Origin: Epithemia pelagica
Taxonomy: Eukaryota > Protista > Bacillariophyta
NCBI GenBank assembly: GCA_946965045.2
Contig: OX337235.1
Location: forward strand, 248,001 to 312,000
Reading direction: 5' to 3'
Length of the DNA stretch: 64,000 bases
Shown here: positions 1 to 64,000 of the stretch, one piece after another
Layout of the letters: every line of letters starts with the position of its first letter
Position numbering within the stretch: the first letter of the stretch is position 1
Position numbers and translations under genes: made by a program
The notes under the pieces: generated by a model
Told to the model about the DNA's origin: nothing
What the model saw: only the letters and a program-made list of their open reading frames with translations
Databases searched by the model: none

Positions 1-180
1 GAATTTGAACGTCCATACCACTCTCTCTACATTTCAAAGAGAGAACACGGTGTCACGCACAGAATGGTTGGGATTCGACCAACCTGCTTCGGATTGGTTT
101 GCTTGGGGTTCGGAAACAAGCACAACATGGTAGGGAATGGCCTTTGTGGATCGGAGAAATATGATACCACCCACACTAAC

Positions 181-475
181 TGTTGTACGATGCAAGGATG
201 CCGTCAGCTTCGTCGCTTTTGTCGTAGATGTAAAACGTAATTTTACTTTACTATCTTGACTATCTCCAAAGAATGAGCTCTCGTCTTTTTCGCCTTGCTC
301 GTCTTTGGTTTTCCGTATTTCACCACGTCAGCGAACGTAACGCGCTTACCTTCTCGCTTGCGTGATTGTTCGTGACTCCTTCGATAAGTAGTTCTTGTCA
401 TTGTCCCAGCTTGGTCGCCGGGTGGCTCTGAGGACTCGTGGATCATTTTTTTCGTCTTCGTCATTATTTCCAACA
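181..475 (-). repeat. 3' LTR of copia element 1 (295 bp)
   Basis: TGTTGTACG...TTCCAACA. A purine tract GAGGAGCG precedes it on the minus strand. It differs from the reassembled 5' LTR by 8 substitutions and one 4-bp indel. Confidence 0.95.
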
Positions 476-3400
476 CGCTCCTCATGAGTCGAGGAGTCGC
501 ACGGGGAGCCTTGCAGGGAATCGATGGGCTTGTGTCCGAGTAATACGTCTCTGAACTTGATGAAAAGACTCCCTTGTAGTGGTTTTGTGTAAAAATCCGC
601 TAACATTTCCTCCGTTGGGCAGTAATGGATGTCGATATTTTCTTGTTCGATTCGGTCTTTTGTAAAGAAATATCTGATTTCCACATGGCGCGACTGCTTC
701 CCCGCTGAAGCTCTTCCGTTTTTCTCTAGTTTGATTGCACTCTGGTTGTCCTGGGCGAATTTTGTGCTTGCTATCTTGTATCCTTGGGCCTCGAGGAATC
801 GTTTGGCCCATATCGTGTTTGGGAGGTAGTCACTTGCACCCACAACCTCGGCCTCAGTCGAGCTCTTAGTATTGAGCTTCTGCTTTCTTGATTTTGCGAT
901 GATAGCACCTCGCCCAAGGGACATTACACCGCCTGTGTGGCTGCGCATGTTGTCATGTACGGCGAATGATGCGTCGACCCATGTCTTGAGATGGGGTACA
1001 TTGTCTGCTCCGACAATGTATTCCAATTCTTTGGTAGCATACAGATATTGGAGCACTCGTTTCAATTTGGCCCAATCGTCGACGGTACATTTGGCAACTC
1101 GGGTGCACAAGAACGCGATGGCCGTTTGGATGTCTATACGGGCACGTTGTGACAGGTAGAGTAATTTTGCCACGATACTGTGAAATTTGTCCTTCTTTTC
1201 TTTGCTGAGCATCGGTGAATTCTTCTTGATTGTGAAAAGTCCTTTCCTCGCAGGTGTTGATGCTCCTTGTGTGACATCCTCGCCAAACATGTCGATTGCT
1301 TCGTCGATGTATTGTGGCATGATGATGCTGACCGTGCCGTTGTCGTTGATTGTAATCTTCATTCCCAAATAGGTGTGTTCTTTTCCTCTACACACCAACA
1401 TCTTCCCGAATTTTGCTTCGATTGCTGCCACGACATCTTCGATTACCTTCTCTTCCACGTGCGATGCTTTCAGATCATCCACGTACCAGGTTACATTGCA
1501 TTGACGTCCGTTGATCATTTTGTTGGCCACGCATGGGTCGTACGGGTTTAGTTCGAAACCCATCTCTTTCAGCGTTGTGGAGAACAACTCGTACCACAGT
1601 AGTGCAGATTGAACGCATCCATACAGTGCTTTGTTGAGTCGTACGTGGAGTACCTTGGTTTTTCCTTCCATGACGACGAACTTTTTGTATTTCTCGTTGA
1701 TCTGGCAGAAGATGTCCACTACATCACCGGTGAGCTTCATTAATACGTAATCGCGCATAAAAGCATTAAGGTATGCCCCAGCGATGTCAGCGGTGATGAC
1801 TTTCCGTCGTTCAATTGCGTCAATGATCAGTGACATGATCAGGGTGTCTGCTGACAGGGCTGGTGAAGCAGTCTCACTTTTATTGTAGTGTGGTTGCTGG
1901 GACCGTCCGTCCGCGCACGATCGTCCCTTGATCTTGCCACAGCGTTTCTCTTTGATCACGTTGACTGATCTGAGGGCTGCCTTCTTCTGTTGTGCCGTAA
2001 GCTTTGATGCGTCCTGGGGATCGAATGTATCTTGATTATCCAATTGTGTGAATTCCTTGAGAAGTGCGTCTATGGCTTTTTGACCATGTTTCTTGATGCC
2101 TGCTTGGGCAGACATTTGGGTGAATATGAAGTGGGCCACCAAGGAATGGATCGGTTTCCGTTCGATCACGTTGGTTGTCGCGTGACGGATCACACGTTGG
2201 AGAAATTGCATATGCATGTATGATGTGCTACCGTCCGCGGTGTCCATTTGGTGGTCAAGTCTGTGACTGTAGGAGCGTGTCCGGCCGCTCCTCAAATTGT
2301 ACTCGCGTTGAGGCATGTCGTCCTCGGACATGGCGGTTGCTTCGCCATCGCCGTCTTCATCGTTATGCTCGTCATAATCGTTCGCTCCTTCATCTTCATC
2401 CTGATACTCTTGTGCATGGTGCGCTCCTTCATCTTCGTCGGGTTCATTCGCTCCTTCATCTTCATCCATTTCACTATGCGCTCCTTCTTCTTCTTCAATT
2501 TCACTATGCGCTCCTTCTTCTTCAATTTCCCCGTGATCATCGTCGTCGTCGATATCATCGTTGTTGTCTTCATCGTCTGTTGTTGAAACCATTGGTGGCT
2601 CGTCGTCATCATCTTCATCTGATGCCGGTGGTTTGTCACTGCTTGACTCGACATCGTTTTCGTTGGGATCAGAGTCGTCGCTGTTCCCGTCGTTGGGTTC
2701 TTCTTCCGGTTCTTCGTCCGATTCGTCGTCATTCAAAAGGTCATCGTTGTCGTTGGGTACCTCATCGTTGTCGTCAATGATGGGGATGTTCGGGGCCCAT
2801 TCAAAAACCAGCTCACCATCAATGAGTGGTTGGTCTTGCTGTTCAGCCAATTCTTCGACACGGTCGATTACCGCTTGTGTAATGGGGAGCTCTGTCCACT
2901 GTTGGCGTGTGACGCGAGCACCTGTGTCTAAGGATAGGAAGTAGTAACTCCCTTGGGTGTTGCCAGTCGGGTTGAGTGCAATGGCGCCAATGGTTCGCGG
3001 GGCTGCTGTGTTTGTTCTTCGTCTTTCTTCAAATATTTGGGCATAATGGCCGAATTCGATGCGCATGTTGTTAAAATCCGGGTCAGGTAGGCCCGTCACT
3101 ATTTTCCGTGGGCTCATGGTGGTGGACACGCCCTTTCTGCTTGGTAGTTGGCTGAGAGTGCGGACGGCATGCGCCACGATTTCTCGCACTAGTAGGGACG
3201 GGTAGCGTCGGTACGGTAGGCCATGTACTAGAGCTGGGACCCTCTCCTTAATGGTCCTGATGGATTGCTCAACTTGTCCGACATGGTCGTCAGCGGCAAC
3301 GATGTTTGATAGGACGGGGAGAATTCTCTGTTGGATTGGTGCAAATTCGTTATCTGCGTGGAAATCCGTGACTTCGAAACCTCTGGCATGATACATGTTG

Positions 3401-5549
3401 ATGACGTCCTTAATTTCCTTCTCGAGAGTTGCTTTGCGTCGATTGGAGATTGCTGCAACGGTGCGGAAATGGAGGTGCTTGGAAATGGTGTGACAGAAAA
3501 TGTGGCCTTGGACGTAGAAATTGTCCGCGCATATCGTCACGCGTCGGTGTTCGTTCTTGATTTTGGTAGGGATGTCCGTTGGAACTACTTGTGGTGCAGC
3601 GGGTGTCGGTTGCTTTACGGTTTTGCCTTTGATGGTGGCGGGGTCTGGTCCGTAAATTTTGAGGGCTTGTTTGGCATCTTCGGGGGTGACGGGACAGTTT
3701 TGGACGACATTGTTTGCCAGTGCGTCGAGGAAATCGCGTTGGGAGGGTCGACCGAGTTGCCTGTAAAGAGTACGGGCACGAGGAGGGTCGACCGAGTTGC
3801 CTGTAAAGAGTACGACGATCCGCTCCTTCGACCTCACGGGGGGAATACCCAGACGCACTATTGAGAAAAAGATAAGGGGCAGAAGTGGAATTAATAGAGT
3901 TAGTGGGATCGTTCACATCAAAATAATAGAGACCCATGGGGTTCTCTTTGAAAAGCATTACCGAACCATCCTTCCGGTGCACAGCAATGGCGGAGGCACC
4001 AGCAGTGTCCATGGTGACACGGCACCGCTGACGGACAGCGGCAAGGGATAGGATGTTGGCCAGAGATTGTGGGTTGAACCATACTTCGCCAAAATTGGGG
4101 ATGTCCCCAACAAGACGAGAGATTTGGGAACCGCCGTTGGTGTAGACCGTGAGGGGGGAGGCGGCAGGGCGGATGTTTTGGAGCAAGGTGGCATTTCGGA
4201 AAACGGACACTGTGGACTGGCTGTCCAACAAAACCCAAGAATCGGGTACAGCAACATGGCGTGATTGCGAGAAACAACAATCAAAATGCAGAAAGGTGAC
4301 GTTGTGGACGGGACCATGGCTCTGGAGCATGGTAACCCCAGTGGCTGCCTCGTTGTTATCGGCCCGATGCGGACACTGGCTTGCATAGTGACCAGGACCC
4401 TGGCAATGGAAGCAGATGATGGCTTCATGCAGAATTCCGTCGAGGCCAGGGATGGGAGCGGTTGTTGTTTGGGCAAACTGGAGCCCACTGCTGGTTGAAG
4501 ATTGTCCTTGTTGCTGATTTTGTGGTTGGCGTTTGTGGTTGGCGGGGTCCGCGATAACTCACCAACATACCGTATGCTGCCGTAACGTCGACGGGGTACT
4601 GATCCGTCCCACGGGTGAATTGGTTCTCCAATTCGATAAGAAGATTTCCAAACCGTTTCCTATCCGCTCCCTTCAGGAACTGGATAGCCAGGGCACGATC
4701 ACGACTCATGCGTTTCTTCGTTTCGGAGGTTGTCGTGACGTCGGGGTCCAAATATTTGACAATGAGATCCTGTGATCCTTTGTCTACTCCAACTGAGCCT
4801 CCATAATGTTCAAGGACATCGATGTTTTCCTTGAATTGATGCAGGTAATCCGAGAGAGCTTCATCTGGTTGCTGCCGGTGGAGGTAAAAATTGGTGTACG
4901 CGTCGTTCAGAGACGCATACCCATATCGTTTTTCTTCAAATTTGTGCCTGATCCCTTTGATCTGGGTCAGCAACCAAGCACAATCGCAAGCTAGTCGGGA
5001 GGCGTCATACTTTTCTAGTCCTTGTAGTTTGGCTTTCATAGCCTCGCTGCACTGCCCCCAGATTATGGCATAGGCTGCTTGCAAATTACTCTTGAGTATT
5101 TCGCATCGAGTAACATAGGCGGCGACTTGTTTCTCGAAGATTGCAATCTTCAAACGACTCTTCTCTTCGTCTGGGAGATCGGCTGGCTCTTGAACGGACG
5201 GATTCTTCAAATCTCGGGTAAGAACCACCATGTCGCCCGCATGCTTGAACGTCTTCGCGAAGTGTTCCTCTAATGCTTCCAGTGTTCGGGTGAACTGTCG
5301 CTTGTCATTGCATTCATGGAAGACTTGAAACACGTGGCCGTTCATACCTTCCGCGTTGCCCTTGAATAAATTACTACTCGTGTGGCCTCCTCTGCCTCCA
5401 CGACCTCCGCGTCCACCACGTCCTCTTCCTTTTCCACGGCCTCTTCCTCCTCGGCCTGGACCACCAGCACCACGCCCTTCAGGCGTAGTACCTGGCGAAC
5501 TGGGGGCGCCGTCCTGGCTGGACGGGTTGGACGCGTCCGAACTGCTCAT
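346..5549 (-). pseudogene. Copia gag-pol polyprotein broken by two frameshifts
   Basis: Gag 4425-5549 (RGG-rich N-terminus). CCHC knuckle CFHCQGPGHYASQC and protease LLDSQS lie in the 3410-4330 frame. Integrase, RT (ADIAGAYL, WYVDD) and RNase H (WVDASF, STEAE, QDNQSA, LADFYTK) lie in 346-3858. The frameshifts coincide with tandem duplications at 4519-4544 and 3742-3818. Confidence 0.93.
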
Positions 5550-6192
5550 CCTTCTCTGCTAAGAGATATCGGATGTTGTTCTTGCCTCGTCAAACGTCCT
5601 GACCACTATCCGTGTGGACGATTACTTGGTATGCGGTGACTCGGGCAACGACACCCGTGCCGTCACGAATGGTTGGTGCTTCTCCGACGTGGAGTGAAGC
5701 GGGATTGATGATGCAAACTATGTCTCCCCCTCGGAAAGCCCTCCTTTTCTTGTGGATGATGTACCGCTTCCCTGAAACCGCTGAGGTCCACAAGGTGCAG
5801 CCACTTTTCAATGCCGAGAGTTCCGCTCCTTCGTTCTCCAAATAAAAGGTGGTATCGCCGTCCGACTCTTGTCCTCGAGATTGTTGGTGACGAATGACTC
5901 CAACGACTTCCACGCTTGAACTGGCCACACTGGATGCAGTGGGCGATGGCCGTTGATACTTGTTTCCTCTCTGCGCGGCCGCCGGTTTCTTCTCCGACTG
6001 GCTGCCTTCTTCACTGTCGCCTGTCTCCTACCCTCCGGGCTGGGACTTTGCCCCAGTGGCAACCCGTGTCGCTTCAACGATGGGGACTTCCCGGATGCTC
6101 TTGATTCGGGCAAGCACTTCTCTCTGTCGAGTTGTGAGTTCTTCGAGTTCTTGGATGAGTTTGTCGATCTCTTGCTTGTTTGGGCTGGACAT
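5479..6192 (-). pseudogene. Extra ORF (ORF0) upstream of gag in copia element 1: coiled coil plus KOW/SH3-like domain, two in-frame stops
   Basis: Track ORFs 6028-6270 and 5590-5928 are in one frame, with stops TAG (6028) and TGA (5590). Read-through gives MSSPNKQEIDKLIQELEEL...GDIVCIINP...GTGVVARVTAYQVIVHTDSGQDV*RGKNNIRYL. Confidence 0.6.
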
Positions 6193-6255
6193 GGAAAATG
6201 CGTTGATGCGCTTGAAAAGACAGTTTGTAAGATTTCGTGTTTTCTTTGGAGATAA

Positions 6256-6371
6256 TGTTGTACGATGCAAGGATGCCGTCAGCTTCGTCGCTATCGTCGT
6301 AGATGTAAAACGTAATTTTACTTTACTGTCTTGATTATCTCCAAAGAATGAGCTCTCGTATTTTTTGCCTT
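6256..6371 (-). repeat. 5' LTR of copia element 1, part adjoining the internal region
   Basis: Aligns to 181-295. Confidence 0.93.
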
Positions 6372-6503
6372 CAATACCAGCTAACGGTTTTTAGCGGTTT
6401 CCCGTGTACACGTGCCTCCACGGCCAAGTTTCGCGCTGCCCTCACCAAAATGCCGACTGGCGACCTTAAACATAAAATATAGGATCCGAATCCGACTTTC
6501 ATT

Positions 6504-8246
6504 TTGTTAAGAAATAAATGTCCTTTCTGTCGCAACACCATCCACTTTCACCTCATCAATTCTTGCCAAAAGCTCACTCGGAAGCCAACATCCAATGGAG
6601 AACTAATGACGAACGACCCAAATGCAGACGATCAAGATGGTTGTTTGACACAACAATCAAGCACAACTCCTTTGATTCAGATTGACAACTACAAAAGACG
6701 TTCTTTGTATCCTAAATCCACCATGTTTCGGAGTGTACCGGACATCAACAAGCCGCCTTTCTACGTAAAGAGACTCGACGATCACCTCCGCATCGGGTCG
6801 TTCGTCCACATCCATCTTCCCGGACAGAAAGACGATACGACGATCGCACGCATCCACTCTCGAATCAATGCCTCCGGCCTCAGGTTTGTGTTGTTCCCTC
6901 CTTTGTTTCCCCGCTACAATCTAAATGACCAGTCTCACCCCAAACTGCCCAAGCACAATTACACCAGGGTGATGCTGGGCCTCGGTTCACGAAACACGGA
7001 ACTGTACAAATCGTCCACTACATTTGACGTCGTAGAAGATGCCTCCTCCGTTATTTCCCACCCGGCTTTTGTATTTTCCCTACATGAATTCAAGTCTCCC
7101 AAGAACATTTGGACTGAAGGCCTTGACAATTTCTTCTTTGTTCGTTTCCGGATGCCCATCATTGACAGTGATCCTCCGGTTGGTTGTCTACATCCATTAG
7201 AGGAGAAGACAAAGCTTTGCTTTCCGAACGAGCACGCTTGTCGTTTCATTGTGGATAAGGCAGTTCGTCCCCCAAGATGCTTTCACCAGTCATCTTTTGT
7301 TGGCTTATTCCTTCTTCGCGAGGCTCTCGTGAAATTGTTGAACAAATCTTCGGGCCAGGCCGAGGAACACGAAGTGACTGGCGATACCATTGGCCTCGTA
7401 CCTACAGAAACCTGGACCTATATTGTCCAGCTTTGTCGAATCCAAGGCATAGACATCCATACAACCAAGAGTTCTGCGTCCTATCTCGATATCGACCCTA
7501 AGTTCACCAGGAAGAAAGTAAAGATGAGCTACCCTACCACCATTATTCGGTTTCGGAGTTCTGACGACCTCCAGTTCTTACGAGGCTTGCTTGGATTCGG
7601 CAGTACTTATGGATGTACCGATCGCAAACCCACTCTTGCCGACGGTCCCAATGGAACTTCCCTCAAGCCCGAGCACCGTGTGACACTTGTGAAGGGATCT
7701 ACATCCGAGGAAAAAGAAAATTTCAAGGTCAGATCTCGTGACCAGCGAGTTGACCTTTGTTGGTCCGACTTTCATTGTCGCGTTGTAGTGGGATACGAGC
7801 AGTATCAGTACTCCCTTGACCACAAGGGAAAGCTCAAGAATGACCCTCCCACTGAGGACCTCAAGAACATTCTCCAAGGAACACCAACATCATCTGACGA
7901 TAAGACTGACACGACCGATGTCTACCAACATGAACCCTCCGACACCACCGAGAGTGATTCCGAGCCCTCTAAAGCACCAAGCCCTGCTTCACCTAACAAA
8001 ATTGCCAAGTCGACTGCCCAAGACTCCCCCAGTAGCCGTATCAAGATCGGCCACCAGTTCACTGACTGGGACGAGCAAAACGTGTATGAGGTCATAGCAG
8101 TCAATCGTAACGAGAATGGCCCGTTTGTTGTGTCTCGTATTATCGGCGGAGTGTTCTACGACCACGACCTCCCCATGGATCAACAAGAGATTCATAAATG
8201 GGAAGATGCTGACGAGGTCCTTCTCCTAATTCGTCAGTTCAACTAG
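6504..8246 (+). CDS. Transposon-borne protein with an N-terminal BAH-like domain (580 aa ORF; true start may be 6606)
   Basis: Uninterrupted ORF inside the TIRs. Ordered BAH-like motifs: RIGSFVHI, IARI, ELYKS, ISHPAFVFSLHEF, DNFFFVRF (about aa 95-216). The remainder is unrecognised. Confidence 0.7.
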   Translation: MLRNKCPFCRNTIHFHLINSCQKLTRKPTSNGELMTNDPNADDQDGCLTQQSSTTPLIQIDNYKRRSLYPKSTMFRSVPDINKPPFYVKRLDDHLRIGSFVHIHLPGQKDDTTIARIHSRINASGLRFVLFPPLFPRYNLNDQSHPKLPKHNYTRVMLGLGSRNTELYKSSTTFDVVEDASSVISHPAFVFSLHEFKSPKNIWTEGLDNFFFVRFRMPIIDSDPPVGCLHPLEEKTKLCFPNEHACRFIVDKAVRPPRCFHQSSFVGLFLLREALVKLLNKSSGQAEEHEVTGDTIGLVPTETWTYIVQLCRIQGIDIHTTKSSASYLDIDPKFTRKKVKMSYPTTIIRFRSSDDLQFLRGLLGFGSTYGCTDRKPTLADGPNGTSLKPEHRVTLVKGSTSEEKENFKVRSRDQRVDLCWSDFHCRVVVGYEQYQYSLDHKGKLKNDPPTEDLKNILQGTPTSSDDKTDTTDVYQHEPSDTTESDSEPSKAPSPASPNKIAKSTAQDSPSSRIKIGHQFTDWDEQNVYEVIAVNRNENGPFVVSRIIGGVFYDHDLPMDQQEIHKWEDADEVLLLIRQFN

Positions 8247-8297
8247 TTTGCAATAAGATATATAAGAATTTAGTGTCGTTCCATCAAGTGCCTCTCA

Positions 8298-11200
8298 TTA
8301 CTCATTATTTAGATTCTCCAGATCATCATTCTGATCCAATATACGCAACAGGTCCACAGTTCTGAGATTTGCTTCTTCCGGAACTTGTCCGGAAGATTGT
8401 CGCGGCGATTTCTGTTTCGGAGGGAGACCAACTTCCCAGTCATCGACCACTGCCCCCTCCAAGTCCTCCAGTTGAATTGGTCCGTCCTTGTTTGACAAGC
8501 CATACTCCAGTGTCCCCCCATTGTCACGAATCCATTCATCGAATTTTTCTATCTCATCTTGCGACCGATCCAGTTGTTGTTTTATCTCTTCCTCAGTGGT
8601 TCCAATGAGGAACACCATTCGGCGCTGCAACCATCGAGCCATTGACCGCAACCTACTCTTCTCCGCCGTTCACCAATTCCCCGCACCTCCTCTCTCCTTT
8701 TAAACAAACTGTTAGAGGCTATAACACATAGGAGGTCAGCCGTCAGTTGATGGAGCCCTCAGTCAAATACACCGTTGTGGATTGAACTTACCTTCCCAGC
8801 CTTGTTGACTATGCAACCATAAGTTACGCCAATGCAATAGATATTCCATGCAATGGCCACTACCCAGCATATGGGCGTAGTTTGATATCCCCTCGACTCC
8901 ATACAATGAGCACCAATCTCTGTAGAAGTAGTCGATGTCTTTCTGAAAAGCAAAGATCTCACTGTCCGACATTTCATGTCGGACGTTCACTTTCTTCAGA
9001 CCCTCCCTGAAATAGTAGATTGCAGACTTAAAGAGGGCGGCCTTCTCGTTATCCACAAAGCAACAATCAATCAACAGCTCGAATTTGATGAGGAGCTTTC
9101 GAATCCTCACGTTATCCATTGTAATGTCTCCAATCTTGCAAGTTTTGGTGTCGTATGGCACTGTCCATTGGGTTGGTTGGTCCTCCGATCCCAGAATTGT
9201 TGAATTCATAATGCCATTGACCTTGCTGACAAATGCAGCACATCGGTCTTCCTTTGTTGTTGTTGTAGGAGGCATCCACTCCAATTCAACGCCGTCCTTT
9301 GGATTGATAGCGTTGTTCATCCCCGTCTTTAGCACCATGGTCAGAAACTTGATCCCCATTCGATTCTCGAGATGGAGCAAGCATGGAATGGCGTCCATCA
9401 TAAGCACGATGGCAATACGCTTCTGGGAGGCCTTGGCATTGTCCAGACATTCCAATGCTCTTTTATAGGACCATTCCTTGACTCTCTGATTCTATAAACG
9501 ATCCTGTCGTTCCTCCAACGATCCTGTCATTTGGAGTCGACGCAACCTCAAATCTGAAGTGACCAGTCGAGAATACTCCTGCCTCTGCTCCTGTGTCGCC
9601 CGGTTCAAGTCAAATTGGATCGAAAGGATATCGTTGGCTTGCATCTCCGTTGCAACAATATTAGGATCGTCTTGCATCGACAGTTCGCTCTGCTCCTCAA
9701 GCAAAGCAAGGTCTTTAGCGATTAGAGGCAGGGGACCATTACCGAAGTCGTTGACCTCTTTCTTCAAGGTTGCAGTATGCTCTTCAGTGAGCATCTTTAC
9801 ATGGCGGCAAATCCAAGATGGGTCATGATGATGATCCAATTGAGTACAGGTCTTGCACTTGTCTGGTTTTATCCCCGACGGTTGGCACAGCTGTCCACTG
9901 TGAATGGCACATTTAGAACAGGGATAAGTATGCTGCTTGGCGGCACCCCCTCGTCCACTGAGTTCCCAATCACATTTCATATCACAATTGAAGCAGAGTG
10001 TAGGTTTCTTTTTCTTATGTGCCTTGGATACAACTCCAACGGCTTCCTTGATTTCTTCCAAGGTTCTTGCAAAAACTCCAACCACGTTCTCAGTCGTTTC
10101 TGGCATTGCCACACATCCAACGGGAAAGACTGATTGTTGTGACTGCGCATATGCGTTGGATGGATCATTGAATTTGATACCAACCAAGGTGTGTGACAAA
10201 TTCTTAGTAAATTGTGCGCCATCAAGACTGGCAGCGATTCGTATCGACCTCACCACGGCCTCGGAGTTTAGAAGATGACCAGCCTTCAGAAGACAAAGGA
10301 GTACATCGGCTGCACGAAAAGCAACACCTTCGGTGCCATTTTTCGAGCTTGTCTTCATGATGAAGGGACAGATGTTGCGTCCAAAGCTCTCTACCAAAGC
10401 AGCGTAGGCTTTCATACAACCAGAACTAGGTAGAAGCGTCTTCTCTCTAGGAACACCATCTGTCTCTACGGAACGCAGTAGTTCGATACCTTCGTAGTTC
10501 AGTACACCACCCCCCCCCCCCCGAAGATCCATTTGTTTCAGTACACGGTGGGGGGTATAGATATTCTGCCTTACATAGTCTCGAAAGACTGAGTAAGAAC
10601 ATTGCTTGAGTTGCCCTTCGTGGACGCTCTCGTCGAGACACAACTCTGCGACTTGGCCGTAGAAATACTTCAAAGCACGACTATTACTACTCCGGATGTT
10701 CTTGGTTGCATCTTCAATGACACTCCTGATATGTTGTACGAGGGTGTCTGCCTGGTCATTCGATGTGACACAGGTGGGTAGACGACGACTTTTGCATGTA
10801 GCACAATTTCGTTCGAGTTCTTCTATCTTCTTCTTAGCATCTCGCAGCTTGTTTGATTCGTTGCGAAGCTTCTTGGTTTGAGTCTCTACTTGTTCTTCAG
10901 ATTTTCTAAGACGTTCTTTCAACAGTCTCACTTCTTCCTGTAGTGATAACTCAGAAAGGGAGATTGACGGGTTCAATGGTTGTATGGGCACTGGCATATC
11001 TACAGAAGAATCAACGGCCATCGTAACAGTATTGTCTTATTCAACAGGTGCTTCAGACTCGCTTGATTCCGAATCATTTAACTGATTTCCTTGACTTTCT
11101 ATGGGAGTAGAATCTTCTTCTTGTTCAGGTGGGCCTGTTCCATCATCGACCAATGGTTGAGGTTCTGTTTGCTCTACAGACGAGATTGTACGGTTGTTAT

Positions 11201-11972
11201 CAACGTCATCTTCATCATCCTCTTCTTCAATGTCGGAGAGAGTAGCACTTGGTCCCATAACAGGAGGTTGAAATTGACTTGTAGGTATGGGCTGGGGGTC
11301 ATTTCGCCTCTGCCGTCGATCTTGTCGTCGTTTCTTCTTGTTGATTCTTGGGGGTGGACCATCAGTATATCTATGGGCCGTTGGTTTAATTAAATTACGG
11401 TGCTTGGCAATACATGTGTAGGGACCCTTTTTCCTCTTCCGATTTACCTTGAGCTTTTTGCCAGACTTTTCATCCCAGTCAGCGTTGTCACATTGACCAC
11501 AGAAGAAAAAATCTTCATCCTCCCATTCTTTCAAACGGTTAGATCCGAAAACAGAGCAGGGGACCCAGTCTTCCTTCTTGAAGTCTTCGATGATCTTGTG
11601 GATGCGGCGGAGCTCGAAAACAGTGTCTTCAACGGGTGCATTATCTTCTTGGCGTTGGCTTCTTGTTTGTTTGTTTGGAGATGCCGCAGAGGCAGGAGGT
11701 GGAGGACCGCCTCCTCTCTTTCTCGAGCCACGAGAGGGCTGTCTCCGCGAACGACGTTGTGGTTGTAAGGGAGTTTTAGCTGGTTTCTTCTTGTTCTTTG
11801 TGACTTTCGTTGAGGTGGAACTGATTGGATCACCAGTATTTTCTTTGTTGGCAGAGGTGCTGCAATTCTCTCGCAATGATGAGGGTAGAAATAGGTCGTT
11901 GCTTAGGGGGCAACAGGCGCAGGGATCCATGGTTCCTGTTTCGTTTGCTTGGTGAGAAGAGCATGCAGACAT
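8298..11972 (-). pseudogene. RAG1/Transib-like DDE transposase, decayed
   Basis: ORFs 11037-11972, 9492-11021 and 8763-9455 share one frame, with stops TAA (11037) and TAG (9492). Motifs in RAG1 order: ASLDG (D about 10221), CDMKCDWELSG (D about 9981), YPCSKC, CLLH, NYAHMLGSGH, SQQGWE (E about 8793). A GT-AG intron at 8719-8791 is followed by ASNSLFKR. The 3' part is frameshifted. Confidence 0.8.
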
Positions 11973-12485
11973 CGTTGTTTGTTGTCTCTCGGGGATAGGG
12001 ATGTAATCCTTATAATGGTATCGAAATCAAGTCAAACGCAGTTGGACGAGATGGTTGGTTTTTGGAAAATTGGATGAGACTAATGTGCGATTAACATAGA
12101 TTTACTGTACTGGTATGAATGTTAGTGTTGGTGCGTCGGCTGAAGTTCCATAGGCCGCTCATTTTTTGGTGGGTACCATCCGACGAAAAAAGGGGCTGTT
12201 CTTTTAGGAGCCAAATTTGGGAACCTATTGGATGTCTGAGAGCGAGACCAACGGCGGGGAATGTTGCTTGGATGACCATTGGATCATTTCCGACCGTTGG
12301 GGTCCAATAGATCCGTTGAAACGGGTCCAAGCTAGGGGCTACCCTAAATCTCCAAAATTTTGGCTGATGGTAGTTTTTCATTTAACAAAAGGGCTTCTCA
12401 CTATTTGTGTCATAGTAAATGAAGGCGTGTCTGGCCACGTCTCGGCAAGGCCGGCTACGACCGTTTACACCGCTAGCTGGTATTG

Positions 12486-12661
12486 TGCTCGTCTTTGGTT
12501 TTCCGTATTTCACCACGTCAGCGAACGTAACGCGCCTTCTCGCTCGCGTGATTGTTCGTGACTCCTTCGATAAGTAGTTCTCGTCATTGTCCCAGCTTGG
12601 TCGCCGGGTGGCTCTGAGGACTCGTGGATCATTTTTTTCGTCTTCGTCATTATTTCCAACA
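12486..12661 (-). repeat. 5' LTR of copia element 1, distal part
   Basis: Aligns to 295-475, ends in CA and is followed by TSD CTAAC. Confidence 0.93.
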
Positions 12662-12773
12662 CTAACTATCTGTTTTTGGTTATTGGTGAGCTCACAAAAC
12701 CAATACCCCTCACAACTCCATCCAAAATTGAATCTATTCAAAATTGAAATCCAGTCCAACACCAATAAACAGA

Positions 12774-13892
12774 ATGATTTCCTCCTCCACGACGACAACG
12801 ATGACAACGACAGGGTCTTGTTCCACTGTCCCTCCTTCTCGGACTCCAACTCGCCGTTCTCGTGGGCCTCCAATACTCGCGCCTCGGCTGCTGCTGCTGT
12901 GGCATTTCCTTCTTTTGGGATCCTCCTCTTTATCATCATCGTCCGCGGCGGCTGCTGCTCTGCCAGCGACATTCTCCTGGTCCTCCACGGTGGAACAGGT
13001 GGTGGAAGAGGATTTGTTGCTGCACGTGATTCCCAACGACCACAACTCCTCCTCCTTCAACGTGACCACCACCACCACCAACAACAACAACACTCTGCCA
13101 GACAACAATGATACCACCTCCCAGGACTCCCCGAATGGAACTCGACGCTCCTTGAATCTTCAACCAAAGCCGTTGCGGTCCTCGTTGTTGCACGAGACGA
13201 CGCCTCCTGGATCGTCTCGTCGTCGTCGCTTCTTTTTGCAACAACAACAGCAACCTCGACACTTGTCCTTGTTGAATGACAAATGTTTTGAGGCCTCTCA
13301 GCAATTGTATCACGACCATCCTTCTTTGCAAACCTTGTTGGACGACATGAAACAACAAGTCGTCTTGAACGAATCCACTTGTCACTGGAAGCCATCCTCG
13401 CAACCCCAACCACCCCACCACCAGCATCCACCCCAACCGTCCTCCTACCACTGTCGGGTCGACGGAACCGACTTGACCGCGGCACCAGCCTTTGCCCAAA
13501 CCTGTCAGGCCCTTGGCGGTGATTTGTTACACGCTGATTTTACCGTCACGTGTCTCTTTTACGACGTTTGGACCGAAGAGAAGGATGACACACTGATACC
13601 GACAACCGTCGGTCAGTTTGACATTTACCACTTGCTCGATTGTTTCGAGGCGGCCGCTTGCAATCTCTGGCAAGATTTGCCCTTGTTGGAACGCGAAACG
13701 GCCCACCATTTGCAACGCGCATTGGAACAACACTTGGTACAAGATGTACCCGGCCAACACGTGTCGTGTACGGCCCACGTGCACATTCAACAAACCAATG
13801 ATGCGGCCGCTTCCTCCTTGTTTGGTCCCACGACATTGGCCGTGACGATTGGGTGGGTGGTGCTGGAAGCCGCCTTCTTGCTGTTATGGTAG
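12774..13892 (+). CDS. Hypothetical secreted or membrane-anchored Cys-containing protein
   Basis: Long ORF (track 12744-13892) with an N-terminal hydrophobic stretch, a low-complexity linker, a Cys-patterned domain and a hydrophobic C-terminus. The start codon is uncertain. Confidence 0.65.
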   Translation: MISSSTTTTMTTTGSCSTVPPSRTPTRRSRGPPILAPRLLLLWHFLLLGSSSLSSSSAAAAALPATFSWSSTVEQVVEEDLLLHVIPNDHNSSSFNVTTTTTNNNNTLPDNNDTTSQDSPNGTRRSLNLQPKPLRSSLLHETTPPGSSRRRRFFLQQQQQPRHLSLLNDKCFEASQQLYHDHPSLQTLLDDMKQQVVLNESTCHWKPSSQPQPPHHQHPPQPSSYHCRVDGTDLTAAPAFAQTCQALGGDLLHADFTVTCLFYDVWTEEKDDTLIPTTVGQFDIYHLLDCFEAAACNLWQDLPLLERETAHHLQRALEQHLVQDVPGQHVSCTAHVHIQQTNDAAASSLFGPTTLAVTIGWVVLEAAFLLLW

Positions 13893-14341
13893 GGATCCAT
13901 GGCATGGATTTTGTGTCGTCCTATCCATCCTTGGTGTGGTTCGCTGTACCATTATTTCATTCTATAGATTTCGGGTAGCAGATAAAATGTCTAAGGTATA
14001 TACGTATGAGAGATTTATGGCATTTCGCAGAATTTCGAACTAACAGAGCATGATGATGATTGCTCGAACGAGAAACACACACAGTCATGGTCCAACCACA
14101 AACACGAGATTTATGTTTGAATTGCTTTATAGTAGGGATCCATGGCATGAATGTTGTGTCGTCCTATCCATCCTTGTTGTGGTTTGCTGTACCATTATTT
14201 CATTCTATAGATTTCGGGTAGCAGATAAAATGTCTAAGGTATAATAGTCATGAGAGATGCATGACATTTCGCATAATTTCAAACTAACAGAGAATGATGA
14301 TGATTGCTCGAACGAGAAACACACACAGTCATGGTCCAGCC
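13890..14341 (+). repeat. Imperfect tandem duplication (about 243-bp period) downstream of the 12774 gene
   Basis: TAGGGATCCATGGCATG...ACAGTCATGGTCC occurs at about 13890-14096 and 14133-14341. Confidence 0.85.
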
Positions 14342-14804
14342 GCAAACGAGATTCAGGTCGAATTGCTGTACTTGGTTGTTGCGGTGGTATGGCCTCTCCA
14401 TACAGAGACTCGATTACCTCGGTCTGGTGTAGTCTCATCCGACCACCTGCAGAGCCAATTATAGTTCTCATCCGCAATATTCCAGTGCGAGGGTGTTTGT
14501 GTGTATGATATGTAGACTTGATACTTATTTCTAGGATAAATATACAGTTGGTGAAACAATAATTCTCATCATCGGATGGCGGATGGTAACTTTTGTAGCT
14601 CAGCCCCCTCTCGCTTGTGGAAAAGATCCCCTTCCCATAGGGATTCGCGGCTCTCCAAATCGAAACACACATGCGCGTCATTTCTAAAACAATGACAGTG
14701 CATCAATTCGGTTTTGTCGGACAGGAACGTCTATCCCCCAAAATTCATCCCCATTCTTACTGTCATGTATGTATCTCGAGCCGTTTTTCTTGCGTGGGAC
14801 ATTG

Positions 14805-16451
14805 TTAGCTCTTCTTTTGTTGCAGAGCCAATCCCATGGCCAAGAGGATACACGTCATGGTCAAAACGGATAGTGCAGAAATCCAAAAGGTGGTGGAACG
14901 ATCCAATGTGCCAGAATACCACACGAGCCATTGGCAGCAGTTATTAGGTGGAGGTACCTTCCAATCACCCATCTCCTGTGCATTGGTAGACGACAAGGTT
15001 GAGGAATGCTGTGCTGGTGTACTGGGTGGTGGTTGTTCGGGATCTGTACGAAAGACGCTGTCCACGGATGAGAAAACTTGTTGTTGCTTTTGAGATACAT
15101 GTTGTTGTTGCTGCTGTTGCTGTTGCTGTTGGAGGAGCTCGGTAATCTTGTGTTGTAAATGCTGCACCGTTTGATTCCACTTGGTTTGTTCCAATTTCCA
15201 GTCGTGTCGGGTTTGTTCCAAAGCGTCTTGCAATTGCGTACAGCGCGCTTGCAATTCGACAATGTGTCGATCTTGTTCTTGAACCTGCAAGGCATTTTCA
15301 AATTCTTGGGCCTCGAGGGAATCTTGCAATTCCTGCCGTACCCAATCGCCCGTCAAGACTTGGGCGCGCAACAAGTCCATTTCGTATGCCATTTTCTTGG
15401 TTGGACCTTTGGGAGAGGACGCGAGGACCGAGGGAGTGGTGTTCTTTTTGAAACTTTTGGCTTTGCCGTTAGTTTTGCGTGTCGTGGTTGCTGTGGTATT
15501 CATCGTATTAGTAGACTTAATGTGGGAAGCACCACCACTTCGTTTCGTTTTGATACGATTGGTCTGGTTCGGACTGTCCAAATTCATGGACAAGGACCGT
15601 GATATCATTCCTTGGGAAGCAGCAGGATTCGAATCGTACGACGACGGACCCCAACTAGAGGAAGTAACCAGGGCCGAAGCGATCGTGTCCTTTTCGCTGC
15701 TTGTTGTGAATGGAAGCCGCTGGTTGGTTGGACTTGTTGTTTCGTTACTTGTCCTGGACATTGATGAAGTTGGCATGGATTTGCAAGCCGGAATGGACGG
15801 AACCACTACGTTGGTACGGTTTCCTGCATCTGTGAGCATGTACTGTGACAACTGCGGTTGCGTTTCGGGATCCTTTACGTGTTCTACCCTTTTAGTTGAT
15901 GTAGCGGTTGTGGGTATCAAGGACGGTTGGTGGTTTTGTTGATTTGCTTGTCGTCGAAAGACCAGTGGGAGAGCTGTTTGTGGACTGTTGCTGGTTTGTT
16001 CGACAATATAATCCATGATTTCGTCATAGGTCCAATTCGTGACGGAACTCTCGTTCACTTGAATCAAGTCATCGCCCACTTGCAATTGTTGGGACAGGGC
16101 TGCCCGACCCTCGGGAACCAAGTCACAAATGCACACACCGCCGCGACTGGCCGCCGGCTTGGTTGCGAACGTGGGGTTGTCTTGATTCGAATGGGAATGC
16201 TGCTTGCGAGGTCCAAAGACAATTCCCATGGGTTTGGGAAATGCCACGCGAATCGTGGTCCAGTCCTCCTCCTCACTGGATGTTGTTGTTGTTGTTGGTA
16301 ATTCTTCCTTCTTGTGGGTGGCTGGAAGGGAAGTTGGATGCTGTTTGGTAGCATGTTGTTGGGAAAGTGATATGGAAGACGACGACGACGGCAATCCCCG
16401 AAGGTACAACGGCGACGCTGGGCTTTGGCTGCCGTGAGGGGTGGACCACAT
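14805..16451 (-). CDS. PDZ-domain, coiled-coil, C-terminal transmembrane protein
   Basis: PDZ motif IRVAFPKPMGIVF...VCICDLVPEGRAA...LQVGDDLIQVN; coiled coil near aa 360-450; hydrophobic tail FWISALSVLTMTCILLAMGLAL-QQKKS. Confidence 0.8.
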   Translation of the reverse strand: MWSTPHGSQSPASPLYLRGLPSSSSSISLSQQHATKQHPTSLPATHKKEELPTTTTTSSEEEDWTTIRVAFPKPMGIVFGPRKQHSHSNQDNPTFATKPAASRGGVCICDLVPEGRAALSQQLQVGDDLIQVNESSVTNWTYDEIMDYIVEQTSNSPQTALPLVFRRQANQQNHQPSLIPTTATSTKRVEHVKDPETQPQLSQYMLTDAGNRTNVVVPSIPACKSMPTSSMSRTSNETTSPTNQRLPFTTSSEKDTIASALVTSSSWGPSSYDSNPAASQGMISRSLSMNLDSPNQTNRIKTKRSGGASHIKSTNTMNTTATTTRKTNGKAKSFKKNTTPSVLASSPKGPTKKMAYEMDLLRAQVLTGDWVRQELQDSLEAQEFENALQVQEQDRHIVELQARCTQLQDALEQTRHDWKLEQTKWNQTVQHLQHKITELLQQQQQQQQQQHVSQKQQQVFSSVDSVFRTDPEQPPPSTPAQHSSTLSSTNAQEMGDWKVPPPNNCCQWLVWYSGTLDRSTTFWISALSVLTMTCILLAMGLALQQKKS

Positions 16452-17604
16452 TGTTGTTGTTGTTTGTTTGTGTTGCGATCCACAAACGATATATAATAAA
16501 CAATTGGAGACTGGTCCAGGAACGTAGAATTGAATTCGTCTCTTTTCCTCTGTTGACAGGGATTCTCACACAAAAAGTAAGCAAACAACCAAGCAACGAA
16601 TGCCGACACAGCCAACACGGGGTGTCGTCTTTTTCTCTGCCGATTTTTTGGCGACGGCTCATTTTCTGCGACCGGAATCCACTCGCGGACCGCGAGCATG
16701 CAAGATGAGGTGCGCGCGCCGGGTGGCAATCACTTATTCTAGCCTCTCGAGATCCATTATTCTGGACTTGCCAACCGAACACAACCACCGCATGAGCAAA
16801 CGACGCAGGAAATGAGCTCGAACGACAAACCTGCCATTGGCCGCACTCTCGGATCCACCTCTGTCATGGTGGAATCACCTTGCTCTCGTTACGGCAGTCG
16901 TTATAGTTTGTGTGTTGATTGTCGCTCTCAACCCCAATTCTCCCACAGGGACTTGTCGTCTGTGCCGATCGACTACCTAGGTACCAAGAAGAGGTCCTTT
17001 TTTCTTGGAGAAGCAAAAGGTTCAAATCCAGGATCGCGCAGACCAGACCAAGGATTTCTGCAATTGCTAGTTTTGTATAATCGTTGGTCATTGTGGTGAT
17101 TCTTGGACAAAAAATCCATCAAGGCTCTGCTCCTCCAGTGTCTGTGTGGCACAAGACCCAGTATAAAATAGATTGTATACAGGGAGTGGTGCTGTTTGGA
17201 ACACCCACAAACCGTACTGTCGGGTCTTGGTTTTTTGTGTTTTGGGATGCCTTCCTGGACAACCAACAACAACGACACAAAGCACAAACGGCCAAAACCG
17301 ACCACAACAACAACCACGACCAGCGCTAGAATCATCCAGAAACCTTGTATTGTCATCGTTGTCCGGGAGACCCTCCATGCGTTTTTTGGCAGAAAGATGA
17401 GGGCACTATACTGCAGCTGGATCCTCGTCGTCTCGTGCAGTGGAGAGTGACATGGACACCAGAAAGCGGTCTTGAAAAAAGTGAATTCCAAAACTTATTA
17501 AAATCATCTACGTAAAATTTCATGCATATCGTGTTTTCTCAAATATACCTCGACACACATGGAAAACACACACTTCCATCGATTGTGTGCAAAACGTGGA
17601 TTCT

Positions 17605-18549
17605 CTACCATGAACGGGACGCACTCGTCCGAGGACTCGACGTGGAAACCATTACGATACCACCCACGAGAAGGACCGCCACGGATGTCCACGCCATGGG
17701 CGACGACGAAACCGAGCCAGCCGACGAAATCAAGGAGGACCACCGCAAGTCCTCCCGGTCCATGATGCTGGTCCACCAGCCTCCCCCAATCATCGTGAGA
17801 CTGTCTCCACCACCAGGACACGACGCATCGTCATCTTCGGTATTGGCTTCGGTACTCAGGCTCGCCGTATCACTTCGATACGCATGAGCGGCTGCTGTTG
17901 CTGCTGCTGTCATGGGCAATCCTTGTTGCAACTGTTGCAATTGTTTGGTCCACGCTTGTCGATCGTCCTGCCATTGACGACGCAATTCGTGCAATTCGTC
18001 TTCGAGACGGAGGCATTTGGCCGAGAGATGCGCGAGTGATGCTGGGTCATTGTTTGGCCCTTGTGGTTGTAGTCGACTCTTTGGATCCGCAGCCGTTGCC
18101 AGTGTCGTGTCCTTGGCTGCTGGTTGTTCGATTCCCCCCTGGTTGCTGGCAGGTCGTTCCAAGACGAGTCGAATGGCTTGACTGCTGTCGCAGTCATTCA
18201 CAATCCAGTCCAGAATTGCATCGTACGTCCACTCGGTCACGACACAATCATTGACTTGCACCAAGACATCGCCAACTTGCACTTGATGCGATTGCGCGGC
18301 CCGTCCCGAGGGCGGCAAACTCCGAATGCAAACGCCAGTGTCCGTATTGGGCCGAGGTTCAAAGACAATACCCATGGGTTTGACAAAGGATACGCGAATC
18401 AAGGAGGTGGAATCTTTTTCATCATTGTTCTTGTTGGTTCGGGTGGTAGAATCATTCTCTTGCGGCGGCTTGGTCGGTTGCCAGGACTGTTTTTCGGGCA
18501 TGGCAGAAGTATTCAAAGATTTCAATGTCGTAGGATTCGAATGGATCAT
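17605..18549 (-). CDS. PDZ-domain, coiled-coil, C-terminal transmembrane protein (shorter paralog)
   Basis: IRVSFVKPMGIVF...VCIRSLPPSGRAA...VQVGDVLVQVN; short coiled coil; tail WTSVAVLLVGGIVMV. Confidence 0.8.
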   Translation of the reverse strand: MIHSNPTTLKSLNTSAMPEKQSWQPTKPPQENDSTTRTNKNNDEKDSTSLIRVSFVKPMGIVFEPRPNTDTGVCIRSLPPSGRAAQSHQVQVGDVLVQVNDCVVTEWTYDAILDWIVNDCDSSQAIRLVLERPASNQGGIEQPAAKDTTLATAADPKSRLQPQGPNNDPASLAHLSAKCLRLEDELHELRRQWQDDRQAWTKQLQQLQQGLPMTAAATAAAHAYRSDTASLSTEANTEDDDASCPGGGDSLTMIGGGWWTSIMDREDLRWSSLISSAGSVSSSPMAWTSVAVLLVGGIVMVSTSSPRTSASRSW

Positions 18550-19055
18550 GGTGTTTTATTCAATCAATGGCACACACTCGTAATAGTGTCAAAACAGACG
18601 CTCTCTCTCGAAACCCTCGGCAAGATTGTGTGTGTCAAGTCGTCGTTGTCTTGGGGTCCGTTGAATGGTGTGGAGTCGAGATGCAAGATGAAGCGCGACA
18701 AGACCAAAAGATCCCTTCTTTGCTCCGCGGCACTCAAACTGGTTTTGGAATGGAGTCATGCGTACGTGGTCATAGTCACGAGTACGTGTCTTCTGTTTTG
18801 TGCGATGGATTCGCGACAGACAGTGAGCTACCCCATCTATCCAAGCCATTTCCTAACGCCGTCGCAGAAGGACTAGGGTCTAGTTATAAGCGCAACAGGA
18901 AAAACGATTTGGAACGAGAAAAAAGGATTTCTATGTCGTCTATTCTATATATTCTAAATTCAAAATCCAAACACTGCATATATAGGACCAAAAATCTCAT
19001 GGTGTCACAATGGCAACGAGTGTCGTTACCATCCCCAAAATAGAGAATCTCATGT

Positions 19056-19793
19056 TTAGTCTTGAAGAAACAAACCAGTTTCGTTCATCAAAAAGTCAAA
19101 ATCTTCTTGCGTCCATGAAAGTGCAGATGAATCCAACTCTGTCATTGGGGCCATATCATTCTCCATGAGATTGAGGGATGAAATGATAGTGTCTGGGCTA
19201 CTTCTAGCCGCAGATGATGACAGGACAACGGAGGGATTTGGTTCAAAAGTCTCTTGATCCTTGTGGTCCAAGTCGCCAGTGCTCTCTTCATCTGAACTAG
19301 TGCATTCCGAAACGACTTCCATTGTTGAGCGAACCTTGCACATCTTGCTTGCTTTGAGTGTCGTCTTTTTGGTCTGTTTCTTCTTGAGTGCTTGTTTTTG
19401 TTCTCGTTGAATGGCAAATCGAATGGTATGTCCCACCTTTTCCCGTGCCACATAGCTGTCGACTTCCATCCAGGATGCTGTCTCTTCATTGAATTTGACA
19501 AAGCGCATTCCATGAAACAATTGAAGTTCATCGACAATTTGTTTCGTCAAGTTCATCTTGTCCAATTTGCTCGTGACAGTCTTGTAGGCGGGAAGCATTT
19601 TGTCAATGTGGGCTCGAAAGAAGCAATTGCCAGGATGATGGCGCAAGGTCTTGTCCTTGGTACACAAGACATCCTTGTCGGAAAGTTCCAATTGTCGAAG
19701 AGCCGGTTGCGAGGAGTTGAATGTCAAGTCAAGCATCATGTTGTTGTACTGAGTTGTTGTTTGAGGTTTGGGTTTCGACGTTTGGTTTTCCAA
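19056..19793 (-). CDS. DUF6824-like diatom protein
   Basis: DVLC...HPGNCFFRAHI...K..L...IVDEL...GMRF...W......REKVGH pattern. Confidence 0.75.
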   Translation of the reverse strand: MENQTSKPKPQTTTQYNNMMLDLTFNSSQPALRQLELSDKDVLCTKDKTLRHHPGNCFFRAHIDKMLPAYKTVTSKLDKMNLTKQIVDELQLFHGMRFVKFNEETASWMEVDSYVAREKVGHTIRFAIQREQKQALKKKQTKKTTLKASKMCKVRSTMEVVSECTSSDEESTGDLDHKDQETFEPNPSVVLSSSAARSSPDTIISSLNLMENDMAPMTELDSSALSWTQEDFDFLMNETGLFLQD

Positions 19794-20491
19794 TTTTGTG
19801 AGAGAAAGGCGGACGTCGTCAATCGTTCAAAATTCGACATTGGTTGTTACTTCTGGGATATATGTAAAAGAGGTCGTTGGCATGGATACCCTCATCACTT
19901 CATTGCGATCAGATCTTTCTCGATGATTCTGGTCTCCTGTGCGCCGTGCAGTGTTGTGTCTTTCCTCTACCAGTAGCTTCGTCTCTATGTCAGATTCAGA
20001 CTGCAACTTAAAACGGAACTTCTAGCCCTTTCACGAAAGTTCGTTTGGAACATCTTCCGCATCCTCTACACAAACGGCTACTGTATAGTGGTCAATGACG
20101 CATTCGAACCGTCGTGTAGATGAATGCGAACCTTCAAGGAAATCATCACGTCGTCGAAAAAGGCTGACGACGTTGCCACAACCCGCCACTACATCGACAC
20201 CATAGCCGGGCGATGACAGACGTTTTTCCCCACTGAGGGAGTTTCAGCAGAAGGGCGGACCAGTTACGAGGTAGCTTTGATGACTGGAAAGCAACAACAG
20301 TCTTTTGTTCATGTGATATAACTTTGAATAGGGCGATGAAAGGTCCCAAAGAAGACAAATAGATGCGGTCTATGTTGTGAAACAGTTTCAAAATCGTTCT
20401 CTATTTTGTGATTATGTTCAAAGTTGTTTCCGTATGGACCAACGAGATGCAAAATTTCCAGACAGGTCTTGATAGAATATCAAACATTGAA

Positions 20492-21301
20492 TCATATCTG
20501 TATTCTTCTCGTGTGTACACGCTCTTCTTCTTCGTGTTGTTGTTGCTGGCGCTGGTCAGCCTCCTTCCTCCGAGCAGTGTTACTCTTGCTGGTGCTGGTG
20601 GATTTCCCCGTACTTTTTCGTCTCCTGCTTCTCGATTGCTTGGGTCGTGGGCTGTAGTACGCCTGCGCCGAGGACAGAGCGCTTGTACTACCCGATAGGA
20701 TATCCGGTTGTCGTTGCACTGGCGATCGTGGTGCTTCAGAGTCTCTTCTTCGTTGCGGCTTTTTGGGTGGTTGAACTTGGGCATCATCCCGAGAGGACAA
20801 AGAGGAACTCCCACACGAGGCATCCCATCGACAACCTCCACTGCTACTGCAGCTGCTATTGCACGAACTGGACATGGTACTGGTCGAAGAACTGGTACTC
20901 GAGAAACTGTGCAGAGAATCCGCGTGCAGGGATATTTCATCCTCATCCTCCTCTTCCCAATGATGGCGGCCCAGAAGTCTGCGTCGATACAAGGCTCGTT
21001 GATAGGGAACTTTGGCATCGTCACGAATCACTTGCAGACTGCTCTTCTGGAACGATGAAGCAGGCGACAAGGAAGACTGCAGCTTGATGGAAGAGAAAAA
21101 CGTGGCCAACGCAGGTTGCTCTTGTTGTTCCAACAGCTTGGGTTGAAGCTCGGGTTGTGGCACAGTCATGGTGGTATTGCGTAACGCTTCAATGTTTTCT
21201 TTTGTGTGACCAAATTTATGACTCGAGAAGGGAAGAGCCAGAGGAGATTGGATCGTAAGAAGAGGTTCGGGGATGGCGATGGTTCTTGATATCCGTAACA
21301 A
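20492..21301 (-). CDS. Hypothetical Ser-rich low-complexity protein
   Basis: 269-codon ORF with biased composition and no recognisable domain; start uncertain. Confidence 0.45.
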   Translation of the reverse strand: MLRISRTIAIPEPLLTIQSPLALPFSSHKFGHTKENIEALRNTTMTVPQPELQPKLLEQQEQPALATFFSSIKLQSSLSPASSFQKSSLQVIRDDAKVPYQRALYRRRLLGRHHWEEEDEDEISLHADSLHSFSSTSSSTSTMSSSCNSSCSSSGGCRWDASCGSSSLSSRDDAQVQPPKKPQRRRDSEAPRSPVQRQPDILSGSTSALSSAQAYYSPRPKQSRSRRRKSTGKSTSTSKSNTARRKEADQRQQQQHEEEERVHTRRIQI

Positions 21302-23621
21302 CCAGCAACCACACTACCACAACACACGATTGACAAGATTGAAAAAATGGGTGTCCCACCGAAATTTGTGGGGAACCCCGACCCGACTTGACTCGAGTGC
21401 CGTCGCCGGAATCTAACGCATGCGATCGCCGTGGGAGTGTTTCCGGGACGCTGACCAGGTGGTGCACCATAGATATTTGAATGGGACAGTTGGTAGACTT
21501 AATTTTTCAACGATCAAAATTTGGAGGGGAATGAGAGCTGGACTATGCCCGACCTTCCAGCTCGTACAATTTCATAGTACATGATTATTAAAGCTGCTGG
21601 GATCGAAGTATCAAAATTATACACCCCATCTGTATGCTCGCCGAAACTGTCAATCTTTAATTGTTTTGAGGCCGGATCTCGCGAGAGATTGGCACTTCAT
21701 TTATTATGCCCCTGATCGAAAAATTGCAAGCATTTTCCATGAGCCATAGAGGTGGCTCCAGCAACAGCTCATCTCTGCTGGAGCTAGGTAAGCGCTGGAG
21801 ACGTCTCTGCTGGAGCTAGGTGAGCGCCTCCAGCTGGAGAAAAGACTACCCATGCTACCAGGATGAAAATGCTTAGCTAGAAGCTACTCCTAGTGAATCT
21901 ATCTTATGGTGAGAACACATGTTCCCAATTCTCACGTAAAAAATGTAAATCTGTAACGGTGGAAGGGTCCAGTGATGCTTGTTTCGCAGATATGATCAGT
22001 CCTGCAATACTGAATGCCCGTTCAGAAGAGGCAGCAGTCGCAGGCAACGCAAGATATTTTCTTGCTAGGCGCCAAATGTTGGGAAATTCACTTTCTTTCA
22101 TCTTCCACCATGACGCCAAAGGATCCGTGAATCTTGTTGTATCATTGACTTTATATGACAACTTGAGTCCCTTGGATCTACGAAACCTATCCATTTCAAG
22201 ATGGCAGATGGTTTGAAATGGAACATGACCCGCATAGCTCGTCATTTCTTCTCCGTCACTGTCTTCATTTTCCAGGATATTTCCTAGTGTGTCACTAACT
22301 TCAATTTCAGTCTCAGCTTTCTGCTTTTTTCGTAGCGGTGAAGAAGCTGTGGTGCCAGGATCAACACCACCATCATCTGGCTGATTGGTCGTTCTCTTCA
22401 TGTTTTCGCTGTCTTGGTCTTCCGGTCCCCACTCCACCAGCTCCTTCAACAACTCATCCCAAATTTTTGATTGGGTGTCTGTCGAGAGCGTTTTCATTTC
22501 TTTTGTCCTCGGATCCAAGGCGCAGGCCTTAAAAAAGGCTGGATGTAGCCCCATCTGTCGTTTGCGAGAACCACGGACAACGGATCTTGTGAATGACTCC
22601 TGTATGTTCCCGAAATGCTTCACAAACTCTTCTTTCATTTGTTTTGCCAAGTGTATCACATTGCTATTCATATATTCTTCTTCCATTAGGTCATCCAAGT
22701 TCTTTGATATACTCAGTAGGAGAAGTATTGTGATTGAGGAGGTCACGTAGTACTTTCCAGACAACTTCTTCTGCGCCTCTTTGAAGGGCGCGAGAAGAAT
22801 TGTGTTAGAATTCTCACCGTCTATGGTGGTTAGATTCTACATCTCATCGATTCCCCATGTCACATAGCCTCGTGCTATCGCATCATGCCCTCTAGCTTCG
22901 AGCTATGTTTCCTAGCTTCGCGCTATATCGACCTATATTTCTTCGCAAATCATGAAAAGTGAGAATAGATTGACGAACTCACTCTCAAGACTAAACTGGG
23001 TCGTGCGGTATTACAACAGACATAAATTTGGCCGTTGCTCGGACATTATACTAACGCCCTAAGCGTACGCGCCCGAAATCATCGAGCGCGCCCAAGCGAC
23101 ATCCGAGCACTATCGGCATCTATCCGATCCAACGGTCTAAGTATCCCAAGCACGACACACGATCACGCGAGACCATATTTCCATTCCCACAATCTCCAAA
23201 TTGTCAACAAGCTGCGCGCCATGAAAACAACTATGCCAACCCAAAGCAAGAGCTGTTGACCCTGTATATGTTATCCGCCCACATATACATGTCATATACA
23301 TCACATGAATCAACTCCAACTATTCCAAACCTGTTGCCGCCAAGAACCTATGACACATGACCCTTGGCAGGACCGAACATTTCACGTAGACCTATCGTAG
23401 TAATCAACACACAATCTAACAATATCACCATTTATCACATCCTCTTTTGTGTCCCGACTATCCTTCTGATAGACTTCGACTTGCTTGCTTCTCTGACCCT
23501 GAGAAGCTTGTATCGGTTGGTGACCTACCTGATTGTCTGCTCTACCGAGCATCAATGTCCCTACGATTCAGAAAGAATTGTAACAGATTAACAGTCTCAA
23601 AGCTTATTTCCTTGTGGTTTC

Positions 23622-24401
23622 ATGGATACTAACGAGATTATCACTCCTGTACGACAGATCTATCGAGCCAACCTGCATCCCGGGCAGCCCGATACCCTGG
23701 TGCAGCAGGAACTGGTGCCGACGCCGAAGGCAGCCAACACATCGGTCAACATCTCCGTCGACAGTTCCAACAGCAACCCATTCGAGACTCCAACCCAGCC
23801 TCACGCTCCAATCCCTGCGCCGTTGCTTCGGCCCCCGAGTCCGCCTCGTCGGCTCGTCCCTTCTCGATCCCGTCGTACCACCCGGTTGATTGCTGATCAT
23901 ATCAAGTACTTCCGCCAACCAACTTGTTCGACCTTCGATCCCGAGATCATCCGTGGGGAGACCCAGATCGAACGCCAGTTCCAATCGGTGACCCACATCG
24001 TCGACCAAGAAGACATTGACCGTCTGAACGACCAACTTCATCGTTCTCCGAGGCGTCGCCTCATCTTTGCCGCCCTCTCGGGCAACCCCATCCGTACTGT
24101 CCACCTCCGCTTCCTAACCTTCGAGCGCCCAACTGGATACTACAATACCATCCACGTCGTGAACGCGACGACTTGCCCTCTGCCTCCTAACGTTGTACGC
24201 CTAGATAACTACGTTGCCTACATCCACGAGGTCCATACCATCGAGGACCATCGTGCAACTATCTACCCTTTGCGTGCCGAGGTCGAGAACCACCTGGCTG
24301 AAGGTGATTCCCCTTCTTCTGTTGCTTGTGCTGCCCCATCTGAGCCTGGAAGCGACTCTGATTATTCGGAAGAGGGTGAGGATTCGGAGACCGAAGCTTA
24401 A
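23622..24401 (+). CDS. Extra ORF (259 aa) between the 5' LTR and gag of copia element 2, function unknown
   Basis: Intact sense ORF inside the element with a Pro-rich N-terminal half and an acidic tail. No motif recognised. Confidence 0.6.
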   Translation: MDTNEIITPVRQIYRANLHPGQPDTLVQQELVPTPKAANTSVNISVDSSNSNPFETPTQPHAPIPAPLLRPPSPPRRLVPSRSRRTTRLIADHIKYFRQPTCSTFDPEIIRGETQIERQFQSVTHIVDQEDIDRLNDQLHRSPRRRLIFAALSGNPIRTVHLRFLTFERPTGYYNTIHVVNATTCPLPPNVVRLDNYVAYIHEVHTIEDHRATIYPLRAEVENHLAEGDSPSSVACAAPSEPGSDSDYSEEGEDSETEA

Positions 24402-24695
24402 TTACTCATAGTTAACTCCCGTCCTCTCAAAACCTTTCCAAGACTTAAACTCAACGCACATCCGGGTACCTTTGGTCGCACAACACGCCACACATTCCCG
24501 TCAAATCGCGAAAATTCGGCGAAAATTTGTTGAAACTCGGCGAAAATTTGTCGAAATCAACGGAAATTTCCAGGAGTCGCACATCACAACACACATCCGG
24601 GTATCACATACGTGGTACATACGTGGCACACGTGGTACATCCGGGTTCACATCACATCACACATTAAATAAACATCGAACCAACCAAATAACACC

Positions 24696-27600
24696 ATGGA
24701 TCCTCAATCACCCAAGACACCTACGACTCCTAAGGGAGAAGATAACCAAGACAATGTCTCGGACACAGACCTATTCGACCACATCATATTTACTGTCTGC
24801 CAATTCTTCACCAAAGAAAGGGCCGACTACTTAATGAAGTGGATGAAATACCATGGTTTTGAGAACATTACCCATGTTATCTCGTATATGCAAACTAATA
24901 CCGAGGAATCCATGAAGGAACTGACACAATACAAGGTCAACAAACAGACACATGATCTACAAGGCCCCACAAGACAGCAGATCAAGCTCTTGGCTTATTG
25001 GGCCACATACAAGACCAATGAAATTCAAGACGAGCTATCCAATAGCGACTGGATGAACCTAACGAGGAAAGAGTTCAACACTTGGAGGATCAACACAGAT
25101 TTCTCTAAGGGACCACCTAGTCAAGTCCCAGTCTCGCCAATGAAGTCACCGTCATCTGTGAAATCTGTCAGCACAGTTACTGCCGCATCCCAATCTCAAC
25201 AAGACCTTACAGCATTCAGAAAGGGAACTAAGCGCGACGCAACTGCATACGAGGTATTCAAGGATGAACGATACTACGATTCATTCTGGCGTGTATTCAA
25301 GACTACAGCTAAGGCTCAAGGCCTATCCAACGTCCTGAATTTCAAATACACACCACCCCATGATGATGAGTATGCCGAAGAACTTTTTCAAGAGCAACAA
25401 GTATTTCTTTACTCCGTTCTTGTCCGTATCATTCAGACTGACCAAGGTCGAGCCTATGTACGTGAACATGAACATGATGAAGATGCGCGTGCCGTATTGC
25501 AGAAGTTACACTCTTTGCATACCGAATCCGACCTAGCAAAGCGAGAAGTCCTCCGCTTAACCAACTACATTTCCAATCTACGTCTTGACGACACATGGCG
25601 CGGAACAACACGTCAATTTCTTCTACACTTTCAAGAGCAGCTACGTTTGCTAGACAATTTAGTGACATTGTCTGATTGCATCCCTGATCATACCAGGATG
25701 ACCTTCCTCATGCAAGCTGTAGAAAAGGTACCTGATCTCCGCCGAGTCAAGATCTTGGATAATGTGGTGAACACCAAATCCGGTGCAAAATCCCTTTGCT
25801 ATCAATCATACTTCCGTCTCCTTCTAGACGCAGCTTATGACCATGATCAAGCAACCCAGTCATCTGTTCATAGTCGCCGTCGACATGTCAAACAACATGA
25901 ATCACTATATGGCCAAGATACAGATGCTGACATAACCTCACAAGATGATATGGAGTATCATGTCCACAACACCAAAGCGACATCTGAATCTCCATCCTCT
26001 TCGTCCAAGGTTAGTCTACCGCGTGACCTATGGTTCAAACTTTCTGAAGAAGATCGCAAGTTGATCATTGAGTATAACAAGATGATTCAAGCACCTTCAT
26101 CAACAACACCGAGGACAGTGCAAACACATGCCCTCGACATTGATCCGGAACCTGATCCTGACCCCAACCAAGTTGCATCTGATGACGACTCACCTGGCGT
26201 AGTCCCTGAGCATTCAGATGATTCAGATCCGGTTACACAATTTATCAACCAAGCCATGACGACTGATATCAATCACCCGGCAACTGACCTGACTAGTGTT
26301 CTTTCTAACGCCAAGTCCAAGACAAGCAAGAAGGTTACTTTCAAAGCCAACATGCATAAACAAGCAGGACATGTCCCACGCTATCTGTTTTCCAGGAAAT
26401 CTACTTTACCAGGGAATCAATTGATTGACCGTGGTGCTAATGGAGGACTTGCTGGTTCTGACATGCGCATCCTTTCTAAGACTGGCCGTCATATCACTAT
26501 TGTGGGTATTGATAACCATGAACTTACTGGGCTTCCTGTCGTCACATGTGCCGCAAAGTTTGAGACCAATGATGGACCTATTGTCGGCATCTTCAATGAA
26601 TATGCTTATTATGGGAAGGGCTTATCTATCCATGCTCCTGGTCAATTCGAGCATTTCGGACTTGCTGTTGATGAACGATCTGTTAAAGTTGATGGTAAAC
26701 AACGCATCACTACACTTGATGGTCGTGCCATACCCCTTCACATCAAGGATGGGTTAGCCTACATCCACTCCTTGGGTATCCCCAGCGACGATGACATGGA
26801 TACCTTACCTCAGATCATCTTCACGTCACCCGACACATGGGATCCTGGTGTTCTGGACCATTCGTATTCTCCCACACCCTCTGACAATGATCCTGATTGG
26901 AAACACGTCAAGACTGATGGTAGTATGTCGAACCATCCATATGACAACTATGGGGAGTACACTGATCGTGTTGTTTGTAACCTCAATCTCCTTTTGGATC
27001 TCCCATATGATCATGGACCTGACGACGCACCCTTCTTTTCTATCTATGCTGACGCAGAAGGTAATGATCCTACACTTCATGCCTCTGTCCACCGTCGTTA
27101 CCAGGAAGCGTATGACTGGAAGAAGTTCCGTCCATTCTTTGGTTGGCAATCTGAAGATGTTATTGCCGATACGTTCAAGCACACTACACGTAATGGTAGC
27201 ATTACTTTTGACCACGACACCCTCAAGAAACATTTCAAGGCTCGCAATCCGGTCCTTAATATACCTCGACGTCATGAACCCGTTGCTACTGACTCGGTTT
27301 TCTCCGACACCCCTGCTGTTGACCATGGCGGTAAAGTCGCACAAATCTTTGTTGGTCGAGATACTCTGGTTACTGATATCTATGGGATCAAGTCGACCAA
27401 ACAGTTTGTCAATACTCTCCAGGATAACATCCGGTTTCGTGGTGCCATGGAGACCCTTATCAGTGATGGTGGTTCATCTCTCATCTCTCAAAAGGTCAAA
27501 GACATTCTTCGCACTTTGCTTATTGGGGAGTATCGATCTGAACCTTATCATCAACACCAGAATAAGGCTGAAAACCGTTATCAGACCGTTAAACGTATGA

Positions 27601-30383
27601 CCAACGCTCTCATGAATGCCACTGGTTGCCCTGCCAACACCTGGCTTCTTTGCCTTGAGTATGTCTGTGACTTATTGAACCATACGTCATCACCCACCCA
27701 CTCCGGTCGCACTCCTCTTGAGGCTCTCTCCGGTCGCCCACCCGACATTACTCATCTCTTGTTCTTTCCTTTCTGGGATGAGGTTTACTACCGTGTCGAC
27801 CCCGCTGAACCCAATTCCGGTTCATATCCATCTTCTTCTGATGAGAAACTTGGCCACTGGGTTGGTTTTGCTCACAATGTTGGTGATTCTTTTACTTGGA
27901 AAATTCTCACCCAGGATAACCAGATAATCTATCGTTCTGCCGTTCGCCGTGTTGAATCCACTACACCTAACCTACGTGTGGATCGACCTTCAGGGGAGGA
28001 TTCGTCTGAGAAGGATGACAATGATAAGCAAGCTGACACTGTCTTCATTCGCAGTGATAGTGAAGATCCATCCAAACCAATGCCCATGATCGATTTTGAC
28101 GACATGATAGGACGCACATTCCTATGCGACACAGAAGAAAATGGGGAGCGACACCGTGCACGTGTCATCAAACGAGTCATTGATCTTAATGAAGAAGCAA
28201 CGAAACAGGAAGAACGTGTCAAGTACATTTACCGAAAGACAAATTCTGATGTTGATGAGATGATATCCTATAATCAACTCATGGAGTATATCGAACGAGA
28301 TAACCAAGCTCAAACCTCTGGAGATAATCTTTTCAGGTTCAGGGATGTCATTGCCCATCAAGGCCCACTGAACACAACTGATCCAGATTACAAGGGGAGC
28401 AAATATAATTTGCTTGTTGATTGGGAAACTGGGGAGACTACCTATGAACCTTTATCACTCATCGCCAATGATGATCCGATCACTGTAGCAATTTATGGAA
28501 AGAAACATGGTTTACTCAACGAACCTGGATGGAAGCATTTGAAACGTTATGTCAAAACAAGCAAACGTCTCATTCGAGCAGCCAAACAGTCAAGGATTAA
28601 ACAAGTTCACCATTCCGTCAAGTATAAGTTTGGATTTCAAGTACCACGCAATTATGAGGAAGCTGTTGCTCTTGATAAACAACATGGCAACACAAAGTGG
28701 CAGGATGCAACAGAATTAGAATTGTCACAGATCCAGTCCTACAAGACATTCAAGGATTTTGGGAAAGCCATCTTCATTAAAGGGAAAGTATCCAATGCAC
28801 CTGAAGGATATCATAAGATACGTGTGCATCTTGTCTTTGACGTAAAACATGATGGACGACATAAAGCAAGACTTGTCGCAGATGGACATCTCACAAAAGA
28901 ACCTGTTGAGACAATCTATTCAGGTGTTGTTTCCATTCGCAACCTCCGCATTGCCTTATTCCTGGGTACTTTGAATGACTTGGAAATATGGGGAGCAGAT
29001 ATTGGAAATGCATATCTGGAAGCCTTGACAGGGGAGAAAATTTTCATTGTCGCAGGACCTGAATTCAAGGAATTAGAAGGTCACATCCTGATTATATACA
29101 AGGCACTTTATGGATTGAAGTCATCAGGCGCACGCTGGCATGATGTCTTATTCGATGTTTTGACAGACATGGGATTTTCACCAAGCAAAGCAGATCCGGA
29201 TATCTGGATGAGGAAAGCACCTGGAGAAGACTGTTACGAATACATTGCCGTATACGTTGATGACTTAGCCATTATTTCTACTGATCCTGGGAATATCTGC
29301 AAGATCCTGAAGGAGAAATACAACTTCAAACTCAAAGGAGATGGACCTATTGATTTCCATTTGGGATGTTGTTACACCAAGGATTCTGATGGAACATTCG
29401 TAGCAGATCCAAGACGCTACATTGGTAAGATGATGGACACTTTCGAACGAATCTTCAAGGAGAAACCCAAGAAAGCCAAAACACCTCTTATTGGTGGAGA
29501 CCATCCTGAATTGGATGATTCTGAGCTCCTTGATGAAGAAGGTACTAGCCATTTCCAAACTCTGATTGGACAACTCCAATGGGTGATCACTATTGGTCGT
29601 TTCGACGTCTTCACCGCTACAATGACACTATCACGCTTTCGTGCTGCTCCGAGGAAAGGACATCTTGATAGAGCCAAGCGTATCTATGGATACCTTGCAC
29701 ATCTCCCAGAAGGCGCAATCAGATTTAGGATTGGAGAGCCTGATTATTCAAGTCTTCCTACCCAAGAATTTGATTGGACTCGCACTGTCTATTCGAATGC
29801 AAGTGAACGTATTCCTGAAGACTGCCCAACACCTCTTGGCCGCTATGTTACCACAACTCATTATGTTGATGCCAATCTCATGCATGACATAGTCACTGGT
29901 AAATCCGTCACTGCTGTTCTACATTTGTTGAACGGAACACCTATTGACTGGTACAGCAAGAGACAGAGCACGGTGGAAACTGCTACCTATGGATCCGAGT
30001 TTGTGGCTGCAAGGACAGCAATAGATCAGATTACAGAATTACGACATTCTCTCCGCTACCTTGGAGTACCTATCCGAGAGCGAAGTTACTTGTACGGAGA
30101 TAACAGATCTGTTGTGCTCAATGCAACCGTTCCTCACTCCATACTATCCAAGAGACACCATCTTCTGTCATACCACCGAGTTCGTGAAGCCATCGCAGCA
30201 AAGTATGTTGCATTCTACTGGAAAGATGGAAAGACCAACCCTGCCGATATCCTTAGCAAACATTGGGATTTCGTATCTATTTGGCCCATGCTCAAGCCAT
30301 TGTTGTTTTGGAAAGGAGAAGTTCAAGATCTCAACAAATCCAATGATGACAAGGCTGAAACGACGAGTTGTGGGGAGTGTTAG
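24696..30383 (+). CDS. Copia gag-pol polyprotein (1895 aa)
   Basis: Protease LIDRGANGG; integrase core (TDSVFSD...ISDGG...SEPYHQHQNKAE); RT (ADIGNAYL, KALYGLKSSG, YVDD); RNase H (YVDANL, GSEFVAA, GDNRS, NPADILSK). The PR-IN-RT-RH order is copia-type. Confidence 0.97.
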   Translation: MDPQSPKTPTTPKGEDNQDNVSDTDLFDHIIFTVCQFFTKERADYLMKWMKYHGFENITHVISYMQTNTEESMKELTQYKVNKQTHDLQGPTRQQIKLLAYWATYKTNEIQDELSNSDWMNLTRKEFNTWRINTDFSKGPPSQVPVSPMKSPSSVKSVSTVTAASQSQQDLTAFRKGTKRDATAYEVFKDERYYDSFWRVFKTTAKAQGLSNVLNFKYTPPHDDEYAEELFQEQQVFLYSVLVRIIQTDQGRAYVREHEHDEDARAVLQKLHSLHTESDLAKREVLRLTNYISNLRLDDTWRGTTRQFLLHFQEQLRLLDNLVTLSDCIPDHTRMTFLMQAVEKVPDLRRVKILDNVVNTKSGAKSLCYQSYFRLLLDAAYDHDQATQSSVHSRRRHVKQHESLYGQDTDADITSQDDMEYHVHNTKATSESPSSSSKVSLPRDLWFKLSEEDRKLIIEYNKMIQAPSSTTPRTVQTHALDIDPEPDPDPNQVASDDDSPGVVPEHSDDSDPVTQFINQAMTTDINHPATDLTSVLSNAKSKTSKKVTFKANMHKQAGHVPRYLFSRKSTLPGNQLIDRGANGGLAGSDMRILSKTGRHITIVGIDNHELTGLPVVTCAAKFETNDGPIVGIFNEYAYYGKGLSIHAPGQFEHFGLAVDERSVKVDGKQRITTLDGRAIPLHIKDGLAYIHSLGIPSDDDMDTLPQIIFTSPDTWDPGVLDHSYSPTPSDNDPDWKHVKTDGSMSNHPYDNYGEYTDRVVCNLNLLLDLPYDHGPDDAPFFSIYADAEGNDPTLHASVHRRYQEAYDWKKFRPFFGWQSEDVIADTFKHTTRNGSITFDHDTLKKHFKARNPVLNIPRRHEPVATDSVFSDTPAVDHGGKVAQIFVGRDTLVTDIYGIKSTKQFVNTLQDNIRFRGAMETLISDGGSSLISQKVKDILRTLLIGEYRSEPYHQHQNKAENRYQTVKRMTNALMNATGCPANTWLLCLEYVCDLLNHTSSPTHSGRTPLEALSGRPPDITHLLFFPFWDEVYYRVDPAEPNSGSYPSSSDEKLGHWVGFAHNVGDSFTWKILTQDNQIIYRSAVRRVESTTPNLRVDRPSGEDSSEKDDNDKQADTVFIRSDSEDPSKPMPMIDFDDMIGRTFLCDTEENGERHRARVIKRVIDLNEEATKQEERVKYIYRKTNSDVDEMISYNQLMEYIERDNQAQTSGDNLFRFRDVIAHQGPLNTTDPDYKGSKYNLLVDWETGETTYEPLSLIANDDPITVAIYGKKHGLLNEPGWKHLKRYVKTSKRLIRAAKQSRIKQVHHSVKYKFGFQVPRNYEEAVALDKQHGNTKWQDATELELSQIQSYKTFKDFGKAIFIKGKVSNAPEGYHKIRVHLVFDVKHDGRHKARLVADGHLTKEPVETIYSGVVSIRNLRIALFLGTLNDLEIWGADIGNAYLEALTGEKIFIVAGPEFKELEGHILIIYKALYGLKSSGARWHDVLFDVLTDMGFSPSKADPDIWMRKAPGEDCYEYIAVYVDDLAIISTDPGNICKILKEKYNFKLKGDGPIDFHLGCCYTKDSDGTFVADPRRYIGKMMDTFERIFKEKPKKAKTPLIGGDHPELDDSELLDEEGTSHFQTLIGQLQWVITIGRFDVFTATMTLSRFRAAPRKGHLDRAKRIYGYLAHLPEGAIRFRIGEPDYSSLPTQEFDWTRTVYSNASERIPEDCPTPLGRYVTTTHYVDANLMHDIVTGKSVTAVLHLLNGTPIDWYSKRQSTVETATYGSEFVAARTAIDQITELRHSLRYLGVPIRERSYLYGDNRSVVLNATVPHSILSKRHHLLSYHRVREAIAAKYVAFYWKDGKTNPADILSKHWDFVSIWPMLKPLLFWKGEVQDLNKSNDDKAETTSCGEC

Positions 30384-33300
30384 AATTCTCACCGTCTATG
30401 GTGGTTAGATTCTACATCTCATCGATTCCCCATGTCACATAGCCTCGTGCTATCGCATCATGCCCTCTAGCTTCGAGCTATGTTTCCTAGCTTCGCGCTA
30501 TATCGACCTATATTTCTTCGCAAATCATGAAAAGTGAGAATAGATTGACGAACTCACTCTCAAGACTAAACTGGGTCGTGCGGTATTACAACAGACATAA
30601 ATTTGGCCGTTGCTCGGACATTATACTAACGCCCTAAGCGTACGCGCCCGAAATCATCGAGCGCGCCCAAGCGACATCCGAGCACTATCGGCATCTATCC
30701 GATCCAACGGTCTAAGTATCCCAAGCACGACACACGATCACGCGAGACCATATTTCCATTCCCACAATCTCCAAATTGTCAACAAGCTGCGCGCCATGAA
30801 AACAACTATGCCAACCCAAAGCAAGAGCTGTTGACCCTGTATATGTTATCCGCCCACATATACATGTCATATACATCACATGAATCAACTCCAACTATTC
30901 CAAACCTGTTGCCGCCAAGAACCTATGACACATGACCCTTGGCAGGACCGAACATTTCACGTAGACCTATCGTAGTAATCAACACACAATCTAACAATAT
31001 CACCATTTATCACATCCTCTTTTGTGTCCCGACTATCCTTCTGATAGACTTCGACTTGCTTGCTTCTCTGACCCTGAGAAGCTTGTATCGGTTGGTGACC
31101 TACCTGATTGTCTGCTCTACCGAGCATCAATGTCCCTACGATTCAGAAAGAATTGTAACAAATTGTTAGTTGCTGGAGGGCACTGAATTCTTCTTGAGTG
31201 GGCAATGTGGGTGGTTTTTTCTTTCCTGCCCACCGCTTGAGGTTGGACTGTTCATTTAATGAAAAAAACTGGATGAGACTTGGCTTCAGTTTCAAGAGTC
31301 TCTCAATCGAATTCAAAGTAGACCACCAACGGGTCACGACGTCCTGGACGAGAGAGAATGCCTTGGTGTCATCATTCCTGCTCTTTGCAACATTTTTTGC
31401 AATTTCTTCTAGAGTCTCCTGTGCCTGAGACGACCGATTAAAATAGCCAATGAGACCGCGCATTTTTTTTAGAAGGGATACACCATTTTCATCGTCATCG
31501 TCATCGTCGTCAGAATTGTTCTGCATCATGTCGTCTACTGTCCCTAGAGCTTGCCCATTTATCTTGGCATCAAAGGCAATTTTGGCAACTAACTGGACGA
31601 CATGATCAAGGCAGTAGATGTGCTCCATTATGGTTTCATTCTTGTCATTTTCAAGAGACACGCCCATTGCGTTCATGTTGGCCGCAGTGTCCGTTACAAT
31701 AAACGTAGCTGACTTAACAATGCCCCATTTCTGCAGTTGGGATTTCAAGTCGGCCTCCATCCGATCTGCTGTAGTACTTCCACTATAATGATAAACACCG
31801 AGTACCAGATTTTTAAGCACAAAATCCTGTGAAATGTACTGAGCAGTAAGGGTTGCGTAGGTATGACCACGACGACTCGTCCAATGGTCGGTCGTAATAC
31901 TCAATACTTGCCCCTGCAACTCTTTCTTTAGTTTTTGTCGGCCAATCTCTGCCAGAGCGGCTGTCTGTTCTCCAATCCTTTTTCTGCCAAAGGAATAGCA
32001 GGCTCCTTTCATTCCACATTGTGCAACGACATTCAAAAGCTCCCGAAATGACTTGTGATCAAACCTTTGAAGTGGAGTGAATGTCTCAACTCTAAATCTA
32101 ACATGGGCATCGAGTGCTGCCATAGTAAGGTCATCCTTCTCTTTTGCTACATCTTGAGCTGACTTCCTTTTTGCAAAAGGAAGTATGGAATTCTGGTGTG
32201 GTGGCTTTTTCCTTGATCCTGCAGCATTTTGTTGTCATGAGGCATCTTGAATCAGAGCTTTCTGGCTTTTTGAAAGCTTGTCCGTATGTTGTTCTAAGGC
32301 AGCCCGATATAATCCAGAGTGGACGACTGACAGAAGGTGCTTCTCCAATGTGGAATAGTTCCTGCTTTTGATAGTCAATACCTTGCCACAAAGGTTGCAC
32401 ATCGCAACAGATGTTTGCTTCTCTTCTTTTCCCCCCGGACAATTTTGTACTCCACAATGATAAAAATTCCAATAGAAGGCTTTCTTCTCCGAAGAAGGAA
32501 CATATACTTTGTCTGTAGCATTTTTATACTTTTGGGTTACATCAATATCCTCTCCTCGGTATGATACAATGATGGGTGGCCTGTTGTATCCATCCGAGAG
32601 AACCTTCTTTTTCTGCGTGGCCTTCGAAGTGCCATCCATATCAAGCTCTTCCACCTTTGATGAGTCATCATCATCATTGTAATCAGACATTGTGGAAGGC
32701 AGTGTGGAGCAAATGAATGACACAGGGTCAGCAATGACCAGTGCGGAGCAAATGAATGACATGCAACAGGCAGAACAGTCACAGAGAACGGCGACCACAA
32801 TGTAGCGCTGTTTTCTCGCAACAGAAAATCTCTGCTGGAGTTTCTCCAGCGCTGGAGCTCCAGCGCTGGAGCTGCGCGTCCGCTTACCGCTGGAGCCACC
32901 TCTAATGAGCCAACACCCTAAAAGAAAACGCCAAAGTACATTCAGATACGCAGATTCCAATTCGCATCGCAGCTGCCCCTCGTCCGTCAGTCTGTACGTA
33001 TGAGGATAACAATGTAACAAGCCCAACGAGACTCAACGGACGTGGACCTGCTAATTCTTTGGTACTCGCAAACCGGCATCTCCTTATGGCTAACAGTCCC
33101 ACTTTGTTTGGAGTAAGCCCCATTTTTTCGCTCTGGACACAAAAATGAGAATCCAGGACCTTCATCGTTCTGTGGTGCATGATATGGGTGTCTGGTGACG
33201 ATTGTCGGTCCCTTACACTTCTTAATCATTGGCACACACCTCAAACTGGCATCCCAAACCCCAAACTGTTTTTTTTGTAGTTTTGTTAGCTACCATTGGA

Positions 33301-35170
33301 TTGGCTACTCCGAACCCTGTCGTGTGTAGAAGAGAACCGACGCACGACTTTGTCGAAAGCAGGCCAGCAAAATCACGATAGAGAGAGGGTAGCCCGCCAT
33401 GGCATCTCAAAGAGGTTGAGATCTCTCAAGACTGGCGCAAATGTCTGGCCCACGCCATCCATGACGAGAATCAAAGGGTCACTCATTCCTCTCTATGGCT
33501 AGCTCCGTTTAACTAGAGACGGTTCGGACATTTTTTCTATTTGTCGAGACCCAAGACCCAACACTTGAAGGAGTTACAAAAACTACCGAAACACACTCTA
33601 GATTCAATTCTTTCCTGTTGTGGGAAAAATAAAAAAATGGAGGCCTTCTCTTAAAGAACGGCAAGCACATGGCAGTTGTCCAAACTCCGGTATGGTTCTC
33701 GAATACAGAAATTTATCAAACATGCTCCTGCTCTGTTTTCTCTTTCACGAACTTCCAAGACGACGTGACATTCTGCTACACACACAGACCATTTGCCCAG
33801 CGTCTCGATTATGGTTCTGTTTCAATGATGGACTTCCACAACTGCCACATATATTGTTCTTGTCATGCCAAGTGTTGCGTCTACGTAACTGCTACCTAGG
33901 TAGACAACATGGACAAAAGCTTTGGTTCACTTGCCTGAGGGAGGTCTTGTCTTGAAGTCACTGGTCAGAGATAGTATGGTTCTGTTTCTTTGTTTGGTGG
34001 TTTTACCGATTGTATCATACCCAGCGCACTATCGCTATTGGAACGAATTTGCCAAAAACAACACTGCAGCCTCATGTGGATTACACTCTGTCCGAGTATT
34101 CTTGTCTTGAAGTCCCTGGTCAGGCAAGGTTCTTGTTGGCCTGGTCTCGCGGAACATGGTGGATTCACGGATTGAAACTATTATTTATGGAATCCAACCA
34201 ACCTCCGTGTCTACTAGCTATTATAGAGGTATCGGTTGGAACCAATGACCACAACACTACAGCAGTTTGATGTTCGGAGAACCCCTTGTCAGCCGAGTCA
34301 AGTCCCTGGTCGGAGTCATGGTCAGGGTAGAAAGTTATTGTGCCTGCCCGGTCTCGACACGGCGGATGGATGGACCGATTGCGAATCATTTTGTCCACCT
34401 ATAGGTAGGTTGTTGTTCTTCAAACCCTATTGTCTTGACGTGACCTCCCTGCCATCCTACGTACCTAGTCAGGGTGGTACGGGTAGATCTTTTGGAACGA
34501 ATTGCCAAACTACCACAGTTTCTTGTTGTCTGAACTCTGTTGTCCTGACCGTGTGGTCTTGTCGTCGTGAACTCCCTCGGTAAAGTCAGAGTTTTTGTTT
34601 GGACTGCTGGTGAGAGAGAGGATCTTGTGGCAAACACTAGTGTCTTGGTAATTGGCAGGACGCCTTGGCTTACTGTCTTTTGGTTCTTGTTGGATAGAGT
34701 CTTGTCTCGGTCAATCCCAATGACTTTTGTAGGTGTCTTGAAATCACTCGTCAGTTCATGAGCCGAAACGGTTTTCGCTTCGTTTGAGAGCATAGTCTGA
34801 ACCGTCCACGGATGCCTCTGAGCGCACATCCAAAAACGTCCATCACTGGCCGTGTGTGTATGATTCTCCCTCCAATCTCACACACACACACAGGATTCCT
34901 GCATTGCTGTCTCGCTTTCTGCCACATACAATACCTACTACGACTTTTCTAGGATAAAACTACTAGAGGAGAATACCTATTCGTTTCATAGGTTGGTGCG
35001 ATCCATTCTTTATAACGTCTGCCCCTCTTGAAGCGGAGTCCGTGGCATACTGCAACGCTGCTTGATCTGTGGCTCCTCTCTCGTGCCGTGTGTCGACCAG
35101 GATGCACCGGACACGACACACACACACGACACACCCATAACGAACCCTTGTGGTTGTTTCTCTGGCTCGT

Positions 35171-36221
35171 TTACCAATTCAGCAAGGCGGCACCGGCTTG
35201 CATGTAGGGATGAGCGAGGTAGGCTCCCACGGTGCCCGCCACCACGACCAAATACGGTCCTCGCACAAATTCCTTCCAATAGTCGTCCGGCAATTCTTGT
35301 CGTCCTTCCCAAATGGCTTGAAAGGGCACAATGCTGGTCCGGGCCTTGATATAGTCAAAGTCGTCGCCGTGTTTGGTGCGCAATCGCCGATCGCCATGAT
35401 ACGTGGCAAAGACGTGATGAGCAATCAAGACGGCCGAGGCGGCCACGGCCGTACTCGAACCCAAATACAAGGTATGAGCGCAACACCACAAGATTTGTCC
35501 GACGGCTTGAGGATGTCGCGTAATGCGGGTAATGCCCGTTTCGTACAAGTGCAATTGCGGACGTTGAATGGCGGCAATTTCCAACAAATTAAACGAGGAG
35601 GGATACAGGAATAAGAACGAGACAAAATTGACGAGCCACAATGCCGTGTGGAGGATCGTGGCCGTTGTGGGATCATTGGTGGGATTCAAGGTCCACAAGG
35701 GGGTGCCGTCATGGGCATGATTGACAAAAAAACTAATGCACGACAAGGCCAAGGGCAAACTCACCAAGGCAAACAAGACGCGCCAGGCCCGTGGTCCCAC
35801 AATCGGTTCGGCATAGGTTCGCAATCCGGCCAAGCCCGAATGACAGACGGCAAAAACAATGAGCATGCCAAAGACAGTCGCCGCTGGATCCGTCGATCCG
35901 ACCAACGTGTCTTGGACAAGGTGCAAAAAGGCATCGCCGCCATGCAATCCAAAGGGCAGAAACCAGACATAGGCGACCAAGGCCAAGACGGTACTGGTAG
36001 CAACGGTAAAGGAAATCCATTCTTGGAGCTTTTGATCGTTAAACGAAAAATAGGCGGCATCGTCACCCACCAATTCCGTCGTGGACTCGGTGCTGCTGCT
36101 ACTGCTGCTTTGTCCAAGTCTTGTAGTGGTGGTAGAACCACGAGGCTCAACATTGGAAACGAAAGGCATAATGCTTCTCGTCAAACGGAAGCCGCTGGTC
36201 CTGATTGGTAGTGGTGTCGTT

Positions 36222-36256
<35 letters not shown>

Positions 36257-36370
36257 TGGTTGGAGGAGTCCAAAGGCATGGGTCGAACCCGAATTCCCCA
36301 ACAAAACAAAAAGACCAAACCAAAGGATCCAAACGTGTCGTCTCGTAGTGCAATGCGTTGTGTTCGTCAT
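35171..36370 (-). CDS. Z-ISO: 15-cis-zeta-carotene isomerase (NnrU family), plastid-targeted
   Basis: HSGLAGLR, NLLEIAAI...LYETGITRITRHPQ, HHVFATYHGDRRL, RTSIVPFQAIWEGRQ. Signal peptide ending STHA-F, followed by a Thr-rich transit peptide. Start set at MTNTTH (track ORF extends to 36556). Confidence 0.92.
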
Positions 36371-37432
36371 GGTTCTTCCAGTCGCTCTCTCTCTCTTGCT
36401 CTCTGACAATGTATCAAGGGTATCTTCCTTCCAAAATTGTCGTGGTTGTTGTTGTTCCACAACACAGAGAGATTCGGCACTCTTCTTGATATAATATATG
36501 ATGGGAATGAGAGGCGGAGGCTGCTGTCGTCGTACGTACCTCTCTTCCGAACCCATCCCTCCGCCCTATAGTCGCCTTTATTCGAGTGGTAAGGGCGATC
36601 CCGACGCGTCTCCAATCCGCGACTCGCTCGCCTGCGCTTCTCCTCTCTCGCTGCGATCATTGCAAGATGCCATCTGGATGGCTTCATTCCATGTTCCGGC
36701 AAAAGTCTACCCTTGTGCTAAGTGTTAAGTCTCGAGCAATCTCCGTATCTCCGAAACAATTCTTTTCTTTGTTAAATCAAAGGACCTAAAGGTACTCCTT
36801 CACAACAACGAGTACAACAATATTGGCTCCAGCCCTGGGCTATACTGGATGCGTTTGCAGTGCCATGGTAGTTGGGCTATTGCTCCATTCTCGAGCATCT
36901 CGAAAGGTTCACTGGATGGGGGCTTACCAGAGGTCACTCCCTAAAGGTATAGGCCGTCTCGTTCACGAATTCCTAGCGTACCTGTATAAATTTCATTTCA
37001 AAGATTATGTGCAAAGGCCATTTTTCTCCGGATCGGTTGTCCAGAATCATTTCCTCGAAACGTTTGGAAGTTTGCCGACAGAATGGGCTATAGTCGAGTC
37101 AATCACGAACGTGAAAGGTCGAGACCTGCCCACTTCCAAAGTGACTCCCGATTAACGCCAATCGTAAAGAACGGGTTTTAAGCTTATCGGAGGAAGCGAT
37201 CGTGTGAGATTCGTTTGGTGGGAGTTTGTCCGAGTCATCGGCATCGGGGGGCTTGGGTGTGTGGCAACCCCTCATTCAATTGTGTGTTGCATCTTGCATC
37301 TCTTCTTGCTCTTCTTGTCGTGTGATCCTCTTCTTGCCCAAACGGACACACACATTTGGAAGCAAGCAAACCAACAGTCGATTTTCTTGCAGTGCGATTG
37401 GCAAGACACTGGATCGATAGATACATCCAATC

Positions 37433-38072
37433 ATGGTGGTGTCCAGTAGAGCGTTGGTAGGACAACGAGCCTTGTTGTTGTTGGCCATGATGACCATGAT
37501 GATACTGACAACAACTACAGTGGACGCGGTTGGAACGCAATTGGACGATCATCCGAAATATCGCAAAGGCATTGGTACCATTGTGGAAGATTCCTACATG
37601 GTCGTCTTGCGACCCGATCCATTTGTAAGTCGTAGTCGTTGTCGTTGTCCGGACACACTTGTGTTTCACCAAACGAACGAAACGAACACTACACCAAACG
37701 ATGCTAGTTCACGAGACACACTAGAATCCAACGAAATTGCCAAAATCGATCCTCACACGCGGTTGCTCTTGCTCTTTTCTGTTGCCCCAATCCATCTATA
37801 CTCGTTGATTTTATTATAGTTGGAAGGCTTAAGATCCTCCGGGAATCTCAGTGCCTTGACTCCTGTCGATACGGCACAAGAAGCGACATCTCTGGTTCCG
37901 GAAGACGATGGAAATGTCCTGGACGTGTACGATTGGGCCATGCGAGGTACGTTCGTTCGATTCTCGGCGCATCCGTTCGTGTAATGACGACTCGCTATCT
38001 CTACGTTGGTTACGTTGGTTGGTTGGTTTGTTCTGATTCCTTGTCTCTTTTTTTTCTCTCTCTCTCTCTCTC

Positions 38073-38121
<49 letters not shown>

Positions 38122-38144
38122 CTTTCTCTCTCTTTCTCTCTCTT

Positions 38145-38182
<38 letters not shown>

Positions 38183-39495
38183 GGCAAACGATATAGGATT
38201 TTCCTTTCGTATGCAAAGCAATCTGACGCAAAGTAGCAAGGATGGTGTCTTGGAACGCATTCTCAACAATGAAGATGTTCTGTATATGGAAGAAGTACAA
38301 ATCCTCTCCCAACAAGATTCCGATACGGATAATACATGTGCGGCGGCGGCGTCATGGGGATTGGATCGGATTGATCAATTGGACTTGCCCTTGAATGGAC
38401 ACTATCTGTACGATTATACCGGATTGGGCGTCGATGTCTACATTTTGGATACCGGCATTCGTGGCACGCACGAGCAATTTGACCAAGATCGCGGTCAATG
38501 TGGAGTAAGCTTTGTCTGGGGCGAAGACGATCCCTGCAACGATCCCAATGGTCATGGCACGCATGTGGCCGGTACCGTTGCCGGCAAGGACTTTGGGGTC
38601 GCCAAGGACGCTCATGTCATTGCCGTCAAAGTCTTGGGTACGGATGGAAACGGTCGAATGGACGACATTGTCGATGCCGTTGATTGGGTAGCCCGTCAAG
38701 CCTACGCCAATCGCGACACGAGACGGTCCGTGATGAATCTCAGTTTGAGCGGCTTGGGATATTCGCGAGCCTTGGACGAGGCCATTTTTTTTGCCAAGAC
38801 GGATTCAAATGTCGTGAGTGTCGTGGCGGCGGGCAATTCGAATCAAAATGCCTGCAGTTTTTTTCCCGCCGGTTCCGATAATGCCATTACCGTCGGATCG
38901 ACCGATCCCAACGATTCCCGATCCGGTTTTTCCAATTTTGGAATGTGTGTCGACCTCTTTGCACCCGGACGGTACGAACTGGCCACAGATTATGCATGTT
39001 GTCTGTGTGTTTCATCCAGATGTCTCACGGAACGTATTCTTTTGGATTGTCATATTTCCTTTCTTCTCCCCCTCTCTCTCTCCCTCTTGTGTTTGTGTGT
39101 CTTCTGTGTGTGTGGTGGACAGGGGCATTACTTCGGCCGGGTCCAGTTCCGACACGGCCACCAGGGTTATGTCGGGAACGTCCATGGCGTCCCCCCACAT
39201 TGCCGGTTTGGCCGCCTTGTATTGGCAGGAAAACCCTTTCTTGACAGCGGTGGAATTGGAAGTTCGTCTCTTGACGACTGCGGCACAAGGAGTTGTGACA
39301 GATGCTCAGTCACGCTTCAACAATTTGGGCAGTTCGGCCGCTTCCTTGACCACACCTGAAGAGTGTTCCCCCTCCAGTGATGCTAGGCCGCCGCCCGGAA
39401 TACAACATGGCGGTGTTGCGTTGCATCTCGCCCTGGCCTCGGCCGTGTGTGCCATTCTACTACTGGGCATGGAAACAACACTGTTGTTGGTATAA
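37433..39495 (+). CDS. Subtilisin-like serine protease (S8, proteinase-K type), copy 1
   Basis: Inferred exons 37433-37624, 37820-37946, 38197-38971 and 39123-39495 with GT-AG introns. Catalytic triad ILDTG / GHGTHVAG / SGTSMASPH, signal peptide, propeptide and hydrophobic C-terminus. Confidence 0.92.
38046..38180 (+). repeat. Compound (CT)n/(CTTT) microsatellite in an intron of subtilisin copy 1
   Basis: About 130 bp of CT/CTTT; the equivalent position in copy 2 (about 46470-46492) is only about 20 bp. Confidence 0.95.
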
Positions 39496-40378
39496 CAAGG
39501 CTTTCGGATGTAAAAGCATAGTTAATTTAAAACGTCCAGGGTTCGTTTTGTTCCCTCGTTTGAAGCCGTCACTTTGGTCCATTCCTGGAGGCAACCATTC
39601 ATTCCACTAGTCTAGCTACAAGGACCACGGATCAGTCCCCAATTATACAAGGCCACATCCATTGCATCCGCCTTGTTTGGAATCGATCCACTTTGTTTGG
39701 TATCCTACTAGAGTATATTATTGGGCATCGAACTGGTGGTGAAGAAGTCGTCTTGATAGTTTCATGCAGAGTCACTTATTCGGCCAAGCGTTTTTGCTTC
39801 GCTCCTGTTCGGCCAGTCATTCTATTCGTAGTTCCAAAGAGAGACAAGCCATATAACGATCCATGAACTAGGAGGTAGGCACCTCTCTACTAGGTTGTTG
39901 TTGCTGTGGTGCCTAATATTCATGATGATGAAACGAAGGCATACACATCATCATGCATAGTAGCGGTAGCTTTGATTGAGTCTCGTGTCTCGACCATGTC
40001 CTCGAAGCACGCCTGTTTCTGTCGCATTCCCTGGAATGACCCAATGATTTAACAAGTTTGGCTATGCAGTCCCGACTCGTCGAGAATTTTAGATTCGCCA
40101 TTAGAGGTCCGCAGAAACAAGGACATCAGACAGACTAAACCTTAACTCTACTGTGTGAAGTCTACCGCCCGTCTCACCTGCCACGCGTCTAAGTAATCCT
40201 TCCATTGGAAGGGCCGGCGTCGAAATGACAGTTGGTGGTTGGCGTCACGATTCAAATTTGAAATTTGGGATGCTCTCATCTCTCATAATTTATCTCGTCA
40301 CAAAAAATCTTGACATCGAACATTGAAACATGAAGCGAACGAATCGTCGCGACCTGACACCTGACACCTGAAGCAGTA

Positions 40379-41881
40379 CGGACTCGAAAAATTCCCCCAC
40401 AGTTAGCCGTGCTTTTCATACTTGTACTCTATTGTCTATAGTTATCTGAGCCGGTGGTTAAGGAAACCACGGTCATGATACACAACATGGCAAACTCAAG
40501 CCGGTGTGCACCTCCAACTAAAGGTGCCTTAGCACTCGACCACCACGGAGTCCTCAGAATCAAGTGTACTGTGACGGAATGAACGGGCAGCGATGGGCTG
40601 GCCATTTTGGTGGACCGAAGGCAAGGTTTTTAAGTCTTCCAAATCCTGGTGGGAAGGAAGCAACAAGATTACCAAGATTGGAGTCGGAGAATGATGTAAT
40701 GAACAAAGATTGCATTGAGGGACGACAATGGAAGCTCCTAAATGGATGGATGAGTCGTGGGAGAGCAGCGGCAAGGAAACACGGCAATCAACTGGAGGAT
40801 TCTCGTCTGAACAAAACAGTCGGCCGCAACAACGACAACACCAACAACAGACTGTCTCTCAATGTTACGAGACCACAAGAACCCAGCAACAACCGGCCAC
40901 CTTGTGGAAGTGAAGGGTCGAGTCCATCATCACGGCTGCAACAACCGCAACAACCTCAACCACAACAAAGACAGCGACTGATTTGTGGCACCACACGACG
41001 AGTTGGACGCGAAGTGAACCATTGTTTCCCAACGACGTGAAGCCCACGACCACAAAACCAACATCCACCACGACCATTCCATTGGATGGTACAAGACAAT
41101 GGCACCAATGCACCATTCAACTACTCTAGACCTCCAACAAAACCTAAATGCAACAATCCACTCCTCGTTTTGGCCACAACGACAACAACATCCAATGCAA
41201 CAATCAAAAGCGGGAGGATCTTGACGACAAAACCAACAGCCACAACGAGCGAGCCATCGGATGGTAATGATGATACGACACCCACAAACATGACAACAGA
41301 TACCACCAACCACACAACCAACTGGTTTTGGCCTCGCGTAGCATGCATGCCCCCATCGCAACAATCAACTCATCGTTTTGGCCGAACCAAACAATCCGGG
41401 GCCACGACAATGACAATGGCACCAAAAGCAACAATCAACTGCTCTCCATCTCTGGTTCTTTCAGTTCCACAGTTCTACAACAAACACAACGATCAACGCC
41501 TTGTTTCGGCAGAACGAGACAATCCTGTGCCGCGACAACGACAACAAATGCAACAACCAACTCCAAGTGAAACCATCACCTATACCCATGACAACAAGCA
41601 GTGGTGGTGGTGACTACATAATATAGGCTTATAATTAATAAGTGGGTTGTATATTTTGCACTTGTATGATTGTTGTTTACTACTCGCACAGGAAGGGTAA
41701 GCGCCTCGTCATGGTGAAAAGGTTCATCGGTACGAGTTACGCGTGAACGTCTTGTGGATGATGAGGGGCAATTCATTTTACTTTGAGAAAATGAATGGAG
41801 TCATGAATCTCGTAGGGCCGGAAGTCTCACGAACGTGAAACACGGGATATCGTGGGGGAATTTTTCGGCCCCCGGAGTCCG
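40379..41881. mobile_element. Putative non-autonomous TA-flanked TIR element (Tc1/mariner-like ends)
   Basis: TA|CGGACTC-GAAAAATTCCCCCAC at the left end. The reverse complement, with an 8-bp indel, is at the right end and is followed by TA. No transposase inside. Confidence 0.5.
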
Positions 41882-42326
41882 TATTCTTTCGAGTTTCTTT
41901 CTAGCATGCCGCTTGTTAGGACTAGCTTGTTTCTTTCCCATGTAGGATAATAGTGGACCTTTTAATCTTCCAGAGCATTTCTTGCTTCGTTGCAGCTTAT
42001 GTCCCCATTCAACAACCATGACCCTCAGCAACACCCTCGAAAATACACCCAAACCACGGCTCTGAGCAAATCCTGTCGACTCTGTTATCCATAGAGACTT
42101 GGACTAGACTGATCTTGATAATATTGAATAGTTGGAGTAATGGAAAGATGACGGATGGCTTATTTGTACGGTGTTTGTGTATCCGACACAACCAAATAGG
42201 CATTCAGTCGTCGACAGGAACAATGAATGAGACTAACAAAATGAAGAGAGTGCTACAGAAGAGAAGAAAGTGGCCAACAAGCAATCAACCATCTCTAAAA
42301 ATGTAGCAAAAAAGAGTTGTGACGGA

Positions 42327-44374
42327 TTACCTGTTGACTCGTACTGTTCCGGTGGCAAGAACTTTGAGGCGATCTCGTAGTATCACGAGAAGTTGTGGTG
42401 CCGCATATCTATTGTCCATAGACAAATGCCTGAAGCCATTGGTCTCCTTGTTTAGCTCCAACGCATAGCAAGCGTTAACAACAGCCTTCATCGTAGTAGG
42501 AAGGCGGCGTGCTTCATGCCTGATGTAGGAGTTTGTGGCATTTTTGCCTTGATACACATCCATGTGTAAAATGGCGTAACTTGTAGACGACGCCAAAATA
42601 AAGAAATCAACTCGGAATTTGGCAGGTTTGTCCTTGTTGTACTGATGCACTGGACAGTATCTAGACCGACAACCAATTCCACCTTCATCAAACGAAAGAT
42701 CTTGAGGAATGATAAAAGACCTCTTCGAAGCTGCATTGACTGCCTGTATAAGTTTACGCAACTGGTAGCATTTGTCCCCCCCCCCCAACGTGCGGCGCCC
42801 TTTGATTCGGGATGGAAGGCTCCCCTTATTTGGCGAAATCTAGCCAAACGCATGTACTTTGATGCCCAGCCGGTACTGTCGAGAATTTCTACCGATGGGA
42901 TGGCAGTGCCAAGACTGTACATTCGATTGGAGGCGTTGAAATAGGATGCATAACCACCACTGTCGAGTGGTCTCAACGACATCATCAAGATGATACCAAG
43001 AAACCTTGTCATTTCTTGGATAGTGACATCCTTCCACTTCTGTGAGTGAAAATAACCACGCCGACCCATGAGCTTAGGACGGATTTTTTGATGGAAGTAA
43101 CGATTGGTTGCTGCTGCCATGTCCGAAATCAGAGACTTCGAAAGTCCACCAACACTGCGCAAACAATCAAAGGGAGTATTGAACGAATTTGCAACACCGG
43201 CCTTCAACCCATCACTTCCTTGAAACATTGATCGATGGTGTCGTTCTTGTCCCACCCAGTCAAAAACACTGTCTGACTGATCAACGGTCCGGTAGTGCCA
43301 TTGTAGATTGTCTATGAGCACTTTCAGATTTGTTGAATTGTTGGGATCATCGTCGTCGTCTGCTGATTCCGAGTCGTCGTCTTGGACAACATTTTCTTCG
43401 TCTTCATTATTGTCATCATTGTCGTCGTAGTCATCTAAGGGATCGACATTCCTATCAACTGTGGCATTGAAATCCAGTTCATACCCACCATTGTCATCCT
43501 TGTCAGACGAAGAATCTTCCCCATTCTCTCATGCATCGTCTTCTGTGTTTTCTTGCTGTCGACGCTGTCGCCGTGCAGCTGCCGTAGCTCTTGTAGAGAC
43601 AGAAGTACTTGTACTGCCGAAAAGACGGGTTGGAACTTGGGTGGTTGGAGTATCATTGTTTTCATCAATCCCATTTTCTGACGGAGAAGGGCCGCCGTTG
43701 GGAGCAGTCATTAGAGCTGCCCGCCCTTGTGCTCTCTCTTGAGTGGATGGCGGGTTGGATGTTGAGCTGCGACGAGAATGACGGCAAGGCGAGCGTCTAA
43801 GAGAAGATTCCGGAACATTCCTGATGGCGGCTCGGTGTCGTTCGCGCTCTGCTGTGGAAGGAGGTGGAGGCTGTTGTGTTGATCCGCGACGCTGAACAAC
43901 AGGAGGTTGTGCATTGTTGTTGTTCATAGAATTGTTCTGTTGAGTCACCACCACAGAAGTTTGGTTTGGTTGGTGCGTTTGCAACTGGCTTGCTTGTTGC
44001 GATTGTTGAGTTTGAGATGGTTGGTTTCCCCGGCCATGTTGATTTGGGTTGTACTCTTGAATACATAGACAAAGTTTCTCCTTTACTGTAGAGTTGGAGG
44101 TGAACTGAGATTTGATCCAATTCTGTGGAACCTTGAGAGATGAGAGTGTTGAATTGTCCCATATAATGGAATATACATTTCCATTCTTCTTCGTAGGACA
44201 CTCTGCAATTTTCCCAACGAGATTTATAGGACGGTTTGTAGGGTTGGGACGAAAACGACGACAAAATTCCTCGTGGAAGTTTGGATGAATCCAAAAATTG
44301 TCAGGTGAGACGAGATACCGTTTCGAGTAGCTAAATCGGGAACGTGGCTTAGTGGATTGAACTCGTCCGGGCAA
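42327..44374 (-). pseudogene. piggyBac-family transposase remnant
   Basis: SFDEGGIG, QYNKDKPAKFRVDFF, YQGK, MDNRY, GTVRVNR. In-frame TGA at 43529, a frameshift in an 11-C run at 42776-42786, and a missing C-terminus. No TTAA-bounded TIRs found. Confidence 0.85.
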
Positions 44375-45037
44375 ATGGGCCGGAAGACTTTCCCCTTCGG
44401 ATAATAGTTCTTGTGTCTCGGTATTTGTTTCTTGTCCTTGTGCAATATTTCCGACTGGGTGTGGAGGTGGAGGTGGAACAGGTCGCTCAGCATCGACGGG
44501 TGGCTCGCCATCCGCATTCGCTATTGGTTGTGGTGATGCAGAAATAGCGACAGCATCATCTTGATCATTGTCAACATGAGGTTGGTGATGATCTCTACCA
44601 ATAGGTTGGTCAGAATCTGGATAGGTATGGGCTTGAGGTGCGACGGGTTGATCAGTATCTTCATCGAGGAGTGACTGCGACGAATTCGGCTGTTAGGACT
44701 CGTGGTCGTCGTTCTCCGTAGGTACAACTGCAGACGACATTGCCTTTCGTGGACGTCTTCTTCACTATATGGACCCTCGGAATGGAGAATCCTGCAACGA
44801 TTGGCCCAAATGGTAGATATGTATAAGAGAACAAAGTTGGGCCATGGGCGAAGGATGATCGAAATGAACGAAAATGAGGAAAATCGTCAATTTTTCAAAG
44901 CGAAATATTACGCTAATGACTGAGTATTTACTGTAGACTATCATATATGAAAGTTATTCAGAATTTCAAGATCTTTCCAACGAAGAAGTCAGATTTGACA
45001 GACTTTGGTTTTTGATGAAGTTAATGAAAGTCGAAGT

Positions 45038-45097
45038 TAAGCGAGTAGCGTATAGCTGTCTCGCTTATATGGGAGGCAGCTATACGCTACTCGCTTA
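45038..45097. repeat. Perfect 21-bp inverted repeat with an 18-bp spacer
   Basis: TAAGCGAGTAGCGTATAGCTG (45038-45058) and CAGCTATACGCTACTCGCTTA (45077-45097). Confidence 0.9.
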
Positions 45098-45106
45098 CGA
45101 ATGGCG

Positions 45107-48100
45107 TTAAGCTTCGGAGTATCAAATAGGAAGCGATCGTGCGAGATTCGTTTGGTGGGAGTTTGGAACGGGATTCGTCCGAGTCATTGGGTCTGGCCAA
45201 TTTGTCCACAGGGTCGATGCAAGCCATGATTGGATACCTGAACCGTACTGGCTCGATTATGATATCCCACGGGCAAATGCAACCAATTGGGTTGCAAGGC
45301 CCGATCCTTGCCCCGAAACATGGTACCAACATTGGTGGCATGAGACCGACTGGCATAAAAATCGGTAAATTCCGCAATGTGCACCGGCAACTGCAATTGC
45401 ACGTGGGCTTGGGTGTGTGGCAACCCCTCATTCAAGTGGAGCCAAAGTGGATCTTTGTGTGTTGCATCTGGCATCTCTTCTTGCTCTTCTTGTCGTGTAA
45501 TCCTCGCTGTGCAAGATGCCATCTGGATGGCTTCATTCCATGTTCCGGCAAAAGTCTACCCTTGTGTCAAGTGTTAAGTCTCGAGCAATCTCCGTATCTC
45601 CGAAACAATTCTTTTCTTTGTAAGTGGAGCCGAAGTGGATCTTTGCATCTTGCATCTGGCATCTCTTCTTGCTCTTCTTGTCGTGTGATCCTCTTCTTGC
45701 CCAAACGGACACACACACTTGGAATCCATCCACGTTTTCTTGCCACAAAAGCAAGCAAACCAACAGTCGATTTTCTCGCAGTGCGATTGGCGAGACACTG
45801 GATCGATAGATACATCCAATCATGGTGGTGTCCAGTAGAGCGTTGGTAGGACAACGAGCCTTGTTGTTGTTGGCCATGATGACCATGATGATACTGACAA
45901 CAACTACAGTGGACGCGGTTGGAACGCAATTGGACGATCATCCGAAATATCGCAAAGGCATTGGTACCATTGTGGAAGATTCCTACATTGTCGTCTTGCG
46001 ACCCGATCCATTTGTAAGTCGTAGTCGTTGTCGTTGTCCGGACACACTTGTGTTTCACCAAACGAACGAAACGAACACTACACCAAACGATGCTAGTTCA
46101 CGAGACACACTAGAATCCAACGAGATTGCCATAAAAACGATTGTCGTTTTCTTTCTGTTGGGCATGGAAATCGATTCTCACACGCGGTTGCTCTTGCTCT
46201 TTTCTGTTGCTCCAATCCATCTATACTCGTTGATTTTATTATAGTTGGAAGGCTTAAGATCCTCCGCGGATCTCAGTGCCTTGACTCCTGTCGATACGGC
46301 ACAAGAAGCGACATCTCTGGTTCCGGCAAACGATGGAAATGTCCTGGACGTGTACGATTGGGCCATGCGAGGTACGTTCGTTCGATTCTCGGCCCATCCA
46401 TTCGTGTAATGACGACACCCTATATCTACAGTGGTTCCGTTGGTTGGTTGGTTTGTTCTGATTCCTTGTCTTTTTCTCTCTCTCTTTCTTTCGGCAAACG
46501 ATATAGGATTTTCCTTTCGTCTGCAAAGCAATCTGACGCGAAGTAGCAAGGATGGTGTCTTGGAACGCATTCTCAACAATGAAGATGTTCTGTATATGGA
46601 AGAAGTACAAATCCTCTCCGCACAAGATTCCGATACGGATAATACATATGCGGCGTCATGGGGATTGGATCGGATTGATCAATTGGACTTGCCCTTGAAT
46701 GGACACTATCTGTACGATTATACCGGATCGGGCGTCGATGTCTACATTTTGGATACCGGCATTCGTGTCACGCACGAGCAATTTGACCGAGATCGCGCTC
46801 AATGTGGCGCAAGCTTTGTCTGGGGCGATGACGATCCCTGCAACGATCCCCATGGTCATGGCACTCATGTGGCCGGTACCGTTGCCGGCAAGGACTTTGG
46901 GGTCGCCAAGGACGCTCATGTCATTGCCGTCAAAGTCTTGGGTTCGGATGGATCCGGTCGAACGGACGACATTGTCGATGCCATTGATTGGGTAGCCCGT
47001 CAAGCCTACGCCAATCGCGACACGAGACGGTCCGTGATAAATCTCAGTTTGGGCGGCACGGGACAATCGCGAGCCTTGGACTGGGCCATTTTATATGCCA
47101 AGATGGTGTCCAATGTCGTGAGTGTCGTGGCGGCGGGCAATTCGAATCAAAATGCCTGCATTTTTTCACCCGAATTTTCCGACAATGTCATTATCGTCGG
47201 GTCGACCGATCCCGACGATTCCCGATCCGGTTTTTCCAATTTTGGAATTTGTGTCGACCTCTTTGCACCCGGACGGTACGAACTGGCCACAGATTATGCA
47301 TGTTGTCTGTGTGTTTCATCCAGATGTCTCACGGAACGTATTCTTTTGGATTGTTATATTTCCTTTCTTCTCCCCCTCTCTCTCTCCCTCTTGTGTTTGT
47401 GTGTCTTCTGTGTGTGTTGGACAGGGACATTGCTTCGGCCTGGTCCACTTCCGACACGGCCACCAGGGTTATTTCGGGAACGTCCATGGCGTCCGCCCAC
47501 ATTGCCGGTTTGGCCGCCTTGTATTGGCAGGAAAACCCTACCTTGATAGCGGTGGAATTGGAAGACCGTCTCTTGACGACTGCGGCACAAGGGGTCGTGA
47601 CGGATGCCCAATCCCGATTCAACAATTTGGGCAGTTCGGCCGCTTCCTTGACCTCCAGTGATGCTAGGCCGCCGCCCCGTATACAACATGGAGGTGTTGC
47701 GTTGCATCTCGCCATGGCCTCGGCCGTGTGTGCCATTCTACTACTGGGCATGGAAACAACACTGTGGTTGGTATAAGAATAACGCGTTCGGATGTCAAGG
47801 CACAAGTTAAGTTAAAAAGTCGATGTTTCGTTTCGATTCCCCTTTTGGAGCCGTCACTTGGGTCCATCCTGGAGGCAACCATTCATTCCATTACTCTAGT
47901 AGCTACTCTATGACCACGTATCAACACGCTCGAGTCCCAAATACAAGGCAACATCCATAGGATCCGCCTGGTTTGGAATCGATCCACTTTGTTTGGTATC
48001 CTACTCTAGAGTATATTATTGGGCATCGAACTGGTGGTGAAGAAGTCGTCTTGATAGTTTCATGCAGAGTCACTTATTCGGCCAAGCGTTTTTGCTTCGC

Positions 48101-48397
48101 TCCTGTTCGGCCAGTCATTCTGTTCGTAGTTCCAAAGAGAGACAAGCCATACAACGTTCCATGAACTACGAGGTAGGCACCTCTCTACTAGGAGAACGAA
48201 CGTTGTCGTTGCTGTGGCCTGATATTCATGATGATGAAACGAAGGCATACACATCATCATGCATAGCAGCGGTAGCTTTGGTTGAGTCTCGTGTCTCGAC
48301 CATGTCCTCGAAGCACGCCTGTTTCTGTCGCATTCCCTGGAATGACCCAATGATTTAACAAGTTTGGCTATGCAGTCCTGACTCGTCGAGAATTTTA
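45107..48397 (+). repeat. Segmental duplicate of about 37180-40096 (subtilisin gene plus flanks)
   Basis: Collinear high identity from TTAAGCTT..GGAAGCGATCGTG to CTCGTCGAGAATTTTAG. It also contains a copy of 36661-36770 at about 45511-45620. Confidence 0.9.
45822..47776 (+). CDS. Subtilisin-like serine protease (S8), copy 2
   Basis: Same exon layout and catalytic triad as copy 1 (ILDTG, GHGTHVAG, SGTSMASAH). Confidence 0.9.
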
Positions 48398-48907
48398 GCC
48401 GTTCAAAAGCTTTTCGAGGGAGTCCCAGCAGATCGAAATAATTAGCTAGCAATAGACCGAAGCGATGAGGTTGGACCCACGACTCTGTGTCGCATCTCGA
48501 CAAAGTTAGCTTATAATACATAGTAAGTAACGAATTACATCTGCCACGGAGTCATTTCGGAAGTGGACGACAACTCACAGAAATAATACAGAAAAACACG
48601 CGAATCCATTCACACTTTTTCATGAACGATTGAATTTCATTCCAACCTAGGGAAACAAAGAAAATGAGGATGGCGCTGGTGTTTTGGACGACGCGGTCAT
48701 GATCTCACAAAATTACAACCACAACAACAACTCAAATCAACCAACAACATGACCAATCTTGCATTCAACCCATTGCGACCCAAGGAACGGTAGAAGCATC
48801 CGAATCGCAAGAGAGTATCGGCGTATCGTCGCCCTCGTCGTCGTCGTCGTCGTTACACCAAGGACCCAAGAGTACGGGCGTCGACTTGTTGTCCAGATAT
48901 CACACCA

Positions 48908-49893
48908 TGGTCCTTCCGCAAGGTATTAGTCCTGTTCTTCCTCACAATAATGAACCGACACGGCTATCGGCCGACTACCAAGTCACGGACAGTGATGTCG
49001 TGTGTGGTCGTGGTCGGGCCAATTGCAACCGTACCGGCAATCAACGCTTTCGACGAATTGTTCGTCAATTTGTTCCGGACTACATCAAGGCTGCCTCGCG
49101 GGTCGAAAAGGCGGCCGTCTTGTCCACCATTGTCGATGTCATTCGGGAAGGCAACCACAATGACGACGACCAGGATTGTGGCGGTCGCTTTGTCAAGCAA
49201 GATCGCAATGGAACATGGTGGGAATTGGGAGAATTGTCTTGTCGCGAAAAGGCCGGTCATGCCATTCGGGAAGCCGTGGCACAAGAACAAGCCAAACAAC
49301 AAGAACAACCACCACAACAACAGGTTACTGAAAACCAGAGCAGCAGCAGTCGCAACAAACGAGATGCGACATATCTGGATTCCCTCGCCCAAGCAGCAGC
49401 AACAGCATCAGTAGCGACAACCGTGTCCCCCAAACGACGCAAGGTTGTCGCCCATCAGGACTACCGCCCAGAAAGAGCAACAACAACCACAATCAAGACT
49501 GCACTCGAACCAGAGTTGCCCGTTCCTTCGTGGAGCAGCAGCAACGTGTTTGGCTGCGACCAGTGTCTGCCCTTGGAATCATCCTTTTCTTCTTCTTGTT
49601 CCAGGACGACAACAACGACAGTTCTTGGCAGCCATTTTCAATCCTTTCGAACGACACCACAACCACAACCACAATCACAACCACGACAAGACGTGTGGGG
49701 GTTGGATTGGTCCGAGTTGGAACCCACTCCGTTTCGAGACTGTTGGTCGACACCAATTCACAATGACGCATTTGCCAATCATCAGGACGAAGACAATGAT
49801 GAGAATGAGGATGACGACATTTTGTTTGACAAACTGCTAGCCTCCCTCCCTACTCCCTATCCACACGAACTGGTCGACTGTGGATCCTTGTAG
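48908..49893 (+). CDS. DUF6824-like diatom protein
   Basis: DVVCGRG...GNQRFRRIV...EKAAVLSTIVDVIR...GGRFVK...W......REKAGHAIRE (track ORF starts at 48886). Confidence 0.8.
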
Positions 49894-50649
49894 TAGTAGT
49901 AGTTGAACAGGAATCATATCATTATTGTCAGGATTGCCATTGTCAGTTCGCATCATGGACTGGGAAGGAAACGAACCAACGCGACGTGCTCCTTTTGGGT
50001 AGCCTTCCACCCGACCGTATAAAACACTCTCTGCTAGAAAAAACGTCAATTCGTGTAGTCCTCTCGTTGGAACGGCCTCCTGTACGTATTACTTTATTCG
50101 CATATAGCTTCATCGTTCCATTCTTCCGAATGGCTCTCGTCGGATAGAACACACACAGGGTTTCTTTTTTATGAGCCAATCAATCGTCTTTTGGTGTGTG
50201 TGTGTGTCGTTCTCCTTCTTCTCGTCAGTTTGTTCTACGCGACTGACAGAGGAGGAGCACTCCTTGCTCGCTGTCCGTCCGAAAACAGGAATCGTCCTGC
50301 GACCGTCGAGCCGGACAGTCGTGTGGAGCCGTTGAAAATCGAATGTTTGTCGTCTTAAGTCGACCCAACAACGCGTGCCTGGAATTGTGCCTTATTGGCT
50401 GACGGGCGGACTCGAGCGTGGCCAGGCACAATAGTTCTAACACCTGCCCCTTGTATGCGAGAGCTTGTGGATTGAAAATGATACGTTGGGACGTGTCGAA
50501 ATCCCACATTCACAGGGCGGTGCGACTGTAGTCTTGTGGTGCACACCGATTCCTCCCACAAGATGTTGTCTCACGAAAAGGACTCTCTCATCTCTCTCTC
50601 ATTCTAATACCATCACAAACCCATCATCATCATCATCATCATCATCCTC

Positions 50650-52167
50650 ATGTCACCATCCTCGTCCTCCTCCCTTGGCGCCACCTCTCGAAACAATCGT
50701 CCGTATGTGGACACGAGCATGGCATCGAAACGAGTCGTCCAGGCCCAGCAGTCTCCCTCTCTCTTGTCCATGGCAACCACTCTGAATCTCCACTCCATGA
50801 TCCAGCATCCAGAACATGGTGGCGCCACGAAACCAACAGTGGGCTCGTCTTGGAAACGACGCAGCAGCAGCAGTTCCAGCCGAAGCAATCCGTATCATCC
50901 TTCCTCCTCCTCCTCCTCCATGTCCTTGATGGAGTTGGCCACCATGCCTCTTTCTTGTCATGAATTCATTCTGTCCATGGCGGGTTCCTCGTGTTGTCAT
51001 CCACAAGAATGTCCCCATCATCACATTTTGCATGATGACGAAGATGACGACGATGAATCTCAGCAAAGTCAATGTCGAGACGATTTCTTGTTTTCGTCCC
51101 GCCGGCACGAACATGGTTCACGATCCAACTCGCCTTTTTCCTCCTCGCGGCAACCACAGCCACATCAGCGACATGCGGATTCGGTCTTTCGTCCCATGCG
51201 AGTGGAACGGCACCACTGTTTTTCGTCCACGACTACTGATGTTGTACCCATGTCGTCGTCCTCCTCCGTCTCGTCGGCTTCCACGGGGGTCGCCGAACCA
51301 CCCAGTGCCGCCCACGCCGCCTATTGTTGTGGATGGGAGGCTCCCAATACTAGCAGTGGTGGTTCGGCGTGTCCCAAGCGATCCTCGCCCTATTGGACCG
51401 AAACCAAGGGTCCCCTCGATCCCCTGGCCCTTCAGTTGCCCCCGCGCAAACAAGCCAAATGGGATCCCCCCGAACAAGCACAACCATCCCAATCACATCC
51501 ATCACTAATAGGAGGACAAGAAGAAGGAGGAGAACTACGGTCGTCCTCGTGGATTCATTCACCACATCAGTTTCGCAGCACGATGCCCACCACCAAGAAC
51601 CTGAATGGAGTGCCGGTCGTGGACTTGCTTCCACAACTGTTTCAAGACGAACAAGAAGAAGAGGAGGAGGAGTACAACGACCAGTATCCCGAGTCTCACC
51701 ATATGCAAGACGAGGACGAGGACGAGGACGACTACTATCAAGACGATTCCAAACAAGACGAAGAGGATGATTACAGTGACTTGTTGGAAGAAGACGACGA
51801 TGATCCCAACAATGATTTAAATTGGCTCCTCCCAGACTATCCGACCCTTCCCTTTCCCCAACTATCCTTGTCGCCCCCCTCCTTGCTGCAAATTGCCAGT
51901 CCTCGGGCATCATCATCATCATCAACAACGCTGCATCGCCACCGCACCCCAAAAACATCAAATACGACCGGTTCGTCCGTGTCGTCGCCATTGAAATATC
52001 ACTTGCAATGGAAAACGCCATCCTCGTCCTCTTCTACTAGGAGAAGGAGGACGACCACCCAAAAGAAGAAGAAGCAGCAGCAGCAGCAGCAACCCCGACG
52101 ATCCACCACTACGACGATTCCTTGGACAGGTTCGGCGACCGGAATCCGACACACGGTCCATCCCTAA
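50650..52167 (+). CDS. Hypothetical low-complexity (Ser/acidic) protein
   Basis: 505-codon ORF; no domain recognised. Confidence 0.5.
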   Translation: MSPSSSSSLGATSRNNRPYVDTSMASKRVVQAQQSPSLLSMATTLNLHSMIQHPEHGGATKPTVGSSWKRRSSSSSSRSNPYHPSSSSSSMSLMELATMPLSCHEFILSMAGSSCCHPQECPHHHILHDDEDDDDESQQSQCRDDFLFSSRRHEHGSRSNSPFSSSRQPQPHQRHADSVFRPMRVERHHCFSSTTTDVVPMSSSSSVSSASTGVAEPPSAAHAAYCCGWEAPNTSSGGSACPKRSSPYWTETKGPLDPLALQLPPRKQAKWDPPEQAQPSQSHPSLIGGQEEGGELRSSSWIHSPHQFRSTMPTTKNLNGVPVVDLLPQLFQDEQEEEEEEYNDQYPESHHMQDEDEDEDDYYQDDSKQDEEDDYSDLLEEDDDDPNNDLNWLLPDYPTLPFPQLSLSPPSLLQIASPRASSSSSTTLHRHRTPKTSNTTGSSVSSPLKYHLQWKTPSSSSSTRRRRTTTQKKKKQQQQQQPRRSTTTTIPWTGSATGIRHTVHP

Positions 52168-53600
52168 AAACAAACCACCCCACCAAGGGATGCCTCGGCA
52201 GTGGTGGTGGTCCTCTCTCCTATTTTGTATATTGTGTGTGTGTGTTTTTTTTAATAGTTTTGTTTCGTTGTGGACGACAAGTCACAAGGAATCCAATCTC
52301 CCCGTGTTCAGTTCTAGATCCATCTATCTATTATACTATTCTACCTTCATGATCATTGGTTTGCAGCAGAATGAAACGAAACTGACGGTGCATCTCCTTT
52401 GGATATATACGTATTACAGTAGAGATTACTTTCGGATACCGACTCTTACTATCAAAGAAAGACGTTTGGCTTTTGGATCCATTCGTGTTGTTGTTGTTGG
52501 TAGCGTCACCAGAAACCCAGCAGCCATGTGAGATTCCCAAGTCCACCAACGCTCATGATACATCCACGTATACGGCGATGGAGCATAATAATATAAGAGT
52601 AGCTCACAGATAGAGAGATAGAAGAGGGACTACACGTTCCTTCGTTGTTCCTTTCTCCACGTGTATGCGCAACGACGGATCATGATCCACCCAAAGGTGG
52701 CGGAAAGACGGAACGCACAAAAAATGCATGCCATATGCGATGCATTCACCACGATGATCGATAGAGGGGACGGTGCAACCGTGCAACCCCATCTCTCTCT
52801 CTCTGTTTCGAGACGACCACGACGACTACCTACGATTGCTGTTCCTATTCTCTCTCTCTCTCCAAGTTCCTCCAATCATCAGCAGTTCCCATTGTGGACG
52901 CGTCTGTAGTTGTGGCATTCGTCGTTGTCGTCCAAAAGATTCGCTGTAATTTTGTGATCCAACACTACCCATGACTAAAGCTCGTATTCCTACAGTGTCT
53001 GTCCAAGAACCATCCAGCTTCCCCCACTGCCCTTCACGATTGGTGGACCGTCCCAAGGACTGCAAAACCACAAGTTCGCTGCTTCCAAAGAGGAGGAGCG
53101 TCCTAACAAGAGCCGAAAGGTTGAATATCATGACAATAACAACAACAACAACAACATCGGCAAACACTAGCCGACCACTGATCCGGAATTGCAACACCAA
53201 TGAAATTCATGGTTCCTTTGGTACCACGTTCGGGAACCGTAAACGGAAGCGATCTAGGTCAAAGGATATGAATGTTCCAAACGAACCAAATCTTGCAAAA
53301 CTCGTGGCGAGTCGTCGTAGACGACGAATGATTGCGACACCGACCTGCAGCATCAACGCCCATTGGCTGCGACAATGCGACGGTGCGAACAACCATGAAC
53401 CATCCGCAAACGGTTCCAGAGACATGGAGGATGGAACGACGACACGACGACAGCCAGCGCCGAGTGTCCCCAATTGGACGAGGCATGTTCCAATGAATCA
53501 TCCATCCAAACGAACGACCTGCTGTTCCTCTCGGTATATCGGCTGGCGGCGCCGATGCAAGACCTCCTCCATTGTGTATCCATCTCGTCCTCCTTGGAGG

Positions 53601-56168
53601 ATGCGCATTTGGTTCCTACTGTTGATTTCGTATTGTTCTTTGTGCATGGACGGGGTGGTGCGAGTGGCTGCCGAATCCAACACCAACCACCGTACCGAAA
53701 ACGAAGAAGCAACAACAACAAGGCCACAACCCTTGTCTACCAACAAAGCCCCTCTTGCAATGCACAACAACCACAACAACCACCCAACCGTCGAGCAGCA
53801 ATGGAAACGAGCTTCGGGGCCTAGCATTGTTCTGCCAACACGACCGACACCCTTGCGCACGAACCACAACAATCCTCCTCCTTCTTCTCAAGCGACCGGC
53901 AATCATAGAATGAAACAACAACCGCCATCCTCCTCCTCCTCGACCACCACAACGAATCGTCAAACGACAGCAGCGGAAGAAAAAGTCCCTCGTACCCCGT
54001 TGTCGTTTGTCGGAGGAGACAACGATGAATCAGCAGCACCAATTCGCACGGAGGACGCTTCTGGAACCACAAACTCGTCGTCCAAGATTGACTCTGTTCC
54101 AGATGACGGTTCCACTACGAATACCATCATACAACGGGAAGGCGCGGACCCACCACCAAATACCATCGACCCACCTTATTCGTCTGTGACAACTTCCACG
54201 GACCGACAACCACCACCACAAGATCCGCTGCCACCGTCAAGTCCATCTGAAATTTCTCCCAAAACAACGCAGGAAAATTCCAGTACAGTGGGCGTGGCGG
54301 ACCGTGTGTCATCGTCAATCGAAGGTGGCGATACGGCCCAACAGGCTGAGAACCGCAACAACAATGACCAAGAAACCGCAAAACGGCGAAAACTAGAAGA
54401 AGAAAAGAAACGTCAAGAACGATATACTTTATTTTGGACGTGGTGTCGACAAGTCTTGGGAATTGAAACCTTGCTGGAAATTCAAACCTTTGAGTATTTG
54501 GATTACATGAAAGCCTTGCCAGACGAAGATTGGCACGACGATGTCGATGCCGTCGTGGCCAACGTGGAACAATTCCCCAAGGTACCGGTGCGAGGATTGG
54601 CCGCCAGTCGCAACATTACCAGTGGAGAAGTCGTGATACGAATTCCACTCCATGCCTTGCTCAGTGTCGCCACGACGATTGATCAAGATCCCGTCTTGTC
54701 GACAGTCATGGGACCAGAAGCACGACGACACTATGGATGGACCATCCAACCCTTGGATCCACAAATGGAAGTAAACCACCCCAATGAAGGAGGAGACGAA
54801 ACCGAAGGCCAGGGTTCCGATTCGTCGTCCTCCTCCTCGCTCTTTTGGGTCGAGTTGCCCTTGTTGGCCTTGGCCTTGTTGCATCATTTACGGTTGGGTG
54901 CCGCCTCGCCCATGAGACCGTACCTGGATATCTTACAGGAACAACCAACCGATCGATTTCCCTTTTTGTGGACCGAAGAACAATTGCGAAGTCAAGTATC
55001 GGAAGGAATCCGAACCGTGGCCCGAGGAGTGCAACGGGAACTCGTTGATATGTACGAAACCATTGCGGTCCCACTCATATCGTCCAATCCAGACGTCTTT
55101 GGTGCTCCCAGCAACGACAACAAGGACGACGATGATGCACCCTTTTCCTTTGCCAAGTTTCAATGGGCCTTTGCCATGGTCAATACGCGTCATTGGCAGT
55201 TGCCCATTGAAGATTTGGAACATTCCATGGCCAATTCACCCATGTATGGCGATCAGTTGCCACCCGCCAGTACCCCTACCGATGAATGGACCGTCCAACG
55301 ACAAGATGAACAATATGAACTGGACGAACGAAATCCAACCAACCATCAGGAGGAAAAGAACGACCGGCGATCCGCCTCCAATGACAACAACAGCAACAAC
55401 AACAACAAGGCGACACACGAGCCGACGGCTCCAGTCGCTCCATTTCGTCATTCCTTTCTGGCTCCTGTGGCGGACTTGTTGAACTTTGGTCCTCCCTGTA
55501 CCAAGGGGCATTACAATCGAGCCTTACATTCCTTTGAGATTGTTGCCAGTTGTGATTTGGAGAAAGGACAAGAAGTCACCTTTTGGTATAGCGATGAATG
55601 TGACCACGTCATGGTGGCCGTATATGGATTTATGCATCCAATGGTACCAGCTTGCCCATCGGCAGAAGAATACCGACTCGCTGCGCAAGAATGGGAAGAA
55701 CGGGCTTCCCATTTGCAGCACAAGCTGGATCGCGCCCATGATCAACTAGAAACACTGGAAAGCACGGTCCAACAACTGCGTGCGGTGCTTCGAGATTGTG
55801 GAGAAGCCTGTTGCCGTCAATATGATACATGGGACGATGATATTTATGAGTTTTTATTTCATCCAGAGGAGGAGGAAGAAGAGAATGATGACACACCTAC
55901 ACATACTGTTCGTGGTGGCGGAGGAGGAGGAGGTGCGAATGGTGGAGGCTCATCATCCACGTCGAATAAGAATGAACGTGGAGGCAGCAATCACTTTCGT
56001 GCGGGCTCGGCCTCACGTCCAGCAGAAGAAACGGATCGACCACATGTCAAGATTGTACATAAACCAGTAGAGCATGGCGGAGGAACTCGTAGACGGCATC
56101 AACGACCCCAAAGGCGTCGATTTCGTACCGCACTGTCTGGGGAGCCCGAAGAACACGAGGATTTGTGA
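53601..56168 (+). CDS. SET-domain protein (Rubisco-LSMT/SETD3-like) with a probable signal peptide and C-terminal HEDL
   Basis: RGLAASRNITSGEVVIRIP, WAFAMVNTRHW, LAPVADLLNF, GQEVTFWY...YGF; coiled coil after the SET domain. The track ORF opens at 52971; MRIWFLLLISYCSLC at 53601 resembles a signal peptide. Confidence 0.8.
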   Translation: MRIWFLLLISYCSLCMDGVVRVAAESNTNHRTENEEATTTRPQPLSTNKAPLAMHNNHNNHPTVEQQWKRASGPSIVLPTRPTPLRTNHNNPPPSSQATGNHRMKQQPPSSSSSTTTTNRQTTAAEEKVPRTPLSFVGGDNDESAAPIRTEDASGTTNSSSKIDSVPDDGSTTNTIIQREGADPPPNTIDPPYSSVTTSTDRQPPPQDPLPPSSPSEISPKTTQENSSTVGVADRVSSSIEGGDTAQQAENRNNNDQETAKRRKLEEEKKRQERYTLFWTWCRQVLGIETLLEIQTFEYLDYMKALPDEDWHDDVDAVVANVEQFPKVPVRGLAASRNITSGEVVIRIPLHALLSVATTIDQDPVLSTVMGPEARRHYGWTIQPLDPQMEVNHPNEGGDETEGQGSDSSSSSSLFWVELPLLALALLHHLRLGAASPMRPYLDILQEQPTDRFPFLWTEEQLRSQVSEGIRTVARGVQRELVDMYETIAVPLISSNPDVFGAPSNDNKDDDDAPFSFAKFQWAFAMVNTRHWQLPIEDLEHSMANSPMYGDQLPPASTPTDEWTVQRQDEQYELDERNPTNHQEEKNDRRSASNDNNSNNNNKATHEPTAPVAPFRHSFLAPVADLLNFGPPCTKGHYNRALHSFEIVASCDLEKGQEVTFWYSDECDHVMVAVYGFMHPMVPACPSAEEYRLAAQEWEERASHLQHKLDRAHDQLETLESTVQQLRAVLRDCGEACCRQYDTWDDDIYEFLFHPEEEEEENDDTPTHTVRGGGGGGGANGGGSSSTSNKNERGGSNHFRAGSASRPAEETDRPHVKIVHKPVEHGGGTRRRHQRPQRRRFRTALSGEPEEHEDL

Positions 56169-56622
56169 GGAATAGGATTCATGGCCGACGTACACCTCTC
56201 GGGGGAAAGGTGAAGGAAAATTCGAATATGCGAAAGTCGAAATCACTTTCTCACAAGAACATGGACGGATTACCTGACACTGAAATGTTTGGGACGTGTA
56301 CTGAATGGTCGAGTCTGACCGTTGCATCGTGACAAGTTTCTTCGTTCGTAACGACGCAAGTTAGGTTACGGACTTGTCGCCAATGAGTTGACGCATCTGT
56401 ACAATCCGATCGTATTCATGATAGCTGGAAGTTAAATCATTCGACGAATACAGATGGCACAGAAAATGGGAGAAAATTCATTGCGCTTAGAGAAAATAGA
56501 ATTATTTCTTTAAAATAGGGGGGGACGCAACGACAAGGCTTCGTCCCTTCAGTGTGATATCCTTCAGAACGATGTTTTGTCATGCTACAGTGTATAGCTC
56601 GAACAAAATGCATTGTCCTTGT

Positions 56623-56832
56623 TTACTCCTTGGTGAGTTTGAAGAGTTTTGGTGCTAGGCATTTGTCGGCGCAATGAATCCAGTCCCAGTACCAGGTTTC
56701 ACAGTCTCCTTGCTTGTTCTTGGTAATACGATCGACGCACTTGTAATAATCGGTCTTGTATTTGGGACATGCCGTTTGCATACAATCCTCACGAATTTTG
56801 GGCATGGGATCAACGACTTCTTGTTCTTCCGC
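56623..56832 (-). CDS. QCR6: Cytochrome bc1 complex hinge subunit, last exon (first exon not located)
   Basis: EEQEVVDPMPKIREDC...C...Y.KCVDRI...GDCETWYWDWIHCADKCLAPKLFKLTKE; preceded by a splice acceptor TTTCCAG. Confidence 0.9.
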   Translation of the reverse strand, partial: AEEQEVVDPMPKIREDCMQTACPKYKTDYYKCVDRITKNKQGDCETWYWDWIHCADKCLAPKLFKLTKE

Positions 56833-58100
56833 CTGGAAACAATCATCCATCAACAGTCACAATCAATTTAAAAGAAGAACGTCCATCGATTGTCATTGAG
56901 AATCAATTTCAACACAAGTTTCAGCAAGAGAAACCCGAATAAAGCAATTTAGAAAGAGATGGCAAAGAGTTAGCCGATACATCCACAAACAACAACAAAT
57001 CAAAGGCGGCAAATGCAAGTGATATCTCGATGGATTCCTGTGTATGCCTCTTGAAACTGAACCTAATTGAAGCACATTATACTCGACCGATATTGAGAGT
57101 TTAATCAAAAGAACCAAAGCAAAGCCATCCCATCCAATGGGGACAGCAACGCGGTCGGATGGATTACAGCAGCCGACAGATTCCAGATTGGTGCTGGAAT
57201 CTCTCCAAGCATTCTCGCGAACCGGAGATCGCGACCTTCCACGGCAATAGGACGTCATACCCTCAGAGAACCTACCATTTTTGCAGTCTTTTCTTCGTGT
57301 ATCGATGCCCAACGTGCCACTCTCTCTCAACAAAAGGTCTTCCAATGGCGGTCGGCGTGCTCTTGGAGATGGTCGCCGTCGTTGTCTCGTGCGTGTCCAC
57401 CGCGACTCTTTCCCAACAATGATTCAAAATTCAAAAGTTCAAGAATCAATCCCAACCTCACAGTCAGTCCATCGTACGAAGGTGACTTACGAGCGACTGG
57501 AATCTTGAGTCCGAACACAGAACAGGTAGACACCATAGCAAATACTCCTCTTGTCCTCGCAAGCCGCCGTCGACCGACCGCCGATTGGGAGTGATGACTC
57601 TGAGGAGTAAAAGTGTCGTATTAAATGAAAGTTACGATGGGTTCCCCAAGTTCCGTAGTCGAGTTCGTAGTTCGTGTTTGTGCCCAAGCGGTCCTTATTT
57701 CAATTATCGATATAATTCTAATTGTTAATTGTTGTATGGATTATGGACCACCGCCGACTACCGACGTAATGAGTGATGAGTCAAAAGAAGTGCAAAGTGC
57801 CAAGAAGTCAAGAAGGAGTCGGAGTCGGAAGTTCTGCCTTTCGCCTCCATTCCCAGATTTTCCACAGAAAAACCACGAACGACGAAGACATCTAGATTTT
57901 CCTGTTCGGAGTCCAGCACAGGATAAAAGCCTGAAGGGGAGCGATCAGAGAACAAAACGGAGATCTGTTCCTATTATTTCCAACCAGGGGAGTAAAGGTC
58001 GCAGTTCGGGAACTTGGGGATTGTTGGGTCTGTGAAAGTCTCGTTACCACTTGAGAGTCTGTAGACTTGTAGCAATTGCCATGTAAATGCGAATCCAAGC

Positions 58101-59653
58101 ATGAATACAGAGCAAGCGTTGTCGGAAGAGGATAATTGGACTGCTGCTTCTTCTGAGGACGATAGTGAGCCTTCTGAGTCATCCAGAGCGAACTTGGAGG
58201 AACCGTCGATAGTCCACGGTTTTAGCCGTGCACATCTTTTGGACGTTCTGGAGGAGCTTCGAACGAGGGCTCGCCAGAATGTCGTCGAGGTACGTCAACT
58301 GTTCAAAGGTGTCTCTGAGAGAGATGATCGCAAGTCTGCGGTAGTATGCTGCACGACTTCTTGCTTTGTCTGCTTTTCTCACTATATTTGTAGTTTATTC
58401 AAACTATTCCACAAGATGAGAAGCTTGGTTACCTCGAAGCAGTTTCTCGAGCTCCAGACCTAGTAGCCACTGAGACGGATCCAATGCATTTCGTTCGGTG
58501 TTGCGATTACAGCATAGAGCCGGCTGCTCGTCGTCTTCTTCTTTACTGGAACGAGCGACAAAAGCTCTTTGGAGAGGATCGAGCCTTTTTGCCCATGAAG
58601 CTGACAGGAACGGGAGCTTTGACCAACAGCGATGTCTTGCAGCTAAAGGGTGGCTTCCCTGCCTTGTTGCCCAAGACAACCACGGGTCTTCAAGTGGCCT
58701 TCTACGATCGTCGACAAGCTATACAGACCGGCAATACGGTAGGAACGAGGGCACGATGCATGTTCTACTTGGCCCATTTGTTGGCTCAAGAAGACGATAG
58801 TTCCCAAACAGATGGAGCTGTCCTCCTGATCTTGCTCACAATACCACGAATCCACGGCTATGACAAAGAAACAACCAGGAAAGTATGGAGCCTAATGAAG
58901 AATGTATTACCGATGAAGTGGAAAATTCATATACTCAATTGTTTGCCAAAGAATCCTTCTAAACGATACGAGGTGCAAGATTTGATTTCTTCATATACCA
59001 ATGATATGATGGACCTTGGATTTGGTCCTGATGATACAAAAGTCCATTTCGAACGCGAAGAGGGCCAGCTGTTGAGAGAACTCATGGAAATGGGTCTAAC
59101 GAGAGAGGGGATTCCAGGGACCTTTGGGGGATCATGGACTTTTGATTCGTTCGCGAGATGGTGTCGAGACAGAGCCATAGACGAACGGATAAAGGAGCAG
59201 CAAGAAATGAACACTGAATCAGCAAGTCCTCGTGGAACTGCCTCTCCAGCTCGTGCGTCGCCGACTGCTGCTCCTGCATTGGACGAGGAGGGAGCGACAC
59301 TTGTCCGTCATCCATCATTCACAGGAACTTCGACTTCTTCACAACCGATGGATGACGAGTCCAGACGAACACGTCTTCGAGCAAGTAATGTGATTCACTC
59401 TCGTCGCAAACGTGATCGGAGGCGGCAAGAATTTGAGGATTTGAAGAAAGAACGGGATGAGTTGGCAGCCAAGCATAGTCTGTTGAAAGCCGAGCAGAGT
59501 CGCTTGGAATCATTCGTGCAAGAAGCCAATGGTATTATCCAGAGGAGGGAGGGTGCAGGGGCCATGACAGTGCAAGACGAGGACGGAGATTGCAAACCTG
59601 CAAGTGTTACCCAAAGATCACCCGGAGAAGGAAAGAGAGGAGGAGGAGGGTGA
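58101..59653 (+). CDS. CRAL-TRIO (Sec14)-like domain protein with a C-terminal bZIP
   Basis: Exons 58101-58289 and 58394-59653. DPMHFVRCCDY..EPAARRLLLYW..R..LFGEDRAFLP resembles a CRAL-TRIO N-terminal region. The bZIP has the basic N-x7-R motif (NVIHSRRKR) and a four-leucine heptad zipper. Confidence 0.8.
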
Positions 59654-61204
59654 CAATTATAGTCATGTACCCTTCGATCTCTCTGTTTCTCATCGTGCAG
59701 GTTGTGCCGCTGGCCTGCTAGCAGTCGCTTGGTTTCAACAAGGACTACAACGAGAGCATGCACGCATTGCCTCGCCCCTCATAAAGACAACCGAGCATCC
59801 TCCCCTCGTGCCTCCAGTTTCAGATGGAGGCTCGGTCTCAACTGCTTGTGCCTCTGCTTCACAATAAGCCTCTGGGAGCGCTCCTGGCCACGATGAGCGA
59901 AAGGTGTGAAGAGGGTTGGTGCCACTTCATAGTCATCAAGTTCCTCGTTTCTTGCCAGGAGAACTATGCTTTCGAATAGTATTATGCCATAGATCTTTGG
60001 ACATTGGCTGGTTTCGCCCCCAGGTGGCACCAAGAACAAGCCTGATCTTCAGGTAATGTGCAATCGTTCGGGCAGACGTAGCTAGACAGGTGTTGTCCTA
60101 ATTGGTGTCCGCTGGTGTAGCTCCCAGTCTGACATTACCCCTCTGACTGCTCCTGAGGTTCTCCCCCTGTGGCTCTTGTCATAGGATACATTTCAGGTGG
60201 TTTGCATTGTAATGCAGCATGCTGTGAGCTTGTAGGGGAAGAGTTCTAGTAGGTTTGATGGTGTTTCTTTCAGGCTGCACACGTCCCTCATGGAGCCATT
60301 GATTGGCTCAGTGTGTCCATCTTGAACAAGACTCCCCCAATGCTACCAGTTATCCATATTGAAAGATGGAACATGGACCCTTCAATAACCTTTGGCGATG
60401 CCTTCCTTGTATGAGTGTGGAAATCCGAAGAGCTTGTGTTGGAGTCGTGGGAGAGGTCAACTGGAAAAACAGAAAGGATGGGCCCTTCCCTCTTCTCTGT
60501 GACACTACAACCAAGGTGGTCGGCTCTTGTCATGTCCCTCGTCGAAAAGACATGATGATAACACGAGAACCTGCTCCCAGCTACCTCCAAAGGGTGTACT
60601 TCTCCTCGCTGCTCTCAATAGCGACCTTTTGAAAAGGAGCACCAGGATGCCTCGTGGCCATCCAAGGAGAAACGAATGCCACCGTGGCAAGTAGTACAAG
60701 GTAGAAAGTGTTTCTATTTCCCTACCAAAGGTTAGGTAGGCCCACTGCTTGATTGCTGTCGGTGCGCCATTTTGTACGAACTTCGTTGCAGACGTAGTCG
60801 TAAGGTGAATGTTGCGAAAAACTCAACATCCCATAGGCAACCGTCCAATCATGTCCCTGGGGCTTGGGTTGTCGATGTCCATTGTCGACGATCTACCAAG
60901 TGGGAAGCATGTTTCAGGTAGACGCCCTAAGCCCCGCTGGTTGTGGTTTGTGTGGCAATTGGGAATATGTCAGCTTGACAAAACCAAGCGGAATGTCGTT
61001 AAATCCTGTTGATTGAGACGAACAACTTGAAGCTAGCGAGATGCAAAGTAGTATGACGAAGGAGGAAGCCCTTCGTCATTCGGAAGTCGGGACCCAAAAG
61101 CGTACTGCCTATTCCCAAAGATCCTGTTCTCTATGATCTATGAGGCGCTTAAAGTTTAAAGTTTAGATGTAGACTTGTCTTGAGTTTTGATTGTCCTCTG
61201 TCTA

Positions 61205-61638
61205 CCGTATTTTCCTGATTCCTGGTTCCCCTATAGTCCTGGACCCCCCTCCCCCCTTAAACGTACATGGCCCCCTAAATTTTTATCACTAGGTTCTTTC
61301 CAGGTTTTAGGGTTACCCCCACATTCCTCACGTTCCAAGCTTTCCATCGAACTGCCTGACATTAGATGGGAGTGAATCGAAGAGGAGAAACAAGAGATAC
61401 AGCATGATGGGTATTGTTATTAGGGTTAAGGCTACGTTTGGAAGCACGGTCTTTCCCCTAACTGGATTAGTGCGACCAACCCTTCTCTACAACCCCGATG
61501 TTGAACATGAACTTTACTATTAAGTTAATTGTACTGTGTGAATGGAATCTTAAAAAAAATTTCCAAAATTGCCGGAGTCCTGGACCCCCCGCCCTGAATC
61601 ATGTACATTCCGGGGGTCCAGGAATCCGGAAAATACGG
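61205..61638. mobile_element. MITE, Tc1/mariner-pogo type (434 bp)
   Basis: About 27-bp TIRs CCGTATTTTCC(T/G)GATTCCTGG(TT/AC)CCCC and TA TSD at 61203-61204 and 61639-61640. Confidence 0.88.
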
Positions 61639-62064
61639 TAGCCTCACTCCTCATCTGAAGACTCATCCCGCAAATAACGAACTTGAGCTAGCAATCGAGC
61701 AAGTTTACTACTTAGGAGTACGATTTTCTCGCCACCCCCTGATAAGAGGGATTAATTTGTTTTTCCAAAGAAATTTCAAACTCAGAAACACCCCCGCTAA
61801 GGGCCTGGTATCTCGCATCAAGAATCAAGACCTCTCTGCTACTACCTAGTAGAGCTAGTTGCTGGGCATTCTTGTGTCTTCCGGTATTGGTTGCAGTCGC
61901 GATTCGATAATATGGAGAAGACAAAGAACAGGACCAAAAAAGAAGTAGAGGAAATTACCACATAAATATATGTTGCTCCTCTAGCTATGTTAGGAGTATA
62001 TCTTTGAAAAACGTTCAAATTCTAGCTCCTAGAGTGCATCAAACAAAAACCGGAACACACCATC

Positions 62065-63255
62065 ATGAATCAAGATGAGGACTCTGAATCTTCCTCCTTG
62101 GCACATTTGACACAAGTAGATGCTGCTCATGGCAATGGGTCAACTGTGGATCAAGATGATGGACTCCACAGCGGCTTGGGTCTGGAGGAGTTACGGACTC
62201 GGGCACGCAAACATGTAGAAGAGGTAAGCCATGTGTGTTGGACTGCATCGTTCATTTCTCTACAAATGTCGTCCTGATTGAAAATGCCAGTACATCCGAG
62301 GCATTCCAATGAGCGAGAAGCTCGAATACATGGAAGGTCTCTCCAGGTCTCCAGATCTTGTCGCTTCAGAGTCAGATCCTCTTCAATTTGTGCGCTTTTG
62401 CAACTATAACGTGTGGGCGGCAGGGGAACGTCTTGTACGATACTGGAAAGCACGAAAGGAGGCATTTGGTGATGAACGTGCTTTCTTGCCGTTGATCCTC
62501 ACAGGAAGGGGTGCCCTGACCGATGGTGATGTACTTCAGCTGAAGGCTGGGTATCCAGCTGTACTTCCAAACACACGAACTGGCCTTCAAGCTGTGTTTT
62601 GTGATCGTCGACAGAGCCTTCAATCAACATCTGTGGAATCACGAGTGCGGTGTGCCTTCTACATTGGTCATCTCCTATCGCAAGATCCGATGGCTCAATC
62701 AGATGGAGTGGTTTGCCTGGTCCTGCTGACGACTCCTCGAGTTCAAGGTTATGACCCAAACTTCATAAGGAGAATATATACCTTGGGGAAACATGTGCTT
62801 CCCATTAAATGGCAACTTCATGTTCTCAACTATTTACCTAAAAGCCCTGCTAAACGATTCGCCGTGCAGGATCTGATCACCTCGTACGTTGCTGAGATTA
62901 TGAAGATTGGCTTTGGGCCTGAAGATACAGAAATCCATATTGAACGTGAAGATGGACAAATACTACAAGAACTTCTCGATATTGGTCTGCCGACAGAGGG
63001 AATTCCAGATGCCGCGGGTGGATCATGGAGCTTTGAGCAGTCTGCCAAATGGTGCCGAGAAAGAGCCACAGCCGAAAGACACAAGTATCACAACCTACAA
63101 TCATCTCCACAGCGAACAGCGGCGGCTACTGCATCTCCTGCTCGACCAGTAGTTGAATCTATAGGAGTGCCTACTGAACAAATGAGTCGAGTGACAAGCA
63201 CTTCAACGATGGCGGGAGCAAGTTCCTGTTCATCTGTTGTCATGGACGAGGCTAC
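62065..63255 (+). pseudogene. Paralog of the CRAL-TRIO-bZIP gene, truncated by an LTR before the bZIP
   Basis: Exon 1 62065-62223, intron, exon 2 from about 62291. It is collinear with 58101-59653 up to MDEAT, then reads into LTR sequence. Confidence 0.8.
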
Positions 63256-64000
63256 TGTTAGAGCCAGTTGCTCAGCCTTCAGCCTATGCAATGGCACGCT
63301 TGTTTCTCCTTACAAACTTCGTTTTCGCTATAGAGTGAGCTCTCTCAGCTCGTCGTTAATCTAGTCTTAGTTTGAGCTTCCACGACCTTCTCCGATCAAA
63401 ATGTCCCTGTAACTTCTTGTCGTGGTCATTCCATAGGCATTAAGACCGGCGTCTGATCCGGCCATGGCTTTTCCTTTCTTGTTATCCTTGTTATCATGAT
63501 GTGGTTGACTTGTGTCCCCATCTGTATTGCTGCCGTCCCAGTATGACTTCTTGTCTCCCTGGTGGACAAGTTTGGTCTTTGGCGTAATCGGCATTGCTTC
63601 CGAATGACCAGCTTCCGAATCGTTCGTCCGTCGGTTCTCGTGCTTCAACACACTCCTTGGGTCCTCCATCTGGTCAGTTGGTGGATCCATTCCCATTACA
63701 AGGTTCCGCAACTTGTGAAACAGGTGTCCTTGAAGAGGCTTTGTGAAAAAGTCCGCTATCATGTCCTTGGTTGGACAGTGTTCGATTGATATTTCCCCTT
63801 TCTTCACTTGGTCGGTGATATAACAATAACGTATGTGCATGTGTTTGGTTCATTTCGTGCTTCATTGACGTCCATTCTTCTCAAGAAGTATAGAACTCAA
63901 GTTATCTTGATACAGCACGTTTGCAGCGATGGAAAACCCTTGCGCTTCCAAGAACATTTTGGTCCACAATATCTGTGGAAGGACATCGTGCACGCCGACA
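63256..64000 (-). mobile_element. 3' end of a third, decayed Ty1/copia element (runs off the window)
   Basis: LTR 63256-63650 (TG...CA). RNase H end YQDNLSS...HMHIRY...MIADFFTKPLQG, with two in-frame TGA codons (63850, 63862). Confidence 0.88.

Follow-up and report, generated by a model that had tools for sequence, protein, structure and literature searches.

A diatom transposon family that combines a transposase of predicted RAG1-like fold, a convergent BAH-type partner gene and a 1-bp target site duplication

Between positions 6372 and 12485 of the window (the whole 64,000-nucleotide stretch of Epithemia pelagica DNA that was analysed), two genes face each other tail to tail inside short inverted ends. 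The first-pass annotation had taken this unit for a transposon of the RAG1/Transib clan with a ProtoRAG-like two-gene layout and a partner other than RAG2. Vertebrate V(D)J recombination has its root in transposases of the RAG1 fold, and all two-gene RAG-like transposons known to us come from animals. The locus raises the question of whether the unit is a mobile element, what its two genes encode, and to which lineage of transposases it belongs.

The unit is one of four full-length copies, 98-99% identical, of an element of ~6.1 kb. In the window copy the inverted ends (6372-6388 and 12469-12485) comprise 17 nt with a match of 94%. Such an imperfect repeat is by itself not above chance, because 30 comparable pairs are present in the region. 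The ends are proven because the four full-length copies (~98% identity) have exactly these boundaries in common, which also bears out the coordinates and anatomy that the first-pass annotation had assigned. In the other copies the terminal inverted repeat (TIR) is 26 nt long and matches at 25 of 26 positions (CAATACCAGCTAACGGTGTWAACGGT); that of the window copy appears shorter because of a 1-bp insertion at 6388. The termini of the four-copy family read CAATACC...GGTATTG. The positions of all features are collected in Table 1.

The precise insertion into a copia LTR, also noted earlier, was confirmed by the sister LTR. The host is a copia-type retrotransposon, in which RVT_2 was found; the element occupies one of its LTRs, and the other LTR represents the empty site. 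In the alignment, this uninterrupted LTR (window positions 181-476) runs through the insertion point at base 296, where GCCTT/GCTCG in the empty LTR corresponds to GCCTT-element-TGCTCG in the occupied one. A target site duplication (TSD) of 1 bp, the last base of the left flank being identical to the first base of the right flank, was found in all 11 of the elements that have 5'-CA at their ends. These were all four family copies and seven of seven divergent CA-ended relatives (L021, L027, L028, L032, L033, L036 and L039). Two elements with uncertain ends were left out of this count, namely L031, whose inverted repeat starts with CGTAAGG and is flanked by a/a, and L026, a candidate of 14 nt with the flanks c/t. 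The first-pass annotation contains no mention of the 1-bp duplication. The termini read 5'-CAATAC/G..., or CACTACG in one sub-family, and have only the CA in common with the CACNGTG heptamer. At least 70 transposase loci are present in the E. pelagica genome. Mobility is shown by the four near-identical copies together with the empty site, and a pair of host genes is ruled out by the TIRs, the TSD, the multiple copies and the empty site.

Table 1. Positions of the element's features in the window
Feature	Position	Strand	Remarks
Target site duplication, left copy (T)	6371	.	empty LTR has one T fewer at the junction
Left terminal inverted repeat	6372-6398	+	starts 5'-CAATACCAGCTAACGG...; two AACGGT half-sites
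Partner gene ORF2	6606-8246	+	intact; 546 aa from first ATG; stop 8244-8246
ORF2 BAH-fold domain	6747-7232	+	predicted fold; aa 89-250 of the 587-aa frame
ORF2 conserved middle domain	7245-7892	+	~aa 255-470; many invariant basic residues
ORF2 C-terminal small beta-barrel, SH3/Tudor/chromo-like	8022-8243	+	aa 514-587
Transposase exon 2 (ASNSLFKR...RWLQRR...)	8298-8718	-	stop codon 8298-8300
Intron	8719-8791	-	G/GTAAGT donor, AG acceptor; splicing gives GWE-ASNSLFKR
Transposase exon 1	8792-11972	-	ATG at 11970-11972
RAG1-fold catalytic core (predicted)	8793-10631	-	AF2 model pLDDT 89
Core, E (QQGWE)	8793-8795	-	codon position
Core, H(5)H	8871-8873 and 8853-8855	-	codon positions
Core, C..H	9381-9383 and 9372-9374	-	codon positions
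Core, C(2)C	9918-9920 and 9909-9911	-	codon positions
Core, second D (NCDM)	9981-9983	-	codon position
Core, first D (ASLDG)	10221-10223	-	codon position
N-terminal Cys/His motif C..FG..R...FFC..C...Y.C.A.H	11400-11558	-	family alignment consensus
Right terminal inverted repeat	12460-12485	-
Target site duplication, right copy (T)	12486	.

The minus-strand gene encodes a predicted transposase of ~1,240 aa in two exons. The intron between them, which had been proposed from its splice sites, is confirmed because intron-less paralogs read straight through the same point (QQGWEAFNS...). In the window copy, exon 1 is interrupted by two in-frame stop codons (11037-11039 and 9492-9494) and carries a 9-bp insertion near 10507; exon 2 is frameshifted by a 19-bp deletion near 8695. 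In three other copies (C17, C18 and C7) exon 1 is open over 1084-1086 codons, and contigs from three DNA-type runs of one study confirmed that only the window copy carries the transposase lesions. In this copy the transposase gene is dead but the partner gene intact. From N- to C-terminus the protein would consist of a Cys/His finger, a coiled coil and the catalytic core, and the N-terminal Cys/His motif, judged by its residue pattern, is a putative zinc-finger DNA-binding module.

All transposase motifs quoted in the first-pass annotation are present in the sequence. The two D residues, C-x2-C, C..H, H-x5-H and E are invariant among 45 relatives and follow the order known from RAG1, with the histidine pair reading NYxHMxxSGH. 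In the predicted structure, the core would be an RNase-H-fold DDE enzyme with a pre-RNase-H region, an RNase-H domain that carries both D residues, and a C(2)C zinc module; a long helical insertion would come next, then an H(5)H zinc module and last the E. A Foldseek search of this model against the PDB gave RAG1, the RAG1-like protein of amphioxus (BbRAGL) or HzTransib for all of the top 45 matches, the best with an E value of 4.7e-8. With VIA-align, RAG1 was matched with a Z score of 19.4 (364 aligned residues, rmsd 4.2), residues 84-617 of the model being paired with 533-975 of RAG1, and BbRAGL reached 18.4, HzTransib 14.0 and the P element 12.4, with all remaining entries at or below 6.8. 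The AlphaFold and Foldseek comparison that had been suggested for this protein supports a RAG1-like predicted fold.

Sequence searches did not recover this similarity. Pfam scans of all ORFs, of the intact transposase and of 45 family members yielded only coiled-coil and low-complexity noise in a searched set that did not extend to the newer RAG1 models (PF26100 RAG1_RNase_H and its relatives). Phmmer and two family profiles, run against the PDB sequences including RAG1, BbRAGL and HzTransib, found nothing relevant at E values up to 10.

The partner gene, ORF2, has a public gene model of 546 aa (P0048). It is 98% identical to its counterpart in the C17 copy and free of stops, and in the family alignment its conserved sequence begins near the ATG at 6723. 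The stop codons of the two genes are 51 bp apart, so that the convergent arrangement described in the first-pass annotation is confirmed by the ORF coordinates. The N-terminal domain of the ORF2 model is predicted to adopt a BAH fold. VIA-align matched it to the BAH domain of ORC1b with a Z score of 10.5 (119 aligned residues, rmsd 2.7), the top 18 entries all being BAH domains; Foldseek returned BAH matches with E values of ~1e-4 and a probability of 1.00, and the ESM Atlas a BAH cluster. The middle domain was modelled with a pLDDT of mostly 75-95 and was covered by no structural match in VIA-align. Its language-model neighbours are transposase fragments of the CMCT clade introduced below; we treat them as a lead only, which hhalign does not support, as a comparison of the ORF2 family with the transposase family found no relation. 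For the C-terminal barrel, Z scores of 5-6 to Tudor, chromo, KOW and CAP-Gly domains are weak and indicate the fold class only. No Kelch propeller was among the structural matches of the ORF2 model, which together with the BAH matches upholds the view that the partner is not RAG2. A complex prediction for the transposase core and ORF2 residues 85-470 gave a score of 0.00, which is informative neither way.

For classification, the CMCT (CACTA-Mirage-Chapaev-Transib) clade (Kojima 2025) provides the appropriate frame. Its members have C(2)C and H..H motifs throughout, 5'-CA...TG-3' termini, a RAG1-like fold and in some cases extra genes, with published ranges of H(3-4)H and a TSD of 2-5 bp (PMC12730594). 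The diatom family agrees with the clade in its 5'-CA...TG-3' termini and a predicted fold matching both RAG1 and EnSpm. Of the two motifs, C-x2-C is invariant in the family, and H(5)H is one residue longer than the definition. The TSD of 1 bp lies outside the published range; no Pfam model of CMCT members (Transposase_21, Plavaka) matches it, and a conserved convergent BAH partner is unreported for the lineages listed in PMC12730594. Judged by motifs, CA...TG termini and fold, we consider it probable that the family is a separate lineage within CMCT, nearest to RAG1/Transib in language-model space, and that it is an autonomous-type cut-and-paste family, abundant in this genome, with an integral, co-evolving partner. 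The safe placement is a distinct lineage of the CMCT assemblage and not the Transib superfamily, because RAG1 was reached by none of the sequence and profile searches and the fit of a plant CACTA model to the core is just as good.

This last point also supports the strongest competing explanation, namely that the element is a divergent member of the CACTA/EnSpm type (CMC), where two proteins are common (TnpD and TnpA) and neither the layout nor the RAG1 likeness would be special. In the ESM Atlas, the model of a plant Transposase_21/DUF4218 cluster reached a TM score by query of 0.55 over 413 aligned residues, and RAG1 clusters reached 0.53-0.55. The PDB hit lists may moreover favour RAG1, because no CMC transposase is among the PDB matches, and C(2)C, H..H and CA..TG termini are common to the whole CMCT clade. 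We nevertheless regard a CACTA origin as unlikely. No match to Transposase_21 (PF02992) was obtained by hmmscan of the 45 family members or in a search of the whole genome. The termini read CAATAC... instead of CACTA, and 1 bp instead of 3 bp is duplicated at the target. For two distant family members, the nearest named neighbours in protein-language-model space were RAG1 clusters at 0.96, and no Transposase_21 cluster was among the sets listed from the top 100. The two CACTA/EnSpm genes lie on the same strand and are produced by alternative splicing, whereas the diatom genes are convergent; the second protein of CACTA elements is not known to have a BAH domain.

Less probable still is a deep branch of the Transib/RAG superfamily whose convergent layout would be homologous to that of ProtoRAG and the RAGL elements. 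The best structural matches are RAG1 and BbRAGL, the nearest named language-model family is RAG1, the predicted core architecture and the order D, D, C(2)C, H..H, E agree with RAG1, ProtoRAG, BbRAGL and Transib, and transposase and partner are convergent inside the TIRs as in ProtoRAG. However, no sequence or profile homology to RAG1 or Transib was detected. The Z ranking carries no clean phylogenetic signal, because HzTransib falls below RAG1 and barely above the P element. The diatom TSD is 1 bp and not 5 bp, the termini are CAATAC... and lack the CACNGTG heptamer, H-x5-H replaces H-x4-H, and the helical insertion is longer. The partner has a predicted BAH/Tudor-like architecture, unlike RAG2 with its six-bladed Kelch propeller and PHD finger, and the host is a diatom and not an animal. 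C(2)C and H..H are, moreover, CMCT-wide. Taken together, analogy is a likelier explanation than homology for the resemblance to the ProtoRAG layout. Of the first-pass assignment, the RAG1-like predicted fold and the convergent genes inside the TIRs thus stand, while a specific kinship with RAG1/Transib over CACTA/CMC is not supported at equal TM scores. Kolobok, P and hAT elements were ruled out on TSD, motifs and structural ranking: the P element (Z 12.4) and Hermes (hAT; Foldseek E value 0.04) both rank below RAG1, and the single duplicated base compares with 8 bp for hAT, 7-8 bp for P and TTAA for Kolobok, which has no structure in the PDB hit lists.

Assignment to a separate CMCT lineage includes the partner gene as part of the element, and this was supported by its distribution. 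ORF2 is convergent with the transposase in 20 of the 20 divergent paralogous elements that were fetched (32-56% amino acid identity). The partner was also found in Fragilaria crotonensis and at two loci from metagenomes, its presence in Seminavis robusta follows by transitivity, and its convergent position is kept in other diatom species. Whether both ORFs always co-occur had been named as a check, and the answer for the elements covered is that they do, apart from L044, a relative from a metagenome in which a convergent partner is missing, and three related copies on contig C16, which lack ORF2. The distance matrices of ORF2 and transposase are correlated with r = 0.91 (Mantel 0/5000). In recent copies pN/pS is 0.1-0.35 for both genes and 0.2-0.35 for ORF2, which shows that purifying selection acts on both. 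The tail-to-tail two-gene layout inside TIRs is a conserved trait of the family. That ORF2 was captured once from the host and merely rides along, without any role in transposition, might be suggested by the host-like chromatin domain BAH and by the elements that lack it, but this is hardly credible given the constant position, the co-divergence with the transposase and the widely intact, selected reading frame, and one-off capture was ruled out on these grounds.

The partner, which combines a predicted BAH fold, a basic middle domain and a Tudor/SH3-like barrel, is an integral part of the element and co-evolves with it. If the transposase acts in the way of RAG1, Transib and hAT, it would bind the AACGGT pair of each TIR, nick the element ends, release the element via hairpins on the flanking DNA and join the 3'-OH ends of the element to target strands that are offset by one base. 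If the partner is a co-factor at all, its likeliest role, to which we give about an even chance, would be to read chromatin or nucleosomes as an accessory subunit and so to tether or license the transpososome. Coupling of a histone or nucleosome reader to a DDE recombinase, as proposed here for the BAH partner, is found in RAG2 with its PHD finger and H3K4me3, in the chromodomain integrases of chromoviruses, in Ty5 with Sir4 and in lentiviral integrase with LEDGF. The diatom system differs from these in that the reader, whose role is predicted, is a separate gene product composed of BAH and barrel. Should the chromatin-reading role hold, the partner would be functionally analogous, and not homologous, to RAG2 with its PHD finger.

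A more far-reaching interpretation can be offered only tentatively. Here the family would be a superfamily-level sister of Transib/RAG among transposases of the RAG1 fold, the BAH/Tudor-like partner an obligatory chromatin-reading subunit of the transpososome, and the whole an independent, non-animal re-invention of the RAG1-RAG2 logic (a DDE recombinase with a tail-to-tail histone-mark reader) with an unprecedented integration staggered by 1 bp.

Placed as a separate CMCT lineage, the family is characterised by an enzyme of predicted RAG1 fold, a constant second gene that resembles chromatin readers and a 1-bp TSD, and we could not find a description of this combination. Our literature searches, which covered 1-bp TSDs, diatom Transib/RAG1-like or CMC elements and Lanisha, with Repbase and Dfam outside their range, retrieved no account of the family, and the first-pass annotation, too, knew of none. 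In public data, its relatives amount to 4,307 cluster representatives at E values up to 0.001, all uncharacterised, and none of the scanned family proteins has a Pfam family. Annotations of diatom genomes probably list its members under wrong labels or leave them unclassified. Copies in which both frames are intact are candidates for a transposon tool in diatom genetics. A large and still active-looking diatom family enlarges the range of designs known for this enzyme class and extends the CMCT clade past its published TSD range, and it can serve as a natural experiment on the reasons for which such recombinases take on a chromatin-reading partner.

A whole-genome DNA search recovered four full-length copies of the element in the Epithemia pelagica assembly, on contigs C8 (the window copy), C17, C18 and C7, and the alignment covered query bases 1-6114 in all of them. 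The copies are 98.1-99.3% identical, their termini (CAATACCAGC...GCTGGTATTG) agree to the base, and their flanks are unrelated; the element is thus mobile and has defined ends. A repeat search of the window copy found the same 17-nt inverted ends from which the first-pass annotation had delimited the transposon. These ends alone are unremarkable, because 30 comparable inverted pairs lie within the same 9 kb, but the four copies with shared boundaries establish that the element is real. In the C17, C18 and C7 copies the TIR measures 26 nt with one mismatch and carries two AACGGT half-sites per end. The coordinates of the features are collected in the table.

Features of the transposon and of the retrotransposon that it interrupts (window coordinates)
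Feature	Position	Strand	Detail
Host Ty1/copia-type LTR retrotransposon	181-6371 and 12486-~12662	minus	RVT_2
RVT_2 of host	346-3858	minus	
gag-like ORF of host	4425-5549		
DNA transposon	6372-12485		transposase minus, ORF2 plus
Left inverted end	6372-6388		17 nt
Insertion in window copy	6388		1 bp
ORF2 middle domain	7245-7892	plus	about residues 255-470
Deletion in transposase	near 8695	minus	19 bp
AG at intron end	8720-8719	minus	
In-frame stop in transposase	9492-9494	minus	
Insertion in transposase	near 10507	minus	9 bp
In-frame stop in transposase	11037-11039	minus	
N-terminal Cys/His motif of transposase	11400-11558	minus	C..FG..R...FFC..C...Y.C.A.H
Right inverted end	12469-12485		17 nt

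Joined together, the flanks of the window copy align to window 181-476 (95.6% identity) and overlap by one base at 296. The empty LTR reads GCCTT/GCTCG and the occupied one GCCTT[element]TGCTCG. Since the two LTRs of the host retroelement are 95.6% alike, the DNA transposon came in after it. Each of the four copies has the same base on its left and right side (t/t, a/a, t/t, g/g), and a 1-bp target-site duplication (TSD) was also seen in seven divergent relatives of the same genome (L021, L027, L028, L032, L033, L036 and L039), namely those with CA-starting TIRs that could be located by script. Together with the empty site, 11 of 11 elements with CA ends therefore point the same way: integration proceeds with a 1-bp stagger. 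The CA...TG ends are conserved, as the termini of the relatives read CAATACC, CAATAGC, CAATAGG or CACTACG. In another paralog, L031 (contig C13), the best inverted repeat begins with CGTAAGG and the flanks are a/a; either the true terminus was overlooked or the CA rule has exceptions. A literature search found no description of a 1-bp TSD in DNA transposons.

The transposase gene of the window copy is a pseudogene with two in-frame stops and two length changes. Undamaged versions of the lesion sites are present in genomic contigs of public runs, and exon 1 is open over 1084-1086 codons in the C17, C18 and C7 copies. This exon ends with ...HSQQGWE, followed by a G/GTAAGT donor, and after the AG the frame resumes as ASNSLFKR...RWLQRR. 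Among 19 paralogous genes, nine read through as QQGWEAFNS... and ten have GT[A/G]AG at exactly the same point, which confirms the intron that had been proposed from the window sequence. Its presence in ten and absence in nine paralog lineages (L021-L040), always at the identical codon position QQGWE/G, reflects either gain or loss inside one transposon family. Near the N-terminus lies a conserved Cys/His motif, followed by a predicted coiled coil; the motif has no Pfam match and is possibly a TIR-binding zinc finger.

Searches with single transposase sequences and with family profiles gave no match in Pfam or in PDB sequences. A word index returned 47 homologs, none with a Pfam domain, and of the 4,307 cluster representatives that an exhaustive profile search yielded with E ≤0.001, 671 had E ≤1e-30; the named members are diatoms only (Fragilaria crotonensis, Seminavis robusta, Epithemia clementina). 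In an alignment of 45 cores, the D of S[LI]DGA and a C-x2-C pair are invariant and the D of NCDMS nearly so. Also conserved are C..H within PCILHLENR, H-x5-H within NYxHMxxSGH, the E of SQQGWEA and additional Cys/His residues.

At the level of the fold, the RAG1-like core claimed by the first-pass annotation was recovered. For the AlphaFold model of the 617-aa core (mean pLDDT 89), ranks 1-45 of a Foldseek search against the PDB were all RAG1, amphioxus RAG1-like (BbRAGL) or HzTransib (best E 4.7e-8), and Hermes came next at E 0.04. A second, independent all-against-representatives alignment of the model gave RAG1 (Z 19.4, 364 residues aligned, rmsd 4.2 Å), BbRAGL (Z 18.4, 367 residues, 5.7 Å), HzTransib (Z 14.0, 290 residues, 5.6 Å) and P element (Z 12.4, 269 residues, 5.1 Å), followed by unrelated proteins at Z ≤6.8. 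The RAG1 match pairs core residues 84-617 with RAG1 residues 533-975. Among ESM Atlas predicted structures, however, RAG1 clusters (TM by query 0.53-0.55) and a plant CACTA cluster with Transposase_21 and DUF4218 (0.55, 413 residues aligned) scored alike, so that the fold cannot separate RAG1/Transib from CACTA. This fits Kojima (2025, PMC12730594), in which the C(2)C and H..H motifs are common to the whole CACTA-Mirage-Chapaev-Transib (CMCT) assemblage and RAG1 is also reported as the HHpred match of a fungal lineage. The language-model neighbours of two distant family members were RAG1 clusters and invertebrate clusters bearing RAG1_RNase_H (score 0.96), with no Transposase_21 set reported among the top 100; this leans towards the Transib side as a lead, not a phylogeny. 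Unlike Transib, the family has neither a 5-bp TSD nor CACNGTG termini; unlike CACTA, it lacks Transposase_21, CACTA termini and a 3-bp TSD. For these reasons we file it as a separate lineage within the CMCT assemblage; its 1-bp TSD and H(5)H fall slightly beyond two of the CMCT descriptors.

The window copy has an intact partner gene, ORF2, whose stop codon lies 51 bp from that of the transposase, as originally noted. ORF2 has no Pfam match and few homologs by word index, and each gene has at least 70 genome matches. We asked whether other copies lack ORF2, as would be expected of a one-off capture. In all 20 paralogous loci retrieved, the ORF2 homolog (32-56% identity) and the transposase homolog are long open frames arranged tail-to-tail. 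An ORF2 profile also detected convergent partners in Fragilaria crotonensis and two metagenome contigs, and the partner from Seminavis is linked to one of these at E 6e-37 (29% identity over 369 aa). The pairwise distances of both genes are correlated across 17 elements (r = 0.91, Mantel 0 of 5000), and comparison of the four recent copies gave a pN/pS of 0.22-0.35 (ORF2) and 0.10-0.31 (transposase). Because the partner recurs, co-diverges and has this pN/pS, the two-gene reading stands, and both genes are kept under selection. Copies without ORF2 do occur. Downstream of the transposase on the ENA metagenome contig L044 (343 bits to the profile) there is no convergent partner; the ORF2 profile matches none of the neighbouring genes, which lie on the same strand. 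Three further transposase copies without ORF2 (75-76% aa identity to the family of the window element) lie in a repeated block of contig C16 at about 957-1008 kb (loci L005, L007-L013), two of them separated by 13.5 kb and the third lying some 32 kb beyond. Their matches are confined to element bases 1738-4572 and 5683-6114; they may be truncated elements within a segmental repeat.

The ORF2 model (pLDDT 71 overall, higher in folded parts) contains a BAH fold at residues 89-250. Eighteen BAH entries head its list of structural matches (ORC1b BAH-PHD Z 10.5, polybromo BAH Z 10.2, EBS Z 9.9), and Foldseek (probability 1.00) and an ESM Atlas BAH cluster agree. A small SH3/Tudor/chromo-type beta-barrel is tentatively assigned to residues 514-587 (Z 5-6). 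The middle domain, in which many Arg, Lys and His residues are invariant, received no structural assignment from model comparison. Its language-model neighbours are CMCT transposase fragments in RAG1_RNase_H, Transposase_21 or Plavaka clusters (score 0.94), and profile-profile comparison (hhalign) detected no relation to the transposase family; the domain could be a degenerate transposase-derived one. Nothing in the model resembles the Kelch propeller of RAG2, in keeping with the non-RAG2 partner suggested initially.

Cut-and-paste DDE transposons of the RAG1-fold CMCT assemblage are an already known kind. The literature searched seems to hold no description of the diatom lineage, of its 1-bp TSD or of its conserved convergent partner with a BAH domain; an unpublished consensus may nevertheless be on deposit in Repbase or Dfam. 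By analogy with RAG1, the enzyme would be a DDE catalyst whose RNase-H fold is stabilized by a C2H2-type zinc site, and excision would follow the route of RAG1, Transib and hAT, with hairpins formed on the flanking DNA. The paired AACGGT sites would serve as TIR recognition sites, perhaps read by the N-terminal Cys/His finger, and the BAH partner may act as a chromatin tether or licensing factor.
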